From an uncultured Phycisphaerales bacterium (GTDB lineage Bacteria > Planctomycetota > Phycisphaerae > Tepidisphaerales > Tepidisphaeraceae), in contig CAVWLP010000002.1 of NCBI GenBank assembly GCA_963755915.1, positions 1,760,001-1,824,000 of the forward strand: 64,000 nucleotides of DNA. The letters run 5' to 3'. The notes below the pieces were generated by a model. That model saw only the letters and a program-made list of their open reading frames with translations, did no database searches and was not told the DNA's origin. The translations under genes and the position numbers were made by a program. Each line of letters opens with the position of its first letter. Position 1 is the first letter of the stretch. Shown here piece by piece: positions 1 to 64,000 of this stretch.

Positions 1-343
1 ACTCTTCCTGATCCTGCCCGCGTGGAAGGCCAACCTCACCTGGCTCGTCGTGATCCTCGTCATCAACGCCGCCATCAGCGCCGGCTACTATCTGCGAATC
101 ATCGGCGCCCTCTTCCTGGCCTCCGAATCCTCCGGCCCGCGCTTCCAGCAGCCCCCGCGCCAGGAGGATCATCCCATCCACCACCCCATGCCCGTGCTGA
201 TAGCGGTCGGCGTGGCGATGGTCGCCGTCCTCTGGCTCGGAACTATCTGGCCGAGCACCACCCGCCTGGCCAACCGCGCCGCCGAAGGCGCCCAGATCGA
301 ACCCCCCGCCAAGCCCGCCGTCGCCGCGGCAGCACAAAATTAA
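1..343 (+). CDS. nuoN: NADH-quinone oxidoreductase subunit N, C-terminal part (truncated by window start)
   Basis: Hydrophobic LVVILVINAAISAGYYLRIIGALFL motif typical of the NuoN C-terminus, followed by a last TM helix; stop TAA at 341-343. Confidence 0.75.
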   Translation, partial: LFLILPAWKANLTWLVVILVINAAISAGYYLRIIGALFLASESSGPRFQQPPRQEDHPIHHPMPVLIAVGVAMVAVLWLGTIWPSTTRLANRAAEGAQIEPPAKPAVAAAAQN

Positions 344-402
344 AAACCCACCGTCGGCATCAGTCGAACCGCGCCAAGAATTAAAGCGGGAATAAAAAAG
401 CG

Positions 403-1925
403 TTACTTCAACCGAAAAATCACCCACTGATCCTGCTGATCAAATCTAAGCTGCCCCGGCGGTATATCCGCCCAATTCGCATCTGACAATCCCGTCGCCC
501 CCGCATCCTCCACCCACCCCGCCTGCTTAATTCTCTGAATAGTTGCCACCAGTTTCGGATCCGAATTCCGAGTGCAAAACTCCCTGTCCCAAAGCAGCAG
601 CACGCCGGTCTGCGGACGCTCAATATCCTCCATCGACCACGGCGCCACAAACCTCCGGTCCCAAGGGCTCACATTCAAATAAAAATAAACCCCCGGATGG
701 TTCGTCATAATCCTCGGATATTCCCCGCGCAGCTTGCTCCCCTCATACCACCGCACGATCTTCTCCGCCTGGCTCCAGCTCGCCGACTGCCTGATCGGCA
801 AAAACGGATAGACCCAGTTCACCACCCCCGGTACAACCACCGCCAGCGCCCCCACGAAACCGCGCGCTTCCAGTTGAGCCGCTCAAACACCCACTCCCAC
901 CCCCGCGCCGCCAAACATCCCCACAGCGGCGCCGCGATCAGCAGATATCGCGCCGACCCGCTGCTGGAAAATTTCCCCAGCCAGAACAGCAGGCTATGCC
1001 CAACAAGAATCCCCAGCGGCAACCCCGCAATTACCCAATCCACCCGCCCCGCATGCTCGCGCAATTTCCCGCGCGAAAAACAAAGCCACATCCCAATCCA
1101 CACCGCCGGCAGCGCAAACGGCCCCACAACCATCGGCAACACCGCCAGAAAATAAACGAGCGGCCCCCTCGGATACTCGCTCCCCGACTCATAAGGCCAA
1201 TGATCCGCCAGCCACATCCACCAGGGCCGATCCGCCGGCCCCACCATCACATGCCCCGCAACACTCCACGCCAAAACCCCCATCGGCAGCACCACCAGCG
1301 GCCGCCATTGCCGATTCAAAATCAGCACCACCGCCGCGAGACCAAGCAGCCCAAACCCCTCCGGCCTACCCAGCGGCGCCATCGCCATGAAAATCGCCAT
1401 CCCCCCCCACGCCTGCCTCTGATAACACAGCACCGCCACCGCGAGCACCAGCGCGAAGGGGAGCTCCGTCAATTCGGAAAAAGAATGCAGAAAAACCAGC
1501 GGCGACCCCAGCGTAAAAATCATCGCCAGCACCGGCCATCTCATCCCCTCCCCCCGCGCAATCTCCCCGGCCACGATCCCGCACCCGATGGCAATCACCA
1601 TGCTCGCCAGCCGCGCCCCCACCAGCCCCCCGATCCACGCCGGGATCGCCAGCACCGCCGTACACAACGGCCTTCCCCAGATATCCACAAAAAAAATCGG
1701 CTGCTCAAACGCATGCCGCGCAAAGATGAAATGGGTCGCCCCGTCCGATTCGAGAAAGCCCCGGGAAAGAAAACCCGCAGACGCCGAGCAGACCGCAAAC
1801 CCGAGAATCGCCCAGGCCGCGGAAACCCGAAACCCGAAATTCGAATGACGAATCAAATTCGAATGACCAAAATTCGAAACCCCATGGGCCGTTTCGTCAT
1901 TCGAATTTCGAATTTGATTCGTCAT
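403..1925 (-). CDS. Multi-pass membrane protein, GT-C-like glycosyltransferase (frameshift near 830-855; start uncertain)
   Basis: ORFs 819..1925 and 403..855 join into one polytopic protein with ESDG..H, SELTE-PF, GRPEG and ARYLL motifs reminiscent of GT-C enzymes. Confidence 0.5.
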
Positions 1926-1949
1926 TCGAGTTTCGAATTTCGAATTTCG
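1828..1949. repeat. Heptamer-based palindromic repeat element
   Basis: CGAAATT/CGAATGA-type units; perfect 23-nt inverted repeat at 1841-1863 and 1907-1929. Confidence 0.85.
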
Positions 1950-1958
1950 CGGCCGCCC

Positions 1959-3071
1959 CTACTCAATCTCAACTTCTACCCCCGCCTCCGCCGCGCGATA
2001 CACCCCATCCAAAATCTTCTGCACCGCCAGCCCCGCCTCCCCCGGCGCAGCCAGCGGCTCATCCTTCAGGCAGGCGTCCACGAAATTCCTCAGCTTCCGC
2101 GAAAACAGGTACGAAAAATCCGTCTTGCTCCCCACAAACGCCGCCGATTCGTTCACCATCGTCCCCGCCCGGTCCGTGAAAATCGTCGGCGGGTCCCACC
2201 GGCATCCCCCCTTGTCTCCCACCACCTCGAAATTCCACACGTCCTTCTCGATATGCCCCGCAAACATCGCCTCGATCTGCAAAATCGCCCCGTTCTCAAA
2301 CCGTATCTGCCCAATCGCCAGATCTTCAACGGTGTAGGTCTTAAAATCCCACCCCGGCCACTGCGACACCACATCCGACTTCTTATTCCCCATATACGTC
2401 CACGTATTCCCGGCGGCTGCGACGGGCTTGGGCGAGCCGATCAGGTAGTGCGCCATCTCAATCACGTGCACCCCGATATCGATCATCGGCCCGCCCCCCT
2501 GCAAATCCTTCTGCCCGAACACGCCCCAGTTGGGAATCCCCCTTCGCCGCAGCGCCTGGCACTTTACGAACATGATCTTCCCAAACGTCCCCTCGTCCCG
2601 CGCCCGCGTCAGAAATTCAGTATTTGGATGAAATCGATATTGGAATCCCACGCACAATTTCTTCTTCGCCTTCTTTGCCGCGTCGATCATCTTCTGGCAC
2701 TGGGCCGGATTCATCGCCATCGGCTTCTCAACAATCACATGACACCCCGCCTCCGATGCATCAATGCTCGGCTGCGCGTGAATCCCATTGGGCGTGCAAA
2801 CATTCACCGCGTCCGGCTCCTCCTTCTTCAGCATCTCCTTCCAGTCGGTGTAAAGCCCCTTGATCCCAAACTTCTGCTCCATGAGCGACAGCCGCTCCTT
2901 CTTCAAATCGACTCCCGCGACAATCTCCACATCCGGAAAATCCTTCAGCGCGCGGATATGCGTCTCGCTGATCCCCCCGCACCCAACGACCGCCATGCGC
3001 AGCTTCTTGCCGGTATATTCCTCTTTAGCTTCCGTCGCAAACGATTCGGTTGACACGCTTTTTTCAGCCAT
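1959..3071 (-). CDS. Gfo/Idh/MocA family oxidoreductase
   Basis: MAVVGCGGIS Rossmann motif, VCTPNGIH, HVIVEKPMA, GGGPMIDIGVH. Confidence 0.93.
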   Translation of the reverse strand: MAEKSVSTESFATEAKEEYTGKKLRMAVVGCGGISETHIRALKDFPDVEIVAGVDLKKERLSLMEQKFGIKGLYTDWKEMLKKEEPDAVNVCTPNGIHAQPSIDASEAGCHVIVEKPMAMNPAQCQKMIDAAKKAKKKLCVGFQYRFHPNTEFLTRARDEGTFGKIMFVKCQALRRRGIPNWGVFGQKDLQGGGPMIDIGVHVIEMAHYLIGSPKPVAAAGNTWTYMGNKKSDVVSQWPGWDFKTYTVEDLAIGQIRFENGAILQIEAMFAGHIEKDVWNFEVVGDKGGCRWDPPTIFTDRAGTMVNESAAFVGSKTDFSYLFSRKLRNFVDACLKDEPLAAPGEAGLAVQKILDGVYRAAEAGVEVEIE

Positions 3072-3108
3072 TGTTGATTCCTTAAAAATAAATCTATACG
3101 AGAACTAT

Positions 3109-6100
3109 TTATCCCAGCTTCGCCAACTCCGCCTCCACTTCCGCAAGCTGGTCCTTCGTCTGCTGAACCAGCTTCGCCGGCGCCTTGGAAATATACGCTT
3201 CATTCGCCAGCCGCGCATCCAGCGTCTGTTTCTGTTTCGCCAGCTCCTCCTTGCGCTTGCTCGTCCGCTCCCGCTCCACGTCTTCATTAACCAAATTCTC
3301 CACCACCACGGTGCAATCCCCGGTAGACGCATGCGCAATTCCCTCGCCGACCGCGACGCGTGCATCAACGCGAATAGTACATTTTGCCAGTAATTCGATC
3401 ATCTCGCGACTCGCCTCGATCTCCGCCCGCACCTTCGGATTCTCCGACGCGATGATCGCGCTGACAACCGCATTGTCTTTCGCCTCGAAGTCCGTCCGCA
3501 GCCGCCGAATCTCCTGGATCACTTTCTTAACGCGCGGAAACAGCTCATTCTCCGCCTCATCATCCACCGCCCCCCGCCGCGGCCACCGCGCATGCACCAG
3601 CCGCTTGCTCCCCTCATTCTCAATCCACCCAGGCAAGTTCCGCTCCCCGCGCACTTCATTCAATTTCCACCAGATCGTTTCAGTAATGAACGGCACCATC
3701 GGATGCATCAGCCGCAGCACCCCATCCAGCACCGCCGCCAGCACATTCCCCGTCTGCCCCGCCCGCTGCGAATCCTTCATCGCCGGCTTCGAGGCCTCCA
3801 CATACCACGAACAAAAATCCTCCCAGAAAAAGTCGTAACAGATTTTCGCATACTGATCGAACCGATAAGCCTCCAGCGCCGAATCCGCCTCGCCAACCGT
3901 CCGATTAAACCGCGACACAATCCACCGATCCGCCAGCGACCATTTCGACTCGTCCAGCACCACAGGCTTCACGCTCGCCAGGTTCGCGATCACGAAATGA
4001 TTCGCCACGTTCCAGATCTTGTTGCAGAAAAATCGCCCAATATCGAACTTGTCGGACGTATTCCTCCCTTGCGCATCCTTCTTCACCGGCATCCGCACAT
4101 CCTGCGTTTCGGTTGCCATCAGCGTCAACGTAAACCGCATCGCATCCGCCCCATGCGTCTGGATGATGTCCAGCGGATCAACCCCATTCCCCTTCGATTT
4201 GCTCATCCGCTCCCCCTTGCCGTCGAGGATCGTCGGGTGGATGTAGACGTGATGAAAAGGAATGCCCAGCTTTTTCCCGTCTCTTCCCTCTTTTCCCTCT
4301 TGTCCCTCTTTTCCCCGCCCCCGGTACTCCGGGGGAGGGTGAGGGAGGGGGTTCCCACTATGTGCTCTATTTTTTTCAAGGCCCTGACCCCGACCCTCTC
4401 CCGGAGTACTGGGCGAGGGGGAGGAGTCATGCTCGCCCATATTATACATCCCCAGCATCACCATCCTCGCCACCCAAAGCGTGATGATATCCCTCCCGGT
4501 CGCCAGCACATTCGTCGGATACCACTTCCGCAATTCCGCCGTCTCCTCCGGCCAACCCAGAGTGCTATGCGGCCAAAGCCCGGAGGAAAACCAGGTGTCG
4601 AGGACATCGGGGTCCTGCAAATATCCGCATTCTTCCAGCGCAGCGATGATCTCGGTGTCCGCGGGATCGCGCACGCATATATCAAACAATTCGCTGTCTG
4701 GATCCACTGGGCCAAGAGGGCCAAAATCCGCCAATAATCGGCCGCGCCGACAAAGGCGACCTGCTGTTTCCCATTTTTGAATCCGATTCAATATCGTGGC
4801 ACTAGATGCGGAAGCTGGACCACCCATCGCCCCAGGCTCCCTCCACACCGGAATCCGATGCCCCCACCAAAGCTGCCTCGAAATCGGCCAATCCCTCTTC
4901 TCCCCCAGCCAGCTCAAATACTGCTGCGCATGCCTCTCCGGAAAAAACTCAACAATCCCCTCCCTCACAACTTGAAGCGCCGGCTCCGCCAGCGGCGCCA
5001 TCGTCACAAACCACTGATCGCTCAAATACGGCTCCACCGGCGTCTTGCTCCGGTCGCTATGCCCCACCTGCGTCTCATACGGCTCCTCCTTCACCATCAG
5101 CCCCAGCCCCTCCAAATCCTCCACCACCTTCTTCCTTGCCGCCTCCCGCTTCATCCCGGCATACTTCCCCCCATTCTCGTTGATGGTCCCATCCGGATTC
5201 AGAATATTCACAATCTCAATCGCATCCGCCTTCCCCAAATGCCGCTGCCACACCGCATAGTCATTCGGATCATGCGCCGGCGTCACCTTCACCACGCCCG
5301 ACCCAAACTTCGGATCCACCAGAATATCATCCGCGATAATCGGAATTCTCTTATTCACCAGCGGCAAATCCACGCTCTTCCCAATCGCCCAGTTCCACCG
5401 CTCATCTTCCGAATGCACCGCCACCGCCGTATCCCCCAGCATCGTCTCCGGCCGCGTCGTCGCCACGATCATCGCCTTATCCGTCCCAGTTATCGGATAC
5501 CGGATATGCCACAACGATGTCTTCACCGTCTCATGAAAAATCTCGTCGTCGGAGATGGAAGTCTGCAAGTGAATATCCCAATTCACCATCCGCTTCCCCC
5601 GATAAATCAGCCCATCCCTGAACAGCTTGAAGAAAGTCTCCCTTACCGCCCGCGCACACTGTTCATCCAGCGTGAATCGCAGCCGGTCCCAATCGCACGA
5701 GCACCCCATCCGCTTGATCTGCTCGAGGATCCGGTCCCCATACTCCTGCTTCCACTCCCAAATCCGGCGGACGAGTTCTTCGCGCCCCAAATCATGCCGC
5801 GTCTTGTTCTCCTTCTCCTTGAGCTGTTTCTCCACCACCGCCTGCGTCGCAATCCCCGCATGATCGATCCCCAGCACCCAAAGCGCATTAAACCCCCGCA
5901 TCCGGTGATTCCGGATCATCACATCCTGCAAAGTATTATTAATCGCATGCCCCAGATGCAGCGCCCCGGTAACATTCGGCGGCGGAATCACAATACAATA
6001 CGCCTCCCCGGGCCCCGAAGGATCCGCCGCAAAACACTTCTCCTCCAGCCAAACCCGATTGGCCTGCGCCTCAATCGTCGCCGGATCATAATTTTTCGCC

Positions 6101-6120
6101 GTTTCACCGCTCATATTCAA
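3109..6120 (-). CDS. valS: Valine--tRNA ligase
   Basis: PPPNVTGALHLGH (HIGH), ATTRPET, DWPISRQLWWGHRIP, DVLDTWFSS, RMSKSKGN (KMSKS), C-terminal coiled coil. Confidence 0.98.
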   Translation of the reverse strand: MNMSGETAKNYDPATIEAQANRVWLEEKCFAADPSGPGEAYCIVIPPPNVTGALHLGHAINNTLQDVMIRNHRMRGFNALWVLGIDHAGIATQAVVEKQLKEKENKTRHDLGREELVRRIWEWKQEYGDRILEQIKRMGCSCDWDRLRFTLDEQCARAVRETFFKLFRDGLIYRGKRMVNWDIHLQTSISDDEIFHETVKTSLWHIRYPITGTDKAMIVATTRPETMLGDTAVAVHSEDERWNWAIGKSVDLPLVNKRIPIIADDILVDPKFGSGVVKVTPAHDPNDYAVWQRHLGKADAIEIVNILNPDGTINENGGKYAGMKREAARKKVVEDLEGLGLMVKEEPYETQVGHSDRSKTPVEPYLSDQWFVTMAPLAEPALQVVREGIVEFFPERHAQQYLSWLGEKRDWPISRQLWWGHRIPVWREPGAMGGPASASSATILNRIQKWETAGRLCRRGRLLADFGPLGPVDPDSELFDICVRDPADTEIIAALEECGYLQDPDVLDTWFSSGLWPHSTLGWPEETAELRKWYPTNVLATGRDIITLWVARMVMLGMYNMGEHDSSPSPSTPGEGRGQGLEKNRAHSGNPLPHPPPEYRGRGKEGQEGKEGRDGKKLGIPFHHVYIHPTILDGKGERMSKSKGNGVDPLDIIQTHGADAMRFTLTLMATETQDVRMPVKKDAQGRNTSDKFDIGRFFCNKIWNVANHFVIANLASVKPVVLDESKWSLADRWIVSRFNRTVGEADSALEAYRFDQYAKICYDFFWEDFCSWYVEASKPAMKDSQRAGQTGNVLAAVLDGVLRLMHPMVPFITETIWWKLNEVRGERNLPGWIENEGSKRLVHARWPRRGAVDDEAENELFPRVKKVIQEIRRLRTDFEAKDNAVVSAIIASENPKVRAEIEASREMIELLAKCTIRVDARVAVGEGIAHASTGDCTVVVENLVNEDVERERTSKRKEELAKQKQTLDARLANEAYISKAPAKLVQQTKDQLAEVEAELAKLG
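4308..4421. repeat. Inverted pair of REP-like units inserted in frame in valS
   Basis: 4308-4352 matches revcomp of 60476-60520 (43/45); revcomp of 4381-4421 matches 16601-16641 (39/41). Confidence 0.9.
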
Positions 6121-6170
6121 GCGAAAATCTTAAACGCTCGGACCGTCTTTGTCATATCGCCAATCGAATT

Positions 6171-6250
6171 TCACCGCCCGCTTCTCTGGAGATCGCGGAG
6201 AGCACGGAGAAAACAAAAAGACCACGGATTACACGGATGGGCACGGATAA
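6171..6250. repeat. Left arm of a ~78-bp inverted repeat element interrupted by IS3
   Basis: TCACCGCCCGCTTCTCTGGAGATCGCGGAGAGC...ACCACGGATTACACGGAT pairs with 7528-7606. Confidence 0.85.
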
Positions 6251-6318
6251 GATGACCTTCCCCACGTTTGGTGGGCGCGGCCTGAAGCCGGATAATCCGG
6301 CTGAAGGAGCGAATTGCC

Positions 6319-6621
6319 ATGGGACGCAAACATTATTCCAGGGAGTTTCAGGACGAAGCCTGCAAACTCGTCACCGATCAAGGCTACACACAAAGGAAAG
6401 CGGCCCAGGAACTGGGCCTTCCGGTGCACATCGTGCATCACTGGATGAAAAAACGTGGACTGATCAAGCCCGCGGCTGAGGAGCCCGCGTTTCCAGACAC
6501 CAACGATCCGACGCTGCTCAAGGCCCGCATCCGCGAGTTGCAAAAGCAATTGCGGCGGGTCGAAACCGAGAAGGAGATTTTAAAAAAAGCGACGGCCTAC
6601 TTCGCCAGCCAGAACCCATGA
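6319..6621 (+). CDS. IS3 transposase OrfA (HTH)
   Basis: RKHYSREFQDEA...EKEILKKATAYFA; A7G -1 slippery site at 6582-6589. Confidence 0.95.
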   Translation: MGRKHYSREFQDEACKLVTDQGYTQRKAAQELGLPVHIVHHWMKKRGLIKPAAEEPAFPDTNDPTLLKARIRELQKQLRRVETEKEILKKATAYFASQNP

Positions 6622-7478
6622 GATTCGCCTGGATCAAAGAACATTGGGACCCGTTCGATCTGGCCGCATTGTGCGATGCGCTGGAAGTCAGCCGCAGCGG
6701 GTATTACGCCTGGCTGAAACGTCCAGCCAGCCCGCGGCACAAGCGCCGGGAAGAGCTGACTGAGAAGATCCGCGAGGTTCATGAGGAGAGTCGCTATACC
6801 TACGGCAGCCCGCGGGTGCACGCGGAGCTGGCGGATCGGCAGGTGAGCGTCTGCGTGAACACGGTGGCGCGTCTGATGAAACAGGCCGGATTGCAATCGC
6901 GGATTCGCCGGCGATTCGTCGTCCATACCACCGATTCGAATCACGATGAGCCGGTCGCGGCCAATGTGCTGGACCGCCAGTTCGCAACTGAGGCGCCCAA
7001 CCGCAAGTGGTGCTGCGACATCACCTACGTTCCGACGGATGAAGGATTCCTATACCTGGCGGCCGTGATCGACCTGTGCAGTCGGAAAATAGTCGGCTGG
7101 TCGATGGCCGATCATCTGCGAAGTGAGCTGTGTCTGGAAGCGATATCGATGGCGCTGACACATCGCCGACCGGAGCGAGGTTTGCTGCACCACTCCGATC
7201 GCGGTGTCCAATACGCCTGCGAGACTTATCGACAGATGCTGGCGGAGCATGGGATGGAGCGGAGCATGAGCCGCACCGGCAATTGCTACGACAACGCGGT
7301 GATGGAGAGCTTTTTCAGCACGCTGAAGACGGAGCTCATTTATCACGAGCACTACGCAACGCAAGCGGAGGCTCGGCGTTCGATCTTTGAGTACATTGAA
7401 GTGTTTTACAATCGCCAGAGACGTCACTCGGCGATAGGCTACCAAAGCCCCGAAGCGTTCGAGGCCAGCCTGAACTGA
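6618..7478 (+). CDS. IS3 transposase OrfB (DDE integrase core)
   Basis: VSRSGYY, YGSPR, WCCDITY, HHSDRGVQY, CYDNAVMESFF; in the -1 frame relative to orfA. Confidence 0.96.
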   Translation: MRFAWIKEHWDPFDLAALCDALEVSRSGYYAWLKRPASPRHKRREELTEKIREVHEESRYTYGSPRVHAELADRQVSVCVNTVARLMKQAGLQSRIRRRFVVHTTDSNHDEPVAANVLDRQFATEAPNRKWCCDITYVPTDEGFLYLAAVIDLCSRKIVGWSMADHLRSELCLEAISMALTHRRPERGLLHHSDRGVQYACETYRQMLAEHGMERSMSRTGNCYDNAVMESFFSTLKTELIYHEHYATQAEARRSIFEYIEVFYNRQRRHSAIGYQSPEAFEASLN

Positions 7479-7527
7479 CGATTTGGCCGCGCCCACCGAA
7501 CGTGGGGAAGGTCAAGAAATCTCTTTT

Positions 7528-7606
7528 TTATCTGTGAAATCCGTGTAATCCGTGGTTCTCTTTCTTCCTCAGCGCTCTCCGCGATCTCCAGCGAAGCGGG
7601 CGGTGA
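7528..7606. repeat. Right arm of the inverted repeat element interrupted by IS3
   Basis: ATCCGTGTAATCCGTGGT...GCTCTCCGCGATCTCCAGCGAAGCGGGCGGTGA, reverse complement of 6171-6250. Confidence 0.85.
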
Positions 7607-7709
7607 GACGCATTTTCCTAACTGTTCGGCCCAAACAGCGCCCGATCATACGCCGAGTAAATGCAATCCTGCGTATACAAATCGACATGCAGAAGATTCA
7701 TCGCCCCCT

Positions 7710-8339
7710 TCAGCGCCCGAACATAAACTCCCCCCCATCCCGCGACCCCAGGATAAAAAACAGCACGATCAAAATCCCAAACGATATCTGCGGATCCCTC
7801 GCCTTCGCCGCAAAATCCCCCGGCAAATACGGCCGAATCACATTAAACCCATCCAGCGGCGGCAGCGGGATCAGATTGATCAGCGCCGCAAAAAATTGGA
7901 TCACCCCCATCGCCCCGCAAAAAATCTGCCCCGGCGTCCAATCCGCCGCCGACGCCGCCGGATTCACCCACCCAAACCACGGACACAGCGGCGCCACGCA
8001 AACCCCAAACAAAATCAAATTCACCATCGGCCCCGCCGCCGCAACCAGCGACCGCCACCCCTTGTTCCGCAGCAGTTGCGTATTCACATACGTCGCCGCC
8101 CCCACCATTGGAATTCCCCCCATCGCCACAAACAGCAGCGGCAACACGATCGTCATCATCGGATTCGCATACTTCAACGGATTCAGCGTCAGCAACCCCC
8201 GCTGCTTGATCGTGTAATCCCCCCCAATAAATGCCACCAACCCATGCGCAAACTCATGCAACGTCACCGAAATAATCCACCCAATCATAATCGCCCAGAA
8301 AATCGGGCTCGACCAGTTGACCGCTGCGAGAGGAAGCAT
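7710..8339 (-). CDS. Site-2 protease family (M50) membrane metalloprotease
   Basis: TLHEFAH (HExxH), AAAGP, NLIPLPPLDG; C-terminus may be frameshifted. Confidence 0.92.
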   Translation of the reverse strand: MLPLAAVNWSSPIFWAIMIGWIISVTLHEFAHGLVAFIGGDYTIKQRGLLTLNPLKYANPMMTIVLPLLFVAMGGIPMVGAATYVNTQLLRNKGWRSLVAAAGPMVNLILFGVCVAPLCPWFGWVNPAASAADWTPGQIFCGAMGVIQFFAALINLIPLPPLDGFNVIRPYLPGDFAAKARDPQISFGILIVLFFILGSRDGGEFMFGR

Positions 8340-8553
8340 CGACGAGAATATAGGCGAAAGCCCCGCGCTTTCCTCATCCCCCTCGCTCGCTGGCCCATTT
8401 GACTTTTAGCCTAACACCTCAAGGACGCACCGAACGTCACCAGGCCAGCCATGTGCTCTCGCGGCGGAAACGTGTTGGCATATACGAGCTAGCGAGTCTC
8501 CTCGTCATGAAAACCGTAACCGAAAATACTCTTTCTCCTCCGCGACGAACAGT

Positions 8554-10041
8554 TAATCCCGTTCGGCACGCAGGCTTCATCGGAGCATTCCAAAGCTGTG
8601 GAGGACGCGAAACAATTGAAGCTTAGATACTTTTACTTTCCCCTGCTGCACGCCGGCGTCCGCAAGAGCGCAGCATCAACCGCGAGGTCTCCGCGGCGAC
8701 GGATTCCCCTTCAGTTTACTCCCAGTTTTTTCAAGGCCTCCGCTCTTGCCCTCAGCTTAATCCCGGTGTTATCCGGCTTGTTCAGGAATCGAAGCACGTC
8801 CTGTTCCTCGGCCAGCCCCAGCAGATACCAGCCGATCATGTTCCGCATCGCCTTGTTCGGCTTCCTGCCGCTGATCAGCTGAATCAGCACGCAGACGATC
8901 AGCGCCAGTGGATTTGGATGTCGATCCCCTCCTGGCGTTGGCTCAGCAGGTGACGCATGCCCAGCAGTTGCTTGAAGATCCGGAAGAACAACTCAACGGT
9001 GTAGCGGTACAGATAAATCAGGGCGATCAATTCCGCCGGCAGGTCCAGCAGGTTCGTGTACAGGATGATCAGGTCCGTCGGCTTGTTGCCGCTGCGCGTG
9101 CGGCGCGGATGGGGTTTCACCTGCACTTCCACCCGTCGCACCACCCTATCCGCCGCCGTCTCCAGGCCGTCGAGTTTCACCAGCGCGTCTCGCACCACGC
9201 CGCCGTCCAATGCTTCCTGTGAAAGCAATCGTTCTTCAAACAGCTCAAACACCGAGTTTTCCGCGGCCCGCATCACAAAGGAGCTTTGCGCCGCGGCGAT
9301 GTCCGCAAAGAGGCTCCGGTCGGCGTAGCCGCCGTCTCCTACATAGCACCGTCCTGCTTCCAGGCTGCGCCGCAGGACGTTGTTTTCACGGTTGGCCCCC
9401 GCGTTGCGAGCGCCAGTGCGGTCGAGGCGATGGACTTTGAACGTCTCCAGATCGAATTGAACGTGCAAACGCCAGCCATAGACCGCTTTCCCGTCCCGGG
9501 AGGTGTTGTAGCGCGCATCGATGCCGCAAGCGGATTTGGCCAGCCGACTCAGCGCCGTCAGCACCGTCCCGTCGACCAGCGTGATCGCCTGCCCAAAGTC
9601 CGCAAGACGCGGATCGGGCGCCGGGGCAGTTCCCCCGCCAATTCCTCAATCAGCGGCGTCAAACGCCCCGGCTCGAACACCCGAACCGATTCAGAGAAAC
9701 TGCCCACGGAAAAACGCTTAATTCCCAGCGCCTTGGCCACCTTGGGCAGTTCAGCAACCTCCTGAAGATCCCGCAGGGATTGGATCAGCGGATTCCAGGT
9801 GTAAAGCAAAACCAGCTTGCAATAATCGTCGAAGTGAAGCTGGCGGTTCCCGGCTCGATCCCGCTCACAGCCCACATCCCGCAGCGTGGGCAGCAGCGCG
9901 AAGACGCGCCGCAGATGTCCGAGGCACAGGATCTCTTTTTCCTTCAGTCTTGCCTGCACGTCCGGCAGCATGCCATAAAAAGATCAAAGGCGCAATCTCA
10001 ATATCTTGCTGCTTGCGCGAACCCCGTGCCGAACGGGATTA
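8554..10041 (-). mobile_element. IS4-family insertion sequence, 1488 bp
   Basis: Perfect 17-bp terminal IR TAATCCCGTTCGGCACG (8554-8570 and 10025-10041); 9-bp TSD ACGAACAGT (8545-8553 and 10042-10050). Confidence 0.93.
8711..9971 (-). CDS. IS4-family DDE transposase (frameshifts near 9600 and 8905)
   Basis: Fragments 9558..9971 and 8899..9564 plus a C-terminal tail ending at TGA 8711; YVGDGGY and LYLYRYTVELFFRIFKQ (YREK-like) motifs. Confidence 0.85.
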
Positions 10042-10084
10042 ACGAACAGTCACACGTTATTCTCCCCCACGCTATAATCCCCCA

Positions 10085-10654
10085 ATGCTCGTGCTTATCG
10101 ATAACTACGACTCCTTCACCTACAACCTCGTCCAAAAACTTGGCGAAGTAGACCCCTCCCGCGAAATCCGCGTCTTCCGAAACGACAAGGTCACCCTCCC
10201 CGAAATCGAGGCCCTCAAACCCACCCACATCGTCATCTCCCCCGGCCCCTGCACCCCCAAAGAAGGCGGCATCAGCAACGACATCATCCGCCACTTCGGT
10301 CCAAAGCTCCCCCTCCTCGGCGTCTGCCTCGGCCACCAGTGCATAGGCTTCGTCAGCGGCGCCATCGTCGAACGCGCCCCCCGTCTCATGCACGGCAAAA
10401 CCGACAAAATCCACCACGACGGCAAAAGCATTTACGAAGGAATGCCCAACCCCTTCACCGCCACCCGCTACCACAGCCTCATCATCCGCGCCGGCACCCT
10501 CCCGCCGGATTACATCGTGACAAGCTGGACCGACCAGGACGAAATCATGGGCGTCCGCCACACCTCCTGGCCCCTCGAAGGCGTCCAATTCCACCCCGAA
10601 AGCTTCCTCACCGAGCAGGGCGAGCGATTACTCGCGAATTTTTTGAAGAAATAA
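10085..10654 (+). CDS. trpG: Anthranilate/aminodeoxychorismate synthase component II (glutamine amidotransferase; TrpG or PabA not distinguishable here)
   Basis: IDNYDSFTYNL, ISPGP, LGVCLGHQ, RYHSL, GVQFHPES. Confidence 0.93.
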   Translation: MLVLIDNYDSFTYNLVQKLGEVDPSREIRVFRNDKVTLPEIEALKPTHIVISPGPCTPKEGGISNDIIRHFGPKLPLLGVCLGHQCIGFVSGAIVERAPRLMHGKTDKIHHDGKSIYEGMPNPFTATRYHSLIIRAGTLPPDYIVTSWTDQDEIMGVRHTSWPLEGVQFHPESFLTEQGERLLANFLKK

Positions 10655-10700
10655 GTCCAATCCGTTACTTTGTTGGATTATTATTTCCGGAAAGGAGTCC

Positions 10701-12396
10701 ATGCAACTCGATCGGCTCAACAACCAAGACTGCATTGAAGGAATGTCCCAGATTAAGGAAGGCTCCATCGACCTCGCCTTCGCCGATCCCCCTTTCAACA
10801 TCGGTTACAAATACGACATCTACGAAGACCGCCGCAAGGCTGACGACTATCTCGACTGGACAAAGCAGTGGGGCCAAGCCCTCGTCCGCACCCTCAAACC
10901 GACCGGCACTTTTTGGCTCGCCATCGGCGACGACTTTGCGGCGGAGCTCAAATTGATCTTTCAGAAGGATCTTGGGCTTTTCTGCCGAAGTTGGGTCATT
11001 TGGTATTACACCTTTGGAGTAAACTGCAAGCAAAAATTCAGTCGCAGCCATACCCATCTTTTTCATTTTGTAAAGGATCCCAAAAATTTCACCTTCAATC
11101 GGAATTCCATTTTGGTTCCGTCGGCCCGCCAACTGGTATATTCGGACAAACGGGCAAATGAAAACGGGCGACTGCCAGATGACACTTGGATTCTTCGACC
11201 CCAAGAAGCTACTGGAAGCTTCAAACCGACAGAGGATACCTGGTACATTTCGCGGGTCTGCGGAACCTTCAAGGAGCGGGCTGGCTGGCACGGGTGCCAA
11301 ATGCCGGAGCAATTGCTTGGCCGAATCATAAAGGCGTCCTCGAACGAAGGCGAAACTGTTCTCGATCCGTTTGGCGGGAGCGGAACAACCCTTGCAGTCG
11401 CCAAAAAGCTGGGACGCCGTTTTATTGGATTTGAAGTTTCAAAAAACTACGCGAAGCAGATAGAGTCGCGTTTGAATTCAGCACAATTCGGAAGTCCGCT
11501 TTTAGGTGTATTGCCTCAAAGCGACAATCGCCCCGATCATGCCACCAAACGCGTGCAAAGAATTGCCCCGGCCTCCTCCTCCTCGCCCTCTCGTCAAGTG
11601 CCCAGAAAGTCGGACCTGCAATTTTCTGACGCTGGAATTGTTGAAGCTTTTCGCGTAGTTAGGGATGGCTTTCCGGTGGATCGCGTCATCGCAGACCCCG
11701 AGTTGAATCAGCGGTTTGCCGAGAAGTGCGCAGCTTGGGCTCTCGGGTAACCTCTGCAAATGGAACAACCGGTTGATGTACCTTCGTAAAGCGGGCAAGC
11801 TCAAGGGCTTTTCTCGATCAAGAATCACTACATTTGAATACGAAGAAAGGGAATACGACCGATATCGATTCGCCTGCGAGATCGCAATTCAGCATTTCGA
11901 ACAGGATGATTTGACGCTTGATAGTGTATTATGTGATCCAAATCTTGCTTCAAAGTTTGACGAATTCGTCTTAACGATGATTCCTGATAAGCCAAGCTCT
12001 CTAAAAATTCGTTGGTTTGCGCTGCGAATTCGCAAGAGTGCAACGCCAGATTTCAGAAAATCGGCAGCTCAAACTGAGCGCATACCTATGCCAAAGCCGC
12101 GCCAGAATCCTTTTGAGTTGACGCTTTCTGAGTTGCCAGCCCAGCCTGGCCTCTATTGGCTCTCAGGCAACAAGAAGAACCTATACGTTGGGGAAACTGA
12201 TAATCTGCGTGAGCGCGTTAAAACCCAATTTGGCCATCGCAAATTTGATTTTTGGAAGGTGCCACCGGATCATTTGGAGATATCAATTCGTGCTATCGAT
12301 GCCCCCGCGACAACTCTTCTGCAGAGATATCAATCTCGGTGGATTTCCGAGTGGCAACCGATCGGAAACTATTCGAAATTAGCAGCGGCGGAATGA
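10701..12396 (+). CDS. N6A/N4C DNA methyltransferase (beta class), probably fused to a helical repeat domain and a GIY-YIG nuclease (frameshift near 11730-11750)
   Basis: FADPPFN (motif IV) precedes VLDPFGGSGTT (motif I); ORF 11716..12396 has PGLYWL...LYVGETDNLRER; alignment to the downstream paralog runs across the frameshift. Confidence 0.8.
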
Positions 12397-13172
12397 ATGA
12401 TACGCCCGTAAAACAAGCCTTCAAATTGGTCCGGGAAAGCCGCTCGCCTGAATATGTCATTTGTGACCCTGTCCTAAACGAGAAATTCCTTACTCAGGCC
12501 CGACGTCTCGGTTTCGATCGAACTGACGCCGAAATCAATACGGAGCTAATCAATCTACGAAAGGCAAATAAGCTCAAGGATTGCCCTACGAGCAATCGGG
12601 AAAAGCCCGACCCCAATCGGAGACGTTATCTGAACGCGGTGTTGAACGGCGCCCGAATGCTCGAGCGGCAATTTGGAAAGAACGTGGATAATATCATCTG
12701 CGATCCGGTGGCTCGTGCGCAATTCGACGCTTTGATCCAATTTTTGAGTCCTGGAGCATCGAAATTTGAGACCCAATACGCGGCTTTAAGCCTGCGCAAG
12801 TCGAGACGATTACGCCCAGAGCCTATTGGGCAAATCGTTCGTGCTGTTGCGAGTAACTTCGTCAATCTCGTGGAACTGGAACGGCGTATCAATCAGGTAC
12901 CGGATCACCCCGGAGTCTACATGTTCTTTGACGACCAAGTAACTTTGTATGTCGGGAAAGCAGATAGCCTTCGAAAAAGAATAAAGAAACACGTCTCGAC
13001 CTGGTCATACCGCGATATCATCAGTCGGATTCGTGACGGTCTGCAAGCAAACGCGTTCGTCGCCTATCACGAATTGCCCGTTACAATATCGAATTTGGAG
13101 CTTGCCGCTTACGAAACCGAGCTTATTCGCTCAAGAAAACCCGAACATAACCGCGCTGGTCGGATGACGTGA
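12393..13172 (+). CDS. GIY-YIG nuclease family protein with N-terminal repeated CDP domain
   Basis: HPGVYMFF...LYVGKADSLRKRIKKH...ETELI...KPEHN; ATGA overlap with upstream stop. Confidence 0.85.
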   Translation: MNDTPVKQAFKLVRESRSPEYVICDPVLNEKFLTQARRLGFDRTDAEINTELINLRKANKLKDCPTSNREKPDPNRRRYLNAVLNGARMLERQFGKNVDNIICDPVARAQFDALIQFLSPGASKFETQYAALSLRKSRRLRPEPIGQIVRAVASNFVNLVELERRINQVPDHPGVYMFFDDQVTLYVGKADSLRKRIKKHVSTWSYRDIISRIRDGLQANAFVAYHELPVTISNLELAAYETELIRSRKPEHNRAGRMT

Positions 13173-13174
13173 CA

Positions 13175-13537
13175 ATGAGCAAGAGCATTGCCAAGAAGTC
13201 ACTTGAAATGACAAGCCTTTTCGAGGCGGAGGTGCTCGTCCAACTAATGCTCAAAAATTGGGGACATCCAAGCGCTGCTGAGCCTGACTACGCTAACAAT
13301 GTACTCGAAAATGCCGCCGAGGCCCTTCGCGAGGCCATAAGCGGTGCCACCCTCATCGAGGGTGTCCCCCCAGCACAGATGAATCTGATCGCCGCCGTCT
13401 GGTATGTTGAAGATTCCGCGGCAAGCCACGAAGGTTTCGGTGCCGAGGAAATGACCGCAAGACGCAATTGGCTCTCCGCCGTACGCCGCGCCTTACCCTC
13501 ATGTTTTTGCGACCAGTCCGATCTTCAGGAACCCTGA
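13175..13537 (+). CDS. Hypothetical protein
   Basis: Starts just after the GIY-YIG stop; protein-like 120 aa, no motif recognised. Confidence 0.7.
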   Translation: MSKSIAKKSLEMTSLFEAEVLVQLMLKNWGHPSAAEPDYANNVLENAAEALREAISGATLIEGVPPAQMNLIAAVWYVEDSAASHEGFGAEEMTARRNWLSAVRRALPSCFCDQSDLQEP

Positions 13538-13541
13538 CACC

Positions 13542-14345
13542 ATGCCCCCACCCACCGTCCAGCAAACCCGCGACCTCTGGGATCGCATCGCCCCATGGTG
13601 GGACCAGCAGCTCGCCGAAGGAAATGACTTCCAGAAAACCCTCATCATGCCCGCCACCGATCGCCTCCTCGCCCCCAAACCCGGCCAATCCATCCTCGAC
13701 ATCGCCTGCGGCAACGGAAACTATTCCCGCACCCTCGCCCGCAAAGGCGTCAACGTCGTCGCCTCCGACTACTCCCAGAAATTCCTCGACTGCGCCCGCG
13801 CCCGCACCACCCCCCAGGACGGCCAAATCGAATACCTCAACATCGACGCCACCAACATGGCCCAGCTCCTCGCCCTCGGCGTCGATCGCTTCGACGCCGC
13901 CGTCTGCAGCATGGCCATGATGGACATGGTCGCCATCGACCCCATGATGGACGCCCTCCGCGAAATCCTCAAACCGACAGCCCGCTTCGTCTTCTCGCTC
14001 CCCCACCCCTGCTTCAGCTCCAACGACATGAACTTCACCGCCGACCTCGAAATCCGCGGCGAAAAAATCGAGCAAACCTACGGCATAGAAATCCGCAAAT
14101 ACCTCACCCAGGAATCCGGCCGCAGTGTCGGCCTCCTCAACCAGCCCGAGCCCCACTATTTCTTCCACCGCCCCCTAAGCGCCATTTTCGCCGCCTGCTT
14201 CTCCGCCGGCTTCGTCATCGACGGCGTAGAAGAACCCGCCTTCCCCAAATCTTCCTTCGCCAAAAACGCCTTCAGTTGGCCCAAGCGCCCCGAAATTCCT
14301 CCCGCCATCGTCCTCCGCGCCGTCCCCAAACCCGAATGCGACTGA
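13542..14345 (+). CDS. Class I SAM-dependent methyltransferase
   Basis: ILDIACGNG motif I, FSLPHPCF, FHRPLS. Confidence 0.9.
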   Translation: MPPPTVQQTRDLWDRIAPWWDQQLAEGNDFQKTLIMPATDRLLAPKPGQSILDIACGNGNYSRTLARKGVNVVASDYSQKFLDCARARTTPQDGQIEYLNIDATNMAQLLALGVDRFDAAVCSMAMMDMVAIDPMMDALREILKPTARFVFSLPHPCFSSNDMNFTADLEIRGEKIEQTYGIEIRKYLTQESGRSVGLLNQPEPHYFFHRPLSAIFAACFSAGFVIDGVEEPAFPKSSFAKNAFSWPKRPEIPPAIVLRAVPKPECD

Positions 14346-14380
14346 CCCTCCCCGTGTAGCCGCCCCGCTTGCGGGGCGCT
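14346..14380 (+). repeat. GTAG-type REP-like hairpin, copy 1
   Basis: CCCTCCCCGTGTAGCCGCCCCGCTTGCGGGGCGCT; related copies at 20799, 51642, 55418 and 59640. Confidence 0.75.
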
Positions 14381-14407
14381 TTATTCTCTTCAACTGCGCA
14401 CCAATCC

Positions 14408-16504
<2,097 letters not shown>

Positions 16505-16600
16505 GCCTCAGGGTCGAAGACAGTCGAACCGCGCCGCCGTGGAGATTTCCATTGAGCCCCGCGCGCTGCGCCTTATTCTTCTTTGTATTTCCCCCTATTT

Positions 16601-16641
16601 CCCCCTCGCCCGGTACTCCGGGAGAGGGTCGGGGTGAGGGC
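16601..16641 (+). repeat. REP-like unit (same family as the valS insertion)
   Basis: CCCCCTCGCCCGGTACTCCGGGAGAGGGTCGGGGTGAGGGC between convergent genes. Confidence 0.85.
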
Positions 16642-16670
16642 TAAAAAAAAATTCAAATAGCCAACTTAAA

Positions 16671-17670
16671 CTAATCCCTCTCAAAAAAATCCCTCACCAA
16701 ATCCGCATCTTCATCCGGCACCCTCCCCACAGAAGAGATCGTCTTCTGCGAATCCCCCGCCCAACTGCCCGAATTCCAACCCGCAACCTCCGTCTTCCCC
16801 GAAATCCCCATCGCCAAAGTCGATCCATTCTCCCCCCTCAGTGTCGCATGCAAATCCGATTCCCCCATTCCCGCCCCCGCGCCTCCCGCATGTGCCGATT
16901 GTTCACCGATACCCCGAATCTCCTGTCGCGCCCCCAAACCACCCTTCGTCTCCGCCTTCCCGCCTCCCACAGAAGCATTCATGCCCCCCGCATGCGAAGC
17001 CTCATCTCCCGCCAATCCCAACCCCGCATCCGACTCCTCTTCCCGATCCTGCTCAGCCCCCCGATTCGATGAATCCACACCCCCCGCCCCCGGCGGCCGC
17101 GCCTCCCCCAAATCACTTATTCCTTGCCCCACCGAAGCCCCAAACTCCCGCACGGTTCCCGCCAGCGCCAAACGTGCCCCGGCGTTCCCCGCATTATCCC
17201 CTCGACCTCCAAACATCCCCAGCGTGATCAGCAACCCCGCCAGAACGCCCACCCCAGCCCAGCCCCGCGCGCCCACCCGCTTCACCTTCACATCCGACGC
17301 CCGGGCCCACTTGCACCGCTGCTCCGCATAGTTCAGCAGCGCATCGCCCCACCCCGATTTCCCGCCAACTCCCAGTGATTCGATGGTCCCCAGAAGATCA
17401 TCCAGCCCAAGCTGCCGATCCGCCTCCACGGCCGCCTCCAGCCGCGTCGGCAGCCGGGTCACTCCCCAGACAATTCCGCACACCAACCCAATCGCCGGCA
17501 TTCCCCACGCAAGCTGCATCCCCGATTCCCCGCACCACCACGCGATCGGCATCAGCACCACACCCAACCCCGCGCCAGCTCCAAGTCGCAATTGCCAATG
17601 ATTCCAATCCTCGCGCAACCGCGATGCGCCGTCTCACCGCCCCCACAAATTTTCCTGCAGACCAATCCAC
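16671..17670 (-). CDS. Hypothetical membrane protein with Gly-rich tail (frameshift ~17590)
   Basis: TM segments, AAVEADRQLGLDDLL motif, ends LVRDFFERD. Confidence 0.6.
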
Positions 17671-17691
17671 CAGGCTCTCTCCTGAATTTCC

Positions 17692-18342
17692 CTATCCCCG
17701 CCTCCTCAATTCCAACACCGATTCCCTTACGCATTCCAAATGTGGATTGATCTGCAGCGCCTTCTCATAACACTCAATTGCCGCGCTCACTTCGTTGAGA
17801 TGTGCATGACAATGCCCCATCCCCGCCCAAGCTCCAAAATGGCACGGCATCCTTTTTGTCGTCCGCTTGCAGTCCGCAACGCTCCTCTGATAATCCTCGG
17901 ATAAATAATAAGCGATCGCCCTCTGGTTATACGCTTCGGCGAAATCCGGATCGCTCTGTATCGCCCCGCTGAAAAGTTCGATCGCCCTCTTCAAATCCCG
18001 CCGGTCCATCGCCTCCGCCCCCCGGCACACAAGCTGATTCGCCTCCATCGTCTTCCCGCTCCGAAACCAGATCGCCCACAGCGCATGTTCCGCAAGCTCG
18101 TTTATCACCTTGTCCGGATCCTTCAGATGAAACGAAAGCTCCTGCGTACAACACTGCGGCCCCACCAGCGCTAACGCCAGCAGGGCCACTTTCCTCGCAT
18201 CCGTATGCGGCGATCGAAGCAAATCCCTGATCTGCTCCGGATCCCACCTCGTCTTCAGCAGCTCCATCAACCCCGGCAAATCCTTCCGCGCCAAAAGCGG
18301 CTCGACCAGTTCGACGAATTGGCAAGGATCTATTGCGGTCAC
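17692..18342 (-). CDS. HEAT-repeat + tetratricopeptide-repeat protein
   Basis: ARKVALLAL..LKDPD..AEHALW; DPDFAEAYNQRAIAYY; HFGAWAGMGHC..YEKALQINP. Confidence 0.85.
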   Translation of the reverse strand: MTAIDPCQFVELVEPLLARKDLPGLMELLKTRWDPEQIRDLLRSPHTDARKVALLALALVGPQCCTQELSFHLKDPDKVINELAEHALWAIWFRSGKTMEANQLVCRGAEAMDRRDLKRAIELFSGAIQSDPDFAEAYNQRAIAYYLSEDYQRSVADCKRTTKRMPCHFGAWAGMGHCHAHLNEVSAAIECYEKALQINPHLECVRESVLELRRRG

Positions 18343-18430
18343 GGTTGTCTACCCACCATTGGGTTATGTTATGCCCGTCAGACAGGTGGCTTCCAGTTAT
18401 ATCCCGGCAGCCTCTAACTCTTTTAACAGC

Positions 18431-18643
18431 CTATGGATGGCCCGGCTTCTCAAAAACGCTTCCCGTATCCGAGCTCTTTTCCTGCTGGGCCTGGATCGCC
18501 TGGGCGCTATAGGGGTCGGCATACAAGGCCTCCCGTTGCGAAAGAGGCATATCCAGAGGCTTGGGAGTGTAGCCCGTATCCAGTGCCGATGTCCCACATC
18601 CCAGTAGGAAAAGCGGAAGAATTATCCACAAGCCGTGCCGCAT
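18431..18643 (-). CDS. Small putative lipoprotein
   Basis: MRHGLWIILPLFLLGC lipobox, 70 aa. Confidence 0.6.
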   Translation of the reverse strand: MRHGLWIILPLFLLGCGTSALDTGYTPKPLDMPLSQREALYADPYSAQAIQAQQEKSSDTGSVFEKPGHP

Positions 18644-18737
18644 ATTCCACTTCAAATTCCCACCATATGCCGACGCCCACTTGATGTAAAGCCGACCGTA
18701 ACCGGATAAAATCCTCCTCCTTCGGCGGAGACACCCC

Positions 18738-19502
18738 ATGCCCCAAAACACCCAATTCCCTTCCCGCAAAACCAACGCCCCCGCCCCCGGCGACCTCATG
18801 GGCTCCGGCTCCGGAATCCCCTGGGAAGACCGCGGCTCCTTGGGCTTCTTCGGCGCCTTCTTCGGCACCGCCTTCGGCATCATGTTCAAACCCCTCGCCA
18901 CCCTCGCCAAAATGCGCCGTCCCGAAACTTCCACCGACGCGAAAATCTACGCCTATGCCATCGGCGTCATCTGGTTCTTTGCCGCCCTCATCCAGTCCGC
19001 CTTTGCCTACTACATCTTTTACGTCAATGACCACACCCTCGAAATTGACGGCCAGCAATACCTCATCAACTCCCTCCTCGAAGCCGCCCTTGCCGGCGTC
19101 GCCGGCGCCCTCCTTCCCCGCCTGATCGCCTGGATGTTCTTCCGCCTCACCTCCTTCGACATGACCAGCAACACGCCCCCCGTCCTCATATACAACACCA
19201 TCGCTTATCTCATGAGCCCCAGCCTCCTCGCCCTCATCCCCGGCGGCATCAGACCCTGGCTCGACATCGCCCCCTGCGTCGCCGGCATCTGGATGTTCAT
19301 CCTCCTCCTCATCGCCGCCATCGGCCGCCTCCGCATTCGCGTCGGAGCCGCCATCATCGGCTCCATCCTCACTTTCCTCGCTTCCGCCGGCCTGGTCATC
19401 GGCGGTATCTTCCTCATCCAGGTCCTATGGTGCACTCTCCTCAACAAATCCTCCCTCAACCCGATCGCCCCCGTCCCCAACGGCCGAAACCAGATGCAGT
19501 AG
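18738..19502 (+). CDS. Yip1-like multi-pass membrane protein
   Basis: IPWEDR..F..T...P N-terminus followed by about five TM helices. Confidence 0.65.
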   Translation: MPQNTQFPSRKTNAPAPGDLMGSGSGIPWEDRGSLGFFGAFFGTAFGIMFKPLATLAKMRRPETSTDAKIYAYAIGVIWFFAALIQSAFAYYIFYVNDHTLEIDGQQYLINSLLEAALAGVAGALLPRLIAWMFFRLTSFDMTSNTPPVLIYNTIAYLMSPSLLALIPGGIRPWLDIAPCVAGIWMFILLLIAAIGRLRIRVGAAIIGSILTFLASAGLVIGGIFLIQVLWCTLLNKSSLNPIAPVPNGRNQMQ

Positions 19503-20185
19503 CCCAGACTCGAACTCGCCTGCTGGCGCGAATCCACCGCCACTTCCAGACCATCACCGAGCCGATCGCCGTCGGCAGCATTTCGATTCCCTTCACGCGC
19601 ATCGCCAACCCCAATCGCGTGCTCGATGAAATCTGCGCCGAAGAAGACCGCCGCGAAAAACAAACCGGCGTACGCCTCGAAAATCCGCCGCATCTCCCGT
19701 ACTGGGCCGAGCTCTGGGAAAGCTCCCGCGCCCTCGCCTCTGCCCTCTCCCAAATGGACCTGAAAAATTCCCGCGTCCTCGACCTGGGCTGTGGCATGGG
19801 CCTAGCCGGCGCCGCCGCCGCCTCGATGGGCGCCGATGTCACCCTCGTCGATCTCGAATCCCCCGCCCTCCTCTTCGCCCGTCTCAACACCCTCCCCCAA
19901 GCCTGCAAAGTCCGCCGCGTCAATTGGCAAACCGACGACCTAAACCAGCGCTTCGACTTCATCCTCGGCGCCGACATCGTCTACGAAAAAGCCCAGTGGC
20001 TCTTCCTCGAAGAATTCTGGAAACGCCACCTCACCCCCTCCGGCTCCATCCTCCTCGCCGAACCCCACCGCCAATCCGGAGACCATTTCATCGATTGGAT
20101 CCAAACCAGGCACTGGAAAATCGACCAAACCGCCCAGATCGCCAAAGTCCGCATCCTCCGCATCGCATCCTCTCCCTCCGTTTAG
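19427..20185 (+). CDS. Class I methyltransferase, family-16-like (start uncertain, likely near 19500)
   Basis: LPYWAELWESS, VLDLGCGMG, ILGADIVYE. Confidence 0.85.
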   Translation: MVHSPQQILPQPDRPRPQRPKPDAVAQTRTRLLARIHRHFQTITEPIAVGSISIPFTRIANPNRVLDEICAEEDRREKQTGVRLENPPHLPYWAELWESSRALASALSQMDLKNSRVLDLGCGMGLAGAAAASMGADVTLVDLESPALLFARLNTLPQACKVRRVNWQTDDLNQRFDFILGADIVYEKAQWLFLEEFWKRHLTPSGSILLAEPHRQSGDHFIDWIQTRHWKIDQTAQIAKVRILRIASSPSV

Positions 20186-20217
20186 GAGCGTTCCCCTCTA
20201 CTTTCTACGCTCCACCC

Positions 20218-20751
20218 TCAACTCTCTCGCGCAGCCTCCCTCACCCACGCCTCCGTCTGCTTCGGAGAACAAAGCCTCACCCTCCGCGCATGCCCGCAAG
20301 CTTCAGATCGCATAATTTTCGGATACTCCCGTCGATATTTCCTCCACGACTCCAGCGACCAGAGCAAAATCGACTCCTTGGAACAGAACGTCAGCCACCA
20401 GCTCTCCGTATTCCCCGCCCAAAGCGCTTTGCGCGTGTGGGCCCGTCGAATGCTTCGCTCCAGCACGCGCCACATCACCACGCCGAGCGGATAATCAAGC
20501 CAGACAATCGTGTCTGCCCGTGGCCAGATGGTTTGACGAAGCGGAGAATAATTCCCGTCCACGATCCACCTCTCTCCAGAAACCGCCTCCCTCACCCGCC
20601 CCAGCCGCACATCCCTCGGCACCTCCGTCCAGTTCGCCCCCCAGTGCAGCGCATCCAGCTCCACATGCGGTATCCCCAGCTTCCCCGAAAGCGCCCGCGC
20701 CAGCGTCGTTTTCCCGCACCCGCTCGCCCCGAGAATAACAATGCGCTGCAT
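20218..20751 (-). CDS. Adenylate-kinase-like P-loop protein (topology modulation protein family)
   Basis: GASGCGKTT, ELDALHW, WIVDGNY, ADTIVWLD. Confidence 0.88.
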   Translation of the reverse strand: MQRIVILGASGCGKTTLARALSGKLGIPHVELDALHWGANWTEVPRDVRLGRVREAVSGERWIVDGNYSPLRQTIWPRADTIVWLDYPLGVVMWRVLERSIRRAHTRKALWAGNTESWWLTFCSKESILLWSLESWRKYRREYPKIMRSEACGHARRVRLCSPKQTEAWVREAARES

Positions 20752-20798
20752 GGCGCGGATTATGATACATTCGCCCCCACAAACTCACCCCATTTTCC

Positions 20799-20833
20799 CC
20801 CTCCCCGTGTAGCCGCCGTGCTTGCACGGCGCT
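20799..20833 (+). repeat. GTAG-type REP-like hairpin, copy 2
   Basis: CCCTCCCCGTGTAGCCGCCGTGCTTGCACGGCGCT; compensatory stem changes relative to 14346-14380. Confidence 0.75.
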
Positions 20834-20904
20834 TTCCCGCCCAACACCTCAAGACCTACCCACCAACCCAAAAATTATTTCAAAAAAATCCGCGCCCCCA
20901 TTCC

Positions 20905-20947
20905 AAAATAGGTCCAAAACGTACACCTCTGGCGCATATATATAGAG
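20905..20947 (+). promoter_or_regulatory. Conserved AT-rich motif, possible alternative-sigma promoter
   Basis: AAAATAGGTCCAAAACGTACACC..TGG..CATATATATAGA; the core matches revcomp of 54134-54156 at 22/23. Confidence 0.4.
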
Positions 20948-21268
20948 AGACCCTCAAACACGATGAATCAACCTGCCAAACATCCCGCCCACCCCTCGCA
21001 ATTCCCTCTGACGCCCGATCCCGGCGCCCCCAAAACCCCAACCGAAAACCCTTCCCCCTCTCCTTTCCCAGGCAAAAACCCCCCGTCGCAATTCCCGAAA
21101 AAACACGTACACCCCCTGGCCCTGCCCCTAAAATTCTCCACTTCTGTCAACGGTAACGAAACCCCCCGCCACGACCCGGAATCGAAGTGTTCGCCCTCAC
21201 TAACTTCGATTCAATTCCGCATCACTCCATATGATGTCGCAATCACGGAAGCAGCCCACACCCGGGCT

Positions 21269-22264
21269 CTACCCCCTCGCCTTAAGCTCCAGCACCGCCG
21301 TAGCCGCCGCGACTCGCACATTCGGATCCGGATCATCCAGCATCGGCCGCAGATATTTCTGCAAATCCGGCCGCCCGATCGCCCCCATGGCCAATGCCGC
21401 CATGCAGCGATGCCGCGGGTTTTTGCTCTCGCGGGCCGGGACCGCCACGTTCCAACCCTCGTCCGATCCGAGCATCCCAACCCCCCGCGCCGCCGCAAGC
21501 CGCACTTCCAGGTAATCGCCCGTCAGTTGTGCCCGAACGTGCTGGATCACCCGCTGGTCCCCTGTTTCCGCAAGTGCCCGCAAAGCGATGATCTGTTCGT
21601 CGGGATACATGCTGATGGAGTAGGCGACCAGGTGTTCCAACCCCTGCTCGTTCCCCAGCCGCCACAGCGCCTCGGCCGCCTGCACGCGAACCGAAGGCGC
21701 CGGATCGACCAGCAGCATCAACAGCATCTGCGTCGCGCTCGGCTCGCCAAGCTGGCCGAGCACCAATGCGGTTGTTCCACGTAGCGATGGGTCGGAACTC
21801 TGCGCGAATTGCTCAAGCTGCTTGGTCAGCCGCGTGTCCCCGAGCATGTGCAGCCCATACCTGACCCCCGCCTGCACCCGCAGGTCGGGATCATACGCAA
21901 TCTTCCGCAGCGGCTTGTAGGCGTCCACCAGCTTCAGCTTTCCGGCCGCCATCGCAGCCGCAAATCGTACCGGCGGCTGCGGATCGGACAGGCCCGCGAG
22001 GATCGGGCCGGCGGCGTCCGACGGGTCGACGTCGCTCAAAGCTTCAATCGCGTTGGAGCGCAAAAATGTTTCGGGGGAATGCGTTTCAGAAATCAATTCC
22101 TCGCGTGCCCGATCGCGTAAAGCCGGGTCAATCGGCTCCGGCACATACACCGGCGCGGACGGCACCGGCGGCGGCGGCAGAGGAATTTTCGGATCGTTTT
22201 TCGGGCTGGAGTTGCACCCTATAAGTGCCACACTCAGAAACAGGATGATCGCTTTGGTCTTCAT
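21269..22264 (-). CDS. HEAT-repeat lipoprotein
   Basis: ALIGC lipobox; repeated L.D..P.VR.AAA.A units. Confidence 0.88.
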   Translation of the reverse strand: MKTKAIILFLSVALIGCNSSPKNDPKIPLPPPPVPSAPVYVPEPIDPALRDRAREELISETHSPETFLRSNAIEALSDVDPSDAAGPILAGLSDPQPPVRFAAAMAAGKLKLVDAYKPLRKIAYDPDLRVQAGVRYGLHMLGDTRLTKQLEQFAQSSDPSLRGTTALVLGQLGEPSATQMLLMLLVDPAPSVRVQAAEALWRLGNEQGLEHLVAYSISMYPDEQIIALRALAETGDQRVIQHVRAQLTGDYLEVRLAAARGVGMLGSDEGWNVAVPARESKNPRHRCMAALAMGAIGRPDLQKYLRPMLDDPDPNVRVAAATAVLELKARG

Positions 22265-23930
22265 GATACTTTTGCCTCAATCGCAGTGGTCTTTTTCTTT
22301 TTGGCTTTTGCAAACATCGCCCAGCCGGCCATCGCCGCCGTGGCACCTACGCAGACAAACGCAAACAGATCGCCGAACTGCGTGTAAAAGCTCAGCCGGC
22401 TGTCGATCATGATCTGCCCGGTCGTTGTTCCCTCGGTTCTCACCGGAAGCAGATCGCTCACGTGCCCGACGGAATCGATAAACCCGCTGATGCCGGTATT
22501 CACCGACCGCGCCATCCATGCCCGGTTCTCGATGCTTCGCAGGATGGCGGCCTGAAAGTGCTGCGGGTTTTCATTGGCCCTGAACCATCCGTCGTTGGTC
22601 AGGTTCACCAGGAAATCGGCGCGCTTCCCGCCCCCGTCCGTGGGCCGGAACATCGCGCAGCAGATTCGCGCGTCGATATCCTCGAAACAGATCGGCGTCA
22701 CAAAACGCCAGTCGTGATCGTCGTCCTTCAAGTGAAACACGGTAAAAACGTCTCCCGGTTGCATAATATAATCGGAGTAATAGTTCGGCCCCAGTTCCAC
22801 CGACAGGCGATAGAGCCAGGGCATCGACTCTTTGCCGGGAATGAACTCGCCCCAGGGGACGAGGTGAATCTTGTCGTACCGAAACCCCAGGGCGTCGTTC
22901 ATGTGGCCGGTCTTGTCGAAGAGATACGCGGAATTGCGCCGGTCTTCGGGAACGCGATAGGTCTCCGTGCCGCGCACTTCGTCCCGCCAGTTGCCCCAGT
23001 AATCGCCGCCGGTGAGGACCGCCACATGATATCTCGCGGCCAGGGCGCTGATGATGTCATAGACGTCGCGGAATCGATCGTCTTCCATCCGCGCCTGCAC
23101 GTTGAGGGCTTCCATCATGGTTTCGGACCAGACGATCAGGTCGATCTTCCCCTGCGTTTTCTGCAGCGCCGCGATCGATTGATCGACATGAAACTGAAGC
23201 CGCTGGTCAATTTCCGCGCCCTTTTCGCCGCTGTTGCTCTGGGGATAGTTGGACTGGACCAGGGCAAGCGTTGGGCCGGTCGTGAGATAGTGCGGCGTCT
23301 GCTGGATGCGGAAGAAGCCGTACGCCAGGATCATGATGGTCAGGACCGCCGTGGTGATCGCCGCGGGAAGGATGGTGCGGAGTCGTTCCCGATGCATCCA
23401 CGCCATCGCCACCAGCGAGTTCACCATCACCACCCAAAAGGTGATGCCATACGATCCCGTGAGGTCCGCGATCTGGCACACGGGCAGAAAAGGAGTTTGT
23501 GTGTATCCGAGAAAGAGCCAGGGCAGGCCGGTGAAGATGATTCCCCGCGCCACTCGAAGGCCGTCCAGACCGCCGCGATTCCCAGGATGCCGGCAAGAAC
23601 ATTGATGCGCAGCAGCCCCGCGCCGCGGATGATTAGGGCCGCATATCCCCAGAATGAGCCGCAGAAAATCAGCAGGGCGAACATCCCGGGCCAACTGATG
23701 TTGGCCATCCACCACATGTTGGCGACGAAAAAAGCCGTCCCGGCGATCCAACTGATGAAAAACACCCGCTTCTGCGATTTGGTTTCGCCCAGAAATATGA
23801 GCCACGGCGCAAGCCCGATCCACGCGAAATAAAACTGCGAGGTCGGCGCGAAGGCCAGCGTGAGCATCCCCACGCTCAGCCCCAGCAAAACGATGATGCG
23901 AACAATGCGCCCCGTTCGGTTGACCGCCAT
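22261..23930 (-). CDS. lnt: Apolipoprotein N-acyltransferase (frameshift ~23550)
   Basis: TGLPWLFLGYTQ, WSET, YDKIHLVPWGE, ICFED, NLTNDGWF, RSIENR, NTGISG. Confidence 0.93.
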
Positions 23931-23985
23931 TGCACCCAATGCTGCAAGCCGCGAAGGGCCGCGTCAAGCGCGCCGGTGCAAGCGC

Positions 23986-24017
23986 AAAAAAACCGCGGGA
24001 ACTTTTCGCTCCCGCGG
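23986..24017 (-). terminator. Probable intrinsic terminator
   Basis: CCGCGGGA/TCCCGCGG stem followed by T7 on the minus strand, downstream of the VPLP-CTERM gene. Confidence 0.6.
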
Positions 24018-24044
24018 GCAATTTTTTCGCATGGGGGATCGCGT

Positions 24045-24935
24045 TTAAGCCGTCTGCTTGCGCATCCGGCGAACCGCGGCGATTCCGCCCAGGCCCAGCA
24101 GCACCGCCATGCTGCTATACGCCGAACTCGGCAGCGGCACCGCGGGCGGCGACCCGCCCGACGTCGCGCCGGTCACCGATTCGGGAATGCTCACCTGGTA
24201 CGAGCCGCCCGCATCGATCGAGCCGTCCCATTCGAAGGTGAATCCCACGTTGGCGACAAACGGCCCAGTCGAAGAGTTGCTCTCGGAACCGACCGTCCCG
24301 GCGGTGAAGGAATTGGGCGTCGTATCGGGAGTGATCATCACCGTCGTGCCCAGTGAATTCGTGTAGGTCGCCGTGTTCGGCGAAACCGACGGACTCAGGG
24401 TCAAGGTGTTCGTGTCGAGGGAATCGAGCGTGACGTTGCTGACTTCCACGAGCCGGAATGTGAGCGGGCTGATGGGAACGATATTCGAAGTGACGACTGC
24501 CGGAATTTCCTCGGTGTTGTTGATGGTGATCTGATCGACCAGTGCGGACGTGCCGCTGCCGGGCGTCCCGCCGGTGAGCGTGGTGTCGACCGTGAGCGTG
24601 AATCCATCGCCTTCGTAAACCGTAGTCGCCAGGCCGCCGACGGCGAAGGGCGTGCCCGAAACAGTCAGCGTGTTTATCGACTGGAGCGCACCCCCGTCGA
24701 TCGAGATCTGGAGATCCTCACTGCCGGCGGGCGTTCCGCCGTACTGATCGACCCCATCGACTGTCCAGCTTGTGATGAACGGATTCGGTCCGCTGGTGTT
24801 AATCGTCAGGTTGGAATTTCCGCTGGAAAGAGTTTCTGCATGGGCCGCGGGCGAAATGTTCAATCCCGCTGCCAGCACCGCGGCTGCCGCGATGGACAGT
24901 CCGCAATATCCCCTGCTCTTTTTACGACGAAACAT
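24045..24935 (-). CDS. PEP-CTERM-like (VPLP variant) surface protein
   Basis: Signal peptide ending AHA, Ser/Thr-rich body, C-terminal AVPLPSSA-TM-RRMRK. Confidence 0.85.
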   Translation of the reverse strand: MFRRKKSRGYCGLSIAAAAVLAAGLNISPAAHAETLSSGNSNLTINTSGPNPFITSWTVDGVDQYGGTPAGSEDLQISIDGGALQSINTLTVSGTPFAVGGLATTVYEGDGFTLTVDTTLTGGTPGSGTSALVDQITINNTEEIPAVVTSNIVPISPLTFRLVEVSNVTLDSLDTNTLTLSPSVSPNTATYTNSLGTTVMITPDTTPNSFTAGTVGSESNSSTGPFVANVGFTFEWDGSIDAGGSYQVSIPESVTGATSGGSPPAVPLPSSAYSSMAVLLGLGGIAAVRRMRKQTA

Positions 24936-25134
24936 TTTCTTCTCCTTATTGACCCGAAATGTTAGCCTTCGCAATCGGCTACCCGTCCCACCCTGGCGAT
25001 GGTGGTTCAATGCTACCCCATGCCCCCTCCGAAGCAATGCGATTTTTAAGCCCTCGACAGGCCTTGGGCATGCAGGGGCGTGAAGATGGGTAGCCTGAGT
25101 GGTTTATGGGTCTATCTAAGGGATTTTCGGAAGG

Positions 25135-28000
25135 TTATGGATGCAAGCCCGGTGAGCTTAAATCCTGCAAATACAGGAGCCCCATGAGGCTCTCATCCTG
25201 ATCGAAATCGATGGGCCCGGCCCAGCTTGCAGACTCGCCGGTTTCGTTGCGGTGCTGGATAAAGTTGAACTTCATGATCCGCGGATGCCCAGGCGAATCG
25301 TTGAGCAGCAGCTTCCAGGGGATGGCGACTTCACCCGTCCAGGCAGTTTGCTGCGGGTCGGCGGCGTAACGCACGGTTGTGCCATCCGTTTCCCGCCAGG
25401 GGTCGGCGTTGGTGCGCGGGTCGAGCCGCCGCCGTACCACGCACACGCCGTTGGGTTTGCACGCGAGGTAGGTCAGCGGGCCGGGGGTGTTGTCGTCAAA
25501 GATCGGCTGAATGAGCATCTCGCACAAATCCTCGCCCCAGGCCCGGCGGAATTCGTAGTTGACGAAATTCTGGTGCAGCTGCTGCTCGGGCGAAACGCCG
25601 TTGACTGCGAAGGCGACGTAAAAATTGTCCTCGCTCCAGGCGGTGAAGATCTGGGAAGTGGTTGCCGCCGGCGTGATGCGCCAGTGCTGGATCGAGGTGC
25701 GATCGACCATTTTGGTCAGGGGAGCGTCGTTGATGAGGTCATCCGCCGACCAGTCTTCGAGCTTGCCGTCGATGTGAAGGTTTCCCTCCCGGCGGGCGCT
25801 GGCCGCCACAGGGGTCATCACCTGCGCGGAGAAGGAATCGTGCGTGTACCCATCGAGGAAAGTGATCTCCAGCGGCTTGCGCGTTTGAGCATCGATGCGG
25901 TTGAGGTTGACGCGGGCGTTCATCTCGAAACGCTGGACGGCGTACGTGTGGAGCGCCCCGATGATCTGCGGCTCGGGCCGGAATTCCCAGCCATCGCCTG
26001 CAGCGGTCCATTGCAGCTGGTTGTCCTCCGGGCGGTTGTCGCCGGCGTTGTAGATATCCACGCCGAGGCGGAGGAAGGCCCATTTATCGCCGTTGGACCG
26101 GTTGGGATCGTCCCACATCCATTGGGCGGTTCGCGGGAGAATGTAGGGCCGCTCCTTGGGGGCCTGCCAGCGGATCATGTCGAGGTTGAGGCGCTGCTCT
26201 GATTTTTCGACGGAGGGGTCGTCCGGGAGAGATTCAGGCGGCCGCGCCAGGATCGACCGCGCGAGAAGCTGCCGGGCGTCGTCCCAGGTTGCCTGATCGA
26301 TGGTTCCGCTGAGCAGGCCGTATTCCGCATCGGGGGACTGCGTGGGCTGCAACTCGACCTGGCGGGTGAGGAGGCGGGCGAGGAGAAATCCGTTCGTGCG
26401 CATGCCACGCTCTTCGGCGAGAAGGAGATATTCGAAATCTTCCTCGGCTCGGCGCAACCATTTGAGCTGGATGCTGGGGACCGGACCATCGACGCCGAAC
26501 CAGCTTCCCGGATAAAACCAGGTGAGCTTTCCGGGATTTGCGGGCTGCGATGGATCGTCCTGATCGGGAAGCGCGCCGGCCCAGTAAACCAGGTCGGCGC
26601 GGCGGAGATAGGCGAGCCACGCCCAGAGCCGGACGTCGCGCTGGTCCATTCCCGCGCCAATGTAGGGGACGAGCCCCTGGGCTTCGGTGTCGAGCCAATA
26701 TTCCGGCGGCCGCACGTCGCTGGGCCAGCTTTGCGCCGCAGGTCCAAAGACTAAACCGGGTGCGAGCGCCGCGATTCGGCTTGCCATTTCGGGAGCGAGG
26801 GCCATTGGAAAAGATGAGGAGGCGAATTGAACCTGGCTGTCCTCCAGGGGCAAAATCGCCCGCAGCAGCGGATGGGCTTCGAGGATCGATCTTGCCAGCA
26901 TCGAATATTGGATGCTTTCCATCGCGCCTGGCGCGAGCGGAATTGCGCTTAAAGAGGGTCACCGCGGAATGCTCCAGCCAGTCCTGGCCGTTGAAATGCG
27001 TCGCGGCGTTGGACCAGTATTCGCGCTGGCTGGCCGGATCGTAATTATCGATAAAATCGGCGCGGGGCAGCGGCCAGAAACCGAGCGGAGTCTTGTCGGC
27101 GAAGCCATCGCCATTGAGCCAGGGCGAAACGACCGTGTCGAAATCCGACCAATCCACCGCGGGGCGATCGGCGGCGAGCCATTTCACCGTCGGCTGAAGC
27201 CGGGGAACCACGACCTCCACGCGATTCGCCTGGGCGAGCCCGACCAGTTGATCGAGCACCGAGATCGCCGCGGTATATTTATCTTCGCCGCGATTCATCA
27301 GCCGCGGCGTGATCGCCTCAAACGCGTCGGGATAAAGCGACTCGAGCCGGTCCCAATCCAGCTCGCTGACCATCAGCAGGTGCGGATTTTCGGGAATCGC
27401 GAAGTCGTAGACATGCAGCGTGCCCACCAGTGTTGCCGCCGGCGCGGCCAGGCCGTCGGCCGTGACCTGGCACTGAACCGCGTAATCCCCCGCTTTCGTA
27501 TTCTCAGGCACGTGCAGGTCGATCCAGATGATCGGGTAGCCGGGCGAGTGACTCGTACGCAGCGATCTCAGGTCGATCTCACCGTTATCGCAGCGCATCG
27601 GCAGAAGCGCACGCGGCAGTTCGCGCTCGCTGGCGGGCAAGCCGGTTTGTCTAAGATAGCCGGCGCGGTTGGTATCGACCGGCATCGGTAGCGCCTGGTA
27701 GGCGCTGACGCTCTCCGCGGAAATCGCCGGCAAGAAATTAACGCGAAGTTTCCATTGCAGGCCCTGCGGCAAATCGCCCACCTGCAGCGCGAGGCTCGTC
27801 CACTCATTTTTCGCGGCGGAAATTCCGATTTGCTGATCGGCTGCAATCGGCAGCATCGAATCGTTTACATCGATGAGGTTCAGGGTGATGGGCGTTGTGA
27901 TCGTTAGATTTTGCCGCGGCAAATTCTGCCGGCATCCTGACTCGACGCCCATGAAAATTACCACGGCGCAAAGGAATGTCGTTTTTGCAAACAGAGACAT
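25135..28000 (-). CDS. Large exported protein, DUF4091/GH123-like region plus CBM9-like domain (frameshift ~26925)
   Basis: AAKNEW.S..L N-terminus, PSIQLKWLRRAEEDFEY, IDGKLEDW...WTGEVAIPW. Confidence 0.6.
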
Positions 28001-28304
28001 AATAAGGTGCGTAGTTGGTGTGCACTTCCGGGAGCTTTGCCACATCTTTCGCCGATTACGCATGTAAGCGGGTTGATCCGTGCCGGGGCCGAAAAGCTGC
28101 AAAATCGGCCCTGCGGTCCCAAAAACTCGGCGAACGGGAATGATTCTCTCCAAAATCGAAGTGTGGCACAACATTTGTTCTACTAGTCCACCGAAGGAAC
28201 GGAGATATGAAGTATTACAGGGATGTCAGGACGGTTGACAATACAACGGCGAGGTCTGGGGAGACCTGAGACCTCGCCACTTAAGCCTCGTTTCCTCCTC
28301 CGCC

Positions 28305-28350
28305 AGGCCGCACGGCTCTAACCCTCCGCCGTGCGGCCTATTTTATTTTT
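28305..28350 (+). terminator. Intrinsic terminator
   Basis: 12-bp stem AGGCCGCACGGC/GCCGTGCGGCCT followed by a T-rich tail. Confidence 0.75.
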
Positions 28351-28362
28351 CACTCCAGTTAT

Positions 28363-29376
28363 TCACGGTGCACTCGATAACTGCATCGGGACAGGACCAG
28401 ACCAGGAAGAACATCGCCTCGCGCGCGAGCGCTGGGCGGGATGGTCGAGCAGAAGCCCGGAGCCTTTGTAGAGCGCAACCGCCGATTGCGTCATTCGCAC
28501 GGCCAGGTCGTGGCAGGAGGCGCGAAGCCGCGGGGCGTTTTCCGCGGCTTCGGAATCGCGATTATTTTGGCACAGTTCCAGGACCTCGCCGCGAATCTGC
28601 GATAGCTGCCGGGCAAATTTCTCGGCGAGCGAACAAGCGCGATCGGATTTTTCGTCTTGAATTAATTCGAGCGCCCCTTTGCAAAGCCCAAACGCCAGAA
28701 ATATCTGCCCCAGTGGCAGGCCCTTGGAAGAGCCGCTCATCACCTTTTCTACGGGCCCGCGCAAAAGCCATCGCCGATCGAGCCGTGCGTTGGTGATTTC
28801 AATCTGCGAGGTCCAGCTCGATCGCAGGGCCACCAGCTCCAGCGGCGGACGAACGGAAACGCCGCTCAAATCCGTGGGCAGGACGAAAAGAATCTGTTGG
28901 CCATCCTCCGTGACGGCTCCAGCCACGATATATTTCGCGATGGCCGCCCCCGTGCTCCAGGGAATCATTCCCTCAAGACGATATCCATCGCCCTCGGCAA
29001 TCGCCTGCAGGCCGCGCTGGCGGCTGGTGGTGAGCTGGGCGATCCCGATCGTCGCAAAGAATTCTCCCCGCGCCATTTGCGGCAAAAGCTCATCGCGCAG
29101 GGGGGAATTTTCGCTGCCATCGATCAGGCCGACGGCCGAGTCGCGCTGGGAGACGACCAGGGCCGTCGAAACCGAAGCCGAGGCGATCGCCTCGTAGCGC
29201 AGGTGCAATTCCAGCGGCTCGATTCCGTCTCCGCCAAATCGCTGCGGTACGAACCACTTGGGCCAGCCGATTTTCGAGAGTTCGCGTAAATCTTCTTCGG
29301 GCCAGCGGCCCCCGCAGTCCAGCTCCGTCGCGCGGCCGCGAATCTGTGCCAGCGTTTGGTCCAGTTGCAGCATCAT
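28363..29376 (-). CDS. Acyl-CoA dehydrogenase family protein (3' indel likely)
   Basis: VPQRFGGDG, GYRLEG.IPWSTGA, KGSG....HPAQR. Confidence 0.82.
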   Translation of the reverse strand: MMLQLDQTLAQIRGRATELDCGGRWPEEDLRELSKIGWPKWFVPQRFGGDGIEPLELHLRYEAIASASVSTALVVSQRDSAVGLIDGSENSPLRDELLPQMARGEFFATIGIAQLTTSRQRGLQAIAEGDGYRLEGMIPWSTGAAIAKYIVAGAVTEDGQQILFVLPTDLSGVSVRPPLELVALRSSWTSQIEITNARLDRRWLLRGPVEKVMSGSSKGLPLGQIFLAFGLCKGALELIQDEKSDRACSLAEKFARQLSQIRGEVLELCQNNRDSEAAENAPRLRASCHDLAVRMTQSAVALYKGSGLLLDHPAQRSRARRCSSWSGPVPMQLSSAP

Positions 29377-29663
29377 CAATTTCCGTTTCGCAAGCGGCCC
29401 AGCGGATCGCGCAAATATCGCCGCTGGCAGTTTGGGCAGATGCGATATTCAAATCGCCGGTGAACCTGGTCCTGAAGCTCCTGGGCCGTCATGTTCTCCA
29501 TTTCCTTCAGCAGATCGTCGATCTCGGCGTCAAAATCGGTGGCTTTCAATTCCGCTTCGCTCATCTCCGGCACGGCCGGGTCGGCAAATACGTCGATGCG
29601 CACAACGTAATGCCCGGCAGGGGAGAGTTCGCGGCCGCAGAGTTCACAGGTCGGGGGGGCCAT
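29376..29663 (-). CDS. Small CxxC...CxxC zinc-binding hypothetical protein
   Basis: CELCG ... ICPNC..RYLRDPL. Confidence 0.75.
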   Translation of the reverse strand: MAPPTCELCGRELSPAGHYVVRIDVFADPAVPEMSEAELKATDFDAEIDDLLKEMENMTAQELQDQVHRRFEYRICPNCQRRYLRDPLGRLRNGN

Positions 29664-29901
29664 CGGGTGCGATTATACGCATTGCACGCACTACCGGGGG
29701 CGGGGGAAAAGAGGGGTCACTTGATTCCCGATAAATTCCTGCCGATAATCCCTACGACTATGACGAACCACCGTTTGTTTCGATTGATGGCCATGCGATT
29801 GGGATAGCCCGCTGGGGCCTTGGCGCCGAGCAGCCTATCCCCGTATGTATCCGTCCGTCGAATCAAACGGTGGTTCTTTTTTTGTCGAATGAGATATTCC
29901 A

Positions 29902-31456
29902 ATGAATAAGACTTTTTACATCACGACTCCGATTTACTACCCCAATGGGGAGCCGCACCTGGGGCATGCGTACACGACCATCGCGGCCGATGTGCTGTCG
30001 CGATATCACCGCCTCGCGGGGGATGAGACGTTTTTCCTTACCGGGACGGACGAGCACGGAATCAAAATGGTTAAGACAGCGGCGGCGCAGAACATTGAGC
30101 CGCGCGTTCTGGCCGACCGGATGGTGGCCGCCTTCCAGGATTTCTGGAAGGAAATCCATATCACCAACGACGATTTCATCCGCACTACGCAGGATCGGCA
30201 CAAGCTTTCCGTGCAGGAGATCGTCCGCCGGCTTGTGAAGAACGAAGACATCTACCTCGGCAGCTATGAGGGGTGGTACGACGAGGGGCAGGAAGAATTC
30301 GTCACGGAGACCGAGGCGAAGTCTCATGACTATAAGTCGGTGATCAGCGGTCGCCCGCTGACGCGGTATTCGGAGAAGAGTTATTTCTTCCGGCTGAAGA
30401 AATACGTTCCGCGGGTGCGGAAATATATTCAGGACTATCCCGAGTTCATCCAGCCGGAGGCCCGGCGGAATGAGGTGCTGAGCAAGCTGACGGATGATGT
30501 GGAGGATCTGTCGATCAGCCGGGCGACGTTGAAGTGGGGGATTGAGCTGCCGCACGATCCAGATCACGTGGTTTATGTCTGGATCGATGCGCTGAGCAAC
30601 TACATCACCGCGCTGGGATATGCGTCTGCCGACGAATCGCTGTTCAAGAAATTCTGGCCGGCGGATGTGCATGTGATCGGGAAGGAAATCCTCTGGTTTC
30701 ACACGGTCTACTGGCCGGCGATGCTTTTTTCGCTGGACCTGCCGCTGCCGAAAAAGGTTTTTGCCCACGGGTGGTGGACGAGCGGCGGCAGGAAAATGAG
30801 CAAATCGCTGGGTAATTTCATCGACCTCACGAAATTGCGCGAGGTGATCCAGACCTATTCGCTGGATGCGCTGCGATATTATCTCCTGCGCGCCGCGCCT
30901 TTCGGGAGCGATCTGGACTGGACGGATGCGGATTTTCTCAAGGCGTTTAACGAGTTGAAGAACGTCGTGGGGAATTGCCTGAACCGTACGATCAAGATGA
31001 TCGACCGCTACCGCGCCGGCGTGCTGCCTGCGCCGGGCGATCTAGAGCAGATCGACCGCGACCTGCTTTCGCACGGGGACGATCTTCCCGCGCGGCTCGC
31101 GGCGGCGTATGACGGGGTTGATCTCCAGCAGTGTGCCGAGCTTCCCGTGCAGCTTGCCAGGCTTACCAACGGTTATATTGATGCCACCGAGCCGTTCAAG
31201 CTGGCCAAGGATTCCGCAAGCCAGGCGGCTGGACACGGTGCTGAATACGGCGGCGAAGTCGATTTATCGATGCTTGGTGGGATTGCTTCCGATCCTGCCG
31301 GAAAAGGCGGCCGAGGGATTGGGGCAGTTGAAAATTCCAATTGAGGGGAAGCCATTTGGGTGGCTCTACAACAATCCACCTGCCTCTGGCTCAAAGCTTG
31401 GCGAAGCCGTACCACTGTTTCCAAATGTCGTCCCGGGGCAGAAGGCCGGTGGATAA
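29902..31456 (+). CDS. metG: Methionine--tRNA ligase (short form; frameshift ~31220)
   Basis: FYITTPIYYPNGEPHLGH, GTDEHG, YVWIDAL, KMSKSLGN; the C-terminus continues in 31109..31456 ending PLFP. Confidence 0.96.
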
Positions 31457-31560
31457 TTTTTGCGCGGTCTGTCGCATCCAAACTGAACTCAACCACGTTC
31501 ACAGCCTCCGCCATGAGGCGGAACGGGAATTGCATCTCCCGATGGCAAAGGCGAGGTGCG

Positions 31561-32136
31561 ATGATGATCAACCTGGTGACCTCCGACGCGATTCGCCACG
31601 GAGTGCGAGGGCGTCGCTCAGTAATCGAGGAAAAAATCGTTCCAAGCGTGGGAACGGATTTATCCGTGCCCGCCCCATCCTTTTGGGGCTCGATCGCGGC
31701 CGGAACGATGGTGGTGCTGGGGATCGTCGCCCTGTCTGATATTCTGATGTTTTGCTCGCATGTGGGCGTCTACCGCGATGGGGCGGCGATGTGGATGATC
31801 ATCACCGCTTGTGTTGCGTATTACGCTGGCGGTTTGGTTGCCAGTCGATTGAGCTTGAATGGCACCTGGTTGCAGGGTGTTGTGCTGTGGGGGTTGAGCA
31901 TTCCGCTGTCTCTGCTGATCATCGCGGGCGTTACCGAGGCGGCGAAGATCGCGTTTGCCAATACCACCGAGATGACGGCGCAGATCATCCATAGCAGCGG
32001 GATCGCCGGGGGGTGGGTGGCGTTTATCTCTGTGGCGCTGGGACTGGCGTTCGCAGTGCTCGGATCAACCGCGGGGGCGTGCGTGTGTGGCCAGTTAAGG
32101 AGGACCAAAAAAACTGATACGCCTACAAGGGCTTAG
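31561..32136 (+). CDS. Hypothetical membrane protein
   Basis: WGSIAAG motif and four TM helices. Confidence 0.65.
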   Translation: MMINLVTSDAIRHGVRGRRSVIEEKIVPSVGTDLSVPAPSFWGSIAAGTMVVLGIVALSDILMFCSHVGVYRDGAAMWMIITACVAYYAGGLVASRLSLNGTWLQGVVLWGLSIPLSLLIIAGVTEAAKIAFANTTEMTAQIIHSSGIAGGWVAFISVALGLAFAVLGSTAGACVCGQLRRTKKTDTPTRA

Positions 32137-32180
32137 CATCATGTCTGGCAGTGAATGCACTTATGGCATTCAGTGTCGGC

Positions 32181-32221
32181 AAAAAATCCCTCTCCTGATT
32201 AGCAGCAGGAGAGGGATTTTT
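32181..32221. terminator. Bidirectional intrinsic terminator
   Basis: AAAAAATCCCTCTCCTG...CAGGAGAGGGATTTTT between convergent genes. Confidence 0.85.
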
Positions 32222-32226
32222 CGTTC

Positions 32227-35081
32227 TTACGAGAGGCATCCTGCGATGAAGTTGCTGCAGAACTCGGCGTAGGTCAGCGTGGCGATGCCCTGGCTGTTTT
32301 CCAGCGAGTCGCCGGAGAAGCCCCAGGGGTTGCGAACCGTGAAGGTCATGTTGCCGCCCACGTCGGAAACGCTGAGCAGCGTATACGCGTGATCCCCCAC
32401 CAGGTTCGGCGGTGAGTCGCTGGTGCCGAGGGTGATCGAATCGCCGGCGGCGAGGTCGCTGGACATCTCGCTGTAAAGGATGCTCTGCGAGAGGGCTGAC
32501 GGCACAAACTCTTCGGAAGAGAGTCCGAAGTCACCGTAGACCTCGCCCATCCACCCGCTGGCGATGGAGGCGTAGGTGTTGGCATCCGTGCGGTAGTAGG
32601 CGAACGCCTTCTCGATCACGGCGGCCCAGATGGTTCCGTTGGCGCCGGGGTGGGCGTATTCATATCCGTCAAATCCGCCGGTGGAGAACTGGTTGGAGAC
32701 GCGGACGTAGGTCGGCGTGCTGCCGTTCATGAACTGCACGACGTAGGTTCCGTCACCCATATCGACGGCTGATTGGACGAGCAGATTGGGATCCTGCTGG
32801 GCAAAGGCGGCGAGGCTGGCGATGAGATAGCAGTCGCCGCTCTCACCCTGGTTGGCGTCGGCGGCCACTGGTCCGGTTCCGAAGAGGGAGGCGCTGAATG
32901 CGGCGGTCGCGCCGGCGTCGCTCGGGTTGGCCAGTGCGGCCCCATAGGCCTTGCTTACGCCGCCGGCGAAGCTTGCCACGCGGTGGACGTTGCCGCTGCC
33001 CGTGTAGCTGTCGGTTGAGTCGATCCAGGCCGTCACGTCGGTGCCGGCGCTGTCGATCGTCGTTAATGCGCCGTCGATGGTTTCCAGCGTGACGAAGGAG
33101 GTGACGGTTGAAGCGATATCGATCGTGTCCGTTCCGCCGCGGGTGTAGATGAACAGCCCACCGGGCGTGGAGGCGTCGGTGAAATTCTCGCCGTCGGCGT
33201 CGATGGTGAAGGTGCCGGCGGATTCGGAGACGGAAATCGTGTCGTCCGTGCCGGTGGAGTTGACGACCAGCTCATCGTCGCTGTAGCGCGAGGTGATGGT
33301 CACCGTATCTTCCTGCGTTTCCGGGACAACCTGGCTGGCGGCAACCGACGGCGTTGAAGTCGTCGCCGCGTCGAACGCCTCGATTTCGTAGTAATACGTG
33401 GTGCCCGAGGTTACGGTTGGGTCGGTGTAGCTGTTGCTGGATACGCCGTTGACTGTTCCGATGCTGGTGAACGTTGAATCGTTCGTCGAGCGCAGGACGT
33501 AGTAGCCTGTGGCGGAGGGATCTTCGTCGGTCCAGTTGAGGACGATCGAGCTTCCCGAAACGGTGGCCCCAAGCGCGCCGGGGCGCTGAGGGGCGTGGTG
33601 GCGGTTGCGGAGGCGCAAGCCGCCGAGGTCGTCGAGCCGTTGCTGGCCTCGATCTGGTAGTAATAGAGCGTTCCGGACGTGGTGGAATTGTCGGTGTAGG
33701 CTGTAACCGCGCCCAGCGTGGCGATCTGGGTGAAATTGACGTTGTTGGTGGAGCGGAGGACGTAATATCCGGTTGCGCCGGCTGCCGCGGTCCAGTTGAG
33801 CTGCACGGAATTTCCGGAAGCTTGCGCGGTCAAGCCGCTTGGCGTGCCAAGCTGCGCCTGGGCGGGGAGGGAGGCGCTGGCGGTATTGGAGACGCCGGAG
33901 GCGGTGACCATATTCACGGCGACGATGTCGTAGTAATAGGTCGTGCCGGCGGCGCCGGTGTTGTCGACATACGTATTGGCTGTCGCGCCGCTGATGGTGG
34001 CGATCTGCGAGAAATTCACATCATCCGTCGAGCGGTAGAGATAGAACCCCAGCGCGGTCGGATCGTTGGCCGTCCAGCTCAGATCCACGGAAGATCCGGA
34101 AGGCGTCGCCGCCAGATTCGTCGGCGTCGCCAGGGGCGTGACCACGTTTGCGACGTTGGAAACGCCCGATGCGGCGACCGTATTCACGGCGACAAGCAGG
34201 TAATAATAGCTCGTTCCCGCCGCTGCCGTTGCGTCGGTGTAAGAATTAGCCGTCGCGCCGCTGACGGTGGCGATCTGCGAGAAATTCACGCCGTTGGTCG
34301 AGCGATAGACGTAGAAACCCAAGGCGTTTGAATCGTTGGGCGTCCAGTTCAGCGAAACCGAAGAACCCGACACGCTGGCGCTCAGCCCCGTCGCTGCGAC
34401 CAGCGGCTTAACCGCCGTCACCACGTTCGACGCCGCAGAGCCGGCGACAGTGTTGACGGCCATGACCGTGTAGTAATACGCCGTCCCGGTCATCCCCGTG
34501 CCATCGGTGTAGGTATGTGCGGAGGCCCCGGCGACGGTGGCGATCTGGGAGAAATTGACGCCGTTTGTCGAGCGGAAAATATAAAACCCCAGCGCATCCG
34601 GATCGTTCGGCGTCCAGTTCAGGGTGACCGCGGTTGTGCTGGCACTGGCCGTCAGGCCCGTGGCCGCTTTCAGCGGCGTCGTCGTGCCGGCGAAGTTTGA
34701 GTCCGAAGCGGTGGACCCGTTTACCGCCTGGACCGTGTACTGGTAGGTCTGCCCCGAGGCGACCGTCGTGTCGGTGAAGCTATTTGCGGTTTTAGCGGTC
34801 AGCGTTCCCACTTCGGTGAACCCGCCGCCGTTGGCGGAACGCCAGATTCCATAGCTGGTGACGGCCGTTGTGTTGTCCGTCCAGTTGAGCTGCACCGCCG
34901 ACGGCGAACTCGCCGCGGCCGTGAGGCCGGTGGGGGCGGGAACGGTGCTGGACATGAGGAGCCGGTCTTCCAGCCGCTCGAAATTGCAGGCGTTTTGCAA
35001 CGCCCGGCGGGTGCGCGGCTTTACCGGGATGCCAATTGAGAGGCCGTGGGCGAGGTTGTGTTGGCGTGCTATGCGGTTCAT
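32227..35081 (-). CDS. Secreted fibronectin-III repeat protein with C-terminal calpain-like (C2) cysteine peptidase (frameshift ~33590)
   Basis: FERLEDRLLMS motif; about six FN3 units (V.LNWT..GFY.YRST..Y.D..YYY); QGESGDCYLIASL, WAAVIEKAFA, HAY, VRNPWG. Confidence 0.88.
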
Positions 35082-35248
35082 TTCTCGGCTCCTCCAAGAT
35101 GGGTAATCCAATTCGATTGCACCGGAGTCAAATCCCCATCCCCGGGGCAATCGAATCAGTACCCAGCGCCTTCATCGGCCGGGAAATAGCGAGAATATTC
35201 GAATGTTGATATGTAGCGTTTAAGGAGGCGGGGCAGTCTTATCGGAGC

Positions 35249-38200
35249 CTAATATTCCAATTCTTCCACCGGCAAACTCATTGCGGGAGTCTCATCCGGA
35301 ATTTCCGCTACTTCCGATCCGGGGAAGAGCGGCTGCTGCTGGGCCTTGGTTCTTCGTGTTCCGTCGCCTGCCAGTTCAACCCGCCCATGGCCATTTAGAG
35401 CGAACTCCAGCTCTTCCTTCAGCGCGGGCGTGGCGCGGATCCACCACTGTTTGTCGAGGGCGATCAGGGCCCGCTTTTCGCCGGTCGCGGGGACGCTGAG
35501 ATATGTCTGGCAGTTTCCCTGGTGCTTGCTGAGAATGCCCTTGAGCTCGCGAAGGGTTTCGATTGCGCCGTCAATCCTGTCGATTTCGACTTTCACGCCG
35601 CGCGTGAAGCGCGCCATTGCCTGCGAAATCGGAATAAGTTCGTTGACGATAATTCCCGGCGTTTCCCGGCGCCGATCTACTTTTCCTTTTACGAAGACGA
35701 TCTGCTCGAGCGCGACGATGCCGGGCTGGGCTTCGTTGATCTTCTCAAGGCTCTCGGCAAAAATCGTGGCTTCGATCTGGCCGTCGAGATCTTCCAGCGT
35801 GATGATGCACATCGGCTGGCCGGCGGAACGGCCGGTCTTGGTGACGGCGCGCTTTACGCGGTTGATCAGGCCGCCGATCGTCACTTCCGTGCCCTCGGGC
35901 ATGGCTTTGATTTCGCGGGTGTTGGCCGTCGAATAATTCAGCAGCGCCGCCTCGTGCTCGGTGAGCGGATGATTCGTGATGTAGAAGCCAAGCAATTCCT
36001 TCTCGAATTTCAATAACTCGGCCCCGGCAAATTCGGGAATGTCCGGCAGTACATCGACCGGCCTGGAGGCGGTTTTGTTTTCGCCGCCGCCGAACATATT
36101 CAACTGCCCCATGCGCTTGTCCTGCTGCGACTGTTGGCCCATTTCCACGGCACGCTCGAGGATGGCGACAAGCTGGGAGCGCTTGGCCTTTAGCGAGGAA
36201 AACGCTCCGCATCTTACGAATGCCTCGACGGTGCTGCGCGTGACCTGCCGCTGGTCTACGCGTTCGCAGAAATCGTAGAGGCTGGTGAAGGCGCCAGTTT
36301 TCTTTCGCTCGGCGATGACCGCTTCGACCGCTTTTTCACCGACGCCGCGGACGGCCATCAGGCCAAAGCGAATGGCTGCCGATCCCTTTGCATAGACCGG
36401 CGTGAAATCTTTGTCGGAGACGTTGATGTCCGGCGGCCTGCACGGTGATTCCGCGCGTGCCGCTGGGCTGTGTGATCCGGCGGCATTCCTCGATGTATTC
36501 GACCACCTTGTCGGTCGAGCCCATTTCGAACGTCAGCAGGGCGGCCATGTATTCGACGGGATGATAGGTCTTCATATAGCGCCGTCTGAAACGCGATGAT
36601 GGCGTAGCGCGTGGAGTGGCTCTTGTTGAAGCCGTAGCCGCCGAATTTCAGGATCAGCTCAAAAATATCCTCGGCCTTCGACTTGCTGACGCCGTTTGCC
36701 TCGGCGCCTTTGAGGAAGTCGGGCTTGTATTTGGCGATGACGTCGGATTGTCTTTTTGCTGATGGCCTTGATCAGTTTGTAGGCGGCGCTCAGCTCGATG
36801 CCGCCGAGCTGGTTGAAAATCTGCATCACCTGTTCCTGGTAGACCATGATGCCGTAGGTTTCGGCGAGGATGCGGTCCATGATCGGATGGACCTGCGGCA
36901 CGGGCTCTTTGCCGTGCTTGCGATTGCAGTAGAGCGGAATCAGCTCCATCGGCCCGGGGCGATAGAGGGCGTTGGCGGCGATCAGATCTTCCAGCCGGTC
37001 CGGCTGCATCTTCATCAGCAGGTCCTGCATTCCGCCGGATTCAAACTGGAAAATGCCTTTGGTTTCGCCGCGGCAAAAGAGGTCGAGGACTTTTTGTCGG
37101 TGAAATCGACCTTCTCGATGTCGATGTCGATTCCCTTGGTCTGCTTTACAAGCTCGATGGCGCGCTGAAGCGAGCGTGAGCGTGCGCAGGCCGAGAAAAT
37201 CCATTTTCAGCAGGCCGACTTTTTCGACGATTGGGCCTTCGAATTGGGTGAGAAGATCGTCGCCGCTTTTGTAGAGCGGGACAAATTCATCCAGCGGCTG
37301 ATCGGCAATCACCACGCCGGCGGCGTGCATCCCCGCGTTGCGGCAAAGGCCTTCCAGCCTTTTGCCGATCTCGATGATCTGCTGAACCTGCGAATCCTCT
37401 TTAAAGAGCTTGGCTAAATCCGGCGACTGGGAGAGGGCCTTGTCGAGATTCATCCCGGGGACGCCGGGAATCAGCTTGGTGATTTTGTCGGTGACCGCCA
37501 GGGGCACGCCGAGGACGCGGCCGACATCTTTGCAGACCGCGCGGGCGGCGAGCGTGCCGAAGGTGATGATCTGGGCGACGTGCCCATATTTGTTGCGCAC
37601 GTATTCGATGATCTTCCCGCGGCCCTCCTGGCAGATATCGATATCGATATCAGGCATTTCATTTCGGCTCGGATCCATGAACCGCTCGAAGAGCAGGCCG
37701 TATTTGATCGGATCGACATTGCACAGGCCGAGCAGATATCCGACCATCGTGCCGACGCCGGAGCCTCTGGCGCCGACGGGAATTCCCTCTTTGCGGGCGA
37801 AGTTGCAGAAATCCCAGACGATCAGGAAGTAGGAGCAGAAATTCTTGCTGGTGATGATCTTCAGTTCGTAGTCCAGCCGCTTGCGGATTTCCTCGGAAAC
37901 CTCGCGCGTGCCGTATCGCCACTGGAGGCCCTCCTCGCAAAGCTGGCGAAGATATCGAGCGTCTTCGGGCGCATCGGCGGACGATTCGTCCTTGATTGCG
38001 CCTTTGGGCACGCGATAGACCGGGGCATGGCGCTTGCTGAAATCGAGCGTGACATCGCACATGGCGGCGATTCGCGAGGTGTTTTCGATCGCCTGGTCGA
38101 AGCTGCCCCAGTGCCTCGGCCATTTCCTGCGGGCTTTTGAGATAGAGCTCCGTGGGGTATTTCAGGCGGCTCTCGTCCGTAATCAGCTTCCCCATGCTGA

Positions 38201-38882
38201 TGCAGCAGAGAATATCGTGGGCGTGGTGGTCCTCTTTTTTCAGAAAATGGACGTCGTTGGTCGCCACCAGCCCAACGCCGAGCTTTTTCGCCAGCTCGGC
38301 AAGCTCGGGATTGACGCGTTCTTGTTCCTCGACGTGTTTCTGCACTTCGATGAAGAATCGATCCGGTCCGAAAATGTCCAGATAGGTTTCGGCGATTTTT
38401 TTCGCGGCCTTCGCGTCGCGCCGGGTGAGGCATGAGGGAATCTCGCCGCCGAGGCAGGCGCTGGTGGCGATCAATCCCTCCCGGTATTCCCGAAGAATTT
38501 CCTTATCGATCCGCGGCTTGTAATAGAAACCCTCCCGATACGCGAGGCTCGAAAGCTTGATGAGGTTCTGATACCCCTTCAGATTCTGGCATAAAAGGAT
38601 GAGGTGATAAGCGGCGTCGCTGCCGGTTCCGCTGGCGCTGCTGCGGTCGCGGCGATCGCCCGGCGCCATGTAGGCTTCCATTCCCAGGATCGGCTTGATC
38701 CCGGCCTTGTTGCATTCGTTGAAGAACTCGACGACCCCGAACATGCACCCGTGATCGGTGATCGCCAGGCTGTCCATCCCCAGTTCCTTGGCGCGTCCGA
38801 CCAGCTCGGGGATTTTGCTGGCGCCGTCCAGCAGGGAGTAATGCGTGTGGCAATGCAGATGAACAAAGCTTCCTCGATCCAT
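35249..38882 (-). CDS. dnaE: DNA polymerase III alpha subunit (several frameshifts)
   Basis: FVHLHCHTHYSLLDG PHP domain, RGSG, MPDIDID, GMHAAGV, KMDFLGL, YQEQVMQ, C-terminal OB fold. Confidence 0.97.
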
Positions 38883-38974
38883 GGAGCGATTGTTAAGCGC
38901 TCCACCCCGCAAGTAAAGCCCCGGAATTCGATCCTTCGAAATCCCGCTTTTTCGGCTATATTCTTAAGTCCGCC

Positions 38975-40140
38975 ATGGCAAAAGCTGATAAACCTTCAAA
39001 GCCGGCCCAGCGCGAAACCGGAAGAAAGCATGGCTTCAAAAATTCAACTCGCCGGAAGGATGCGGGGGGCTTTGCGTTCGCTCGTCCCCGTAGCGCTCAA
39101 CATTGCTTCAGCCGGCGGCGATTTCGAACCCCTCGAACACCAAGGTCTTCGCGCCGCTGCCTGCGCGACTGGCCTGACGATCCGCAATTTATTCCTGGCT
39201 GGAATTCGCTGCTCAAGCAGAATCCCTGGGCCACGGTTTTTCGCTCGCCCGCCTGGCAGTCCGCGGTGGTTAACGAATTCGTTCCCGCCGGGCTCTTCCG
39301 TTTGATCACCGTTTCCCGAAACGACGAGCTGCTGGCGGTTTTGCCGCTGGCGCTTAACACCGCCTCCATGCTCGAAACGCCTGGCCGATGGGTTACCGAC
39401 TATCTCGATTCTCTCGTTGATGCCCAATCTGCCGAGGCGTGCTGGGAAATCATCCTCGGTCTGCTCGGTAACCTGTGGGACTGGTCCGTGGGCGCGGTGG
39501 TCTTTCATCACGTCCGGGCGGATTCGAACATGCGTCAGATTCTCCCGGTACTGGGGCCCAAGTTCGGATTCCAATACCAGGAATCCCTTACCACCAGCGC
39601 CCTTATCTGGAGCTACCCAAAACCTGGGACGAATATCTTGCCTCCATCGATTCCCACGAGCGCAAGGAGATGAAGCGTAAGGTGCGAAACGCCCAGACCA
39701 AGGCCAATCTCCAGTGGCGGACGTTCCGCACGGAAGAGGAATTGCTCCCGGCGCTGGAGCGCGCTCTTTCGGCCATGCGGCAATCCGAGGCCCCAAAGGC
39801 CGATTTCACGGATGAGGTTCTCGTGGGCTTCCTCAACCGGCTCTGTCCGGTGCTCTGCCGGCAGGGGGATTTCTTTCTACAGGAACTGGTTTTGGAAGAT
39901 AAGCCCTCCGCGTGGCTGCTTGGGCTGCCCAGCGAACGCGGGCCGATGATTTACAACACCGCCTACGATTTCACGCAGAAGCAGTGGAGCCCTGGAATCG
40001 TGGCGTTTGCAATGTCGATCCAGGAGGCCATCACGGCCGGCGCGCCGGTTTACAATTTTCTCCGCGGCGCTGAGGAGTATAAAGACCGGCTCGGTGCTAA
40101 AGACCTCCAACTGCTCAAGATTCAGCTCATTCCGACCTGA
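38975..40140 (+). CDS. GNAT family N-acetyltransferase, CelD/BcsL-like (frameshifted; start uncertain)
   Basis: WNSLL..TVF.SPAW, TDYLD, PYLELPKTWDEYL, WSPG, YNFLRGAEEYK. Confidence 0.85.
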
Positions 40141-40467
40141 GTTCAGCCACCCCGTCAGCAACCCGCCTCGGCGTTAAGACATCCCTTCCGAAGGGCTTAA
40201 TTTAGGTATATGATCGCCTTATCGGACGATTGAGCCCCTGAAATTGGCCTGATCGGGCGATGTGGTGTATATCCATGATTGAGCGGAATACGCTGCGGTG
40301 AATCATCGAGGATTCGCCGTTTTGATCATCATCTGCAATTCGCGGCCGCCTTCCCACGGAAGGATCACGCAGCCGCAGCGAAGGGCCAGAAGAGTGCGTA
40401 GCACGTTGGGGCCGTCGCGGGATTGAAGGATTTGAACAACTTGTTGTTGGGAGACGAATGGACCGCC

Positions 40468-41682
40468 ATGACTGAGCGGACGCTTCACATTTCGCCGGAC
40501 CACTCCTCACGCGAGGATCGGTTCGATCGCTTTCGCCTGATCGGGTGGTGGGACCAGTCCCGCCTGGCCGCGGCGAAGGTGCTCGTTGTCGGGGCGGGTG
40601 CGCTCGGCAACGAAATCATCAAGAACCTGGCGCTGCTGGGCGTGGGGAATATTCTCGTCGCCGATCTCGACCGGATTGAGAATTCCAATCTTTCGCGCTC
40701 CGTGCTTTACCGCGAATCGGACAATGGGCGTTTCAAGGCTGAAGTTGCCGTCGAAACGGCCCGGTCCATTTATCCCGACATCCGGGCGCACGCGTTTAAC
40801 GGGAATATCGTTCACGACCTGGGCATGGGCGTTTTCCGCTGGGCGGACGTTGTGATCGCGGGGCTGGATAATCGCGAAGCGCGGCTCACGATCAATCGCT
40901 ATTGCCACAAAGTCAATCGCCCGTGGATCGACGGGGCGATCGAAGCCATTGCCGGCACGGCCCGGGTTTTCCTGCCGGGCGACGGGCCCTGCTATGAATG
41001 CACGATGTCGCAGACGGATTGGCAGCTTCTCCAGGCCCGCCGGTCGTGCAATCTGCTGACGCGCTCGGAGATGGAGCAGGGGAAGACGCCGACGACGCCG
41101 ACCATCGCGTCGATTATTGCGGCGGTTCAGTGCCAGGAGGCGGTGAAGCTGATTCACGGGCTGCCGACGATCGCCGGCCGGGGGTGGGTATTTGAGGGTC
41201 TTTCCGCGGATTCGTACCTGGTCGATTACCAGCGGAAGGAAGATTGCCTGAGCCACGAAACACTTGACGAAATTCATTCGCTCGACGCCGGCGTGGAAGA
41301 GATGCCGATCGGCGATTTGCTGAACGAAGCGCGGCGGCTGGTGCCTGGCGCTCAACTGGAACTCGGCCGCGAAGTGCTTCAGTCGCTGGACTGTCCGCGC
41401 TGCGGCCAATCGGAAGAACTGTTTGTTTCGCTCGGAAAAGTCCGTGCGGAGAAGGCGTTTTGCCCGAACTGTTCCGGCGTCCGCCGGAGCGTCAAAAGCT
41501 TTTTCCAGATCGGAAGCGAAAGGGGATTGCTGAACCGGACGCTTGCCCAGATCGGCGTGCCGCCGCTGGACATCGTCATCGCCCGAAACGGCGCCCAAGC
41601 CGTCGGGCTAGAACTGGCCGCGGACCAGAAACGCGTCCTCGGCCCGCTTGTTTTAGAAACGGAGGCTCTGTCATGGGAGTAA
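40468..41682 (+). CDS. ThiF/MoeB-family E1 ubiquitin-activating-like enzyme
   Basis: VVGAGALGNE, DLDRIENSNLSR, GLDNREAR, PCYEC, candidate catalytic Cys in RRSC, C-terminal CPRC/CPNC. Confidence 0.92.
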   Translation: MTERTLHISPDHSSREDRFDRFRLIGWWDQSRLAAAKVLVVGAGALGNEIIKNLALLGVGNILVADLDRIENSNLSRSVLYRESDNGRFKAEVAVETARSIYPDIRAHAFNGNIVHDLGMGVFRWADVVIAGLDNREARLTINRYCHKVNRPWIDGAIEAIAGTARVFLPGDGPCYECTMSQTDWQLLQARRSCNLLTRSEMEQGKTPTTPTIASIIAAVQCQEAVKLIHGLPTIAGRGWVFEGLSADSYLVDYQRKEDCLSHETLDEIHSLDAGVEEMPIGDLLNEARRLVPGAQLELGREVLQSLDCPRCGQSEELFVSLGKVRAEKAFCPNCSGVRRSVKSFFQIGSERGLLNRTLAQIGVPPLDIVIARNGAQAVGLELAADQKRVLGPLVLETEALSWE

Positions 41683-42483
41683 CGCAATCCACTGCCACGG
41701 AAACCGAAAATAGCGGCGGACTCGACTTCGCCCACCTGCCGCGCCGCGAGCTGATCAAGCTCAACGGCCTGCGCAGCGTCTCTTTCCAGGTCGTTGCCCG
41801 CCAGTCGGCGCTCAACCGCATTCACGTTCACGGCGATTCGTCGCCGCGCGGAAGTCTGCGGCGTGCTCGTCGGGGATGTTTATCACGACGAAACCGGTCC
41901 CTTCCTGCTTATCGAGCACATCATCGAAGGACAGGCCGCCACCGGCAGCGCCGGGCAGGTGACCTTCACCGCCGACACCTGGCAGCACATTCAGCTCCTG
42001 ATGGATCGGCAGTATCCGGACCTCCGCATCGTTGGGTGGTATCACACGCATCCGGGGCATGGGATCTTCCTCTCCGAGATGGACGTTTTCCTGCACGAGA
42101 GCTTCTTTGGTCTTCCCTGGCAGGCGGCGTTGGTTTATGACCCGCGCAGCGGCGATGAGGGGATCTTCAGCGCCCATGAGGGACAGGCGCACCGCCTTGA
42201 ATATGTGGTCGAATCGGACGAGCCTTCGGTCAGTGGGCCACCTTCGCCGGTGCTTTCGCCGGAGGCAGCGGCGCCTCTTTCAACAATTGAGCCGGTGCAG
42301 ACGAAGGCCAATGCTCCGCTGGCTTACAAGCGGAAACGGCCGGTCTGGGTGCCGATGGGCAAAATGGTGCTGGCTTTTATCGGACTAGTCCTGTTTGTGG
42401 CCATGGGCGGGCTGCTGGGCCTGCTTATCCGAATGCAGCATTTACAGCTTCCCTATTGGATTCAGCAGATGGCTCATGGATAA
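41673..42483 (+). CDS. JAB/MPN+ (Mov34) metallo-isopeptidase with C-terminal TM helix (frameshift ~41845)
   Basis: EVCGVLVG...IVGWYHTHPGHGIFLSEMD JAMM motif; hydrophobic tail MVLAFIGLVLFVAMGGLLGLLI. Confidence 0.92.
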
Positions 42484-42673
42484 TCTATGGGCGTGGTAAT
42501 GGGTTAACTGCGTGTAGCCCCAGGTTGGCGAGGCTCGATGTTGAGCCTGCTCAGGCTTCTGGGGGTTAACCCATTGCCTCCTGCCCCAATGGATTGGCGC
42601 AACGATTTTTGAGCCCTGATCCGGCCCGCTGGGATTGTCGGCCGTGCATGGCGTTTTGTTTGCGGCAGTTCGC

Positions 42674-43758
42674 ATGGCCAGCGTCGTTATCCATTCAGAA
42701 GAGCCCATCCAGGCTGCGTCTTTTTCCAGCGCGTCCTGATCGGGCGCAAGCCTTTCAACGGGATCCAGTTTGGGCAGCGAATCGTTTCCAGGATCCACGC
42801 CTGGATCGACAAGGACGGCGACGACTTTTATATCCGCGACGCCCGCAGCCGCGGGGGGACCTTCGTCAACGGGAAGCGCACCAACGGAAAGATCATTCTG
42901 CACGACGGGGATGAGATTCGCATCGGCACGTCGAAGATGACGTTTCACGACAGCGACGAAATTCCCGAGCACGCAGTAACCTTCCAGATTGCCGAGGACG
43001 GGACCAATCCGGGATTTGAGGATCCGGGAATTCTCATTGCCTGCGAGGCGTGCAGCGCACCGATGTGGGTGCCGGCGAGCATGGCGGGGGCCTTTGGGCG
43101 ATGCGGGATTTGCAGCGGGGAGATCAATGTTCCGGGGGAGCCGGCATCGGGCATCCGCCGGCCGCTGACGCCGAACGATTCGATTGTCGATATGCCGGCA
43201 ATCAAGCAGCCGGTCGATCTGGGGGAATCGGCACGGCCGTTTGATCCGCTGGCGGTGGATATGCCGCAGCCCAAGCCGGAGGCCGCCGCGAGAACCTGCG
43301 GCGTGTGCCAGAGCCCGATTCTTCCCGGAGAGGCGACCATCCCCTGCACGAGCTGCTCGCAGGTTTATCATGCCGAGTGCTGGTATGAAAATCGGGGATG
43401 CGCCGCGTATGGGTGCGCGCAGGTTGGGGCGCTGGATACGAAAACAGAGGAGCCGGAGCCGGCGCTTGCGGCCAGGACTGCCGCACCGGTCGCCGCGGCT
43501 CCCCAGCCGGCGTCGCGGCCATTTCCCTGGGATTTTGCCCTGCTGGGAGGGAGCGTTCTGGGCAGCGTCTTCGGTGCGTTCACGTTTGGGCTGCCGGCGC
43601 TTTTGGTGGGGGCTCTGTCGATTATCTATGCACGGCGGCAGCGAAATGGGAGTCATCGCCTTGCAACGATCGCTACGGTTATCTGTGTGGTGGGTGTGGC
43701 CGGTGGGGTTATCACCAGCAGCATCATCTTCAATGTTCCACTGTGGAGAGGCCGATGA
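42674..43758 (+). CDS. FHA + zinc ribbon + prokaryotic RING finger + TM protein (putative E3; indel ~42720)
   Basis: In frame upstream of ORF 42937: LIGRK..VSRIHA..RDARSRGGTFVNG..LHDGDEIRIG (FHA); CEAC..CGIC; CGVCQ..CTSC..YHAECW..GCAAYGC (RING-like); two to three TM helices. Confidence 0.85.
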
Positions 43759-44477
43759 TCCGCTTCTCCTGCCCGGGGTGTGGGCGGAAATTCACCGTCC
43801 CAAATCTCTACGCCGGCAAAAAAGCCAAGTGCAAGACCTGCGATCACGATATCGTGGTTCCGCAATCGACGGATGCGCCGCCGGTTCCGCAGCCGGTGAA
43901 ATCGAATGAAAAACTTCCCGTTCGCACGCGCCGGCTGATTGCCGAGCAGCAGCAGATGCGGCAGGCGTTCAGCAGGGGGGCGCTGATCCGGCTCATGCAC
44001 GTCATCGGCAGCCCGGCTGAGGTGTACAAGGTGGAGTTCAAAATCCGCGGGGTTGAATCGCTTGAATCCGACCAACCGGTCTTTCGCGGCAATCACGTCG
44101 CGGAGATCCGGCTGACGCGCGACTACCCGCGGCTGGCGCCGGCTTGCCGGATGCTTACGCCGATTTTTCACCCCAATATCGATGAATCGACGATCTGCGT
44201 CGGCGATCACTGGGTGGCGGGGGAGCGGCTGACCGACCTGGTTATCCGGATCGGGCAGATGATCGCCTATCAGCAGTACAACATTAAAAGCCCGCTCAAT
44301 GGTGAAGCGGCGATGTGGGCCGATCTCAATCCTGATTTGCTTCCGATCGATGCCCGCGATCTTTATCCGCCGGAACGGCCCAAGGAGCCGCAGCCGATTG
44401 CCGCTCCCGCTGGTGGATCTTCAATTGCTCCAAGTCCCGGCGACCAGAGTCCACGCACCGAAGGCGAGCAGGCATAA
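43755..44477 (+). CDS. Zinc ribbon + ubiquitin-conjugating enzyme E2 (UBC) domain
   Basis: MIRFSCPGC..AGKKAKCKTC; RRLIAE; DYPRLAP..LTPIFHPNIDESTIC..W; SPLNGEAA; ATGA overlap with the upstream stop. Confidence 0.92.
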   Translation: MIRFSCPGCGRKFTVPNLYAGKKAKCKTCDHDIVVPQSTDAPPVPQPVKSNEKLPVRTRRLIAEQQQMRQAFSRGALIRLMHVIGSPAEVYKVEFKIRGVESLESDQPVFRGNHVAEIRLTRDYPRLAPACRMLTPIFHPNIDESTICVGDHWVAGERLTDLVIRIGQMIAYQQYNIKSPLNGEAAMWADLNPDLLPIDARDLYPPERPKEPQPIAAPAGGSSIAPSPGDQSPRTEGEQA

Positions 44478-45952
44478 AACCAGGGCGAGGTAGAGCCGGC
44501 GCATAAAGCGGTCGAAGTCGGCAGTTCGGTGCGAATCGCGGCTGAGGAATTCCAGGAAATGCATCCGCTTGGCGATGCTGCCGTGGCACCAGCTTCGGGC
44601 GGCTACGGGGATATTGTTTACCGCGGCGACGCGCTCGAGGGCGGAACAGAAGACGGCCGCCCCGCGGCGTCCGACGTAATCCGCCTGGGTGTCCTCTTCC
44701 AACAGGGCCGTTTGCGTTGTCGGCCCATCCATCATTGCTTCGACGGTCGCGAAGGTTTCCTGCGGCTGATCGCGAGAAATCTCCTGGATCGCGCGGGCTG
44801 CGAAGACATCCGCCTGGCGCTCAAACTTGCGGCTGACAAATCCAAACGCCAGGGCGAAGAGCCCCATAGAGCCGGCCAGAAGCAGGGCGATCTGAACCGG
44901 CTCGACGAGCCAGTCGTAGCGGGCGTGGAGCGATGTCATCGCGTTGACGAGAATCTGGCCCGGCCCGGCGAAGGCGAGCATGAGGGCCATGATCGCGGCC
45001 ATGAGCCAAATCAGGTGGCGGTGCATGACGTGACCGATTTCGTGGGCGAAGATGGCCTCGATTTGCTCGTCGTGCATCGTCTCCAGCAGCAGGTCGCTGA
45101 GCAGCACGTAGCGGAAGCGCGGGACGAATCCCATGACGGCGGCGTTGCCCATCTGGTTTTCGGTTTTCCAGAGAAGCACGTCGCGATAGCGCACGCCATG
45201 CCGGCGGGCGATTTCGGCCAGCTTGTCTTTCAGGGGGCAATCGGGAAGGGGCTCGGTTCGCAGGACACGGCGGAGAATTTCGGGGCCGAAGATGATCAGC
45301 ATGCCGACGGCCGGGAGGGTTACCAGCGCATCGACCATGTCCTCGCGCTGAGCCATCGCCGGAACGAACTGCATAATCAGGGTGAGGCTATCGTGGACGG
45401 TCACCAGCAGAATTGCGGGGGCGAGCGTGAAAAGAAGCTGCAATCGGAGGTTTACCAGGAAATAGGTGCGGAAGGATGGTGGCCTCTGAACCGGGAGATT
45501 TTCGTTGAGCTGAATGAGAATGTTCTGTTCCCGGAGGGCTCGGTCGGCGGGGAACTGGGCCCACCAGATTCCCATCCAGGAGAGAAATGAGGGCAAACAG
45601 CCGAGAAGCAGGCCTGGCGCATCGAGGGGCAATCGCCCAAAGGCCGTGCGGTCGAGCACGGCGTCGATGAGCGCCCGCCAGCCCAATGCAAAGACTCCGA
45701 CGCCAAGCCACACGGGGATCAGAATCCTGCTGGCGTAGATGACGAAATTGAAAATCCGCAGGCGGCGCTGAACGTGATTGAAATGCGCCGCCCGGGCGAC
45801 GTGGCGGCTCCAGAGCCCGAGGACCAGAATCACAGCGGCATATCCGCCGAGAAAATCGCGCATCCAGCGGCGGACGAGAGTGCGCCGACCGGGGCGAGCT
45901 GCGGGCCGGTCAGCCAGATCACCAGGATAATGAGGGGCAGAAAGCGGGACAT
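44421..45952 (-). CDS. M48 (Ste24/HtpX-like) membrane metalloprotease (5' indel)
   Basis: NAAVMG, IFAHEIGH, SRKFERQAD, HGSIAKR. Confidence 0.9.
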
Positions 45953-46053
45953 CTTTGGTGCCGTTCAACCCTATCGGAGATAGCAAAAATTGTCGAGAAA
46001 ATTTCACGGTTCGGAAGCTGAAGGGACGGGGCGGAACCTGGCAATTTCGCGGT

Positions 46054-46950
46054 TTATTCGCCCATCTGCTGGGACGACGATTGGGCGTTGTGCAGATAGC
46101 CGGTAATCGTGACGGCACAGACCACACCCACGGCAATCACAACAGGAATTGCCCGGATTGCCAGCCTCACCCATCCGGATCGTTTTTTGATTGCGGGCAG
46201 ATCGCCGACCAGCGCCAGCAGCGGCGTGGCAAGCAATATCGCGATCCATCCCTGCTGTGCGCCGGTGAGAGTATCGTCCGTATAAAAATAGGCGTGCACG
46301 AGCAAGAGCTGGAGCATGAGGACGATGGCCTCGGAGAGGCCGTGCGAAAAGGTGATGCGCCTGCCTATCGCTTCGAGGATCACGACGATCAGGCAGACGA
46401 ATGCCAGGGAACCGGCCATCGCGCCGGAGCTGAGAATGTGCCAGCCGAGGGCCATGACGATGGCGGCAGCCGCGGAGATGCCGCCGAGGATCAGCGGTGC
46501 GGTCATCGCGGGCTCGGTCTGGGCAAGCGATTCGAATGCAAACCACCAGAGCAGGGTCGCCAGGGTGGAGACGTCGATCCACATTTCGGCGTCGTTGGGT
46601 GAGATTGATCTGGGAATCTGCGGCGCGAGCAGCAGACGAACCGCGAGGCGCCAGAAGATAATCAGCACGACAGTCCGGACCCAGATGGGGGGCCGGAAAA
46701 GGCTGTCGGCGAAGCTCAAAACGCCGGCCGTTACGCCGAAATAGAAGAGGAGATAGAGGACATTGGCCGAGGGCGGCCAGCCGGGTTTGGTCTCGAGGTT
46801 CCAGAAGGCGATTCCAAACCCGGCTGCCGCCGCCAGTCCCAGGACGCACCGGGCGGTGGGATGCAGCTTCCACAGCAGCAGGGCGATGACGGCGACCAAC
46901 AGCGCCGGCACGACCAGGCCACCGACGATTTGCGTTCCGGTGAACGGCAT
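46054..46950 (-). CDS. Hypothetical polytopic membrane protein
   Basis: About ten hydrophobic segments, no motif recognised. Confidence 0.75.
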   Translation of the reverse strand: MPFTGTQIVGGLVVPALLVAVIALLLWKLHPTARCVLGLAAAAGFGIAFWNLETKPGWPPSANVLYLLFYFGVTAGVLSFADSLFRPPIWVRTVVLIIFWRLAVRLLLAPQIPRSISPNDAEMWIDVSTLATLLWWFAFESLAQTEPAMTAPLILGGISAAAAIVMALGWHILSSGAMAGSLAFVCLIVVILEAIGRRITFSHGLSEAIVLMLQLLLVHAYFYTDDTLTGAQQGWIAILLATPLLALVGDLPAIKKRSGWVRLAIRAIPVVIAVGVVCAVTITGYLHNAQSSSQQMGE

Positions 46951-46962
46951 AGACCGATGGGG

Positions 46963-47540
46963 TTATTGCTTGACCGCTTCAATCGCGACGATGATGTGAA
47001 TCTCATCGGCGATCATGGGCGCGGATCCTTCACCATGCCGAAATCTGAGCGATTGATGGTGAAATCGGCGCGGAATCCGGCGCGGGTCTGGCCCATCATC
47101 GAGCCGGTGCCGGTGTATTCCATCGGCACGGTGATCGACTTGGTCACGCCCTTGAGCGTCAGATCGCCGGTGACGGACATTGTCTTGTCACCCGTCTTGG
47201 TCACGCTCGTGCTTTTGAACGTCATCGCGGGGAACTGCTTGACGTCGAAGAAATCCGGGCCTTTCAGATCGTTGTCGCGCCTGTCATTGCGGGTGCTGAG
47301 CGTGTCGGTGTCGACGCTCAGATTGAAACTCGTTTGCGTCAGGTCGTCGGGGGAAAATGTGACGTCGCCTGTCGGCCCGGCAAATGATCCATATACGTAT
47401 CCCGCGCCGAGGTGATGGACGTCAAAGACCACGAACGAATGCACGGGATCCGCCTGGTAAGCATCCGCTCGCGCGGTGGCGGCCAGCGCCATCAGCATTC
47501 CAAGAACTAGTGCTCCGAGAGAAAACAGTTTCCGGTTCAT
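46963..47540 (-). CDS. YceI family protein (3' indel)
   Basis: DPVHS.V.F.V.HLG, RDNDLKGPDFFD, GDLTLKGVTK, INRSDFG. Confidence 0.93.
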
Positions 47541-47583
47541 ACGGTCTCCTTGTGTAAGAAATCCTTGTGACACCATTGTACGT

Positions 47584-48066
47584 TCAACATTTGGTTTCCT
47601 CGTCCTGGCCGCGGGCTTCTTCCAATAGCTCCAGCAGCGACGAGAGCTTTTCCTTTGACATATGACCCAGGGCGCGCTGGTTCAATTCCGTCATGATCGG
47701 GTCCAGATCCGCGAGGAGCGTCTGGCCTGCCGGTGTGATGGTTGTGTGAACCACTCGCCGGTCGGCGGTCTGACGTTGGCGCTGGACCAGACCTCGCGAT
47801 TCAAGGCGATCGAGCAGGCGGGTCAGGTCGGCATCGCGGGTGATCATCCGGCGGGCGATTTCCTGGCAGGCGATGCCCAGCGGCGACATTCCCCGCAAGA
47901 TTCTCAGGACGTTGTACTGAGTTGGGGTTAACCCGGCAGTCTTCAGCCCGGCCTCGGCCTTGCCCATGAGGCGATCAGCCGTTCGCAGCAGGTTCAGCAC
48001 CACCTCCTGCTCCAGCGAGGTGAAGGGGTCGCGTTTTCCAATCTCCTTCTGGAGTTTGCCGGACAT
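47584..48066 (-). CDS. MarR family transcriptional regulator
   Basis: LTPTQYNVLRIL, LTRLLDRLE.RGLV, DRRVV..IT..G. Confidence 0.94.
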   Translation of the reverse strand: MSGKLQKEIGKRDPFTSLEQEVVLNLLRTADRLMGKAEAGLKTAGLTPTQYNVLRILRGMSPLGIACQEIARRMITRDADLTRLLDRLESRGLVQRQRQTADRRVVHTTITPAGQTLLADLDPIMTELNQRALGHMSKEKLSSLLELLEEARGQDEETKC

Positions 48067-48074
48067 ATCGAGTG

Positions 48075-48103
48075 ATTATAGTTGTTTAAACAAATGTCGT
48101 CAA
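48075..48103 (-). promoter_or_regulatory. Sigma70-type promoter of the marR-yceI unit with a palindromic operator in the spacer
   Basis: TTGACG (48103-48098), 17-nt spacer, TATAAT (48080-48075); perfect palindrome TTGTTTAAACAA at 48082-48093. Confidence 0.75.
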
Positions 48104-48251
48104 TACATATAATTTAAATAGTGGTTTAGGTAACTGCCGATGGGGCAGAAAATTATTATCCCTTTTAAATAAAATACCCAAATTAACAAAGTCAGGGTTT
48201 GATATGGCCGATTCCTGATTTTGCCGGGCATTCCTACAACGAGGAGCGCGT

Positions 48252-48710
48252 ATGAGCCGAGTGATGTCGATGGTCAAAGAGGGTTCTGAAACGAGCAGCG
48301 AAAAGTCCTCCGGCGCCGATCGCCGGGAGCATCGCCGACACGATATCGAAAATCAGGATATTCCGATCGACCGCTGCGAATCGGGGAAGCATTCTGGGCA
48401 GACGTTCGGCAAGCTGGTGGATATTTCGGCGGGCGGGGTGCGCATCCGCACGTGCGAAAGCAACGTGAAGGCCGACCATCAGATCCGGGTTCGCCTGGAG
48501 CTTCCCAACTATGCGGGGATCAGCCCGTTCATTGCCGCCAACGGCAAAAACCTTTCGCCCAAGAGCGAGTGGGTTGGGTGGATGACGGTGAGCCGGGTGG
48601 CGAAGATCAGCAAGGAACAATACGACGTTGCGGGGCGGCTCGTGGACATGGACGAGATCGACCGCGGCATGCTGGGGCTGTACCTCTCGACGCAGCCTCT
48701 CGCGGCGTAA
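48252..48710 (+). CDS. PilZ-domain protein
   Basis: RREHRR (RxxxR) and DISAGG (DxSxxG) motifs. Confidence 0.8.
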   Translation: MSRVMSMVKEGSETSSEKSSGADRREHRRHDIENQDIPIDRCESGKHSGQTFGKLVDISAGGVRIRTCESNVKADHQIRVRLELPNYAGISPFIAANGKNLSPKSEWVGWMTVSRVAKISKEQYDVAGRLVDMDEIDRGMLGLYLSTQPLAA

Positions 48711-48809
48711 ACCGCGCTTTTAAGACAAATTGAACAACCCCACCGGCCCCCGGGTTCTTATACCTTTCCGACCCGAGGGCCGGCCCCTATTTTTGGGGCC
48801 GACTGATTT

Positions 48810-49858
48810 TTACTGCTTACCGACGACGATGATTTCGAAGGTGCCGGGGATAATCCGCGGTCGGTTGCGGCGCGGCCTTTCGCTTTGTTGCGTTGCGGCC
48901 GGCTGAGTGGCGGGGGCTTCGAACTGGGCGGTCACCAAGTAAATGTTGTGAGTCTTGGCGTCCAGGCGCAGGTCCTTGCGTTGCGGGCGGTCTGGACGTT
49001 CTGCTCGACTTCAAAGCTGCTGGGGCTGTTTTCTTTTACGACCGTCAGGGTGCCGTCGCCGTTGGAGGCGAATGCCTCGAGGGTGTCGGGATCAAATGTG
49101 CCGGCGTCGGTTCCGTCTCCGGTGGGTAAAGTCGCGAGGACTTTTCCGCTGTCGGCGTCGAGGACTTCCATGGTTGAATTTCCGCGGCAGGAGAAAATGC
49201 GGCGGTTTTTGGCATCGAGGCCCATTCCGGAGGGTCCTTCGCCATCGCCGCCGAGGGCGTAGCGCGCTGTTACTTTCATCGCGGTGGGATCAACGACGAC
49301 CACTTCGCTGGTGCTTTCGAGGTTGACGTAGACGTGGCCGGCCCCGTCGCTGGCTCCCTGCTCGGGCTCACCGCCGAGATCGATGGTGCCCAGGACGGCG
49401 CCGTCGTTTGCGTCGATGACGGTTTCGTTGGGATCGCGATGGCTTTCGCAGAAAATGCGCTTCGTGAAGGGGTCGAAGAATATCCCGTCCGGTCTTCCGG
49501 TGACCGTTATTTTCTTGATGGTTTTTAGCGTCTTGATGTCAAACATGGTCACGGAGGTATCGCCGCGGTTGGTGGTGAAGCCGTGCCCCGATGACGGGTC
49601 GATTGCAACGCCATGACAGCCCGGCGTATCGTCGAGCTCCCCGACTTTCTGCAGGGTGTCGGCGTCGTAGACATCAAAGCGGGTTGCCCGGGAGATATAA
49701 AGCTTTCGGTTGTCGGGATCGACGGTGAGGTAATCCCAACTTCCATCGCCGCCGACGGTGACTGTTTTCAGGACTTTGTAGGGCCCGCCGGTATCATCGG
49801 CGCGAACCATGGGGGACAACGCGAGCAGGACCCCAACCACCGCCAACCAGATTTTCAT
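48810..49858 (-). CDS. YncE/YVTN-type beta-propeller exported protein (3' indel)
   Basis: Signal peptide, GGDGSWDYL, HGVA, PDGIFFDP, IDLGGEPE; ends PGTFEIIVVGK. Confidence 0.85.
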
Positions 49859-49938
49859 GCTAGACTCCCTCTAAAATGGGCGGGTTTTATACACTGAGGC
49901 TGTGAAAGATGCATGAAAACCATTGAGAAATCAATCGT

Positions 49939-51613
49939 ATGAAAATCGCGCTGGCGCAAATCAATCCGACGGTCGGCGATATCAGTGCGAATTGTCGCAA
50001 GGCCGTCGAGTTTATCGAGCGGGCCAAGAATGCGCGGCGCAGCTGGTGGTTTTTCCGGAGCTGTCGATCATTGGGTATCCGCCGAAGGATTTGTTGCTGA
50101 AGCCGCAGTTCATTGAGGACAATCTTCGCGGGGTTCAATCGGTGGCGGGTTCGGTTCATGGGATTGACGCCGTCGTGGGGTATGCGGAGAGAAATACTGC
50201 GCCTGTGGGGCGGCCGCTGCACAATGCGGTGGCACTGATTCGGGAAGGGAAGATTGTCAGCCGGCATTTTAAGACGCTGCTGCCGACGTATGACGTGTTT
50301 GACGAGAGCCGGTATTTCGAGCCTGGGCCGGCGGGGGAAAAACAGAATCTGGTGCAGCTTGGGGCGGTGGTGGTGGGGCTTTCGATCTGCGAAGACCTGT
50401 GGAACGACGAGCGATTGATCGCCCGGCGGCTGTATCACCAGAATCCGATTGCGGACCTGCATTACGCGGGGGCGCAGATCATGATCAATACCAGCGCGAG
50501 CCCGTTCGTGGTCGGCAAGCATGAGTTCCGGGTGAAACTTTTTTCGTCGCAGGTGCGGCAGTTTGGGCAGCCGCTGGTTTATGTGAACCAGGTGGGGGGG
50601 AATGATGAGCTGATCTTCGACGGGAACAGCCTGGTGCTGGATTCGGGGGGAATCTGATTGCGCAGGCGAAGGATTTCGAGGAGGATTTGCTGGTTGTGGA
50701 TGTTCCGGTGGGGCAGGCGGGCAGTGCAACTCCGGGGCCGATTCATCGGGCCAGCGAAGGGATTGAATCTATCTACAAGGCGCTGCTTCTGGGACTTCGT
50801 GATTATGCGGGCAAGTGCGGGTTTTCCAGTGTTGTTGTAGGGCTTTCGGGGGGGATCGACTCGGCAGTCACGGCGGCGCTGGCGGTGGCGGCGCTGGGGA
50901 AAGATAAAGTCGTCGGCGTGGCGATGCCGAGCCGATTCAGCTCGGATGGTTCGCTGAGTGATGCTAAATCGCTGGCGGAATCGCTGGGGATTGAGTTTCA
51001 TGTGGTTCCGATCGAGGAAGTTCATGCTGCGTATGAACGGACGCTGGCGCCGGCGTTCGCGGGGCGGGGGCCGGATGTCACTGAAGAGAATCTCCAGGCG
51101 AGGATTCGCGGGGCGCTGCTGATGGCGTTCAGCAACAAGTTCAACCACCTTCTGCTGACGACGGGCAACAAGAGCGAAATTGCCGTGGGGTACTGCACGC
51201 TTTATGGAGATATGGCTGGCGGGCTGGCGATTATCTCCGACGTTCCGAAAACTACGATCTGGGAACTGGCGCGGTGGATGAACCGGAATTCGCCTTCGCC
51301 GGTGATCCCGCAGAGCAGCATTGACAAGGTGCCGAGTGCGGAGCTTCGGCCGAATCAGACCGATCAGGATTCGCTGCCACCGTACGATATTCTCGATGCG
51401 ATTTTAAATCGGTACGTCGAGGAAGAAAAAGGGGCGGGGGAGATCATTGCCGAGGGATTCGATCGCGAGACGGTGATGCGGGTGATTCGGCTGATCGACC
51501 GGAGCGAATATAAGCGTCGGCAGGCGGCGCCGGGGTTGAAGGTAACGAGCCGGGCGTTTGGTTTTGGGCGGCGGATGCCGATTGCGCAGAATTATCGGCA
51601 GGGTTTGCCGTGA
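49939..51613 (+). CDS. nadE: Glutamine-dependent NAD+ synthetase (two frameshifts)
   Basis: MKIALAQINPTVGD, FPEL..GYPPKD, ICEDLW, GLSGGIDS, TGNKSE, SAELRPNQ, EYKRRQ. Confidence 0.96.
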
Positions 51614-51641
51614 ATGAGTGGGATTCACGAAGGTTTATGGA

Positions 51642-51675
51642 CGCGCTCCCCTGCGGGTCGCGGCTAAACGAGAGG
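51642..51675 (-). repeat. GTAG/TTAG-type REP-like hairpin
   Basis: GCGCTCCCCTGCGGGTCGCGGCTAAACG; related to 55418 and 59640. Confidence 0.6.
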
Positions 51676-51688
51676 CGGGACGTCGCAT

Positions 51689-51952
51689 ATGGAATCGCCG
51701 AAGAATTCTCCGAGCAAACCTTCCGGCATCTGGTTCCCGGCCAAGCGGTACGGCTGGGGCTGGGGGGCGCCGGTGGCGTGGCAGGGATGGGTGGTCATGA
51801 TTGTGTGGATCGCGTTTCTGATTTTGGGGGCACCTGTGCTTGCGGAGCGGAACTGGATCGCATTTGCGGCATTTTTGATTGTCATGATTGGGGTACTCGT
51901 GGGCATTTGTTACGCGAAGGGGGAGTCGCCGCGGTGGCGGTGGGGGAAATGA
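51689..51952 (+). CDS. Small membrane protein
   Basis: WFPAKRYGWGWG.P..WQGW, two TM helices, KGE.PRWRWG. Confidence 0.85.
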   Translation: MESPKNSPSKPSGIWFPAKRYGWGWGAPVAWQGWVVMIVWIAFLILGAPVLAERNWIAFAAFLIVMIGVLVGICYAKGESPRWRWGK

Positions 51953-52329
51953 GCACGTCATCTCACTCGAGCATTGTCGGGGTTGGATGGCTGGGTGGGC
52001 GGGGTGATCGATTCCCCATATTTCCCCAAAATTCCCCACTTTTTAGGGGCGTCGACGGTGTGGAGTTGGGTCTGACGATTGTGCCGGCGACAGATGACCC
52101 CGAATGCCCCATTTTTCCCCGATTTCGAGAAATTTTTTCCTGGGACTCCATCCGGGGGAGTTGACCGCCCGACACTTTTTGTTTTCGTGGGCAAAATGGC
52201 CGCTTTTTTTAATACAAAACGCAAATGCAATGCGGGGGCAAGGGAGAACCAGATAAGGCCCCAACAGTTTCTCCCTCGCCCCCGCACCCCCTCCACCCTC
52301 TTTCCCTTCCCCTGCTATGTTGGTTGTCA

Positions 52330-52650
52330 AGTGTGGGCCGCATTCGCCGCCTTTATTCTTTTGTCTTTTTAAGCTGTTGCTCGGCCTGTCAGTGTCCGCT
52401 CTGCATGGGCTGTTGCCATCATTGCGGCAACGCTCTTCCTGCTATCCGTACCTGGCGGTTTGCCAGTACACCATGGTCTAATACGTCCGTTGCAGGCGGT
52501 TCACGCTGACCCAATCTAACCGCCGAACGCTCAAGGGCGCTCATAGGGGAAAACGGGCGCGTTACACCGTGGCTCGTCTCTTTCACTTTTATTCCAAGCT
52601 CTTTATCCGTCGTCCATCCAGGCTCCAGAAGTTCGGGGACAACCTTGGCC
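52330..52650 (-). ncRNA. Predicted bridge/seek RNA region of the IS110 element (ends approximate)
   Basis: Guide-like matches to the reconstructed target (52544-52551, 52516-52522) and donor junction (52439-52445), each next to a short stem. Confidence 0.7.
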
Positions 52651-52656
52651 GGCTTT

Positions 52657-53796
52657 TTACGCTGCCAGTTTCAAGCCCAGATCCTGCGCTTTGACCCGGC
52701 CGGTTTTGATCCGCCACAGGTCCACCGCCAGTTGCCGCGCCAAGGCCACCGCGGCTTTCTTGCGCATGGCTCTGGCTCCGGGGTTCTCGAAGACCTGCTT
52801 CCAGCGCTTCAGACGAAAATACTCCGGCTGGAACTTGGGCAGCAGCCACGCCAGTTCCACCAGCACCGTGCGCAGTCGGCGGTTGCCATGTTTGTCGATC
52901 GACAGATTCATCCGGCTCTGGCCTGAGGAGGATTCTCCAGGGCAAAGCCCGGTGTAGCTGGCGATCTGCCGGCGGTTCTGGAAGCGATTCCAGTCGACGA
53001 TCTCACGATCCAGCAGCTCATAGCTGAGGTGTCCGATTCCCTTGATCCGGGCCGATTCGCGGGACTTGGCCTCCGCGCAGAGCTGGCGGGTCAGTTCATC
53101 TCGCTTCTGGTCCATCATCTCTACCATCTCCAGGTCGCGGGCAAGCTCCTTGCGGATCGGTTCGATCAGTTCTGAGCCGTAGAGTTCTTCCAGCTTTTTC
53201 AGCAGCGGCTCACACGCCAGCGGCTCCCACCATTTTCCCGGGCGATGGATGCCGAGGCTGTGCAGCAGGCTTCGTCCACGGGCGATCCAGCGCTGCCGTT
53301 CCTTTCGGTAGGTGTTGCGCTCGCGCCCCAGGCGGCGGTGGATCTCCTGGGCCACCGTGGGGACACGCACCAGACGCAGCGCCGTCGTGTTGCCGGCGAG
53401 ATGCCGGTCCAGACGCGAGAGCAGTTCGGTGGCGTCGATCTTGTCGTTGACTCTCTTGCGGCCGCGGGACAGACGTTCGGGGGCACAGACCAGGCACTCT
53501 ACGCCCAGGGCGGTGGCTTCGCGGTGCAACGCGAAGCCGTAGGGACCGGCTTCGTAGACCATCACCACGCGTTTGGCCAGCGTCAGCTGCTTTTTGAGAA
53601 ACTCGATGAAGACGGCCGGCGAGAGTTTTTGGGCCGGTTGAATCCCCTGATGATCGACCATCCGTGCGAAGGTATATTGCTGGCTGTGGGTATCCACGCC
53701 GAGTTTGATCACCTCGTGCGACTGATTGGGCTTCGAGACTCTCTCCCCTCGAACTTGGGAGGCCTTGCGGCTACCTTTAGAAGAATTGTGTTTCAT
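52657..53796 (-). CDS. IS110-family DEDD transposase/recombinase
   Basis: LGVDTH, YEAGPYG, VNDKIDA, IKGIG, YTGLCPGESSSG, GNRRLR, AVALARQL. Confidence 0.95.
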   Translation of the reverse strand: MKHNSSKGSRKASQVRGERVSKPNQSHEVIKLGVDTHSQQYTFARMVDHQGIQPAQKLSPAVFIEFLKKQLTLAKRVVMVYEAGPYGFALHREATALGVECLVCAPERLSRGRKRVNDKIDATELLSRLDRHLAGNTTALRLVRVPTVAQEIHRRLGRERNTYRKERQRWIARGRSLLHSLGIHRPGKWWEPLACEPLLKKLEELYGSELIEPIRKELARDLEMVEMMDQKRDELTRQLCAEAKSRESARIKGIGHLSYELLDREIVDWNRFQNRRQIASYTGLCPGESSSGQSRMNLSIDKHGNRRLRTVLVELAWLLPKFQPEYFRLKRWKQVFENPGARAMRKKAAVALARQLAVDLWRIKTGRVKAQDLGLKLAA

Positions 53797-54113
53797 GGTT
53801 GTCGGGTTTAGTCGACGGTGGCTAGCCCGACAACCAACATGCCATCTAACCGTCCAAGGCCAAAGGCAACGAACAGACGCATTGCTGCGGATTTTCAGGC
53901 CTATTTGTGCTTGGACCATCGGGCAGGTGAAGATCGTGGGGCCAGCCGGACGGTATTGGCGGTTTTACTGGTTCACGTCCTGCGACAAAGGAAAGAAGCC
54001 GAGCGCATCATTGAGGTGGGGTGAAATCTGACTCGACCGAAAAAAGTGTCGGGCGGTCAACCCGGGGTGAGAGGGAGGGGGTTGGGAAGCGACGGATTGG
54101 AAAAATAGCACCC

Positions 54114-54156
54114 ATCTATATATGGGTCCAAAGGGTGTACGTTTTGTACCTATTTT
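54114..54156 (-). promoter_or_regulatory. Second copy of the AT-rich motif seen at 20905
   Basis: Revcomp reads AAAATAGGTACAAAACGTACACCCTTTGGACCCATATATAGA. Confidence 0.4.
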
Positions 54157-54312
54157 TGAGAAATCGGGGAATTTTTTTTGTGCGATCGATGAAAATGGAA
54201 ATAATCTGACAGAGGAGGGATCGGGTCGATTCCGTATTTTTGGGGATGGGGTAAGATCGGGTCCGGCGGCGACGAGGTTTTTCCGGGGTGTTGCTTTGGC
54301 GAGGAGGCATAG

Positions 54313-54552
54313 ATGGAAGAATCGATTCCCCCGCAGCGCCCGGGGCACGCTCGGGTTATTGCATGGACGGTTGTGCTGATGCTCTGCTCGTTTGTGCTGG
54401 GGGTTTTCGTGGGGCTGCATCCGAACTGGATTCCGATTACGGTTCCGCTGCCGGCAGGGGAAAACGGGGTGATGCCGGACAATTCGGCGCCCGGGGTGGG
54501 GGGAATCGCAACGACGATGCCTGCGACCCGGGAAGCGGAGACACAACCCTGA
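54313..54552 (+). CDS. Small single-TM hypothetical protein
   Basis: GAGGAGG RBS, one TM helix, 79 aa. Confidence 0.7.
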   Translation: MEESIPPQRPGHARVIAWTVVLMLCSFVLGVFVGLHPNWIPITVPLPAGENGVMPDNSAPGVGGIATTMPATREAETQP

Positions 54553-54558
54553 TCGGGG

Positions 54559-55350
54559 TTAATCGACGTCCAAGTCGTCTGACTTCTGAAGGTAGGCGAA
54601 GAAGCACATTTGCTCGATGCCGTCGCCTTGGACTCCGCGTAGAGAAAAGAGCTTGAAGAACCAGGCCAGGTCGCTTTCCGCGGGTTCGGGGCCGGGGGCT
54701 GACCTGGGTCCGACGATCTCTTCGGCTGATACGCTCATGATGTAATCGGAAAGATAGGCGATGTTGATTTCGTCCGCGGACTGGGTGGAAAGGACGAAGC
54801 ATTTGAATTGCCGGATGGGGTCGCGGAGGTAACGCTCGGCCATCTTCACCTCGACTTCGTCGAGGGCGGCGAGATAGGCCTCTGTCTGCGGACCCTGTTT
54901 CCACTGGAGAGATTGGCGCTCGTCTTCGCGGAAGCCTTCGAGGGCGGCGTCGAAATGGGCCTGGAGGCGCTCGTAGAAGGCCTGGACTTCGTCGCCGGTG
55001 AGCCAGCGGAAAATCATTACCTCGCCGGGGCGGCGATGGATGTGGTAGTCGTTCGTCGAAATCTCTCGCGTTTTGGGAAGGTTCAGGAGTTCGGCGGCCT
55101 GCTGTGCGGAGGCGGGGGGGAGGATGGGACTTTCGGGGGTTTTGGATTTTTCGAGGATGGCCATGGTGCGCTGGGTTTGGCGGGCGAGTTCGGGGTCGAA
55201 GCCGGGGATGAGACGGGCGTCGAACTTGCGGGAGCCTTCGAATACCGCGGCGAGCTCGGTGTGCATGCGGAATTCTTCGGCTTTTTCGCGGGCGCGGAGT
55301 TTGGGGTCGGTGGAGTCTTCGGAGGGGGTTTCGGAGGGTTCGTCGAACAT
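54559..55350 (-). CDS. Hypothetical protein
   Basis: Well-formed 263-aa soluble ORF; no family recognised. Confidence 0.75.
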   Translation of the reverse strand: MFDEPSETPSEDSTDPKLRAREKAEEFRMHTELAAVFEGSRKFDARLIPGFDPELARQTQRTMAILEKSKTPESPILPPASAQQAAELLNLPKTREISTNDYHIHRRPGEVMIFRWLTGDEVQAFYERLQAHFDAALEGFREDERQSLQWKQGPQTEAYLAALDEVEVKMAERYLRDPIRQFKCFVLSTQSADEINIAYLSDYIMSVSAEEIVGPRSAPGPEPAESDLAWFFKLFSLRGVQGDGIEQMCFFAYLQKSDDLDVD

Positions 55351-55417
55351 GTCGGCTCGTGGGGCTTTCGATAATCTAGCGAACTTGAGCGGGGCTGCAA
55401 TTGCAATTCGAGGCTAA

Positions 55418-55450
55418 GCGCACCCCTGCGGGGTTGCGGCTAAACGGGAG
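55418..55450 (-). repeat. GTAG/TTAG-type REP-like hairpin
   Basis: GCGCACCCCTGCGGGGTTGCGGCTAAACGGGAG. Confidence 0.65.
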
Positions 55451-55505
55451 CGGGAGTGTCGCGATTGTGGCGGTCGATTTAGAATGAAGTTTGATTCAGC
55501 GGGTG

Positions 55506-55934
55506 TTACGTCGCCAGGCGGGAATGATAGAGCATGAAGTAGATGATGACCCCGGTTACCGAAACGTAGAGCCAGATCCAAAATGTGGGGCGGGCGATGC
55601 GCATGTGGTTGGCCCAGTCTCTTCGATAGGCGCGTAACAGCGTGAGATAAATCATCGGCAGCATGACGACCGCCAGAAGCAGGTGGGGGAAGAGAATTGC
55701 CAGGTAGGTGTAGCGCAGCCAGTGCGGGGCGTGGGTGGCTCGGGTAGAGCGCTCGCCGTACATGTAGTGGTACGTCAGGTAGCAGGCGAGGAAGGCGGTG
55801 GAGACGATTGCGGCGCTGACCATGGTGTAGGCGTGGGCGCGCCAGCGGCCGGTTTTGATGAAGAAAAATCCGAGGCAAAGGAGAAGGCAACTGATGCTGT
55901 TCAACGTGGCGTTGACAGCGGGGAGAGCGCTCAT
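55506..55934 (-). CDS. DUF420 domain membrane protein (cytochrome oxidase assembly associated)
   Basis: LPAVNATLN, FLACYLTYH, YLAIL.PH, H.RIAR.T..IWLYVSVTG. Confidence 0.9.
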   Translation of the reverse strand: MSALPAVNATLNSISCLLLCLGFFFIKTGRWRAHAYTMVSAAIVSTAFLACYLTYHYMYGERSTRATHAPHWLRYTYLAILFPHLLLAVVMLPMIYLTLLRAYRRDWANHMRIARPTFWIWLYVSVTGVIIYFMLYHSRLAT

Positions 55935-56632
55935 TTGGCAGCTCCATCGGGATGAGCGAGGAGCCAGTTGGCGTCGTGAATGAGGGCATCCATGCGGTCG
56001 GGGTTTTCTGAGTCGTAGAAATCGCGGATGCGGCCCTGGGCGTCGACGAGGACGAAGTGCCAATCATGCTGGATGGGATTGCCGCCCTGGGCGGGGATTA
56101 AGCCGAGCTTCATGGCGCGGATGATGTTTTCCTGTGTCTTTTCGTCGCCGGTGAGGAAAATCCAGCGGCCGGGTTGGGCGTGATATTTTTCGCCGTAGGC
56201 TTTCAGGACCGCGGGGGTGTCGTGAGTGGGATCGACGGAGAAGGAGACGAGCTTTATGTCGGCGGGCAACTGGGACTGAAGATCGGCCAGGTGAGAGGAC
56301 ATCATGGGGCAGACGGTGGCGCAGGAGGTGAAGAAGAAATCGGCGATCCAGGGATGGCCGAGGAGCTGGGAATTGGAGAATTGTTTTGCGTCCTGATCGG
56401 TGAGGGTGAAGGAGGGGGCGGCGAATTCGCCGGGCGGGGGGGCGTCGTCGGCGGATGTATCAGTGCCGTCGGAGGCGAGCTGGGCTGCGGTTGCGGATGG
56501 GGCGGCGGAAGCTGGGGAGCTGGCATCGGCATTGGAATTGTTGGGCATGGTTTTCATGGCGACGACGCCGACCATGCCGCCGACCGCGAGGATCCACAAA
56601 ACGATGGTGAGGATTTTCTGCGGTTTACTCAT
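55931..56632 (-). CDS. SCO1/SenC family copper chaperone
   Basis: FFFTSCATVCP, SVDP..DTP.VL..Y, conserved His, FVLVD. Confidence 0.94.
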   Translation of the reverse strand: MSKPQKILTIVLWILAVGGMVGVVAMKTMPNNSNADASSPASAAPSATAAQLASDGTDTSADDAPPPGEFAAPSFTLTDQDAKQFSNSQLLGHPWIADFFFTSCATVCPMMSSHLADLQSQLPADIKLVSFSVDPTHDTPAVLKAYGEKYHAQPGRWIFLTGDEKTQENIIRAMKLGLIPAQGGNPIQHDWHFVLVDAQGRIRDFYDSENPDRMDALIHDANWLLAHPDGAAK

Positions 56633-56638
56633 AGGCGA

Positions 56639-57451
56639 TTATTGCAAATCCGCGGCGACGCGCTGGCCGGCCATGAGGCTGGAGATGAAAAACATCGCCA
56701 GGGCGAAGGCGAGGCTGATTCCGAGGCAGATGGACCATGATGGCAGGCGAAGGTTTGCATCGCTGCTCCAGTATAGGGCCTTGCGGAGGGAGGAGACGCC
56801 GTAGGTGAGGGGATTGAGGCTCATGAGGAGGCGCATGGTTCCGTGGGCGCCGTCGGCGGGGAACATGGCTCCGGAGAGGAACCACATGGGGATCAAGAAG
56901 AGATTCATGATGACGTGAAAGCCCTGGGTGGAACTCATGCGCCAGGCGATGCAGAATCCCAGGCCGGAGAGGGCGAAGCTGACGATGAGCGTGACGCCGA
57001 CGGCGGCGGCGAAGGAAGCGGGATCGAGATGGATGCCTACGAGTGGGGCCAGCAGCAGAAACAAAATTCCCTGGGCGGTTGCCAGGAGGGTTCCGCCGAG
57101 CACTTTTCCGAGCACGATGGCCATTCGCGAGACGGGGGCCACGAGGACCGATTGCAAAAATCCTTCGCGGCGGTCTTCGATGACGGAGATTTCGGAAAAG
57201 ATGGCGGTGAAGAGGAGGATCATCACCAGGGTTCCGGGGAAGAAATATTCGATGAAGTTGCCGCCGCCGGGCATATCGGCGCGGAAGGATTTTCCCATTC
57301 CGGCCCCGATGACGATCCAGAAGAGGACGGGCGTGGCGAGGGCCCCGATGATTCGACTGCGCTGGCGGACGAAGCGAATCAGCTCGCGCCAGCAGAGTGA
57401 GACGGCGGGCAGCCACAATCGGGTCCAGAGTGAGGGGGGAATTTCATCCAT
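56639..57451 (-). CDS. ABC-2 type transporter permease
   Basis: WRE..RF.RQ.SR, IEDRREGFLQ..LVAP, FLSGA.FP, NPLTY. Confidence 0.92.
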   Translation of the reverse strand: MDEIPPSLWTRLWLPAVSLCWRELIRFVRQRSRIIGALATPVLFWIVIGAGMGKSFRADMPGGGNFIEYFFPGTLVMILLFTAIFSEISVIEDRREGFLQSVLVAPVSRMAIVLGKVLGGTLLATAQGILFLLLAPLVGIHLDPASFAAAVGVTLIVSFALSGLGFCIAWRMSSTQGFHVIMNLFLIPMWFLSGAMFPADGAHGTMRLLMSLNPLTYGVSSLRKALYWSSDANLRLPSWSICLGISLAFALAMFFISSLMAGQRVAADLQ

Positions 57452-57484
57452 GATTAATCTGGGAATAATGTGGGCAGGGGTATT

Positions 57485-58338
57485 CTATAGGGAATTGTCT
57501 TTGTCACCAATGGCCCGAAATGCCGCGGCCACTCTGTCGGAGTCGGGCGGGATTTTGAGCAAAATCGGTTTTGCAGTGCGGGGATGGTCGAATCCAAGCT
57601 CAACTGCGGCAAGCATTAGCCCCATTTCGCACGGCGTTCCGCCATATTGGCGATCTCCGAGGACGGGAAATCCAGCTTCGGAGAGATGGGCGCGAATCTG
57701 ATGCTTTCGGCCGGTTTCGAGTCGAATCTGTAGCAGGGCAAATTTTCCATGGCGTTTTTCGACGCGGAAATGGGTCACGGCTTTTTGGCCACGTCCGGGA
57801 ATGTTGGTGGAGTGGACGGAGCCATCGGCGCGTTCGACGAGAAATGAATCGATTCTGCGGTGATCGCGCGGAGGGGGGAAGCAATCGCGTGATAGACCCG
57901 CGTGACGGAGTGCTGGACGAATTGGGCTTTCAGGGAGCTTAGGGCGCGGCTGTTTTTCGCGAAGACCAGGAGGCCGGAGGCATCGCGGTCGAGGCGATGG
58001 ACCAGACCCGCGCGCGCCGCCGGGTCTGTTTGCTGCACGTACTCGCGTACGGCGGCGAAAGCGGTGGGGCGGGTTTCGCGGGCGTTGGTGCTGGTGAGGA
58101 TTCCGGCGGGCTTGTCGATGACCAGGAGGTCGCGATCTTCAAAGGCGATCGGAAATGGCAGCCGGGCGGAAAGTTTTTCGGGCGGGCGAACGAGCACCCG
58201 GTCGTCGTCGGCGATATTTTGGTCGGCTCTTGTGGCGCGGGTTCCGTTCACGAGGACGCGGCCGTCCTGGACCATTCGCCGCAGGGTTTGCTGTTTGGCG
58301 GTGGGAAATTCTTTTCGAAGGCGATCGAGGAGTTTCAT
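57485..58338 (-). CDS. RluA-family pseudouridine synthase (frameshifted)
   Basis: S4-like start, VIDKPAG, VHRLDRDASG, LETGRKHQIR, PVLGDRQYG. Confidence 0.93.
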
Positions 58339-59597
58339 AGCATGGGCGTGGCGCGGTCGAGAAATCGCCTTACCTGGTTGGCGACGGCGGAATCGTCGGC
58401 GGCCTGCTCGTCGGTTTCGGCGGTGCGGCGATCGAGCCAGAGAAAGCTCTTGGGGGCGCTGGCGGCTTCGTAAAGGTCTTGACCTGAGTCGAAGGTGATG
58501 ACGGGATCATCGCGGCAGTGGATGAAAAGGATGGGGCGGGGGGCGACGTCGGCGGCATCGTGGGCGGGGGAAAAGTCGTAGAGATCGCAGCCGGTTTGGA
58601 GGCAGACCAGGCCCAGGGCGATGGGGACGAGGGGATATTCGAGAGGCGGGCGAAAGGAGAAGCTGACGGCAGATGCGGCGAGGCGGCTGAAGCGGTCGTA
58701 GCAGCCGAAGACCGCGAGGGCATCGAGTGCGCGGCCTTCGCGGGAGTGATCGGCGGCGGCGGCGAGGAGGGCTGCGCCGCCGGTGTCGACGCCGACGGCA
58801 ACGATGCGGCGCGATTCCTGGGGATGATTTTGGCGCAGCCAGCGGACGGCGCCGAGTACGTCACAGCGTTCGCGGTCGCCGAAGGAATCGATCTGGCCTT
58901 CGCTGTCGCCCTGGCCGCGGAAATCGAAGCTGAGGACGTTGTATCCGCGGCCGAGGAATTGTCCGGCGAGGGAGATGTAGCTTCCCTTTCCGCCGCGTGC
59001 TCCGGGGCAGATGAGGAGCGTTTGCTTTCCCCAGGTGGCGCCGGTGCTGTCGTCGGGCTCCGGGGCGGGGGTCCAGAGGGCGGCGAGGCGGAGGCCGTCG
59101 GTGGAATTGAAGAAGACGGTTCGGGCACCGGCGTCGAACCAGGGGGACTCGTTTCTCTGGATGGCCCGGGGGCGATAGGTGGCCGCGGCGACCATCATGT
59201 AGGGCAAACCGATCAGAAACAGGAGAACGACGCGGAGGGTTTGGGCGGCGGATCGGCGCTGGCGGCGTCGCCAGGATCCTTTTCCGGCGGCGAATATGAG
59301 GCGGCCGAGGCGTTCGCAGGCCATGTCGAGGAGTTTCAGGATGCAGATCAGTCCAGCGGCCCAGTAGCAGAGGATCAGGGTTTGCAGGGGTGGGACGATT
59401 CCATCGAGCCAGAGGTCGTAGACGATGGAGGCGGCGATTCCGAGCATGAGGGAGCCGGCGATGGCGACGGTGGCGCTGGGCCAGACGCGGGCGGCGGGGA
59501 TGCCTTTGTGCCAGGCGGAAGCGAAGAGGGCGAGGAGCATCAGCGGCGGCAGGAGGAAGTATGCCGTCATGAGGAGGATGTGGGCGAATTGGAGCAT
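58335..59597 (-). CDS. Membrane-anchored alpha/beta-hydrolase-fold protein
   Basis: Four TM helices, then DGLRL, FDFRGQGDSEG, GVDTGGA, PILFIH..DD. Confidence 0.82.
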   Translation of the reverse strand: MLQFAHILLMTAYFLLPPLMLLALFASAWHKGIPAARVWPSATVAIAGSLMLGIAASIVYDLWLDGIVPPLQTLILCYWAAGLICILKLLDMACERLGRLIFAAGKGSWRRRQRRSAAQTLRVVLLFLIGLPYMMVAAATYRPRAIQRNESPWFDAGARTVFFNSTDGLRLAALWTPAPEPDDSTGATWGKQTLLICPGARGGKGSYISLAGQFLGRGYNVLSFDFRGQGDSEGQIDSFGDRERCDVLGAVRWLRQNHPQESRRIVAVGVDTGGAALLAAAADHSREGRALDALAVFGCYDRFSRLAASAVSFSFRPPLEYPLVPIALGLVCLQTGCDLYDFSPAHDAADVAPRPILFIHCRDDPVITFDSGQDLYEAASAPKSFLWLDRRTAETDEQAADDSAVANQVRRFLDRATPML

Positions 59598-59639
59598 GGG
59601 TGAGGTGGGGGCATTGTATCAATAGATGCGCGGGGGGGC

Positions 59640-59674
59640 GCGCCCCGCAAGCGGGGCCGCTAAACGGGGGAGGG
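59640..59674 (-). repeat. GTAG/TTAG-type REP-like hairpin
   Basis: Revcomp CCCTCCCCCGTTTAGCGGCCCCGCTTGCGGGGCGC, close to 14346-14380. Confidence 0.75.
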
Positions 59675-60448
59675 GTTTGGGGGCGGGAGGATTCGTTTGC
59701 AACGGCGGTAGAAGAGGATCAGGACGACGGGGCCCAGGGCGATGAACATCACCGAGACGCCGATGCAGATGGCGGTTCCGGTGGCGATGGTGGCGCAGCA
59801 TTCGTTTCGGCGGCGGACGATGATGTGGGAGGGGACGGCGACGAGAAGCTCGAGGAGGCTTCCGGCGAGAACCCGGCGGTGCAGGGTTGCGGCAAGAGGG
59901 CCGGGGTCGCGGCGAAAAGCGATCAGCCCGAAGAGGATTGACCATCCGGCCCAGACGGCGAGGGAGGCAATCAGGACCGGCCACTGCATCCAATTCCCAA
60001 ATTTGAATAGTTCCCAGAGAGCTAGCCCGGCGCCGAAAACCAGGACACCGAGCAGAAATCCAGAGCCAATGATGGGAATCCAAATCGAACGGCGCGAAAT
60101 AGGCCGGCGGCGATTGGCTTTCACCGGCACGATCACCAGCGTCAGTCCGCTGACGATGAGTGCGCTGACGTAGATGGCGACGAAGCACCAGGTGTTGTCG
60201 TTGGGATCGGACTTGTTTTCCCAGTAGACGAAGGCGGGGAAGAGGAGCAATCCAATGAGTAAAAGGAGGTAGACGCCGACTAGGGCGAGGACCCAGGCGG
60301 GGCGTCGAAACGGTTGGGAGAATTCCGGGGGTTCGTATCGGAGAGGTGGAGAGGCGCCTGCGGGGTCGGGCGAGCGCATGGGATCAGGATACTTCGCGGA
60401 GTCTTGTTTGTCTTGCGCGGGGAAGATTGGGACGCGCTTAGGGTGCAA
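59660..60448 (-). CDS. Hypothetical membrane protein (start uncertain)
   Basis: About six TM helices; GSLLELLVAVPSHIIVRRRNECCA. Confidence 0.75.
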   Translation of the reverse strand: MHPKRVPIFPAQDKQDSAKYPDPMRSPDPAGASPPLRYEPPEFSQPFRRPAWVLALVGVYLLLLIGLLLFPAFVYWENKSDPNDNTWCFVAIYVSALIVSGLTLVIVPVKANRRRPISRRSIWIPIIGSGFLLGVLVFGAGLALWELFKFGNWMQWPVLIASLAVWAGWSILFGLIAFRRDPGPLAATLHRRVLAGSLLELLVAVPSHIIVRRRNECCATIATGTAICIGVSVMFIALGPVVLILFYRRCKRILPPPNPSPV

Positions 60449-60475
60449 TGCAGAATGCTAAGCACAGAGAAATAA

Positions 60476-60520
60476 ACCCCCTCCCTAGCCCTCCCCCGGA
60501 GTACCGGGGGCGGGGAAAAG
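60476..60520 (-). repeat. REP-like unit (same family as the valS insertion)
   Basis: ACCCCCTCCCTAGCCCTCCCCCGGAGTACCGGGGGCGGGGAAAAG. Confidence 0.85.
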
Positions 60521-60558
60521 AAGGGTGCGCGGGCTTTAAAGAGTGTTGAACGCGGCGT

Positions 60559-61995
60559 TCAGGCAACCGCGGGTTCGTGGGATTCTTCGGTGTCGCGGGC
60601 GAGGGTTTGCGGAAATTCGCAGGTGACGGTGGTGCCCGACCCGACGACCGATTGGAGTTGGATGGTTCCGCCGAGGGCGTGGACGGCGTGTTTGACGATG
60701 GCGAGTCCGAGGCCGGTGCCGCGGCCGGCGCTGCCGCTGCGGGCGGAATCGACCTGGTAGAAGCGTTCGAAGACGCGTTCGACGTGTTCGGGGGCGATGC
60801 CGATGCCGGTGTCGGCGACTGTGACCGTCACGTTTCCCGACGGCGCCTGGCTGACGGAGACGGTGACTCGTCCCCCCGCCTGGGTGAATTTTATGCTGTT
60901 TTCGACGAGATTTTTGAGGATGAGGTAGACGAGGCGGGTGTCGGTGCTGAACTCGGCGGGGGTGCCGGAGTCGGCGTCGCCGAGGCGAAGCTCGACGCCC
61001 TTCTGGCGGGCGACGGTGCCCATGGTGGAGCGAACGCCGGCGAAGAGCTCGGAGGTTTTGATGGACATAATGCGGGGTTTGAGGTCGGCGGATTCGACGC
61101 GGGAAAGATCGAGGAGGTCGCGAAGCATTTCCTCGAGGCGGCGGAGGTGGCCGTCGATCACGGCGATGCAGCGGTCGGATTGGACGGGATCTTCGCGGTA
61201 GACATCCCGGAGGGTTTCGAAGGCGATTTTGATGGCGGCGATGGGGGTGCGTAATTCGTGGCTGGCATTGGCGACGAAATCGGTTTTCATCTGGACGGCG
61301 CCGGCGAGGCTGCTGACGTCGCGAAGGACCAGCAGGGCTCCGCCGCCTGGGGCGCGGGTGGCGACGGCCTGGTAAATGAATCGCTGGGCGTTGCGGGCCA
61401 GGCGGATTTCGCGGTTGAGGATGGTGGGGGGGCCGGTGGCCTTGGCGCCGCCTGCGGTGACGAGCGCTTCGTAAAGCTCAACAATGTGCTCATCGCTGAC
61501 GACGTTAACGAGCTGCTGGCCGAGCGCCTGCTGCGGCTGGAGGGAAAGGAGGCGTGCCGCGGGAAGATTGATGAGGGTGATACGTCCACGCGAGTCGGCG
61601 GCGAGGATGGGGTCGGGAAGTGTATCGACGAGGGCCTGCAATCCACCGCGCTGGGTTTTGAGATCGGAGAGTTGCTTATAGGCGTGGATCGCGAGTTGGT
61701 TGAGGTTTTCGGCCATGCGTTGGACGCCGGGGGTTCCGCTGGGCTGTACGCGGACTTCCCAGTCGCCGCGGGCCATCCGCTCGGCGGCACTCTCCATGTG
61801 ACGGATGGGCAAAAGCCAACCGTAGCGGTGGCTGAGCGCGCTGATGGACAAAAGGATGAACGCGGCGGCGGCGGCATAGAAAACGATCATGGAGGTGGAG
61901 GGACGGTTTTGCGAAGCCGCGACGATGGCCGCCGCGATCAGGGCGGTCGTACCAGCGAAAACCAGTGCGAGGCGCAGGAGACGGGTGCTCCACAT
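60559..61995 (-). CDS. PhoR-like HAMP-PAS sensor histidine kinase
   Basis: DFVANASHELRTP H-box, NLVENSIKF, DTGIG, FERFY, GTGLGLAIVKH. Confidence 0.93.
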   Translation of the reverse strand: MWSTRLLRLALVFAGTTALIAAAIVAASQNRPSTSMIVFYAAAAAFILLSISALSHRYGWLLPIRHMESAAERMARGDWEVRVQPSGTPGVQRMAENLNQLAIHAYKQLSDLKTQRGGLQALVDTLPDPILAADSRGRITLINLPAARLLSLQPQQALGQQLVNVVSDEHIVELYEALVTAGGAKATGPPTILNREIRLARNAQRFIYQAVATRAPGGGALLVLRDVSSLAGAVQMKTDFVANASHELRTPIAAIKIAFETLRDVYREDPVQSDRCIAVIDGHLRRLEEMLRDLLDLSRVESADLKPRIMSIKTSELFAGVRSTMGTVARQKGVELRLGDADSGTPAEFSTDTRLVYLILKNLVENSIKFTQAGGRVTVSVSQAPSGNVTVTVADTGIGIAPEHVERVFERFYQVDSARSGSAGRGTGLGLAIVKHAVHALGGTIQLQSVVGSGTTVTCEFPQTLARDTEESHEPAVA

Positions 61996-62263
61996 GAATG
62001 GGGAATTATCAGACGTCCTGAGGCGGTTGCAAGGGTAAAAGAGGGGAGTTGGGGCGGGAGGGTGGCGGTTAATGGCTTACTATCAATGCCTTAGCCTGCC
62101 GCAAATTCTCAAATCAAAAACTCATTCGTGAAATGGTTCGTGATAGGCAATTTTTGACGGCGCGGTAAAAACGACACAGAGGTTGGAAAATGCGACCGAA
62201 AACGCTTTGGGCGTCAAATCGGGCATAGGGTGCAACTCAAATCAGGTCTTACGGAGGCGAATT

Positions 62264-63262
62264 ATGCGGCGGAAAATCGGCAGAAATCTGGCCCTGGTTG
62301 TCGGCACGGCTGTCGGAATGGGTGCGACGGCGCTGGCGTCGCCGATCGAGACGTTTGTCTCGCTGAATGGGAACACGAATGCGACGGCGGATTCGATCAA
62401 GACGTATGCCCCGCCGGCGGGGTATGCGTACAGCGCGGCGGCCCCGATCGCTGTCACTGGGTCGGGGCAGGGCGATACGTGGAACAATATTCGGCCGACG
62501 TCAACGCTGGCCGCGGGGGCGACTTCGGCGACGATACCCGGCGATGGAAGCATCACACTGGATGATGCGTTTGGGAATATGCTGACCGGGGTGGTTTTGA
62601 GCCTGAGCGTTACGGATACGGCGGTGGGGGGAACGACACATGCTTATCCGGCTACGGCGGCGGGCGATAACCTTGCCCAGCCGGGCGGGGTGATGTCGAC
62701 GGCCTGGCGCGATTACAACAACGGGGGTGGATCGGGAGCGGCAATATCAGCGACGGCTTATTACACGGCCTCGATCACGGGTCTGGCCGATTCAACGGTT
62801 TACGATATCTATTTTTACATGGGGACGACGACGAGCGGTCAGGGAGGCGTGGCCCAATTGGCGGCTGTAAATCAGGATGGATCGAACCCCACACTACTGC
62901 AACTGAACGATACGCAAACAGCGACGGTCTATAACACTTCCTTGTCGGCGAACGTGACGGAAACGGGAAGCATTTTCGACGATGGGGGGACAAACAATGG
63001 GACCGACTATTCGCTGGTGTCCGGCGGACCTGGAACCGCGGCGGACAATGCGAACTCGGACTGGGGCGTGCTGGTTGCCGAAACGGACGGCTCGGGCAAC
63101 CTGACGTTTAATTTTGGAGGAACGGGTCCGAACGCGTATTTCAACGGGTTCCAGATTGTGGATGCGACGCTGGTTCCTGAGCCGGCGACCGGGGCACTGG
63201 TGGTGCTGGCGGGCATGGGCATCGGCAACATTCGATTTCGACGCAGGGGGATGAAAGTGTAG
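62264..63262 (+). CDS. PEP-CTERM sorting domain protein
   Basis: GGAGG RBS, signal peptide, NGFQIV..VPEPAT-TM-RFRRR. Confidence 0.92.
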   Translation: MRRKIGRNLALVVGTAVGMGATALASPIETFVSLNGNTNATADSIKTYAPPAGYAYSAAAPIAVTGSGQGDTWNNIRPTSTLAAGATSATIPGDGSITLDDAFGNMLTGVVLSLSVTDTAVGGTTHAYPATAAGDNLAQPGGVMSTAWRDYNNGGGSGAAISATAYYTASITGLADSTVYDIYFYMGTTTSGQGGVAQLAAVNQDGSNPTLLQLNDTQTATVYNTSLSANVTETGSIFDDGGTNNGTDYSLVSGGPGTAADNANSDWGVLVAETDGSGNLTFNFGGTGPNAYFNGFQIVDATLVPEPATGALVVLAGMGIGNIRFRRRGMKV

Positions 63263-63310
63263 AGCGAGGTTCTGAGCAAGCGCCTCACGCATCTCCTTCT
63301 TTCGAAAATA

Positions 63311-63340
63311 AAAAACCCATGGCAATGCCATGGGTTTTTT
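63311..63340. terminator. Bidirectional intrinsic terminator
   Basis: AAAAACCCATGGCA-A-TGCCATGGGTTTTTT between convergent genes. Confidence 0.85.
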
Positions 63341-63360
63341 ACTGAGTCAGGCTGTGGGTC

Positions 63361-64000
63361 TTACTCCTTTACTTCGTACTCCGCGTCAATCACATCCTCA
63401 TCCTTCTTGGCTCCGTCCGTGGTTGTTCCGCGGTTGGTGCTGGCTTCGGGAGCGGGGCCTGCGCCCGGCGCGCCTGGGCGGCGGTGGCCTTGTAGACCTC
63501 TTCGCCGAGCTTGAGGCTTGCCTGCTGAAGGGTTTCCATGGTCTTTTTGATGCGTTCGCCGTCGTCGCTCTTGATGGCGTCCTTGAGGTTATTGAGGCCG
63601 CTTTCGATGTTTCCGCGAATGTCGGCGGAAACCTTGTCGCCGTGCTCGCGGAGCGATTTTTCGGTCTCGTAGGCGAAGGCCTCGGCGCGGTTTTTCACGT
63701 CGATGACCTCGCGGCGTTTTTTGTCCTCGGCGGCGTGCTGCTCGGCGTCGCGCTTCATCTTTTCGATTTCTTCCTTGCTCAGGCCGCCGGCGTTCTGGAC
63801 GGTGATCTTGTTTTCCTTGCTGGTGGCCTTGTCCTTGGCGGAGACGGAAAGGATGCCGTTCACGTCGATGTTGAAGGTCACTTCGATCTGCGGCACGCCG
63901 CGCGGGGCGGGGGCAATGCCTTCGAGGTTGAACGTTCCGAGCAGGCGGTTGTCGCGGGCGAACTCGCGCTCGCCCTGGAGGACGTTGATCGTGACGGCGT
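63361..64000 (-). CDS. dnaK: Chaperone DnaK, C-terminal part (truncated by window end; 3' indel)
   Basis: [27 protein letters not shown]; ends [10 protein letters not shown]. Confidence 0.96.

Follow-up and report, generated by a model that had tools for sequence, protein, structure and literature searches.

The window, the whole 64,000-nucleotide stretch of DNA analysed here, comes from an uncultured Phycisphaerales bacterium. On its forward strand it carries a gene for an E1-like adenylating enzyme of the ThiF family (40423..41682; ThiF E 2.5e-53), a JAB/MPN peptidase gene (41794..42483; JAB E 5.3e-10), an FHA-RING gene (42674..43758) and an E2 gene (43755..44477; UQ_con E 2.3e-9). The start of the E1 gene is uncertain; its orthologues in the related genomes G010, G014 and G001 encode 404-413 aa, and G004 has a longer ORF of 471 aa. 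The JAB protein carries an HTHPGH...SEMD motif and a C-terminal hydrophobic segment, with hydropathy above 1.6 at residues 183-199. The E2 protein matches UQ_con at 37.4 bits (cut-off 27); across 21 sequences there is no variation in its HPN motif (H139, P140, N141) or its catalytic cysteine (C148), and an N-terminal zinc ribbon precedes this domain. The FHA-RING gene lies between the JAB and E2 genes, downstream of E1, and its stop overlaps the E2 start in an ATGA.

Mechanical ORF calling recovers only part of the FHA-RING gene, 42937..43758 (273 aa). The frame of this ORF is open from 42613 to 43758 (381 aa) and contains no ATG, GTG or TTG before 42937. An ATG at 42674 opens a different frame, reading MASVVIHSEEPIQAASFSSAS and then a stop at 42737-42739. 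The earlier note had placed an FHA domain upstream of 42937, read in one frame from 42674; the domain is there, as a PF00498 match, but the two starts are in different frames in the window. The DNA alignment with 11 same-genus loci accounts for the difference. One G is absent at 42728/42729, where the relatives have TCCAGGCGCGTC and the window has TCCA-GCGCGTC. The start codon and first 18 codons (MASVVIHSEEPIQAASFS; 42674..42728, forward strand) are thus in another frame than the rest, and the frame break itself lies at 42728..42729 on the same strand (relatives CCAGGCGC, window CCAGCGC; 12 loci aligned). It splits the gene into a 21-codon stub and the 273-aa ORF. All 11 same-genus orthologue loci have a single frame from the ATG equivalent to 42674; each starts MAS[LV]VI at that aligned ATG and continues in the same frame into the FHA domain. 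No relative starts at 42937, where a protein lacking the FHA domain would begin.

We compared the break with assembled contigs of sequencing runs. The best-holding run, X1, has a contig across the site with a G put in behind 42728 that is otherwise identical over 714 bases, and run X5, a relative at ~93-95%, has an A put in behind 42729. None of the assembled contigs compared bridges the break without the G. Runs X2 and X3 do not cover it: depth is 0 from 42699 to 42812, and beyond this X2 stays at 0 up to 43610 while X3 has scattered depth only. Another contig of X1 breaks off precisely at 42729, which may mark a mixed population or a low-coverage break at that position. Other genes in the window are also damaged. 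The dnaE gene (Pfam DNA_pol3_alpha), which encodes 1245 aa in G010, aligns to the window as five separate segments, read in frames -3, -1, -2, -3 and -1, or four frame changes in 3.66 kb, and a GNAT gene is likewise split. An essential gene such as dnaE cannot truly carry four frame changes, which points to frequent indel errors in this assembly. Because 11 orthologues are intact, an X1 contig carries the G and dnaE is broken, we consider the break most likely an assembly error.

A real frameshift, in the organism or part of its population, would leave either a pseudogene or a RING-TM protein made from the Met at 42937. The deposited assembly does have this reading, and the X1 contig that stops at 42729 is what a variant branch would produce. 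Against this, the sole X1 contig across the site carries the G, G001, at 96% identity the closest relative, has an unbroken gene, and dnaE changes frame four times in the same window; we therefore regard a real frameshift as improbable. The earlier note had suspected the T-run at 42720-42725 as the site of the break, which the alignment moves elsewhere: the missing G sits 3-4 nt beyond the run. Ribosomes programmed to slip by -1 at the T-run (42721-42725) could in principle join both frames, since a -1 slip on the TTT at 42722-42724 would give a protein of the right length. But G001 has an identical T-run within an intact frame, all 11 relatives do without a slip and show no conserved two-frame arrangement, and the base that differs from the relatives is a G downstream of the run rather than a base within it. 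We reject a T-run slip on these grounds and give programmed frameshifting next to no credence.

With the G restored, we read 42674-43758 as one gene, broken most likely by an assembly error, whose 361-aa product is anchored in the membrane, has FHA, ribbon and RING-like parts and acts as a presumptive E3; we put the probability of this at about 0.6. The intact protein would carry, in order, an FHA domain, a four-cysteine zinc ribbon, a disordered linker, a C4HC3 RING-like finger and a hydrophobic C-terminal anchor. For annotation this would mean that a 1-nt assembly error concealed one third of a gene, FHA domain included. As dnaE is broken four times in the window, ORF calls in the host genome need frameshift-aware handling.

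The FHA domain occupies residues 1-95 of the intact protein (42674..42957, forward strand; Pfam match 42733-42927). PF00498 matches the upstream part over its entire profile, positions 1-67, with E 1.1e-16 and 61.4 bits against a cut-off of 20.7, and scores 60.0 bits on an intact orthologue (P0001). The IGR, SRIH, GTFVNG and GDEIRIG motifs are all found in the upstream frame. The AlphaFold2 model has a pLDDT of 89-95 over residues 1-110, and Foldseek returned 138 matches at E <= 0.001; among the matches listed these are FHA domains throughout, the best being 3oun (target TM 0.90, rmsd 1.6 A). G24, R25, S39 and H42 are invariant in 32 sequences and N66 is at least 90% conserved. We take Gly-Arg (G24 R25), Ser-x-x-His (S39-x-x-H42) and Asn (N66) to be the phosphothreonine-contact residues of FHA domains. 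The phosphate-contact Arg and Ser are kept in 32/32 sequences of the E3 family; in a second family, of multi-pass membrane FHA proteins encoded by the same system, both are lost at the aligned positions (39 sequences). This difference favours the view that the E3 protein truly binds phosphothreonine, whatever its ligand. No Ser/Thr kinase or phosphatase gene is found among the recurrent neighbours of the loci.

The four-cysteine zinc ribbon (CEAC...VP...AG...CGIC; 43042..43113, forward strand) has invariant C124, C127, C144 and C147 in alignment A1. The likeness that the earlier note had remarked on between this ribbon and the E2 N-terminus is borne out by profile-profile comparison: hhalign aligns the two ribbons at a probability of 98.2% with E 3.1e-14 over 37 columns, against 33.5% for a RING versus E2 ribbon control and 3.8% for RING versus E3 ribbon. 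On the strength of these profiles, the E2 and E3 ribbons are homologous. We rejected the idea that the ribbon is a common genome-wide module. A loose form of the motif occurs just three times in the six-frame translation of the 6.6-Mb genome, as the two ribbons and one Cys-rich stretch, and a still looser form occurs four times, adding to the E2 and E3 ribbons a further pair of N-terminal ribbons. Neither ribbon contributes residues to the confident E2-E3 interface described below, which speaks neither for nor against docking through them.

The putative binuclear, cross-brace zinc finger (43297..43416, forward strand) belongs by its C4HC3 pattern with the Prok-RING_1 / PHD-RING fingers. Its eight predicted ligands, C209, C212, C225, C228, H233, C236, C243 and C248, are invariant in the 32-sequence alignment, as is their spacing, C-x2-C-x12-C-x2-C-x4-H-x2-C-x6-C-x4-C. 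Prok-RING_1 (PF14446) scores 24.8 bits on the window protein and 25.1 bits on P0001, below its cut-off of 29.1. The finger is modelled with a pLDDT of 79, and PHD and RING fingers head its fold matches, all of them short of significance (best E 0.076); with the finger alone the fold search gives no match at E <= 0.001, and PHD and RING are not separable by it. Complex prediction of the finger with the E2 gives 0.67, against 0.00 for the best of three controls, in a canonical RING-E2 interface; because RING-E2 complexes have been solved in number, this 0.67 may reflect likeness to them rather than binding by this copy. The mark used for this score is reached by 116/157 solved complexes and by 2/215 mismatched pairs. 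Agreement between runs is 41% of contacts or more, with a partner pLDDT of 57 or higher. The predicted interface joins E3 residues 210-214, 233-248 and 251 with E2 residues 53-67, 125-126 and 152-158. On the finger side these lie in the first of the zinc loops and in the helix that follows H233, and on the E2 side the N-terminal helix and two loops flanking Cys148, at invariant residues. Gene context and this predicted canonical interface support a putative E3 function.

The finger might instead be a PHD-like peptide-binding module and the protein an adaptor rather than a ligase. Its C4HC3 ligand order, the PHD fingers at the top of the fold matches and a PHD profile score on the window protein (21.1 bits) close to that of Prok-RING_1, both under their cut-offs, all suit such a role. 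It sits poorly with the predicted interface at invariant E2 residues near Cys148, with the ATGA overlap, which means translational coupling to an E2 gene present in 61/77 loci, and with PF14446 in the precomputed Pfam annotation of most homologues. We think an adaptor unlikely and continue to treat the protein as a presumptive E3. The membrane tether that the earlier note had proposed agrees with the C-terminal part (43534..43731, forward strand), which has hydrophobic segments at 43534-43632 and 43660-43731. Kyte-Doolittle hydropathy, averaged over 19 residues, rises above 1.6 at residues 289-302 and 328-339, and the model has helices at 286-303, 307-322 and 329-352.

A Ubl gene is not found beside E1 in the window by three-frame translation of 40100-40620, and in a profile search of the genome Pfam ubiquitin gave only a sub-threshold match elsewhere and Prok_Ub none. 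We located the Ubl through conserved neighbours in other loci. In the host genome it lies at C2:4666962-4667261 (hmmsearch E 1.3e-59), followed by the gene for the multi-pass membrane FHA protein (TM-FHA); the pair is 2.86 Mb from the window operon and unlinked to it. The Ubl matches YukD (PF08817) at 49.4 bits against a cut-off of 27, and its frame ends ...LRLQPEITAG before the stop. A Wzz / P-loop (BY-kinase-like) gene recurs after the Ubl gene, in 22 loci.

The operon is present in 12/12 same-genus genomes. In other Planctomycetota all six genes (Ubl, E1, JAB, TM-FHA, E3 and E2) occur in one operon. Across 77 loci of other species, many of them short contigs, the order is E1-JAB-(TM-FHA)-E3-E2, with E1 in 49, JAB in 52 and E2 in 61; the Ubl gene is upstream of E1 in 32/77. 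Full-length homologues keep the FHA fusion, in 11/11 same-genus loci and in 56/77 loci of other species, with 14 more that have a separate FHA gene beside an FHA-less RING gene. The tally of loci with FHA is skewed, since an FHA motif served as one of two patterns in the search. Among 115 database relatives, 61 have both FHA and Prok-RING_1 annotated (hand count from precomputed Pfam annotation, at a looser threshold). The family comprises ~105 clusters at 50% identity (E <= 1e-30). This probable ubiquitin-like conjugation system, which occurs across Planctomycetota, would consist of a YukD-type Ubl, an E1, a JAB peptidase with a membrane anchor, a multi-pass membrane protein ending in an FHA domain, the E3 and an E2 with the matching ribbon.

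The analysis establishes the domains, their conserved residues, the gene order, the ribbon homology and the missing G behind the frame break; the enzymatic steps, the phospho-dependence and the targets are our inference. The E1 would activate the C-terminal glycine of the Ubl and hand the Ubl to Cys148 of the E2. The finger of the E3 would bind the E2 at the membrane, and its FHA domain would bind phosphothreonine on a target or partner, so that conjugation would be gated by Ser/Thr phosphorylation. The JAB peptidase would reverse the modification. Selection of substrates by the FHA domain is suggested by the invariance of the phosphate-contact residues in 32/32 sequences, and target choice by phosphorylation through this domain is plausible on that evidence. 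We tentatively extend this to a vertically inherited, membrane-bound, phosphothreonine-gated Ubl ligase in Planctomycetota, functionally analogous to RNF8/CHFR, whose FHA domain might read marks set by the Ser/Thr kinases of the phylum and which might place the YukD-type Ubl onto membrane or envelope proteins. In this tentative scheme the ribbons might dock E2 and E3 on a common platform, possibly the multi-pass protein with the degenerate FHA domain.

The FHA domain could also be a regulatory or assembly module rather than a substrate selector. It might bind the protein's own phosphorylated RPL-T-PND linker, in autoinhibition or oligomerisation, or the membrane-FHA partner, or the YukD-type Ubl without phosphate. 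The disordered linker contains a conserved linear T-x-x-D motif, RPLTPNDS (43159..43182, forward strand), which may be a phospho-site; a like motif is kept in 21/32 aligned homologues, but is missing in the 11 more distant ones. The Ubl of the system belongs to the YukD family, and two FHA proteins per system occur in 26/77 loci. Cryo-EM work describes extensive YukD contacts with YukB FHA domains and, in type VIIb secretion, a YukD Ubl held by FHA domains without phosphate (PMC12637312). FHA together with YukD therefore need not imply phospho-reading. The phosphate-contact Arg and Ser, kept throughout the E3 sequences and lost in the partner FHA, speak for phosphothreonine binding, if not for a particular ligand, and we hold the module role to be doubtful. 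A phosphate-reading E3 would make the family a small, experimentally accessible example of Ser/Thr phosphorylation acting together with Ubl conjugation outside eukaryotes. The E3-fused FHA domain, the second, degenerate FHA domain on a membrane partner and the matched E2/E3 ribbons are open to dissection.

Several known systems share parts with this one. Like Bil and type II CBASS, it has bacterial E1, E2 and JAB homologues. PADLOC matched the E1 domain alone, with a top score of 60.8 bits, to a CBASS E1-E2 model, and 26.8 bits to BilD. For the other five proteins (E2, JAB, E3, Ubl and membrane-FHA) it found no family at E <= 0.001. The window operon, found in every one of the same-genus genomes, does not have the scattered distribution of a defence island.

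The Caldiarchaeum subterraneum system, which is archaeal, has a ubiquitin-like modifier beside its enzymes and a small soluble RING protein; to our knowledge it has no FHA domain, ribbon or membrane anchor. Its Ub/E1/E2/small-RING/Rpn11 operon was reportedly reconstituted in vitro (PMC5654768), and it is likewise compact, with E1, E2, a RING-class E3 and a JAB-family peptidase. The type VIIb core (YukB/EssC) similarly combines a YukD-family Ubl with FHA domains on membrane proteins; there YukD is a non-covalent assembly factor, without E1, E2 or RING (PMC12637312). The Ubl of the present system differs in ending in Gly right before the stop and in being encoded beside E1 in 32 loci.

Closest is the operon class described in 2011, to which the window gene belongs. 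Burroughs, Iyer and Aravind (Mol Biosyst 2011) reportedly found prokaryotic E1/E2/JAB/Ubl operons with Prok-RING_1 fingers, and their abstract is said to name YukD-like Ubls. Bacterial versions of Prok-RING_1 are described by Pfam as transmembrane. We know of no characterised RING-type Ubl ligase of this operon class in bacteria. PMC4197634 cites the 2011 work when it names Planctomycetes, Actinobacteria and Acidobacteria as carriers of operons of this type. As there, the present system clusters individual genes for E1, E2, JAB and a RING-like protein, its Ubl is of the YukD type and its RING protein is anchored in the membrane. Features that may set it apart are the FHA domain at the N-terminus of the RING protein, a further gene for a membrane-FHA protein and the ribbon that E2 and E3 have in common; in the host genome the Ubl and membrane-FHA genes also lie far from the rest. 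In the titles and abstract starts of the literature searched, an FHA domain joined to a prokaryotic RING or to the operon parts is not described; the one paper there with both 'prokaryotic RING' and 'FHA domain', PMC7159879, mentions them in separate contexts.

The eukaryotic FHA-RING ligases RNF8, CHFR and Dma1 have an N-terminal FHA domain and a RING further on. The resemblance to RNF8/CHFR raised in the earlier note extends to layout, an N-terminal FHA domain and a RING-class finger on the same chain, and this layout hints at a ligase recruited by phosphorylation; the resemblance does not extend to family. The window protein has a C4HC3 rather than a C3HC4 finger, a membrane anchor and an extra zinc ribbon, and the modifier of its system is YukD-like, not ubiquitin. 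Among the best 60 of 69 matched solved chains there is no RNF8 or CHFR chain, and the nearest FHA relatives there are bacterial: EmbR (E 2.6e-13), GarA, Rv1747 and OdhI. The layout shared with the eukaryotic FHA-RING ligases is most simply convergent.

The mechanical ORF call for the FHA-RING gene covers 42937..43758 (273 aa), and the earlier note had placed an FHA domain upstream of it. The frame is indeed open back to 42613 and, numbered from there, residues 41-105 match the whole Pfam FHA profile with 61.4 bits (cut-off 20.7, E 1.1e-16). The domain is real, but 42674 and 42937 do not share a frame in this assembly: ATG, GTG and TTG are all absent from the open frame upstream of 42937, and the ATG at 42674 lies in a different frame, reading MASVVIHSEEPIQAASFSSAS and then a stop. 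In the same numbering Prok-RING_1 matches residues 227-268 with 24.8 bits, short of the 29.1 bits that its cut-off requires, and PHD comes close to it (21.1 bits).

A search of 41 related genomes located the window itself at G000:C2:1760001-1824000 and gave a strong match in all 12 of the same genus, nearly full length in 11; the match in G012 consists of two overlapping pieces. Every one of the 11 same-genus loci fetched (L002-L012) has a single frame from ATG, MAS[LV]VI..., into ...RVLIGRK and onward, so that homologues keep the FHA fusion proposed in the earlier note. Their DNA alignment shows one G missing from the window at 42728/42729 (relatives TCCAGGCGCGTC, window TCCA-GCGCGTC). This is 3-4 nt downstream of the T-run at 42720-42725, which had been suspected of a slip and is thereby cleared. 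Contigs of four public sequencing runs were compared with the window at the break. Run X1 contains 95% of the words sampled and is possibly the source sample, hence not independent. One of its contigs, 715 nt long, spans 42706-43419 and differs only by a G inserted behind 42728; a second X1 contig stops at 42729. In run X5, from a relative at roughly 93-95%, an A is inserted behind 42729, and in X2 and X3 the break site falls outside coverage.

Other window genes bear on the cause. The G010 dnaE protein (1245 aa, DNA polymerase III alpha by Pfam) matches window 35261-38918 (-) as five segments whose frames are -3, -1, -2, -3 and -1, giving four frame changes in 3.66 kb. A GNAT (Acetyltransf_6) gene at 38951-40140 (+), which encodes 479 aa in G010, is likewise broken here, its two ORFs (38975-39673 and 39475-40140) overlapping. 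Since an essential replicase gene could not really tolerate four breaks, this assembly must contain frequent indel errors, which fits a marker completeness of only 81% despite its 3 contigs. We put the probability that the frame break is an assembly or consensus error at about 85%, and consider a real variant unlikely. Programmed slippage would join the two frames as they stand, a very improbable arrangement beside relatives that read through in one frame.

With the window sequence left unmended, the intact protein (E3) was analyzed as the 361-aa G001 orthologue P0001, which shares 96% identity with the window where both have sequence. Across 32 aligned full-length homologues (A1), the FHA residues G24, R25, S39 and H42 are invariant and N66 nearly so; the ribbon cysteines C124, C127, C144 and C147 are invariant, as are C209, C212, C225, C228, H233, C236, C243, C248 and W237 of the finger. 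AlphaFold2 on A1 reached a mean pLDDT of 79 (89-95 in the FHA part) and placed helices at 286-303, 307-322 and 329-352. By hydropathy the C-terminus has two hydrophobic stretches, encoded by window 43534-43632 and 43660-43731 (+). Foldseek found 138 PDB matches to the model at E <= 0.001, and those listed are all FHA domains, among them 3oun (target TM 0.90, rmsd 1.6 Å).

The window gene order is E1 (ThiF, E 2.5e-53), JAB (E 5.3e-10; hydrophobic segment at the C-terminus), FHA-RING and E2 (UQ_con, E 2.3e-9), whose start overlaps the E3 stop. It recurs in G010, G004, G001 and the unpublished G014, and the claim stands without G014. Convergent with E2 is a membrane M48 peptidase gene (44421-46136, -), which keeps this place in 12 of 77 loci, mostly of the closest relatives. 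These 77 loci come from a scan of species-representative genomes and were mapped by local profile searches. Planctomycetota account for nearly all of them (Tepidisphaerales/Phycisphaerae predominate, joined by some Pirellulaceae, Gemmataceae and Planctomicrobium), and a few Ignavibacterium and Anaerolineales records matched the RING-TM part only. The proportions that follow are biased towards FHA, since an FHA motif served as one of two patterns in the scan. FHA and RING-TM share one ORF in 56 loci. In 14 loci the RING-TM gene lacks FHA and is preceded by a gene for a ~420-aa multi-pass membrane protein with a C-terminal FHA, which is also present in 26 of the 56 fused loci. Neither arrangement occurs in the other 7; in two of these, L033 and L050, a separate FHA ORF overlaps the RING ORF start, as would result from a frameshift. 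E1 is present at 49 loci, JAB at 52 and E2 at 61; many of the 77 are short contigs.

Operon or neighbour genes are split into adjacent or overlapping ORFs, in a pattern resembling the window's, in L022, L024, L026, L028, L033, L050, L053, L074, L081 and L094, which come from one series of long-contig MAG records. Splitting is not obvious in most loci outside that series, and therefore seems to stem from assembly and not from biology.

The top family among clustered unassigned neighbours is a ~90-aa ORF upstream of E1 (32 loci), ending ...LRLQPEITAG. This ORF encodes a beta-grasp protein of the YukD family (PF08817 49.4 bits, cut-off 27; ubiquitin profile 20.9 bits, under its cut-off). In the source genome this YukD-type Ubl gene lies at C2:4666962-4667261 (hmmsearch E 1.3e-59), ends ...EITAG, its last residue Gly, then a stop, and is directly followed by the membrane-FHA gene, spread over three frames (G000:C2:4666962-4668636 for the pair, L017). 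All six system parts are present in this genome, in two places 2.86 Mb apart. A second, different cluster with E1-like, E2-like and Ubl-like frames, the last ending ...SIDAG (hmmsearch E 6.9e-12), lies ~100 kb before the window (G000:C2:1658232-1661381). In a variant operon of four Planctomycetota MAG records (L085, L086, L090, L092), three RING-TM genes lacking FHA stand in a row and the membrane-FHA protein (~360 aa) has its own gene; there are two E2 genes (L086, L092) or one (L085, L090), with one E2 ahead of Ubl and bearing the ribbon. A Wzz chain-length-determinant/P-loop (BY-kinase-like) gene is near the operon in 22 of the 77 loci (e.g. L066:1838-4054, -), on the opposite strand in 19, which may reflect either linkage or plain synteny.

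The E3 ribbon had been likened to that at the E2 N-terminus, and profile alignment bears this out: the profiles of 36 E3 and 10 E2 sequences match with a probability of 98.2% (E 3.1e-14, 37 columns), with controls far weaker (finger against E2 ribbon 33.5%, against E3 ribbon 3.8%). A loose ribbon motif occurs three times in the six-frame translation of the genome: in each of these ribbons and in an unrelated Cys-rich stretch. The RING protein has a ribbon in 60 of the 77 loci, E2 in 55 and both in 44. The two ribbons are homologous and inherited together.

The finger alone (A2, 12 rows, one from unpublished G014) folded at pLDDT 79; its best fold matches are PHD and RING fingers, all non-significant (best E 0.076). 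Complex prediction with A1 residues 112-258 and the E2 alignment A3 (21 rows) scored 0.67, against 0.00 for the best of three controls; of 157 solved complexes 116 attain that mark, and of 215 mismatched pairs 2 do. Contact agreement between runs was at least 41% and partner pLDDT at least 57. The confident predicted interface joins E3 210-214, 233-248 and 251 (first zinc loop, helix after H233, last ligand pair) to E2 53-67, 125-126 and 152-158 (conserved pre-core segment, and loops ~23 residues before and 4-10 after Cys148). Many of these E2 interface positions do not vary in A3 (n=21), namely R57, R59, R60, P125, W153, A155, G156 and E157. The canonical RING-E2 surface of solved complexes is the same, and the model supports, but does not show, that the finger binds E2 through it. 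Because RING-E2 complexes have been solved in number, the score may reflect likeness to them.

The Arg and Ser of the E3 FHA, which we take from the FHA literature to be phosphate contacts, are kept in 32 of 32 sequences. In the aligned membrane-partner FHA (n=39) Ser replaces this Arg, and at the position of the invariant E3 Ser no fewer than 60% of the sequences have Gly, with His and Asn kept. The contrast argues for selection keeping phosphate binding specifically on the E3 FHA. T-x-x-D is a classic FHA ligand pattern, and the linker motif RPLTPNDS (43159-43182, +), kept in 21 of 32 homologues, is only a lead as a ligand. A simple substrate-reader model has two points against it: the recurrent neighbours clustered in the fetched loci include neither kinase nor phosphatase, and YukB FHA domains hold YukD without phosphate in type VIIb secretion (PMC12637312). 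We give phospho-gated conjugation an even chance, in which case the FHA ligand may be either a substrate or a system component.

The operon class is attributed to Burroughs et al. 2011. PMC4197634 places related operons in Planctomycetes, Actinobacteria and Acidobacteria. At E <= 1e-30, 105 of 1.84 billion representatives belong to the family, and public annotation already names relatives 'FHA domain-containing protein' and, once, 'FHA domain/Prokaryotic RING finger family 1'. The only defence-system match in PADLOC was to the E1 domain, and the system is not a recognised defence system there. No description of a bacterial FHA-RING fusion was found in the literature searched, subscription journals being outside its scope. 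The parallel to RNF8/CHFR drawn in the earlier note holds in layout only; the finger here is C4HC3, and the nearest solved FHA relatives are bacterial (among the best 60 of 69 matched chains). The FHA-RING protein is a putative bacterial parallel to RNF8/CHFR in layout, and its interest lies there.
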